Positions 1-26,083 of a stretch of 26,083 bases of DNA are shown here, piece by piece. A model generated the notes under the pieces. That model made no database searches and was not told the DNA's origin. It saw nothing but the letters and a program-made list of their open reading frames with translations. How positions within the stretch are numbered: the stretch's first letter is position 1; each line of letters starts with the position of its first letter. Where the stretch lies: NCBI GenBank assembly GCA_919902475.1, contig CAKKRA010000101.1, positions 1-26,083 of the forward strand. Direction: 5' to 3'. The position numbers and the translations under genes were made by a program. The stretch is from Nitrospiria bacterium. GTDB lineage: Bacteria > Nitrospirota > CAKKRA01 > 9FT-COMBO-42-15.

Positions 1-7217: not shown

Positions 7218-8729
7218 TTATACTGATTTTCTCTTTTCAATCTCTTTTATAAAGACATCAGTAATCTCCGGGTCAAACTGCGTCCCGGAAAACTTCTTTA
7301 ACTCAGATATTGCCGCCTCATGGGATAATGCCTTTCTATAGGGCCTGTCAGATGTCATTGCGTCAAAGGCATCTGCTACCTGCAGGATTCTTGCTCCTAA
7401 TGGTATTTCGCCTCCTTTTATACCATCAGGATAGCCGCTGCCATTGAAGAATTCATGATGGTGATAGATTAAGGGTATCGCATCTGAAAGAAAACTAATC
7501 GGCTGGATAATCTGCTTTCCAATAGTAATATGGTTTTTGAACATATCATGTTCAACCTTATTTAATCTTTCAGGCTTGTTCAAGGCAGAGTTGTCAATGC
7601 CGATTTTGCCTATATCGTGGAGCTTTGCCGCCTGGCATATAAGGCTTACCTCGTTCTGGGGAAGCCCAAGCCCTTCCGCAATAATCTGCGCATACTCGCA
7701 GACCTTATAAGAATGGCCTTTGGTATATTTATCCCTTGCCTCTAAAGCTGCTGCCAGACCGAGCATCGTCTCTTTAAAGGTCAGCTGGAGATTATCATAA
7801 AGCCTTGAAGTCTCAACTGCTGCAGCAATGCTGTTGCTGAATATAAGCAGGGACTTCTTCTGCCCTTCATTGAATATATGTCCCTTTGTAAATGAATAGG
7901 CATTTAAAACACCAATTATTTTATTATTTATTTTTAAAGGAACCGCGATAATTGAGATGAGGCTGCTTTCTTTTGCAATGAATACATCTGACCTTAAAAT
8001 ATCTTTCCCATGCAGGAGCACTGCTCTGTTATCCTTAAAGAATTTATTGACTAAATCATCACCTATAATTTTAATGAATCCTTTTGACCAGTTTTCATTT
8101 TTTGATTTAAAGCCGCGTATCTTTAATTCAAATAACCTGCTTTTTTCATTTTTAAGATACAGGGAAATGGCATCTGCATCAACCTCCCTTGATACGGCAT
8201 TTATTCCAATCCTGAAGATTTCATTAAGATTAGAGCCTGAGCTTATTGCTTCGCTTATATCATAAAGCGAGGTAGCCTCTTTTAGCTGAATATTTTCTAT
8301 CATATCCCTAAACTTTTCGTCAGCCCGTTTAACAGCATTCAGTATTTCATTAATGCTAAAAGGCTTGACTACATAGTCAAAGGCGCCCAATTTCATTGCA
8401 TCAACAGCAGTATCTATTGTGGCAAAACCTGTCAGCATTATTGTAACAATATTGCCCTTCAATTTTTTAATCTCATTTAACAGGGCAAGCCCGTCCATCT
8501 TTGGCATCCTGACATCTGATATAACAAGGTCATAATAGTCTTCCTTCAATATCTTTAATGCCTCTTCACCGTTTTTAGCAGTGGTAACAAAGTAGCCCTT
8601 TGACTTTAAGAATAAAGATACAACCTCAGTAATATTTTCCTCGTCATCAACAACTAATACCCGCTCAATTCCGCCTTTTTCCGCTGTAGGCCATTCATTC
8701 TTCAATAAATATGCATTATTTTGAGTCAT
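7218..8729 (-). CDS. Response regulator REC-GAF-HD-GYP, probable c-di-GMP phosphodiesterase
   Basis: VLVVDDE...SDVRMPKMDG (REC), GAF (IGVLNAYS), ARDKYTKGHS, LHDIGK, HHEFFNGSGYPDG, VADAFDAMTSDRPYRKA. AAGGAG 9 nt before ATG 8729 (ORF-track start 8747). Confidence 0.92.
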   Translation of the reverse strand: MTQNNAYLLKNEWPTAEKGGIERVLVVDDEENITEVVSLFLKSKGYFVTTAKNGEEALKILKEDYYDLVISDVRMPKMDGLALLNEIKKLKGNIVTIMLTGFATIDTAVDAMKLGAFDYVVKPFSINEILNAVKRADEKFRDMIENIQLKEATSLYDISEAISSGSNLNEIFRIGINAVSREVDADAISLYLKNEKSRLFELKIRGFKSKNENWSKGFIKIIGDDLVNKFFKDNRAVLLHGKDILRSDVFIAKESSLISIIAVPLKINNKIIGVLNAYSFTKGHIFNEGQKKSLLIFSNSIAAAVETSRLYDNLQLTFKETMLGLAAALEARDKYTKGHSYKVCEYAQIIAEGLGLPQNEVSLICQAAKLHDIGKIGIDNSALNKPERLNKVEHDMFKNHITIGKQIIQPISFLSDAIPLIYHHHEFFNGSGYPDGIKGGEIPLGARILQVADAFDAMTSDRPYRKALSHEAAISELKKFSGTQFDPEITDVFIKEIEKRKSV

Positions 8730-10911
8730 CTTGTGCAGCTCCTTCAATATCTATTATCTTATCTTTTCCAATGTATGATTTTGTCTTGTACTTTGTTATC
8801 TTTCCAATCTGCCGGACAAGCAATGCAATCCTCTTTGCGTCATCAAACATTACCTTCACTGCCCTGTAAACAGGGTCATCCTTTTCTATATTCATCATAA
8901 GAAGGTCAGCCCTTGCAATAATTGATGTCAGGGGCTGGTTGATTTCATGCGCTGCAGCGCCTGCAAGCTCTATTACTGCGGACTCTTTTTCTAACTGCAC
9001 CCTCTTTTCTTCAAGCTGTTTCTTTTCAGTTATATCCCGTGATATGCCTGAAAAACCTATTATCTCACCTGCCTCATCCTTTACAGGTGATATTGTAAGG
9101 CTGACATCTATAAGCCTGCCATCCTTGTGTTTCCTTTTTGTTTCAAAATTTGAGATGGTATTCCCCTTTATTACACTCTCAAAAAACATTGGCAGCTCAG
9201 CTCCCTTGTCTTCAGGAATAATGGAAATCTTCTTATTCATAACCTCCTCTTTTGAATAGCCGTACATTTTTTCCGCGGCGCTGTTCCAGCTTATGACAAC
9301 TTCATCCAAATCAATGCATGTTATCGCATCAGTGGCGCTCTCCACCAGCGTTCTGTATCTCTCTTCTGATTCCTTTATCTCTTCATTCAACTTTATGTTT
9401 TCAAGGGCAACTGCAACCTGATTTGCAATGCCCTTTGAGATTGCGGTCTCTTTTGTTGTAAAGGTATGAGCAGCCTGCGCAAAGGCTATGTTCATAAACC
9501 CCATAACTGACCCTTTGCTTACAAAGGGTGCAATCAAAAGCGATTTTATATTAAAGGTATCAGTAAATTCTTTTGGAAGGAATCCCGAATCAGGGGCATC
9601 TTCTATAATTATAGAGCCCCTTGTATCAAATATCTTATCAGCAATTATGTCAATATCCGGCTTTATAATCAGTCTTTTAAAATATGCAATCAATGAATCG
9701 TCTGTCAGACTTGTTTCAGCAGAAATAAAGGCGCAATCCCTCTCACTCCAGAGATGGGTGCAGCAAAAATCGCAGTTAATAAGCCATGGCATAATACCGC
9801 CAATCCGCTTTAATAATTGATTAACAGAGGTGTGATTGCTTATAAGTTCAGCGGTTTGCAAGAGTGTCGCAGATACATCTACCTCCTCATTAAGCGCGGC
9901 AAAGAGCTGTACATTTTCAATTGCCAGAGCTATCCTCTCTGCTAATATCTCTAACAGATTAATCTCATAAGGCGAAAAGGTATGCAAAGACAAGCTGTCT
10001 ATATGCAGTACACCCATTACCTTCTTTTTAACCCTTAAAGGCACAGCCAAAATAGACATTACATGATATGACCTTATATGCTCACTTGTAAGTATAGGCT
10101 TATCCTTTGCATAAGAAATAAACGGTCCATCCCTTTTAAGCACCTCTTTGATTATCTCCTTCTGCATCCTCTCTTCATATTGTTCAAGCACCTCTTCAGG
10201 CATATTATATGATGTCCTAAAGGTAATGCTGCCATCGTCGCCCAACAGATATATCTCTCCTGAGTCTACTGCCATTGCCTTTACCACCTTCTGGGTAAGG
10301 GAATACAATAAGGTTTCAATGTCCTTATTTGTAAATGATGTATCGATAATGGATTGCAAAGCAGAAAGCTCCTTTTGTATCTGATTCTTCCTCTCATTTA
10401 ACCTTATATTCTCTATTAAGGGAGACACTACTGTTGAAAATATATTTAGGAAATCCACATCCTGTTTTGTAAAGAGGTCTCTATTCTTCTTGTTAAAGGC
10501 AAATATAACTCCCAAGACTCCATTTTCAGAGAATAAGGGAACGCCAATAAATGAGTCCGTCCTGATATTATCAGTAATACCCTTCAGAATCCTCTTGTTT
10601 CTTAATGGATTGTCTATGAGTATAGGCTTCTTATTTTTCAGTATCCATGAACAGGCGCTGTTCTTTATATTAATATTCTGGATTGATATTGCCTTTGCCT
10701 GCTTGCCGTATGTTGAAAGAAGCTCTAACTTATCACCTTCTATTATGCAGGCTGCTACAGTTTCAGCATTAATAAGCCTTGCAATCCCTTTTGTAATCAT
10801 TGGCAAGGCGTCTTTCAGATTTTCTTTATTTATGGAGGTGCAAAGCTTCTGGAGCCTGTGCAGGCCTGATGCATATCTTTTACACTGCTCAATTGTGTGC
10901 TTATTTTTCAT
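8716..10911 (-). CDS. GAFx3-PAS-DHp(HisKA) sensor lacking a HATPase domain
   Basis: Three GAF-like units (SFIGVPL, SILAVPL, SLLIAPF), PAS (DAITCIDLDEVVISWNSAAEKMYGYS...SRDITEKK), H-box AAHEINQPL; only 76 residues follow the His. Start ATG 10911 or TTG 10944. Confidence 0.88.
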   Translation of the reverse strand: MKNKHTIEQCKRYASGLHRLQKLCTSINKENLKDALPMITKGIARLINAETVAACIIEGDKLELLSTYGKQAKAISIQNINIKNSACSWILKNKKPILIDNPLRNKRILKGITDNIRTDSFIGVPLFSENGVLGVIFAFNKKNRDLFTKQDVDFLNIFSTVVSPLIENIRLNERKNQIQKELSALQSIIDTSFTNKDIETLLYSLTQKVVKAMAVDSGEIYLLGDDGSITFRTSYNMPEEVLEQYEERMQKEIIKEVLKRDGPFISYAKDKPILTSEHIRSYHVMSILAVPLRVKKKVMGVLHIDSLSLHTFSPYEINLLEILAERIALAIENVQLFAALNEEVDVSATLLQTAELISNHTSVNQLLKRIGGIMPWLINCDFCCTHLWSERDCAFISAETSLTDDSLIAYFKRLIIKPDIDIIADKIFDTRGSIIIEDAPDSGFLPKEFTDTFNIKSLLIAPFVSKGSVMGFMNIAFAQAAHTFTTKETAISKGIANQVAVALENIKLNEEIKESEERYRTLVESATDAITCIDLDEVVISWNSAAEKMYGYSKEEVMNKKISIIPEDKGAELPMFFESVIKGNTISNFETKRKHKDGRLIDVSLTISPVKDEAGEIIGFSGISRDITEKKQLEEKRVQLEKESAVIELAGAAAHEINQPLTSIIARADLLMMNIEKDDPVYRAVKVMFDDAKRIALLVRQIGKITKYKTKSYIGKDKIIDIEGAAQDDSK

Positions 10912-10993
10912 AATCCTTATTCGTTCCTGTATGAGCGATACCAATTACCAGAATAATCGGTCTTGTATAAATATGCCTAAATATTAATATAGT

Positions 10994-11009
10994 AGCAATT
11001 TTCATACCA
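10994..11009 (-). promoter_or_regulatory. Putative sigma54 -24/-12 promoter for the GAF-DHp / HD-GYP operon
   Basis: Minus strand TGGTATGAAAATTGCT, with exact GG-N10-GC spacing. Confidence 0.65.
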
Positions 11010-11096
11010 GAGACATAATTATAAAATATCAAGTTTTACAAAATGTTACAGAGCTGTCATAAGATAAAAACATTTAAAATGACATTAAATGCGCTT

Positions 11097-11118
11097 AACT
11101 GTTCAACAATGAACAGTT
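11097..11118. promoter_or_regulatory. Perfect inverted repeat, candidate transcription-factor site
   Basis: AACTGTTCA-N4-TGAACAGTT in the divergent promoter region. Confidence 0.55.
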
Positions 11119-11162
11119 GTTGGTCTTACAATTTATGGCTGATTATGTTAGACTAAATCTTA

Positions 11163-12488
11163 ATGAAAAAGGTTGGTCTAATCAGTCTCGGATGCCCTAA
11201 GAATCAGGTAGATTCAGAGATTATGCTCGGCTATCTTACAAAGGCAGGCTTCACCATTACAAACAAAGAGGATGAGGCAGAGATAGCTATTGTTAATACC
11301 TGCGGCTTTATAAATGATGCCAAAGAAGAATCTATTGAAAGGATAATTGAGGCAGGAAGATTGAAAGAGAATGGAATCTGCAAGGCACTGATTGTAACTG
11401 GCTGCCTGAGCGAAAGATACAAAGAGGATTTAATAAAGGAACTGCCGGAGGTAGATGCATTTATCGGTGTCTCTGACATGGAAAGGATTGCTGATGTATG
11501 CAGAGAATTAATCGATAATGTAGGGGCAGGCTTTAAACCAGCCCCTACAGCATCCCCTCAACGTATCCTGATAAACCCTTCACACTATGCCTATGTAAAG
11601 ATTTCAGAAGGGTGCAATAACAGGTGCTCATACTGCACAATACCATCAATCAGGGGCGGTTATAAGAGCAGAGAAATAGAGGCTATCATTAATGAAGTGG
11701 AACAGCTTGCATCAAAGGGTGTAAAGGAGATAAATATAGTAGCGCAGGATACAACTGACTATGGCTTAGATATCTATAGAAAGAGGTGCTTAGCAGAACT
11801 TTTAAAGGGGCTTGTTAAGATAAAAAATCTCTTATGGATACGATTATTATATACCTATCCTGAGCATTTTGATGATGAATTAATAAACATTATTGCCAGT
11901 GAAGAGAAGATATGCAATTACATTGACATCCCCATCCAGCATATTGATGATGAAATATTAAGAAAAATGAAAAGAAATAGCAGTGAAAAGCAGATAAGGG
12001 GCATCATAGAAAGGCTGCGGCGCACGATTCCGAATATCGTTTTGAGAACATCCCTGATAGCAGGATTTCCAGGAGAAACAGAGGCGCAGCATAAAAGGCT
12101 GTATGATTTTGTTAAAGAGGCAGAATTTCACAGGCTCGGCGTTTTTGCATATTCAAAAGAAGAAGGCACTCCTGCCTCAGGATATAAAAATCAGATAACA
12201 CAAAAGATAAAAAACAGAAGAAGAAATGAGATAATGAGGCTTCAGTCAGGGATATCATTAAACAAAAACAGAGAATTAATCGGTAAAACACTTAAGGCGC
12301 TGATTAACGGATTATCAAGTGAAAGCGAGCTTCTTATTGACGGCCGTTACTACGGCCAGGCGCCAGAGGTAGATGGTGTTGTGTATATAAATGATGGAAT
12401 GGGATTAGATAAAGTAAGAGCTGGTGATTTTGTTAATGTGGAAATTACAGAGGCTCATCAGTATGACCTTGTGGGAAAGGTCATCTAA
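11163..12488 (+). CDS. rimO: Ribosomal protein S12 methylthiotransferase
   Basis: [55 protein letters not shown] (TRAM domain). Confidence 0.96.
11519..11549. repeat. GTAG-type REP-like palindrome (family B) inside the rimO reading frame
   Basis: TGTAGGGGC-AGGCTTTAAACCA-GCCCCTACA, translated as [10 protein letters not shown]. Confidence 0.85.
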
Positions 12489-14791
12489 ATCTCAAACCTT
12501 CTCACCTCTGCCTTTAACAGGTCTGCCTGGTCAACAAGGGTATCAATGGTATGTTTTATATCCGTAAATGAATCAGAATTTTGCTGAGTTATCTCCCTGA
12601 TCTTTTCTATTGCATGAACTATCTGCTCACTCCCGGTCTTCTGCTCTTTAGTTGCCTTCACAATTGAATGCACCTTGTGATTAACATTCTCAACTGCATC
12701 GTTAATCTGCTTGCTGCCTTTTGTCTGCTCTATTGTAGCCTGGCGCACCTGCCTTGATATGTCCCTCATCTTTTCTACCGAACTGATTATCTGGTCAGAG
12801 CCCTTCATCTGCTCCTGAGTAGCCTGTGCAATCTGCCTCACCATATTCGTTATCCTCTGCACCGCCTCATTAACCTGATGAAGCCCCCTTGACTGCTCTT
12901 TGGTTGCCTTTTCAATCTCCTTTGACATCTGTGCAGATTTATCAGCGCTCTCAAGTATCTTGTTTAATGCGCTGCCGGCATCCTTTGAAAGATTCATCCC
13001 CTCAATAACATTCACAGAGCTGCCCTCCATAGCAGCAACTGCATCTTCAACCCCTTTCTGCATTGACTCTATCATCTGGGCTATCTCTTTTGTAGATGCA
13101 GATGTCCTTTCTGCTAAATCCTTTATCTCATCTGCAACCACTGCAAACCCTCTGCCGTGCTCTCCTGCCTGCGCTGCAATTATTGCTGCATTTAATGCAA
13201 GAAGGTTTGTCTGGTCTGTTACATCATCTATTACTGTTAATATCTTGCCTATCTGCAAAGACCTCTCTCCAAGCCTGTTTATAATAACGCTTGTAGCTGC
13301 CACTGATTCCTTTATCTTATTCATACCGCCTACAGTCTTTTCAATAGCCTTTATACCCAGCTCAGATGCATCCTTTTTTACCCTTTCTGAGAGCATTGTT
13401 GACTCATTGACATTTCCTTCAACGCTTTTTATAGTTGTTGCAATCTCATTAACTGCAGAGGCCGTCTCCTCTGATGCTGATGAAAGGACATCAACATTCT
13501 CGCTAATCTGCTTTATTGAGGCTGACATCTCTGATATTGCAGATGATGTGTTCTCAACTACATTAGATAAGACATCGGTGCTCTGGGCAATCTGATTTAT
13601 AGATGCTGTCATCTCAAGGATAGATGCAGATGACTCATCAGCTGACTGTGAAAGCCCCTCTGCAGAATCTGCCACGCCCTTTATAGATGTATTCATCTGA
13701 TTAATGGATGCAGATGTAGACTCAGTTGATTCTGCCTGAGCCTTTGCCCCTTTTGAAAGTTTATCTGTATTTGTATTCATCTGCACTGCAACGGAAACAA
13801 CAGACTCAGCAACATCCTGAATTCTTTTGATAATTGTGCGGAGGCTGTATATGAAGCCATTTATGCCTGTTGCGAGCTCCTTTATTGTTGAAGCCTCAAC
13901 ATCTTTTCTTAAATCGCCATTTTCCATCTCCTTTAATGTGCCTATAATATTTGCTAAAGGATTCAGCACCCTTAATATAACAACAGAGAATGCTACTACA
14001 GAAACAAGGCCTAATGCAGCAATAAAAAGCTCTGAACGAAACAGGGTCTTTCTTAATAAGGTCACATCCTTTAATGCAATTATGCTTATGTTCTTCTTTT
14101 CATTTACCTCTGACAGATATATTTCAAATCTTTTGTCGTCCTTATTAATCTCTTTCTTTCCTGCAGCCTCCTTTACAAATTCATCTGTAGCCTCTATTAC
14201 CTCTTTACCAAGTATTATACCTGCCTCTGCATCAAGGATGGACTTTACCTCTGATAAAAGCAGTTTTGTATTAACGCCTAATTCTATAATTCCAAGCTTT
14301 TTCCCTTTTGAATAAATCGGCGAGGCAATGAATGAGTAGACCTTTCCCTTTTCCTCCTCAACGCCAAATACAACCTTATCCTCCCTGTTTGCAATCAGCG
14401 CTATCTCTCTGTTGTCCATCTGTGTATCCTTTGAATTGTTAGCTTTTAAATAGAGCCTTCCGTCAGGTGTATAGTAATTTAATATGCTTAAGCCGTCTTT
14501 GCTGTATCTATTAAGGATTGGATATGAATAGTCATAAAGCTCGTCTCTGTCGCCGAAATTGCTTTGTATATAGCTAATATTTGCTATAGTCTCTAAAAGG
14601 CCTTGCGACCATTTTTTATTATTTTCAAGGGCTTTTTTAATAAGGCCAGAGAGGTTTCTATTTGCTTCAGTTTCAATATAGGTCTCAATCTTTGAAAAAC
14701 TCCAGCGTGAAACAAGTATAAGCAGGACAAATTGAATAGCAATAATCGCTATCAGTATAGACTTGAGACCGCCCTTTTTGAAAAATTCCAT
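12485..14791 (-). CDS. Methyl-accepting chemotaxis protein (TM, Cache-like sensor, TM, HAMP, extended signalling domain)
   Basis: [43 protein letters not shown] hairpin tip; two hydrophobic TM segments; 28-residue repeats on both arms. Confidence 0.95.
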
Positions 14792-14822
14792 TTTTCTTTT
14801 ACCCCGTTTCAGATTTAACTGT

Positions 14823-14852
14823 TATAGGGGCATGGCATACCATGCCCCTATA
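14823..14852. repeat. REP-like hairpin (family B), intergenic
   Basis: TATAGGGGCATGG-CATA-CCATGCCCCTATA: perfect 13-bp stem; shares the TAGGGGC/GCCCCTA termini with the rimO copy. Confidence 0.8.
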
Positions 14853-14860
14853 TACAAACA

Positions 14861-15310
14861 TCACTTCTCAATAGGATACCCTTTTTCTTTCCATTCAGGT
14901 ATCCCGCCCCTGAACCAGTTTACATTTTTATGGCCTGCCTTTATGGCAGCAACAGATGATTTATAGGATTTCCAGCAACGGTCGCCATTGCAATAAAAGA
15001 CAACAGGAGTTGACTTGTCAGATGGAAGCTTGCTTGTGTCAAATTTATCAACACTTGAATCAAAATTAGCAGCCTTGTCGCTCTTTTCCTTATATGGAAG
15101 CATTACTGCGCCAGGCAGATGCCCTTCCCCATATTCAAGCTCATTCCTCACATCAAAGACCTTTCCATTCCCGCTTATCAGCTTCTTACACTCATCTGCA
15201 TTTATAACCTTTGCCCCACTTAAGCCGTCAGGGACAATGGGGTTTTCTGCATAAACTAAACCGCTAATGGCAAATATGGCTACCAGGGTAACTATTAAAA
15301 TCTTATACAT
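14861..15310 (-). CDS. Exported single-domain rhodanese-like protein
   Basis: Signal peptide MYKILIVTLVAIFAISGLVYA; DVRNELEYGEGHLPGA, VFYCNGDRCWKS, WFRGGIPEW. AGGAGG places the start at ATG 15310 rather than GTG 15319. Confidence 0.9.
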   Translation of the reverse strand: MYKILIVTLVAIFAISGLVYAENPIVPDGLSGAKVINADECKKLISGNGKVFDVRNELEYGEGHLPGAVMLPYKEKSDKAANFDSSVDKFDTSKLPSDKSTPVVFYCNGDRCWKSYKSSVAAIKAGHKNVNWFRGGIPEWKEKGYPIEK

Positions 15311-15336
15311 TCTGCTCACCTCCTTTCATATTAATA

Positions 15337-15364
15337 AGTATAGCCTTTTTTTTTATTTTGTCAA
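15337..15364 (-). promoter_or_regulatory. Putative sigma70 promoter for rhodanese-MCP
   Basis: Minus strand TTGACA-N16-TATACT. Confidence 0.5.
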
Positions 15365-15414
15365 AAAGGCCGATTTACTAAGTATATATAATTAAATCTC
15401 CTGAGGGTATTTAA

Positions 15415-15430
15415 AGCAACTTCTGTGCCA
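15415..15430 (-). promoter_or_regulatory. Sigma54 -24/-12 promoter for rhodanese-MCP
   Basis: Minus strand TGGCACAGAAGTTGCT matches TGGCAC-N5-TTGCW. Confidence 0.85.
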
Positions 15431-15522
15431 AAAAGACTAAACCCGCTTGGAGTTCTAAGTGCCTGATATTGCTTTTAAAATTATTGAGATATTTTAGATT
15501 GATGCTGTTATGAAGATAAAAT

Positions 15523-15570
15523 TGCTGAATTTTAAGCAGAAGAGCTATGATTGGTGCTAAATTTCCTGCA
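15523..15570. promoter_or_regulatory. Candidate tandem upstream activating sequences
   Basis: TGCTGAATTTTAAGCA (15523-15538) and TGCTAAATTTCCTGCA (15555-15570), 32 bp apart. Confidence 0.5.
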
Positions 15571-16914
15571 GTAGAGCTTGTATTTTTTCATCTTATATTG
15601 AAGCGTGCCTCTCTTCATCTTCAACTTCTCTGATGTCTTAACCTGATTATAGCTGCATTCCTCCAATGCCTGTTTGATTATATCCCTTTCAAGATGTTCA
15701 ACACGCTCTGCAAATCCAATATCAGATAATGCCTTTGAATAAAGATCAGCCCCCCTTTCCCTTAACTCCATTGGCAGGTCATCAATATTCACAACCTCAT
15801 CCTCTGACAGGACTATTATCCTTTCAATCGCATTTTCCAATTCCCTTATATTCCCAGGCCAGTCATAGGAATACAATATATCCTTAACCTCTGGTGATAT
15901 CAACACATCCTTGTGCAGCTCCTTTGTGTATCTATTCCAAAAATAATCTATTAAATCCGAAATATCCTCTCTCCGCTCTCTTAAAGGAGGGAGGGTAAGC
16001 GTAATCACATTCAGCCTGTAAAAGAGGTCTTCGCGAAAGATATTCTTCTTAATTGCCTCCTTAAGATCCTTATTTGTTGCTGCAATTATCCGCACATCCA
16101 CCTTTAATGTAGTTGTGCCCCCAACCCTTTCAAAGCTCTTCTCCTGCAGGAACCTTAGCAGTTTTACCTGTGTATTAAGAGGAAGGTCGCCTATTTCATC
16201 TAAAAACAACGTGCCTTTGTCTGCAATCTCAAACCTCCCCTTTTTCTGCGCATGCGCGCCGGTAAAAGAGCCTTTCTCATGGCCAAACAACTCGCTTTCC
16301 AAGACACCCTCTGCTAAGACAGCGCAATTCACTGCCACAAAGGAAAAATCCCTCCTGCTGCTTCTCTCATGAATCTCCCTCGCAACAAGCTCCTTGCCTG
16401 TGCCGCTTTCGCCTAATATAAGAACAGGCGTTGGCCTGCCTGCTACCTTATTTATAAATTTGTATATCTTTTGCATCTTCTGACCCTTGCCGATAATCCT
16501 GCCGAACCTGCTCTTAATCTCCTCTTTGAGTATTAGATTCTCGTCTGCTATCCTTTGCTGTGATAGCGCCTTTTCCACCTTTATTTCTATCTCTTCAAGG
16601 GAAAATGGCTTGAGGATATAGTCATACGCGCCTAACTTCATTGCCTCTATGGCATTCTCGATAGTGCCGTATGCTGTCATAATAATTACTATGGTTGTTG
16701 ACGAAATCTTCTTTATCTTTTTCAATACCTCAAGACCGTCCATCTTTGGCAGCCTGAGGTCTGTAATTACAAGGTCAAACATATCAGATGCAAATAATCT
16801 GACAGCATTCTCACCTGTGCCAACTGAAAAGACATCATACCCTTTCATCCTGAGGGTCTTTTCAAGAACATTCCTCATGCCTATGTTATCTTCAACTATT
16901 AATATCCTGTTCAT
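15532..16914 (-). CDS. Sigma54-dependent response regulator (NtrC/AtoC family: REC-AAA+-HTH)
   Basis: REC ([10 protein letters not shown]), [52 protein letters not shown]-terminal HTH. Confidence 0.96.
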
Positions 16915-16920
16915 AATAAT

Positions 16921-16983
16921 CCTTTTCCCTTTGCCCTTTTCCCTTTGCTCTTTACGCTACACCCTATACCCTTCACCCTATAC
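16921..16983. repeat. Heptamer tandem array (family D), nine degenerate units
   Basis: ccttttc cctttgc ccttttc cctttgc tctttac gctacac cctatac ccttcac cctatac. Confidence 0.8.
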
Positions 16984-16988
16984 TTTAT

Positions 16989-18125
16989 CTATCTCCTTAT
17001 CGGCAGTCTTATGATAAAGGTTGTTCCTTTTCCATGCCTGGTTTTAAATTCTATCTTGCCGTCATGTGCCTCAATAATCTTATGCACAATTGCCAGACCA
17101 AGCCCTGTGCCCTGCTCCTTTGTTGTAAAAAATGGGTTGAATACCCTGTCTCCAATCTCCTTTGGAATGCCTGAGCCTGTATCAGAAATTTCAATAAATA
17201 TCCTCCCATATTGGATGCCGCTCTTAACAGTCAGCCTCCCGCCATTCGGCATAGCCTGAACTGCGTTCTGGATGATATTTAAGAATGCCATCCTTAATTC
17301 AAACGGATCAGCCTCAACAGCCGGCAGGGTCTTTAATGCCTTGATATCAAAATCTATCCTGTCTGCATCTTTAGCAAGAGAGACCATTGATATCACCTCT
17401 TTGATTAATGTATTCACATCTGTTTCCTCGAATATCGGCTGCGGCTTTTTAACAAAGGAAAGAAAGTTTGTTACAATGCGGTTAAGATTTTTTGTCTCTT
17501 TGATAATCGCATCTACTGCTGATGCGATTTCATCCTCTGACAGTCCTTTTTTAAGTAGCTCTGCATATCCTGCAATTGCAGAAAGCGGATTGCGTATTTC
17601 ATGGGCAACGCCTGCAGAAAGCTCTCCAACAGCAGCGAGCCTCTCCTTCAGCTTTATATCTGCCTCAAGCTCTTTTACATCTGTAATATCAGAAAACACC
17701 GCAATAACGCCTATCGGAGTTGCCTTATCATCGTAAAGTATAGATGTAGTTATACCGATCCATTTTATACTTCCATCTATTTTAACCTGTATCTGTTTTC
17801 TGTAATATGTCTCTCCATTCACTCCATTCTTAATAAGCTGGGCAACATGGCTATTACCTTTAAGGATATTCAAATAGCTCTTATCTTTTTCCTTTGTGCA
17901 GTCTATACCCAAAATACTGTCTGCAGAAGCATTGCAAAAGGTAACCAAACCATCCATGTTTATAACCATTACTCCGCTCGGAATGCACTGGAGAATGAGA
18001 TTGTTGTATTCCCTCATATCTTTGCTTAAGGCATTCTTTGGAAATCTCGGAATGGTATCTTTTCTGCGGGGTCTTGATTGATTTTTCATAGGATTTTTTT
18101 TGGGTTCATCCTGAGCCCTTAACAT
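16989..18125 (-). CDS. Cytoplasmic PAS-HisKA-HATPase sensor histidine kinase
   Basis: PAS (IPSGVMVINMDGLVTFCNASA), AHEIRNPL, NIIQNAVQAM, DTGSGI, FFTTKEQGTGLGL; no TM segment. Start uncertain (18125, 18089 or 18017). Confidence 0.93.
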   Translation of the reverse strand: MLRAQDEPKKNPMKNQSRPRRKDTIPRFPKNALSKDMREYNNLILQCIPSGVMVINMDGLVTFCNASADSILGIDCTKEKDKSYLNILKGNSHVAQLIKNGVNGETYYRKQIQVKIDGSIKWIGITTSILYDDKATPIGVIAVFSDITDVKELEADIKLKERLAAVGELSAGVAHEIRNPLSAIAGYAELLKKGLSEDEIASAVDAIIKETKNLNRIVTNFLSFVKKPQPIFEETDVNTLIKEVISMVSLAKDADRIDFDIKALKTLPAVEADPFELRMAFLNIIQNAVQAMPNGGRLTVKSGIQYGRIFIEISDTGSGIPKEIGDRVFNPFFTTKEQGTGLGLAIVHKIIEAHDGKIEFKTRHGKGTTFIIRLPIRR

Positions 18126-18192
18126 GAGATCAGTTGAACAATTGTTGAAGGCTATACACTTAAATATATCTCAATTTTATGATATGTCAAGG

Positions 18193-18642
18193 TCAATACC
18201 CTAAAACCTCAATCAAAAGGCTTATACCGAGGAGCATCTGAATCAATACCAAGCAGATTCCAGAGTAGTTTACAAGCATGTGTATTTTGGGAAGGTTGTC
18301 AGCGCCATGGCCATTTGATAATATATAACCCATTCCAACGCCTATGGCAAAGAGGAGCAGGATAATCATTCCTAAATATGCGTGCGGGCCTGAGTCAAAG
18401 AAAGGCCTTTCCAAAGTGTATTTATTTATAAGAAAGCCGAGAATAGAGCCAAGCGAAATAAGTATAAAAAAGAGAGCGCCCATATTAATGTGGGTGTTCC
18501 ACTTGAATGTTATATTTTGTCCTCTATATTTATCTAATTTGCTCTTGTACCTCTGCCATCCGAGATAGGCGGCATAAAAAAGAATTATTATCGAAATGAC
18601 CTGCAATATTGGATGGATTAATATCAGGCTAATTTGCGCCAT
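18193..18642 (-). CDS. DUF4079-like four-TM membrane protein with four histidines
   Basis: IHPILQ...GWQR...THINMG...SGPHAYLG...IHMLVN pattern; start probably ATG 18642 (ORF track 18678). Confidence 0.6.
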   Translation of the reverse strand: MAQISLILIHPILQVISIIILFYAAYLGWQRYKSKLDKYRGQNITFKWNTHINMGALFFILISLGSILGFLINKYTLERPFFDSGPHAYLGMIILLLFAIGVGMGYILSNGHGADNLPKIHMLVNYSGICLVLIQMLLGISLLIEVLGY

Positions 18643-19111
18643 ATCCGCGTGAAGATAGAATGCCGCTTGCTGCAGCAATAAGGCTTACAGTTAAGAGTAC
18701 CCAGTGCATTGCATTTAATCTCTTAAAGATGGCATTTACATCCGGCACCTCGCCTTTTACCATTCTCTCAAGCATCTTTTTTATAATAAAAGGCTCAAGT
18801 CCAAAGAGCATAACAACCCACATTACCCATATCATAAACATTATGGTTAGAAAGATTCCGTGTCCTGTAAAGAGCATCAAGTGCTTGCCAGTTATAAACG
18901 CCATTGTTAGACCTGTTATGCCGACAGTAGCAGCATAATACCTCGCAAGCTTAGCAAATCTGTGCTCAACCCTCTGAAAAGACATTGCCTTCTGAATAAT
19001 ATCCTCAATCTTATACAAGGAAGGGAAGATTATAATTGTTACAAAGGCAAGGCCTCCAAACCACAGAATAACTGTGAGTACATGAATAATAAGCAACAAA
19101 GTAAATAACAT
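18629..19111 (-). CDS. Four-TM membrane protein (CopD/DUF4149-like N-terminal HxxxxxxWxGG motif)
   Basis: HVLTVILWFGGLAF; strong RBS GGAGGAG; four hydrophobic segments. Family tentative. Confidence 0.7.
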   Translation of the reverse strand: MLFTLLLIIHVLTVILWFGGLAFVTIIIFPSLYKIEDIIQKAMSFQRVEHRFAKLARYYAATVGITGLTMAFITGKHLMLFTGHGIFLTIMFMIWVMWVVMLFGLEPFIIKKMLERMVKGEVPDVNAIFKRLNAMHWVLLTVSLIAAASGILSSRGYGAN

Positions 19112-19134
19112 CTATCTCCTCCTCTGTAAAAACT

Positions 19135-19164
19135 GTCATTCCCGCATCTTTTTAGCGGGAATCC
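19135..19164. repeat. GTCATTCCC...GGGAATCC hairpin (family C half-unit) overlapping the yggU 3' end
   Basis: GTCATTCCCGC-ATCTTTTTA-GCGGGAATCC. Confidence 0.8.
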
Positions 19165-19460
19165 ACTCCTAATAAGTCTTGAAGTATTTCTACCACATCT
19201 GCCTTCCCAAGTCCTATGATCTTTATCAGCTTATCTTTTGATTTCTCACCCTTGATTATCTCAAGCTGTGATTTCGCTATTTTAAATCTCTTTGATAAAA
19301 ATTCAATGCAGCGCCTGTTTGCCTCTCCTTCAACTGGCGGCGATGTCAGCTTTATCTTCAATGCGCCATTGTATTCACCAACAATCTCATCCTTAGAAGC
19401 GCGCGGCTGAATCCTCACAGGCAGGATTACGCCTTCATTATCCTCCACTAAATTTAACAT
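19152..19460 (-). CDS. yggU: DUF167 / YggU family protein
   Basis: VRIQPRASKDEIVG, LKIKLTSPPVEGEAN, IIKGEKSKDK. Start at 19460 or 19463; the ORF-track extension to 19502 is repeat-derived. Confidence 0.92.
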   Translation of the reverse strand: MLNLVEDNEGVILPVRIQPRASKDEIVGEYNGALKIKLTSPPVEGEANRRCIEFLSKRFKIAKSQLEIIKGEKSKDKLIKIIGLGKADVVEILQDLLGVDSR

Positions 19461-19474
19461 CATAGATGATAACC

Positions 19475-19598
19475 CAGATTTAGTCAGAGGGGTCAGATGC
19501 AAGGCGGAGCGAGGGCTCGCACCGCAGCATACATGTTAGTATGTGAGGATGCGAGGCCGATGCGACAACGCAGCAGATGACCCCTATCACTAAATCTG
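19475..19598. repeat. Dispersed palindromic element family A, copy 2
   Basis: Core 19495-19578; closed by 21-bp inverted repeats CAGATTTAGTCAGAGGGGTCA / TGACCCCTATCACTAAATCTG (2 mismatches). Confidence 0.92.
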
Positions 19599-19603
19599 CA
19601 ACA

Positions 19604-20107
19604 TTATTTCTCTTTGGGTTTTAAGAACCTCACATTGTCTTCTCTTATCTCGTCCTCCTTATCCTCCTCCTCCATGCTTATCATCTTCTGGAAGGTTCTG
19701 ATTATACCCTTGATTTTTTCAAGATAGAGCACCTTCTGTTTCTTTAAATCATTTAATTCCTTTTTCAGGTTTGCAATCTCTTTATGCACATCCTTAATCA
19801 GGCTGTCAGCCTTAAGCTCTGCCTCTTTTATAATAAGCTCTGCCTCTTTCAGTGCATTGCCCTTAAGATTCTCAACAATCTGCTGCGCATTCATCAGGGT
19901 GTCTTTTAAGGTTGTCTCCTTTTTCTTAAAATCAAGTATCTTTGCCTCTTTCTTTGCAAGCTCCTCTTTGAGATAATTATTCTCCTTAATAAGGGTTTCA
20001 AACTCCCTTGTTAAAAGGTCAAGAAAGGAGTTTACCTCTTTTACATCAAACCCCCTGAACTTCACCCCAAAGTTCTTTTGCTGTATATCCAATGGCGTTA
20101 TCTTCAT
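19604..20107 (-). CDS. divIVA: DivIVA-domain protein
   Basis: MKITPLDIQQKNFGVKFRGFDVKEVNSFLD followed by coiled coil; RBS GGAGGAGG. Confidence 0.93.
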   Translation of the reverse strand: MKITPLDIQQKNFGVKFRGFDVKEVNSFLDLLTREFETLIKENNYLKEELAKKEAKILDFKKKETTLKDTLMNAQQIVENLKGNALKEAELIIKEAELKADSLIKDVHKEIANLKKELNDLKKQKVLYLEKIKGIIRTFQKMISMEEEDKEDEIREDNVRFLKPKEK

Positions 20108-20130
20108 TTTTCACCTCCTCCAATTATTCA

Positions 20131-20235
20131 GTCATTCCTGCGAAACCTGTCCCTCTATGTCATTCCTGCGTGTATCTGGCAGGAATCCAGTCTTGTACAT
20201 TATGGATTCCCGCTCAAAAACTCCGCGGGAATGAC
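20131..20235. repeat. Composite family C element (GTCATTCC...GGAATCC...GGATTCC...GGAATGAC)
   Basis: GTCATTCCTGCG at 20131 and 20159, GCAGGAATCC at 20179, GGATTCCCGC at 20204, CGCGGGAATGAC at 20224-20235. Confidence 0.85.
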
Positions 20236-20242
20236 ATCTTCC

Positions 20243-20542
20243 TTACCTCAAACTATTCGCCAATTGCAACAATGATATAACCAAAAAATTCTGCAAAAAG
20301 AATATTGCCATAATTACAATTATCGGCGATATATCAATTCCGATTTTATGAATTGGAATTATCCTTCTTATCGGCGACAGCACTGGCTCTGTTATCCTGT
20401 ATAAAAACTGCACAATAGGATTGTATGGATCTGGGTTCACCCATGATATTAAAGCCCTTGCAATGATAACCCACATATAGATTGTAAGGCCATAATCAAG
20501 AATCTTTGCCAAAGCGCTTATAAAATTTGCCAAGATAAACAT
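20243..20542 (-). CDS. yggT: YggT family membrane protein
   Basis: IIARALISWVNPDPYNPIVQFLYRITEPVLSPIRR, GIDISPI; TAATG coupling to proC. Confidence 0.95.
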   Translation of the reverse strand: MFILANFISALAKILDYGLTIYMWVIIARALISWVNPDPYNPIVQFLYRITEPVLSPIRRIIPIHKIGIDISPIIVIMAIFFLQNFLVISLLQLANSLR

Positions 20543-21342
20543 TATCCTCTCCTTCCAAGTTCCTCTGCCCTTTTTTCTGCTGCCTGTAATGCATCTATCA
20601 CTATACCTTTTAGTCCTTTTTCATCAAAAACCTTTAGCCCTGCTGCTGTTGTTCCTCCCGGCGAAGTTACCATCTCCCTGAGTTTTGCTGGAGGCATACC
20701 AGTATCAAGGAGTTTTGCTGTGCCAATAAGCGTCTGAATTGCAAGCTCTGAGGCATTATCCATGTCTAAACCCATTTTCACACCACCCTCTATCATACCC
20801 TCAATAAATAGTGCAATAAATGCAGGGCCGCTGCCTGACAATGCTGTAACTGCATTCATATATTTTTCTGGAAGTGTTAATACTTTCCCAATAGACATAA
20901 AAATCTCTCTGACTGCGGCAATGTCCTTATCAGAAAAACATTCGCAGAGGGATAATACACTCATGCCTTCCTGAACAAGCGCTGGTGTATTCGGCATTAC
21001 ACGGATGAGCTTCTTTGTCTTTAGCTTTGATTGAAGATAAGAAAGTGTTATGCCTGCTGCTATTGACACAACAGTCTTCTCATCTGTAATAACATCGGAT
21101 ATCTCATCCAGAACTGCTACTATATTTTGGGGCTTGACTGCAAGGATGATTATGTTGCAAGAAGCTGCCACATCTTTATTAGAAGATGTTGTCTTTATCT
21201 TATAGGTTTCCTCTAAATATCTTCTCCTATCTTCTCTGGGCTCTGATACAAAGATATTCATACTCCGAACCCCGAACTCAGAACTCCGAACTCCTTTTAT
21301 CAGTGCCTCTGCCATATTTCCACCGCCAATAAAGCCTATCAT
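20542..21342 (-). CDS. proC: Pyrroline-5-carboxylate reductase
   Basis: GFIGGGNMAEA, LAVKPQ, RVMPNTP, TALSGSGPA, VTSPGGTT. Confidence 0.97.
   Translation of the reverse strand: MIGFIGGGNMAEALIKGVRSSEFGVRSMNIFVSEPREDRRRYLEETYKIKTTSSNKDVAASCNIIILAVKPQNIVAVLDEISDVITDEKTVVSIAAGITLSYLQSKLKTKKLIRVMPNTPALVQEGMSVLSLCECFSDKDIAAVREIFMSIGKVLTLPEKYMNAVTALSGSGPAFIALFIEGMIEGGVKMGLDMDNASELAIQTLIGTAKLLDTGMPPAKLREMVTSPGGTTAAGLKVFDEKGLKGIVIDALQAAEKRAEELGRRG
21260..21294. repeat. Heptamer tandem array (family D) inside proC
   Basis: Minus strand GGAGTTC GGAGTTC TGAGTTC GGGGTTC GGAGTAT, encoding GVRSSEFGVRS. Confidence 0.85.
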
Positions 21343-21346
21343 CTTT

Positions 21347-22027
21347 TTATTTCCTCTCCCCGAATATTGCAGTTCCTATCCTTACCATTGTAGCTCCCTC
21401 TTCTATAGCTATCTCAAAGTCATGAGACATGCCCATAGAAAGCTCAGGCAATCTAAACCCTCTTTTTTCTGCTTCATCCCTTATCTCACACAGCCTCTTA
21501 AAATATGGCCTCGTCTTTTCAGCATCATCAAAAAAAGGCGGAATTGTCATTAAGCCGAGTATCTTTATATTCTCAAACTCAGATGCCCTCTCAATTAGCG
21601 GCAAGAGTCCATTCTCTGTCATACCAAATTTGGATTCCTCTTCTGAAAGCTTCACCTCTATAAGTATCTCCTGAACAATATCCCTCTTTTTTGCCTGCTT
21701 GTCTATCTCCTCTAACAATCTCAGGCTGTCAACAACGTGGATAAGCTCAAAGCTTCCAACTACATCTTTAACCTTGTTTGTCTGCAGATGTCCTATAAAA
21801 TGCCACAAGGCTATTTTGCCTATCTCCTTTAACTTTGGAAGCGCCTCCTGAACACGATTCTCTCCAAAAATTCTTAAACCAGCCTCTACTGCCTCTTTTA
21901 TTCTATTTACATCAACTGTCTTTGTTACGGTAACAAGTTTTATTTCTTTTGCATTCCTGCCAACCTTTTCTGCCGCTCTTTTTATCCTGTTTTGAACATT
22001 CTCAATATTCTCAGCTATTGTGCTCAT
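21347..22027 (-). CDS. yggS: PLP homeostasis protein YggS family
   Basis: VTVTKT, FGENRVQE, WHFIGHLQTNK, GLMTIPP, LSMGMSHDF, GATMVRIGTAIFG. Confidence 0.96.
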   Translation of the reverse strand: MSTIAENIENVQNRIKRAAEKVGRNAKEIKLVTVTKTVDVNRIKEAVEAGLRIFGENRVQEALPKLKEIGKIALWHFIGHLQTNKVKDVVGSFELIHVVDSLRLLEEIDKQAKKRDIVQEILIEVKLSEEESKFGMTENGLLPLIERASEFENIKILGLMTIPPFFDDAEKTRPYFKRLCEIRDEAEKRGFRLPELSMGMSHDFEIAIEEGATMVRIGTAIFGERK

Positions 22028-22031
22028 AAAA

Positions 22032-22790
22032 TTACTTTTTAATCATCACCACAGAAATCATCCTTCCAGTTCCAGCGCCATCCCTTCTGTAGGAATAAAA
22101 CATGTCTGGATAGCAGGATGTGCACAGGCTGACTATATTTATATTTGCCGGCTTCAGGCCTGTTTCTATAAGCTGCTCCCTGTTTATCATCTGAAGGTCT
22201 ATATGCCACTTATTCTCTTTTTTTTGAACACTAAATCTGTTCAGATAATTAAATTCCTTTTCCATAGGCTCAATCACCTTTTCATCTACCTCATAACAGC
22301 ACTGCCCAATGGAAGGCCCTATGCCCGCAATCATATCCTCTGGTTTTGAGCCAAAACTGTCTGACATCTTTTTTACGGTCTTCTGCAAAATCCTCTTTGC
22401 TGTGCCCCTCCAGCCTGCATGAACTGCTGCAACAATCCTCTTCTTTCTATCAATTAAAAGAACAGGCACACAGTCTGCTGTAACAACACTAATGGCAATA
22501 CCAGAATTATTTGTAATATGGGCATCAAATCCCTCATCTGCTTCAGATACCCTTCTCTCTGCATTATGCACAAAGATTGCATCGCTGTGGGTCTGGTTGA
22601 TTGTTGCAACCTGAGCCTTTTCTAAATTCAATATCTTTGCAGCGATCTCCTTTAAAGCTCCGTTTGTCTCTACCCCTGAATCCCTCTGCTTTATTATAAA
22701 TGAGTGCCTGATAAAGTCTATTCTATCCAGTACAGGAATAGAAAGCCATCTGTTGCCATTAACCTCATTTATAATATAATTCTGTTTCAT
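22032..22790 (-). CDS. pgeF: PgeF/YfiH peptidoglycan editing factor (purine nucleoside phosphorylase-like)
   Basis: NQTHS, TADCVPV, AVHAGWRG, GPSIGQCCYEV, CTSC...FYSYRR. Confidence 0.93.
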   Translation of the reverse strand: MKQNYIINEVNGNRWLSIPVLDRIDFIRHSFIIKQRDSGVETNGALKEIAAKILNLEKAQVATINQTHSDAIFVHNAERRVSEADEGFDAHITNNSGIAISVVTADCVPVLLIDRKKRIVAAVHAGWRGTAKRILQKTVKKMSDSFGSKPEDMIAGIGPSIGQCCYEVDEKVIEPMEKEFNYLNRFSVQKKENKWHIDLQMINREQLIETGLKPANINIVSLCTSCYPDMFYSYRRDGAGTGRMISVVMIKK

Positions 22791-22802
22791 CTAAAACACC
22801 TT

Positions 22803-24470
22803 TTATGCCATTGCCTCTTTATACTCCTTTATCAGCAGCTCCTTTTTTACTCCAACATCTATAAAACTCCATGGAAGCATTTCATCTAATTGCCTCTCCC
22901 TTACAGCATAGAAGTCGCTGTTAAAAGCCGTTTCCCTCATTGCCCTCTTCCAATAGCCATCCGATTTATATGCAGACTCAATAAGATTACCAACCCTTCT
23001 GTTCCCCCTTGAGAGTATGCCCTGTATATATGCCCATTTTGGCACATCTGTTGTTATAAATACATTATCAATCTTTGATATATTCTTTTTTAGAAATTTC
23101 AATTTACGATTCAATGAATCTACATCATCCATCTTACACCACTGAAAGGGCGTATGCGGCTTCGGAACAAAGGAGCTGATGCTCAATGTAATCCTGCCAA
23201 GTTGACCCTTTTTTCTTCCTATCTCAAGTAATATCTCTTTTACCTTCTTTGTTATATCAATTATAGCATTAATATCCTCATCTGTCTCTGTTGGCAGCCC
23301 AATCATAAAATATAGCTTCAGATTCGGAATATTATTGGATAATATCAGCCTTGCTGCCTTAAGGATATCTGCCTCTGTAATGTCCTTTTTTATAACCCTT
23401 CTTAATCTCTCTGAACCAGCCTCAGGGGCAATTGCAATAGTCTTGTGTCCGCTCTCTGACAGCCTCTTAATCAATACCTCTGAAACAGAATCTGCCCTTA
23501 GTGATGATACTGAAATCTCTTTGCTTGAGCCAATACAAATCTCATTTATATACGGATAATCAGACACTGCAGCGCCAACAAAGCCGGTCCTTTTTGTAAA
23601 TTTCTCTCCTTCTGCAACCGCTGCCAACACCTTATCCGCCTTTCTGTATCTCAACGGCCTGTAGGCATAGCCTTCAAGGCAAAATCTGCATGCCCTGCCG
23701 CATCCCCTCCCAACCTCTACAAGAAGCATATTCTCAAATTCTGTATTATGTGTAAAGACCCTTGTTTTAGCAATATACTTGTCAATATCTTTTATCCATC
23801 TCTTCTTAATCCGCTCTGGCGCTCCATCCTTTGATATCATAGCTCTTATAGTTCCATCTTCGTTATAATCTATATCATACAGTTCTGGCACATAACAGCC
23901 ATCAATTTGTGCCATTCTTTTTAGCGTCTCCCTTTTGCCTTTTTCCATCTCCTCTTTATATTTGTCCATTATCTCATTTATAATCTCTTCGCCTTCGCCA
24001 ACAGCAATCAAATCAATAAAATCTGTTAATGGCTCAGGATTAAAAAAGGCGCAGACGCCGCCCATTACCACAAGAGGCTCTTTTTCAGACCTTTCAGTCT
24101 TTTTATATGGTATCCCTGCTAAACCAAGTATCTTTAAGATATTTATATAATCATTCTCAAATGAAACAGAAAATGCAACTATGTCAAAGTCCTTTATCCT
24201 CGTCTGGCTCTCTAATGAAATGAGCGAGGTTTCTGTCCTTTTATATTCATCAATCTCATCTTCATCAGGCAGAAATGCCCTTTCGCATACAATGTCATCC
24301 CTCTGATTCAGGTAATAATAAATATTCTGAAATCCGAGATTAGACATCCCGACATAATAGGTATTCGGATATATAATGGCAACCTTTATCCTTCCATGAT
24401 GGTCTTTATATATCGTCCCCCTTTCATCTTTTAAAAGCCTCTTCTGCTTTTCAATAAGCTTCCATGTCAT
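22803..24470 (-). CDS. Radical SAM protein with N-terminal cobalamin-binding-like domain, function unknown
   Basis: YPNTYYVGMSNLG, FSVSFENDY, EVGRGCGRACRFC (CxxxCxxC), APEAGSERLR, YFMIGLPTE, FVPKPHTPFQW. Confidence 0.88.
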   Translation of the reverse strand: MTWKLIEKQKRLLKDERGTIYKDHHGRIKVAIIYPNTYYVGMSNLGFQNIYYYLNQRDDIVCERAFLPDEDEIDEYKRTETSLISLESQTRIKDFDIVAFSVSFENDYINILKILGLAGIPYKKTERSEKEPLVVMGGVCAFFNPEPLTDFIDLIAVGEGEEIINEIMDKYKEEMEKGKRETLKRMAQIDGCYVPELYDIDYNEDGTIRAMISKDGAPERIKKRWIKDIDKYIAKTRVFTHNTEFENMLLVEVGRGCGRACRFCLEGYAYRPLRYRKADKVLAAVAEGEKFTKRTGFVGAAVSDYPYINEICIGSSKEISVSSLRADSVSEVLIKRLSESGHKTIAIAPEAGSERLRRVIKKDITEADILKAARLILSNNIPNLKLYFMIGLPTETDEDINAIIDITKKVKEILLEIGRKKGQLGRITLSISSFVPKPHTPFQWCKMDDVDSLNRKLKFLKKNISKIDNVFITTDVPKWAYIQGILSRGNRRVGNLIESAYKSDGYWKRAMRETAFNSDFYAVRERQLDEMLPWSFIDVGVKKELLIKEYKEAMA

Positions 24471-24473
24471 TCG

Positions 24474-25625
24474 TTAATCTGCCTGTTTTCTAAGGAACGT
24501 CGGCACATCCCACTCATCATCAAATATCCCCATCTCCTCATTCCTGAAGTCGCTGTTCACAACCTTTCTCAGAAAGGCAGGCTTGTCAATATTCTTAAAT
24601 GCCAGGGATTTTACATTTGCATTCTTTGCCGGCAGAGCGGTTGTGGACTGCATATCCTTTACCTTCTCTTTATCAAATCCTGTTGCGATTATTGTAACCT
24701 GAATAATATCCTCAAAATCAGGGTTTACAACAGAGCCGAATATGATATTTGCATCAGGGTCTGCAGCCTCTTTAATTATTGATGATGCAGCGTCAACATC
24801 ATGAAGCGTCAAATCAATGCCGCCTGTGATATTTATCAGCACGCCCTGCGCGCCTTCAATGGAGTTGTCCTCAAGGAGCGGGCTTGATATTGCCTTCTGC
24901 GCTGCCTCTATTGCCCTGTTCTCTCCCCTTGATATGCCCATTCCCATAATAGCCCTGCCCATGTGCGACATAATTGTCCTTACATCTGCAAAATCCACAT
25001 TAACAAGGCCTGCAATGGTTATAAGGTCGGAGATGCCCTGCACTGCCTGCCTTAATATATCATCAGCAATCTTGAATGATTCTGTCAACGGTGTCTTCTT
25101 ATCAACAACACTTAAGAGCTTCTGATTCGGAATCACTATTAATGTGTCTACATACTTCTTTAGTTCCCTTAATCCCTCTTCTGCCCTCTGCAGCCTCTTT
25201 CCACCTTCAAATGAGAACGGCTTTGTAACCACTCCAACTGTAAGCGCGCCGATCTCCCTTGCTATATTTGCAATTACAGGCGCAGCGCCGGTCCCTGTCC
25301 CGCCGCCCAGACCAGCGGTCACAAAAACCATGTCTGAACCTGTTAATACATCCTTTATCTTGTCTATATCCTCTAACGCTGCATCCCTGCCGATATCAGG
25401 ATTAGCGCCTGCGCCAAGCCCTTTAGTCAGCTTTGCGCCGAGCTGTATCTTGTGAGGCGCCTCTGACTTGCTGAGGACCTGAAGGTCTGTATTTGCTGCA
25501 ATAAACTCAATACCTGTGAGTTCTGCCGCAATCATTGAATTGATTGCATTGCAGCCGCCTCCTCCAACACCTATAACCTTAATCCTTGCACCCTGTAATT
25601 CTTCTACTTCATCAAATTCAAACAT
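24474..25625 (-). CDS. ftsZ: Cell division protein FtsZ
   Basis: [32 protein letters not shown]-terminal DVPTFLRK. Confidence 0.99.
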
Positions 25626-25643
25626 TAAAGCCTCCTTTCATGC

Positions 25644-26083
25644 TTAAAAGAATTCTTTTACCCAGCCCTTCATCTTGCTAAAGACATTGTTAAATGACGC
25701 CTTGTCAGCAAACTTCTTGACATCTTTCTTTTCATGGTCCTTTACTGCATAGAGGATAAGGCCCACGCCTGTAGCAAACATCGGATTGCTCACCATATCA
25801 ACCAATCCGCCGATATTTGACGGCATACCGCGGCGCACAGGCATATCCATAATCCTTTCTGCCACCTCTGTCATGCCCTCCATTATTGATGCGCCTCCTG
25901 TAATTACTGCGCCTGATGCGACAAGATCTTCATAACCTGTCTTTTTAAGCTCCCTCTGAACAAGGCTGAATATCTCCTCTGCCCTCGGCTCAATTATCTC
26001 TGAAAGGACCTGCCGCGAAACAACCCTCGGAGGCCTTCCTCCAACACTCGGCACCTCTATGGTCTCATTCTCCTTTACTATTG
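25644..26083 (-). CDS. ftsA: Cell division protein FtsA, C-terminal part (5'-truncated by window edge)
   Basis: Frame open to the window end (IVKENETIEVPSVGGR...); IIEPRAEEIF, GAVITGGAS, VRRGMP, ATGVGL, C-terminal MKGWVKEFF amphipathic helix. Confidence 0.96.
   Translation of the reverse strand, partial: IVKENETIEVPSVGGRPPRVVSRQVLSEIIEPRAEEIFSLVQRELKKTGYEDLVASGAVITGGASIMEGMTEVAERIMDMPVRRGMPSNIGGLVDMVSNPMFATGVGLILYAVKDHEKKDVKKFADKASFNNVFSKMKGWVKEFF

What the first reader, a model, noticed from the sequence alone, without database searches (positions are those of the whole stretch)
7218..10911. Kinase-less DHp sensor coupled to a REC-GAF-HD-GYP phosphodiesterase
Seen: after three GAF domains and a PAS domain the protein has an intact H-box (AAHEINQPL; His codon 8947-8949) but ends 76 aa later with KTKSYIGKDKIIDIE, with no N/G1/F/G2 boxes. 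It ends in a clean stop overlapping the next gene. Established: autophosphorylation needs the CA domain. Inference: a signal-regulated phosphatase, phosphotransfer protein or heterodimer partner controlling c-di-GMP breakdown; the phosphoryl donor must be encoded elsewhere, possibly the kinase at 16989-18125. The YxGxxxIxD tail may be a docking motif.
Basis: partly seen in the sequence, partly recalled or inferred. Interest (0 to 1): 0.62.

Follow-up and report, generated by a model that had tools for sequence, protein, structure and literature searches.

The report
Kinase-less histidine sensor beside c-di-GMP phosphodiesterase
A conserved bacterial sensor protein keeps the phosphorylatable histidine helix of a sensor kinase plus a short conserved tail but has no ATP-using domain; it is co-translated with a receiver-controlled c-di-GMP-degrading enzyme and belongs to a large family that, as far as I could find, nobody has studied.

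Summary
Gene 8716-10911 (-) encodes three GAF domains, a PAS domain and a HisKA helix pair (DHp). His666 is at codon 8947-8949. The protein ends 76 residues later with no HATPase domain. Its stop overlaps by 14 nt the start of a REC-GAF-HD-GYP gene (7218-8729, -). It is not a truncation: nine orthologues from independent Nitrospirota assemblies end at the same place, and every context I read keeps the same downstream gene. The C-terminal 100 residues define a large family, with 913 clusters at E<=1e-10. Its H-box is FixL-type (AHE[LI]NQPL) and the His is invariant in 150 of 150 sequences. Its tail is RY(E/K)TKxY(V/I)GxxxIxD(L/I), and the protein almost always ends there. In the main Myxococcota clade the gene directly downstream is usually a complete kinase, and half the members carry an N-terminal receiver. 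The tail is therefore a family signature, not a dock specific to this HD-GYP partner. AlphaFold2 monomer models leave the tail disordered. Most likely the signal-gated DHp exchanges phosphoryl groups with the neighbouring receiver, and I favour net dephosphorylation. This is inference. The class "HisKA, no HATPase" is known but untested. Unchecked first-reader notes of this scan flagged look-alike proteins in other genomes.

The parts
8716..10911 (-). Sensor gene: GAF x3, PAS, DHp and conserved tail, no CA domain. It is 731 aa from the ATG at 10911. The longest ORF runs from a TTG at 10944 (742 aa), and that numbering is used in this report.
   Evidence: ORF list and translation; Pfam; orthologue lengths of 723-753 aa and no PF02518.
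9400..10821 (-). Three GAF domains (about aa 42-515).
   Evidence: PF13185, PF01590 and PF13492 each match three stretches; the best are aa 42-177 and 208-344.
9025..9363 (-). PAS domain (aa 528-640) directly upstream of the DHp.
   Evidence: PF00989 at 2e-18 and TIGR00229 at 6e-31. The AF2 model gives a PAS fold with pLDDT of about 90. 85 of 93 family members have a PAS domain.
8785..9024 (-). DHp helical hairpin (aa 641-720) with a FixL-type H-box AAHEINQPL.
   Evidence: PF00512. AF2 gives two long helices with pLDDT above 90. The profile matches the DHp of LvrB, ZraS and FixL chimeras in the PDB.
8947..8949 (-). Codon of His666, the putative phospho-acceptor or catalytic histidine.
   Evidence: Read directly. 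His is invariant in 150/150 family representatives, with E(+1) 149, N(+3) 150, Q(+4) 149 and P(+5) 150.
8719..8796 (-). Conserved C-terminal tail (aa 717-742): TKYKTKSYIGKDKIIDIEGAAQDDSK. Family consensus is ITRYETKxYVGxxxIxDLDxAS.
   Evidence: Column counts. The tail is conserved in orthologues and also when the module is internal. pLDDT is below 50 in both AF2 monomer models. There is no PDB match.
8716..8729 (-). A 14-nt overlap between the sensor's last codons plus stop (TAA 8718-8716) and the start of the phosphodiesterase gene (ATG 8729-8727). A GAAGGAG Shine-Dalgarno lies at 8745-8739.
   Evidence: Read directly. The same 14-nt overlap is seen in L001-L004. No minus-strand terminator-like site lies between the genes.
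7218..8729 (-). Response-regulator c-di-GMP phosphodiesterase gene: REC (8328-8660), GAF (7812-8231), HD-GYP (7263-7748).
   Evidence: PF00072 at 7e-32, PF13487 HD_5 at 3e-37 and weak GAF. NCBIfam NF053512 'response regulator c-di-GMP phosphodiesterase' scores 255 bits, below its cut-off of 400. Catalytic motifs were read in the translation.

Best explanation
The 731-aa protein is a cytoplasmic sensor whose output is a histidine-kinase DHp four-helix-bundle domain that has lost the ATP-binding CA domain. It therefore cannot phosphorylate itself. It keeps every H-box residue used for phosphoryl chemistry and occupies the 'cognate kinase' slot in front of the REC-GAF-HD-GYP gene. The most likely mechanism is as follows. 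Ligand binding to the GAF and PAS domains changes the DHp conformation. The DHp dimer docks the receiver of the phosphodiesterase and moves its phosphoryl group through, or with the help of, His666. This two-gene operon contains no donor. The net effect I favour is therefore signal-gated removal of the phosphoryl group, by phosphatase action or back-transfer followed by hydrolysis. The receiver itself would be charged by another kinase or by acetyl phosphate. The phosphorylation state of REC would then set HD-GYP activity and so c-di-GMP breakdown. Shown here: the architecture, the conservation, the gene coupling and the family-wide invariance of the His box and tail. Inferred: DHp-REC docking, the direction of phosphoryl flow and the effect on the enzyme. 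The conserved tail is an integral part of the module, and its role (dimer cap or partner-induced fold) remains unknown.
For: (1) HisKA is present and HATPase_c is absent, and nine orthologues end at the same residue. Five of the 6 genomes of the order have the gene, and in all five the REC-HD-GYP gene lies directly downstream. The same holds for L001-L004. (2) His666 and E, N, Q, P and L of the H-box are invariant or nearly so in 150 representatives. The His is also kept in the divergent Nitrospirota subfamilies. This argues for phosphoryl chemistry rather than mere dimerisation. (3) Two of the three other REC-HD-GYP genes of this genome sit beside a complete DHp-HATPase kinase. The third sits beside a REC-sigma54 gene on a short contig. 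Here the CA-less sensor takes the kinase's place. (4) The receiver has intact phospho-acceptor residues. It falls among NtrC-type receivers, the type that pairs with NtrB/FixL-like H-boxes by established knowledge. (5) The positions that set partner specificity in HisKA kinases are H+11 and H+12 (Skerker et al. 2008, from my own knowledge). They are A-R in all orthologues of this clade, G-Y in the kinase-partnered clade and G-N or G-L in the receiver-partnered members. (6) A CA-less HK853 is reported to dephosphorylate its regulator in vitro, with the His acting as general base (PMC7005713). (7) Other members are followed by a lone receiver, precede REC-GGDEF-HD-GYP, or are fused as REC-module-REC-GGDEF.
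Against: There is no biochemical evidence for any member. Two features would be less needed for a pure phosphatase: the strict invariance of His, and of the acidic residue at H+1, which activates His as a nucleophile. Both fit a phospho-accepting role as well or better. In the bulk of the family the adjacent gene is a complete kinase, not a receiver: 43 plus 2 truncated of 72 evaluable metagenome loci and 12 of about 22 genome loci. The family's ancestral job may therefore concern kinases. The AF2 monomer models say nothing about docking. Neighbour annotation in loci used HMMs I built here and a naive ORF caller, not Pfam.
Confidence: 0.4

Rival explanations
1. Forward phosphorelay transferase. 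The module is a DHp-type histidine phosphotransferase, working like Spo0B or ChpT. It takes a phosphoryl group from a receiver encoded elsewhere (a hybrid kinase or a lone REC) onto His666 and passes it to the REC of the HD-GYP enzyme. The GAF and PAS signals gate the relay.
For: His and the nucleophile-activating E at H+1 are invariant. About half of the family carries an N-terminal receiver (44 of 84; 18 of 93). Relay-like layouts exist: REC-module-REC-GGDEF (L040), and a hybrid kinase followed by REC-module and REC-GGDEF-HD-GYP (L042). A similar REC-DHp-REC-GGDEF-HD-GYP ORF without HATPase lies in L048. The main-clade operon of a kinase plus REC-...-module reads naturally as H1-D1-H2. RedE shows that a kinase-like protein can accept phosphate from a receiver (PMC2755868).
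Against: This protein has no receiver of its own and no donor gene nearby. Known phosphotransferases carry no sensor domains, whereas this one has four. The genome already has five Hpt-domain matches, so no phosphotransferase is missing.
Confidence: 0.3
2. Substrate or partner of a complete kinase. Either His666 is phosphorylated in trans by the CA domain of another kinase (a split kinase), or the DHp binds or heterodimerises with a kinase and regulates it. The tail would serve as the contact for that kinase.
For: A complete kinase of one coherent type (HELNNPL...SYARP) lies directly downstream in most main-clade loci, often with a 4-nt overlap. Natural fusions place the module upstream of a second, complete HisKA-HATPase in one polypeptide. 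The tail is conserved yet disordered in monomer models, as expected of a segment that folds on a partner.
Against: In the Nitrospirota clade no kinase is adjacent. In this genome no kinase has a notably similar DHp: the best scores 24.6 bits and the window's kinase 22.1 bits. The window's kinase has its own sigma-54 regulator. The downstream kinases in Myxococcota keep their own His, so they are not the missing half of a split enzyme.
Confidence: 0.12
3. Phosphate-independent scaffold. The DHp serves only as a dimerisation and docking surface that holds or allosterically controls the phosphodiesterase, as pseudo-kinases such as DivL do.
For: The archaeal 'HisKA, no HATPase' proteins are suggested to act through protein-protein interaction (PMC5847659). 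The tail looks like a binding motif.
Against: Pseudo-kinase DHp domains tend to lose the His (DivL has Tyr, from my own knowledge). Here His, E, N, Q and P are invariant in 150 sequences and the His is kept in distant subfamilies.
Confidence: 0.1
4. Truncated pseudogene or assembly error of an ordinary kinase.
For: None beyond the missing domain.
Against: Orthologues from independent assemblies (ENA, NCBI, Logan and four genomes of the order) have the same end and the same downstream gene. There is no room for a CA domain, because the next gene overlaps the stop. 101 of 149 family representatives end within 15 aa of the module.
Confidence: 0.01

Closest known systems
'HisKA, no HATPase' nonenzymatic kinase-like proteins (Galperin et al. 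[quoted passage not shown]
   Same: N-terminal PAS and GAF sensors, a C-terminal HisKA-like domain with a conserved His, and no HATPase. Such proteins are often misannotated as kinases, and none has been studied experimentally.
   Different: That description is an architecture class drawn from archaea. This is a specific bacterial family with a FixL-type H-box, a defined conserved tail and defined gene partners. I found no description of that family in five literature searches.
FixL / NtrB-type (HPK4) sensor histidine kinases
   Same: The H-box AHE(L/I)NQPL and the two DHp helices. The best PDB profile matches are LvrB, ZraS and FixL-containing chimeras. A PAS domain sits directly upstream of the DHp.
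   Different: There is no CA domain, so no autophosphorylation. About 25 conserved residues follow helix 2 instead. A profile-profile comparison with complete kinases aligns only the DHp, positions 3-76.
Spo0B and ChpT, DHp-type histidine phosphotransferases
   Same: A histidine on a kinase-like helical hairpin that cannot be charged from ATP and works with receiver domains.
   Different: By my own knowledge, Spo0B and ChpT keep a degenerate CA-like alpha/beta domain and have no sensor domains. This protein has only a short tail and four sensor domains.
RedE of Myxococcus xanthus (PMC2755868)
   Same: A kinase-like protein that does not autophosphorylate, receives phosphate from a receiver and dephosphorylates another regulator.
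   Different: RedE is a 242-aa protein with a poorly conserved HisKA and a conserved HATPase_c domain, and it has no sensor domains.
RpfG-type REC-HD-GYP response regulators (for the downstream gene)
   Same: A receiver followed by an HD-GYP c-di-GMP phosphodiesterase domain with HD and GYP motifs.
   Different: A GAF domain lies between REC and HD-GYP. The partner in the kinase position has no kinase domain.

Membership tests
HisKA-family sensor histidine kinase | DHp (HisKA) domain with a phospho-acceptor His in an H-box | tested here: met
   PF00512 scores 32.5 bits against a cut-off of 26.9. The H-box AAHEINQPL was read.
HisKA-family sensor histidine kinase | HATPase_c catalytic domain with N, G1, F and G2 boxes | tested here: not met
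   No PF02518 or related match at E<=0.1. Only 76 residues follow the His, and the next gene overlaps the stop. The domain is absent in all orthologues.
'HisKA, no HATPase' / incomplete histidine kinase class | N-terminal PAS and/or GAF sensor domains | tested here: met
   Three GAF domains and one PAS domain.
'HisKA, no HATPase' / incomplete histidine kinase class | C-terminal HisKA-like domain with a conserved His and no recognisable HATPase | tested here: met
   In the family sample, 93 of 93 members have HisKA and 1 of 93 has HATPase.
DHp-type histidine phosphotransferase (Spo0B/ChpT) | Helical hairpin bearing the His that forms a four-helix bundle in the dimer | tested here: inconclusive
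   A two-helix hairpin is predicted with pLDDT above 90. The dimer could not be modelled with the tools at hand.
DHp-type histidine phosphotransferase (Spo0B/ChpT) | C-terminal degenerate CA-like alpha/beta domain | tested here: not met
   Only about 25 residues follow helix 2. They are predicted disordered in the monomer.
DHp-type histidine phosphotransferase (Spo0B/ChpT) | Reversible phosphotransfer between receiver domains | not testable with these tools
   This needs biochemistry.
Hpt (PF01627) phosphotransfer domain | Match to the Hpt four-helix monomer profile | tested here: not met
   The protein has no PF01627 match. The genome has five Hpt matches elsewhere.
REC-HD-GYP c-di-GMP phosphodiesterase (downstream gene) | Receiver domain with intact acidic pocket, phospho-Asp, Thr and Lys | tested here: met
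   PF00072 at 7e-32. VVDDE, ISDVRMP, LTG and VKP were read in the translation.
REC-HD-GYP c-di-GMP phosphodiesterase (downstream gene) | HD_5 domain with HD and GYP motifs | tested here: met
   PF13487 at 3e-37. LHDIGK and GSGYPDG were read in the translation. Enzyme activity was not tested.

The most novel reading that the evidence does not exclude
The PAS-DHp-tail module is a previously unrecognised, widespread type of two-component element. It would be a sensor-gated histidine station that never makes its own phosphate. It would use its conserved, partner-folding tail to recruit either the CA domain of a neighbouring kinase (Myxococcota) or a receiver (Nitrospirota and others). Phosphate made by one sensor would then be re-routed or cancelled according to a second set of signals. 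In this genome it would make c-di-GMP breakdown depend on two independent inputs.
Probability: 0.15. Interest if true: 0.8.

Novelty: new variant of a known kind. Interest (0 to 1): 0.55.

Why it matters
Two-component signalling is usually read as kinase plus regulator. Genome annotation labels proteins like this one as 'histidine kinase' or 'PAS domain protein'. This family has at least 913 clusters at 50% identity, and possibly thousands. It is found in Myxococcota, Nitrospirota, Chloroflexota, Acidobacteriota and relatives. It keeps an invariant phospho-histidine box, never has the ATPase, and adds a conserved tail with no structural homologue found by sequence search. That gives a defined, testable module for a known but uncharacterised class. 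It has clear gene partners and clear mutants to make (H666, E667, Q670, tail). In this organism it would link GAF and PAS ligands to c-di-GMP turnover without a dedicated kinase.

Tried and rejected
1. Truncation or assembly error was rejected from the orthologues.

2. I asked whether the tail is a remnant of the DHp-CA linker plus the first CA strand. By eye, RYETK...IxDL lines up with SYARP...VxLN of the downstream kinases. However, hhalign aligned only DHp positions 3-76. The idea is unsupported but not excluded.

3. Two AF2 monomer runs were made for the tail fold, one of the module alone and one of PAS plus module with 99 sequences. Both gave pLDDT below 50 for the tail. The tail profile has no PDB match better than E=0.9.

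4. I tested whether the genome lacks Hpt proteins, so that the module would have to be the phosphotransferase. It does not: there are five Hpt matches.

5. A search for a heterodimer partner found no kinase of the genome with a close DHp.

6. The kinase at 16989-18125 was considered as the donor. Nothing supports it specifically.

7. A receiver tree places this REC with NtrC-type receivers and a paralogous REC-HD-GYP. It does not group with the receivers that accompany the module in other phyla. So there is no sign of an anciently co-inherited module-receiver pair. The tree is weakly resolved.

I repeated it with the narrower A5, which biases the 80 loci towards the main ITRYETK clade.

9. The ESM Atlas returned only generic HisKA clusters.

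10. Five literature searches found the class but no study of this family.
Full report
THE OBSERVATION

Two minus-strand genes fill the region. The first is the ORF 8716-10944. Its real start is probably the ATG at 10911, because orthologues are 723-753 aa long. I use the 742-aa numbering throughout. Pfam finds three GAF stretches, one PAS domain (aa 528-640) and a HisKA domain (aa 659-713, 32.5 bits against a cut-off of 26.9). It finds no HATPase_c family at E<=0.1.

The H-box AAHEINQPL is present. The His codon lies at 8947-8949, and the protein ends 76 residues later with ...KYKTKSYIGKDKIIDIEGAAQDDSK. Its last codons and TAA stop (8718-8716) overlap by 14 nt the ATG (8729) of the next gene, which is preceded by GAAGGAG. 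No terminator-like site on the minus strand lies between the two genes.

The next gene encodes REC-GAF-HD_5. Its receiver residues and its HD and GYP motifs are intact (read).

NOT A BROKEN KINASE

A search of 5.8 billion proteins returned nine orthologues from independent Nitrospirota assemblies at 70-97% identity over the last 223 residues. All have GAF, PAS and HisKA, and none has PF02518. All end at the same position.

In four public contigs the same 14-nt overlap leads into a REC-(GAF)-HD-GYP gene. In the species-representative genomes, five of the six genomes of the order have the gene, counting the window's own. The sixth is 79% complete. Wherever the flank could be read, the REC-HD-GYP gene is downstream.

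A LARGE FAMILY DEFINED BY THE LAST 100 RESIDUES

I searched 1.84 billion cluster representatives exhaustively with phmmer, using aa 640-742 as the query. It found 4769 proteins at E<=1e-3 and 913 at E<=1e-10. Of the best 149, 101 end within 15 residues of the match and 128 within 60.

Column counts over 150 sequences show strong conservation:
- His666 is invariant (150/150).
- The surrounding box A-H-E-L-N-Q-P-L-T is nearly invariant: E 149, N 150, Q 149, P 150, L 149.
- R705 in helix 2 is invariant.
- The tail IGKITRYETKxYVGxxxIxDLDxAS has Y724 150, G726 142, I730 146 and D732 149.

Of 93 full-length members scanned with Pfam, 93 have HisKA, 85 PAS, 37 GAF, 18 REC and one HATPase_c.

The H-box is the FixL type. 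The family profile matches the DHp of LvrB, ZraS and FixL-derived chimeras in the PDB, but only up to about profile position 82. The tail alone matches nothing in the PDB.

AlphaFold2 monomer models gave two confident long helices (pLDDT above 90). One model covered the module and the other PAS plus module. In both the tail was left below pLDDT 50. A strongly conserved segment that is disordered in a monomer model is what one expects of a piece that folds on a partner or across the dimer. That is an inference, and no complex could be modelled here.

GENE PARTNERS ACROSS THE FAMILY

A scan of species-representative genomes found the complete module mostly in Myxococcota (Polyangia, Corallococcus and others). 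Single cases came from Anaerolineae, Acidobacteriota and unclassified proteobacterial MAGs. I annotated neighbours with HMMs built here from the window's own REC, HATPase, HD-GYP and sigma-54 domains plus a GGDEF domain from a related locus. These are not Pfam models, and the ORF caller was naive.

With that annotation, 12 of about 22 loci have a complete DHp-HATPase kinase directly downstream. In 84 module-bearing ORFs from a metagenome scan biased to the main ITRYETK clade, 72 have a readable downstream flank. Of those 72, 43 have such a kinase, plus 2 truncated cases, often with a 4-nt overlap. An N-terminal receiver is present on 44 of the 84. These downstream kinases are one coherent type with their own His.

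About eleven long proteins are natural fusions. In them the module, with its tail intact, is followed by further PAS or GAF domains and a second, complete HisKA-HATPase.

Receiver partners also occur:
- A lone REC 28 nt downstream of a PAS-PAS-module protein.
- A hybrid kinase followed by REC-module and then REC-GGDEF-HD-GYP (L042).
- A REC-module-REC-GGDEF fusion (L040).
- A REC-DHp-REC-GGDEF-HD-GYP ORF with no HATPase (L048).

Some members have no recognisable signalling neighbour.

In a sample of 201 genomes of the window's phylum, 40 have a tail-bearing CA-less DHp. They fall into three kinds:
- The window's clade.
- A clade of about 350 aa with AHE(L/M)RQP(L/M) and Y(K/R)TKDY..G..I.DL.
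- A clade of about 650 aa with HEINNPL and a variant tail EY(V/L)KG..MTDL.

The His is retained in all three. The window's genome has a single full module.

WHAT THIS MEANS FOR THE PAIR IN THE WINDOW

The sensor cannot autophosphorylate, by established knowledge that the CA domain supplies ATP. It nonetheless sits exactly where a cognate kinase would. In this genome, two of the three other REC-HD-GYP genes lie beside a complete kinase. The third lies beside a REC-sigma54 gene on a short contig.

Its receiver partner is phosphorylatable and groups with NtrC-type receivers. The DHp positions that set partner specificity in HisKA kinases are H+11 and H+12 (Skerker et al. 2008, recalled from my own knowledge). 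They are A-R in every orthologue of this clade, G-Y in the kinase-partnered clade and G-N or G-L in receiver-partnered members. This fits a surface tuned to different partners.

The invariance of His and of the residues around it argues for phosphoryl chemistry. A CA-less HK853 is reported to dephosphorylate its regulator, with the His acting as general base (PMC7005713). RedE shows that a non-autophosphorylating kinase-like protein can take phosphate from a receiver and act as a phosphatase, although RedE keeps a HATPase domain (PMC2755868).

I therefore favour, at about 0.4, a signal-gated DHp that strips phosphate from the receiver of the phosphodiesterase. The close rival, at about 0.3, is a forward relay from a donor receiver elsewhere. 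The rival is favoured by the invariant acidic residue at H+1 and by the relay-like fusions. It is disfavoured by the four sensor domains and the lack of any donor nearby. These two readings are chemically the same reaction run in opposite directions.

A role as substrate or partner of a complete kinase (about 0.12) fits the Myxococcota operons and fusions. It has no support in this genome: no kinase has a close DHp, and the kinase at 16989-18125 has its own sigma-54 regulator. A phosphate-independent scaffold (about 0.1) fits poorly with the invariant His box.

COMPARISON WITH WHAT IS KNOWN

The architecture class is on record. Galperin et al. 2018 describe archaeal "HisKA, no HATPase" proteins with PAS or GAF sensors and a conserved His. 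They note that P2CS calls them "possible incomplete histidine kinase", that they are misannotated as kinases, and that none has been studied (PMC5847659). A 2026 preprint on incomplete kinases treats only the opposite case, HATPase without HisKA.

I found no description of this bacterial family, its tail or its gene partners in five literature searches. Absence from an open-access corpus is not proof.

By shared sequence words, unchecked first-reader notes of this scan flagged look-alike stretches in three other genomes: e1-3787519, e1-3824469 and e1-4321404. Word-matched follow-up reports describe other kinase-less DHp sensors, some with a conserved tail (e1-3253195, e1-689841, e1-2880094). 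I did not test whether those belong to this family.

VERDICT

The finding is real and conserved. The proposed donor kinase is unsupported. The proposed partner-specific docking role of the tail is contradicted by the family survey. The tail is better described as an integral signature of the module, with an unknown contact. I class the finding as a new variant of a known but unstudied kind, of moderate-to-good interest.

Noticed in passing
L018-L037 and L101-L180 (other genomes and metagenomes): In Myxococcota and soil metagenomes there is a conserved two-gene operon. It consists of [REC]-GAF/PAS-DHp-tail (no ATPase) followed, often with a 4-nt overlap, by a complete sensor kinase of one coherent type (H-box HELNNPL, then SYARP). 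About eleven natural fusions of the two also exist.
   Followed up: partly
L200-L210 (Nitrospirota family f5, 26 of 44 genomes sampled): A second kinase-less DHp subfamily of about 650 aa. Its H-box is RHEINNPLT and its tail is the variant ...EY(V/L)KG(V/M)xMTDL at the extreme C-terminus. Neighbours were not examined because the flanks were only 1.5 kb.
   Followed up: no
L048:5131-7881 (+), a Desulfatitalea MAG: A single ORF with the layout REC-DHp-REC-GGDEF-HD-GYP and no HATPase by my HMMs. It looks like a kinase-less relay fused to c-di-GMP enzymes. It was seen only in a domain table.
   Followed up: no
own genome contigs C294:6824-9902 and C220:907-5378: Other c-di-GMP signalling operons of the same genome. 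One is REC-DHp-HATPase-GGDEF, then REC, then REC-HD-GYP. The other is REC-HD-GYP, then a kinase, then REC. The genome has many more receiver proteins (about 65) than kinases (about 30) by my HMM counts.
   Followed up: partly
window 12485-14791 (-) and 14861-15319 (-): A 768-aa methyl-accepting chemotaxis protein with a dCache_3 sensor lies next to a rhodanese-domain gene, between the finding and the sigma-54 two-component pair. The arrangement is conserved in L001-L003.
   Followed up: no
window 18193-19111 (-): Two ORFs of about 160 aa overlap by 50 nt. One matches DUF4079 (cytochrome b561-like) and the other weakly matches CopD. They lie directly upstream of the PAS kinase gene.
   Followed up: no
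window 4211-21294: Another first-stage note on this same stretch (e1-5290753) reports five small-repeat families, some entering ORFs. I did not look at them.
   Followed up: no

Follow-up and report, generated by a model that had tools for sequence, protein, structure and literature searches.

An exported rhodanese-fold protein encoded with a chemoreceptor: a possible accessory sensor of reduced sulfur in Nitrospirota and other bacteria

Introduction

A gene encoding an exported rhodanese was found directly ahead of a chemoreceptor gene in a 26,083-nucleotide stretch of DNA from a Nitrospiria bacterium, which we refer to as the window. This arrangement raised the question of whether the rhodanese works together with the receptor and, if so, what such a pair would sense. 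Binding-protein-dependent chemoreception is well known from MBP-Tar, RBP/GBP-Trg and DppA-Tap of E. coli, PstS-CtpL of P. aeruginosa, LuxP-LuxQ of Vibrio, and AioX-AioS. Full-text literature searches turned up no account of a rhodanese acting as the partner of a receptor, and those on the pairing yielded nothing or irrelevant papers. To our knowledge, receptor-level sensing of external reduced sulfur species by sulfur bacteria is largely unresolved.

Locus organization and promoters

The preliminary description of the locus had placed a sigma54 consensus and sigma70 boxes ahead of a signal-peptide rhodanese with a CNGDRC loop, followed 69 bp later by an MCP with a periplasmic Cache-like domain, and had noted an adjacent two-component system. 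All of these elements were recovered, with every locus gene and promoter box on the minus strand:

16989..18125, minus strand: PAS histidine kinase, accessory, partner of the activator (profile matches)
15532..16914, minus strand: NtrC/AtoC-like sigma54 activator, accessory (profile matches; co-occurs with the sigma54 box)
15416..15430, minus strand: sigma54 (-24/-12) promoter box TGGCAC-N5-TTGC, exact consensus
15337..15364, minus strand: sigma70-type promoter TTGACA-16-TATACT, an 11/12 match and the best in the region
15319..15325, minus strand: Shine-Dalgarno sequence AAGGAGG ahead of the ATG at 15310
14861..15310 (ORF to 15319), minus strand: exported single-domain rhodanese-fold protein (PF00581; alignment A1; AF2 model)
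14823..14852, no strand assigned: GC-rich palindrome in the spacer of exactly 69 bp, REP-like GTAGGGGC...GCCCCTAC, about 30 copies in the genome
12485..14791, minus strand: Class I chemoreceptor (TM, dCache_3, TM, HAMP, 64-heptad signalling domain)

The host genome encoded rpoN and contained 20 exact-consensus sigma54 sites against 2.7 expected; the chance occurrence of such a box was about 1e-4 per 212-bp spacer. The box was also found upstream of the rhodanese gene in loci L001, L002, L003 and L015, and it was absent from L016 and L198, both of which lacked an adjacent HK/NtrC pair. Thus, it accompanied the pair in 5/5 loci and occurred in 0/2 loci without it, which amounts to one independent contrast. 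These observations favoured the earlier proposal of induction by the adjacent two-component system, whose NtrC-family regulator and PAS kinase were real, the kinase being cytoplasmic with no TM at the usual threshold. However, sigma54 control could not be upheld as a trait of the whole family: the strict box was present in 6/116 upstream regions, mostly in loci of the same genus. The box and the NtrC pair are a genus-specific add-on outside the module proper, with the activator as the candidate regulator at that level. The sigma70 box was kept in 6/6 same-family loci checked, and both genes may be read from it. The spacer palindrome was rejected as a dedicated terminator, as it had no U tract and was one of about 30 REP-like copies; a terminator scan did not call it.

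The rhodanese protein

The rhodanese matched PF00581 with E 5.8e-19 (68.9 bits against a cut-off of 22.2). Translation likely started at the ATG at 15310 behind AAGGAGG, which yields 149 aa, the length of the nearest homologues, and the N-terminus carried a hydrophobic segment and a cleavage-type site between VYA and EN, judged by eye. The AF2 model had a pLDDT of 92 and matched 6mxv with a Z of 14.7. In alignment A1, D56 and R58 of the DxR motif were invariant. C110, which came after strand 106-109, aligned with the catalytic Cys of rhodaneses and opened the loop C110-NGDR-C115 (152-aa numbering; C-N-G-D-R-C-W-K-S). A YKEKSxK segment was conserved as well.

Several known families resembled this protein in part. 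Its fold, DxR motif and the Cys ending beta-3 were shared with GlpE/TSTD1 sulfurtransferases and with Cdc25/Acr2 phosphatases and arsenate reductases, but its Cx4C-W-K loop was two residues longer by sequence alignment, it had an extra YKEKSxK...FD insertion, and it was exported. Sulfurtransferase rhodaneses have a Cx4R/T loop (PMC10135228), whereas loop position 6 here was Cys; the Cx5R loop of the Cdc25/Acr2 type was also absent, position 7 being a Trp invariant in A1. The polysulfide-sulfur transferase Sud from the periplasm of Wolinella succinogenes (PDB 1qxn) is likewise an exported single-domain rhodanese and superimposed with a Z of 11.7 (rmsd 3.2 over 119 residues), but its loop differed and the identity was 18%. 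The role of Sud is to supply polysulfide reductase (PMC2885270), and no such neighbour was found in the window or homologous loci, where receptors or YeiH adjoined the gene. Similarly, the PQQ-catabolism-associated CXXCW rhodanese-like family TIGR03865 is exported with two Cys followed by Trp and matched over its full length (E 1.8e-14), but the 53.9 bits fell below the curated cut-off of 128, and no locus examined had a PQQ-dehydrogenase context.

Across the family, both loop cysteines were present in 355 members, neither in 22, the first only in 4 and the second only in 0, so that the Cys were retained in more than 90% of members. The Cys-less members formed a monophyletic clade in which both had been lost; their loop read SDGPTGWKS, the basic WKSY/KSxK residues were retained, and the genes still preceded MCPs. 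Thus, covalent sulfur capture was not essential to the module everywhere. Because of this clade, and because the loop was Cx4C rather than Cx4R/T, the persulfide on the loop Cys that the preliminary description assumed was unproven. The other rhodaneses of the host genome were left out as controls, because one of them (C148) also sat before a membrane sensor.

The receptor

The MCP had TMs at residues 9-27 and 255-273, enclosing a dCache_3 domain (PF14827; aa 28-254) that contained no Cys and scored just above the cut-off (28.9 against 25.7 bits). The sensor model had a pLDDT of 75 and its best Foldseek matches were all double-Cache domains, which supported a predicted double-Cache fold. Two TMs, a periplasmic sensor, HAMP and PF00015 placed the protein in Class I, the HAMP match being weak (E 0.0097). 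Amino-acid-binding dCache_1 receptors have the pocket motif Y...RxWY...D; in this MCP the Arg was kept and was followed by EIA, and there was no dCache_1 match. The conserved Cache Arg (R101 of A5) could bind a small anion directly. The C-terminal arm of 224 aa corresponded to 32 heptads and hence to the 64-heptad class, like the 40+24H (64H) chemoreceptors of Geobacteraceae (PMC3543383).

Neither of the sensor families found with these rhodaneses (4HB and dCache_3) had a sequence relative in the PDB. Complex prediction for the Cache dimer with the mature rhodanese gave a median of 0.01 (runs of 0.01, 0.60 and 0.01), which speaks neither for nor against contact. A relay of thiol-disulfide exchange to the receptor was discarded, since Cys was absent from 58/59 partner sensor domains and from the entire MCP of the window.

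Conservation of the pairing

Conservation of the rhodanese-MCP adjacency had been set beforehand as a check, and it was borne out. A two-TM receptor lay directly behind 79/101 stand-alone rhodanese homologues and directly upstream of a further 6/101; in evenly sampled genomes the proportion was 24/33, or 27/33 counting upstream receptors. When the search started instead from the Cache domain, 3/3 of the receptors whose loci were inspected had the rhodanese upstream. The pairing spanned phyla and survived changes of gene order and of output, the partners being MCPs, an HK in L019 and GGDEF-EAL proteins in L071 and L078. Their sensors belonged to a dedicated four-helix bundle (4HB) family (A2) or to dCache_3 (A3/A5), the latter homologous to those of gammaproteobacterial partners (hhalign 96%). 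Since most family members used the four-helix bundle, the Cache domain mentioned in the preliminary description was not a requirement.

Two divergent proteins joined rhodanese and MCP in a single chain: P0324, which occurred in two assemblies, and P0341. Their sensor was homologous to A2. Conserved adjacency across phyla together with these fusions made a functional partnership of rhodanese and receptor very likely. A protoglobin-STAS-rhodanese protein (P0149) was set aside as probably chimeric through misassembly, as it came from a single 1.2-kb contig with its junction in a stretch common to both families.

There were other contexts as well. No receptor was directly beside 16/101 members, 8 of which adjoined PF03601/YeiH, the main alternative neighbour (8 loci). 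Other rhodaneses were fused to PF12974 and PstS-like solute-binding proteins (SBPs), and these forms stood alone, with a receptor directly behind in 0/19. The 4HB receptor type also occurred without an adjacent rhodanese, beside pstB or moaA, and an SBP+MCP pair was inserted just upstream in L003 and L015. The Atlas contained only unnamed rhodanese clusters.

As in binding-protein-dependent systems, an exported soluble partner was encoded with a two-TM receptor with a 4HB or double-Cache sensor, and the same logic served MCP, kinase and cyclase outputs. Unlike in those systems, the partner was not a two-lobed SBP but a rhodanese fold of 128 residues carrying a pair of Cys, no transporter was attached, and the rhodanese could itself be fused to a receptor or an SBP.

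Sulfur metabolism and the host

Among betaproteobacterial genomes, whose relatedness confounds the counts, dsrA or soxB was present in 27/28 rhodanese carriers against 21/52 non-carriers (dsrA, 23/28 against 8/52; soxB, 26/28 against 20/52). In Nitrospirota, 42/44 carriers had dsrA, and no carrier was found in six dsrA-free families. The host itself had SoxY and dsrA, and its family oxidises sulfur (PMC11033732). As the pairing occurred mostly in sulfur-cycling bacteria, the rhodanese was probably a helper for sensing external sulfur chemistry. Thus, of the sulfur ligand proposed earlier, the link to dissimilatory sulfur metabolism stood.

Taxis in the flagellar sense did not. The host genome (96.7% complete) had no flagellin or FliM/N, in agreement with the published account (PMC11033732), and four same-family genomes had no flagellin. 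In this respect the host differed from the Geobacteraceae setting of 64H receptors. It possessed two pilT genes and several CheA clusters, and we infer from the missing flagellar genes that the 64-heptad receptor feeds a pilus or a non-motility pathway.

Possible modes of sensing

The explanation we favour, tentatively and at somewhat below an even chance, is that the exported rhodanese fold is a dedicated periplasmic accessory sensor for the receptor behind it and binds a reduced-sulfur anion. The ligand would be polysulfide sulfane sulfur, thiosulfate or a related species, and its site would be a basic pocket where strand beta-3 ends, built from the loop together with the conserved residues of WKSY and KEKSxK. 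C110 and C115 might capture sulfur as a persulfide or trisulfide, or close as a disulfide. The loaded rhodanese would dock non-covalently on the membrane-distal part of the Cys-free sensor domain, and the signal of the receptor would reach a CheA pathway by way of TM2 and HAMP. The output in the non-flagellated, Sox/Dsr-bearing host could be motility by type IV pili or a chemosensory pathway that does not serve motility. The extra sigma54 promoter would probably be driven by the neighbouring PAS-kinase/NtrC pair. A more specific version appeared rather doubtful: a repurposed rhodanese, covalently loaded with sulfane sulfur on its Cys pair, would dock on interchangeable receptors (MCP, kinase, cyclase) as the missing polysulfide or sulfur input of sulfur-oxidising and sulfur-reducing bacteria, widespread and undescribed, with the Cys-less offshoot sensing an anion non-covalently.

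Fusions to PhnD-type and PstS-type binding proteins, the SBP+MCP pair upstream in two loci, the orphan 4HB receptors behind pstB and moaA, and a Cys-less loop resembling an anion loop would all suit a non-covalent binder or adaptor for oxyanions in general (phosphate, molybdate, or those of arsenic or selenium), one that might also link an orphan SBP to the receptor. The strong enrichment in dsrA/soxB genomes, the YeiH neighbours, the Cys retained in most members and the missing Cdc25/arsenate-reductase motif made this unlikely. Members without a receptor and the solitary SBP-fused forms could instead mean that both genes merely serve sulfur-rich conditions as co-regulated, non-interacting neighbours, but the single-chain fusions, the dedicated sensor families and a pairing that persisted when output or gene order changed left this very improbable.

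There are two further alternatives. The rhodanese might convert a periplasmic sulfur compound whose product the receptor binds directly, without contact between the proteins; the intact first Cys and DxR motif and the conserved Arg in the Cache pocket are consistent with this, and two partner folds fit a diffusible product more easily than one interface. However, Cys-less members cannot catalyse and yet remained paired, tethered fusions fit local contact, and acidic and aromatic segments were strongly conserved in both sensor families, so we regard it as quite unlikely. A reversible C110/C115 disulfide could also report periplasmic redox (sulfide, oxygen, thiols); the receptor would then be bound by one redox form, and no ligand would be retained. 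Cys pairs become oxidised in the periplasm, the two Cys were kept or lost together, and the loop lacked the canonical Arg/Thr. On the other hand, their co-loss was mostly within one clade, which retained the pairing and the basic residues, and the disulfide could equally be structural; such a switch seemed distinctly improbable.

Significance

The rhodanese-receptor family offers candidates that are small, soluble and modelled with confidence, along with matching sensor domains free of Cys. Single-chain fusions and a variant without the cysteines occur naturally as well, which makes the question of sulfur sensing directly testable. If the accessory-sensor explanation is true, binding-protein-dependent signalling would come to include an enzyme fold, and a biosensor part for polysulfide or thiosulfate could be derived from it.

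Organization and regulation of the window locus

The preliminary description had proposed a sigma54-controlled exported rhodanese paired with a chemoreceptor (MCP), and every feature that it listed was present on the minus strand, including a Cache-type MCP 69 bp downstream of the rhodanese. The elements preceding the receptor were as follows:

15430-15416, minus strand: sigma54 box TGGCAC-N5-TTGC, exact match to consensus
15364-15337, minus strand: sigma70 box, 11/12 matches
14861-15319, minus strand: rhodanese (PF00581 match), likely start ATG 15310, giving 149 aa

The rhodanese had a signal-peptide-like N terminus, and its model adopted the rhodanese fold (pLDDT 92). The chemoreceptor (768 aa) had two TMs and comprised a dCache_3 sensor, HAMP and a signalling domain; the 224-residue C-terminal arm of the latter placed the receptor in the 64-heptad (40+24H) class. 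Since the spacer hairpin was a REP-like palindrome and no U tract followed it, nothing spoke against putative co-transcription of the two genes. Such palindromes (GTAGGGGC...GCCCCTAC) were located at 11519-11549 and 14823-14852, with about 30 genome-wide and one in frame within rimO. The MCP and rimO were convergent; their stop codons overlapped (12485-12488), and no terminator separated the two genes.

An NtrC-type activator and a cytoplasmic PAS kinase were encoded upstream of the rhodanese, and the host genome encoded RpoN and contained 20 TGGCAC-N5-TTGC sites vs 2.7 expected. The sigma54 box was present in the window and in the homologous loci L001, L002, L003 and L015, all with an NtrC-type gene upstream, and absent from L016 and L198, both lacking the NtrC/kinase pair at that place. 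This one independent contrast was in favour of the proposed control by the neighbouring two-component system. The box was genus-level and was rejected as a family trait; the sigma70 box was kept in 6/6 same-family loci checked. Directly 5' of the TM-less PAS kinase were overlapping DUF4079 (cytochrome b561-like) and CopD/UPF0093-like membrane genes (18193-19111, minus strand), which were not an obligate sensor for the kinase because kinase-free L016 and L198 kept them.

Conservation of the rhodanese-receptor pairing

The rhodanese family shared the consensus Y-C-N-G-x-x-C-W-K-S-Y-K and P-Y-K-E-K-S-x-K. The adjacency to a receptor was conserved: among 101 non-identical stand-alone rhodaneses for which 900 bp or more of downstream sequence was available, a two-TM receptor lay directly 3' in 79, although the metagenome loci were mutually related closest hits and the counts were not independent. 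These receptors carried an MCP domain inside the locus (57), GGDEF-EAL (2) or a histidine kinase (1), or were cut before the output (19). Six of the remaining rhodaneses had a signalling gene directly upstream, eight adjoined a PF03601/YeiH transporter and eight had neither. In evenly sampled genomes, the receptor was directly downstream in 24/33, or 27/33 with upstream neighbours added. The pairing recurred in separate, well-supported clades of Nitrospirota, beta- and gammaproteobacteria. The partnership was well supported; it was very probably functional, and direct contact between rhodanese and receptor was likely. Literature searches found no paper on this pairing.

Several other neighbourhoods were observed. 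Two separate rhodanese clades (L160, L162, L163, L165, L129, L130, L137, L139) adjoined PF03601/YeiH putative sulfur-compound exporters, not receptors. In Thermodesulfovibrionia-like loci (L118:1982-2656, L079:965-1648, L070, L120), the rhodanese was followed by an exported DUF1573-monohaem cytochrome c fusion, with an MCP upstream or convergent. The host genome had a second rhodanese-sensor neighbourhood, where an exported tandem-domain rhodanese preceded an apparent membrane sensor (G000:C148:1-1995, minus strand).

The usual partner sensor was one conserved four-helix-bundle family. Instead, dCache_3 sensors occurred in the window's clade and next to the gammaproteobacterial CNGxxC[LMG]RS subfamily; the two Cache sets were homologous (hhalign 96%). 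When the search started from the Cache domain, all three receptors whose loci were inspected had the rhodanese upstream. In P0324 (two assemblies) and P0341 (one genome), a single polypeptide held both partners, comprising a signal peptide, rhodanese and TMs together with an MCP domain and a homologue of the four-helix sensor.

Fusions that placed the same rhodanese behind a PhnD-type or PstS-like binding protein were very common; these genes stood alone, with a receptor downstream in 0/19. The rhodanese-receptor pair works like binding-protein-dependent signalling, but by fold it is not a member. Just upstream of the rhodanese, L003 and L015 had an insertion that encoded a PF12974 protein plus another MCP. 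Read by eye, phosphate-binding segments of the rhodanese-fused PstS-like domains appeared altered in P0128 and P0198. The host also had three orphan PF12974 binding proteins (G000:C179:3158-6117; C405:797-1705; C307:12018-14404): one before an MCP, one at the edge of the host's sox cluster and one before a membrane kinase-like gene.

Loop chemistry and the putative ligand

Sulfurtransferases have Cx4R/T loops, whereas the Cdc25 type has Cx5R (PMC10135228); the family loop, Cx4C-W-K, matched neither. Its cysteines were retained or lost jointly: both were present in 355 members, neither in 22 and the first alone in 4. One Cys-less clade, which was monophyletic and had the loop SDGPTGWKS or variants of it, retained WKSY and KSxK and still preceded MCPs, whose sensor differed. 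The suggested persulfide on the loop Cys may form in the Cys-bearing majority, but the module does not require it. Covalent relay to the receptor was unlikely because 58/59 partner sensor domains were Cys-free. Elsewhere, the host genome encoded a probable selenoprotein, an exported rhodanese whose active-site loop position was occupied by an in-frame TGA (YCT*VDE; G000:C50:about 9141-9545, plus strand); similar TGA-containing matches occurred in other Nitrospirota genomes.

Rhodanese carriage followed sulfur metabolism. Among betaproteobacterial genomes, carriers vs non-carriers had dsrA in 23/28 vs 8/52, soxB in 26/28 vs 20/52, and either gene in 27/28 vs 21/52. In Nitrospirota, 42/44 carriers (broad threshold) had dsrA, and the two others were genomes of 70-74% completeness; no rhodanese match was obtained in six dsrA-free families (124 genomes). 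These contrasts were inflated by relatedness but had the same direction in two phyla. The most likely candidate ligand was a reduced-sulfur anion, and we gave the full mechanism with such a ligand slightly less than an even chance. In contrast, receptors of the four-helix family also occurred as orphans that had no rhodanese and lay directly behind moaA or pstB (L183, L186, L187 and L185, L188). They suggest molybdate- or phosphate-binding-protein partners and would be compatible with an oxyanion reading of the module.

Implications for the host

The loci nearest to the window were from Nitrospirae RBG_19FT_COMBO_42_15, nzgw271 and Hainich H51-bin250-1. Members of the host's family are sulfur oxidisers via reverse Dsr and Sox, with flagellar genes largely absent (PMC11033732), and the host genome had SoxY and dsrA. 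It had no detectable flagellin or FliM/N but carried pilT twice, along with several CheA/CheW clusters, so the term taxis did not hold in its flagellar sense. Downstream behaviour, if any, would therefore be pilus-based or non-motile.
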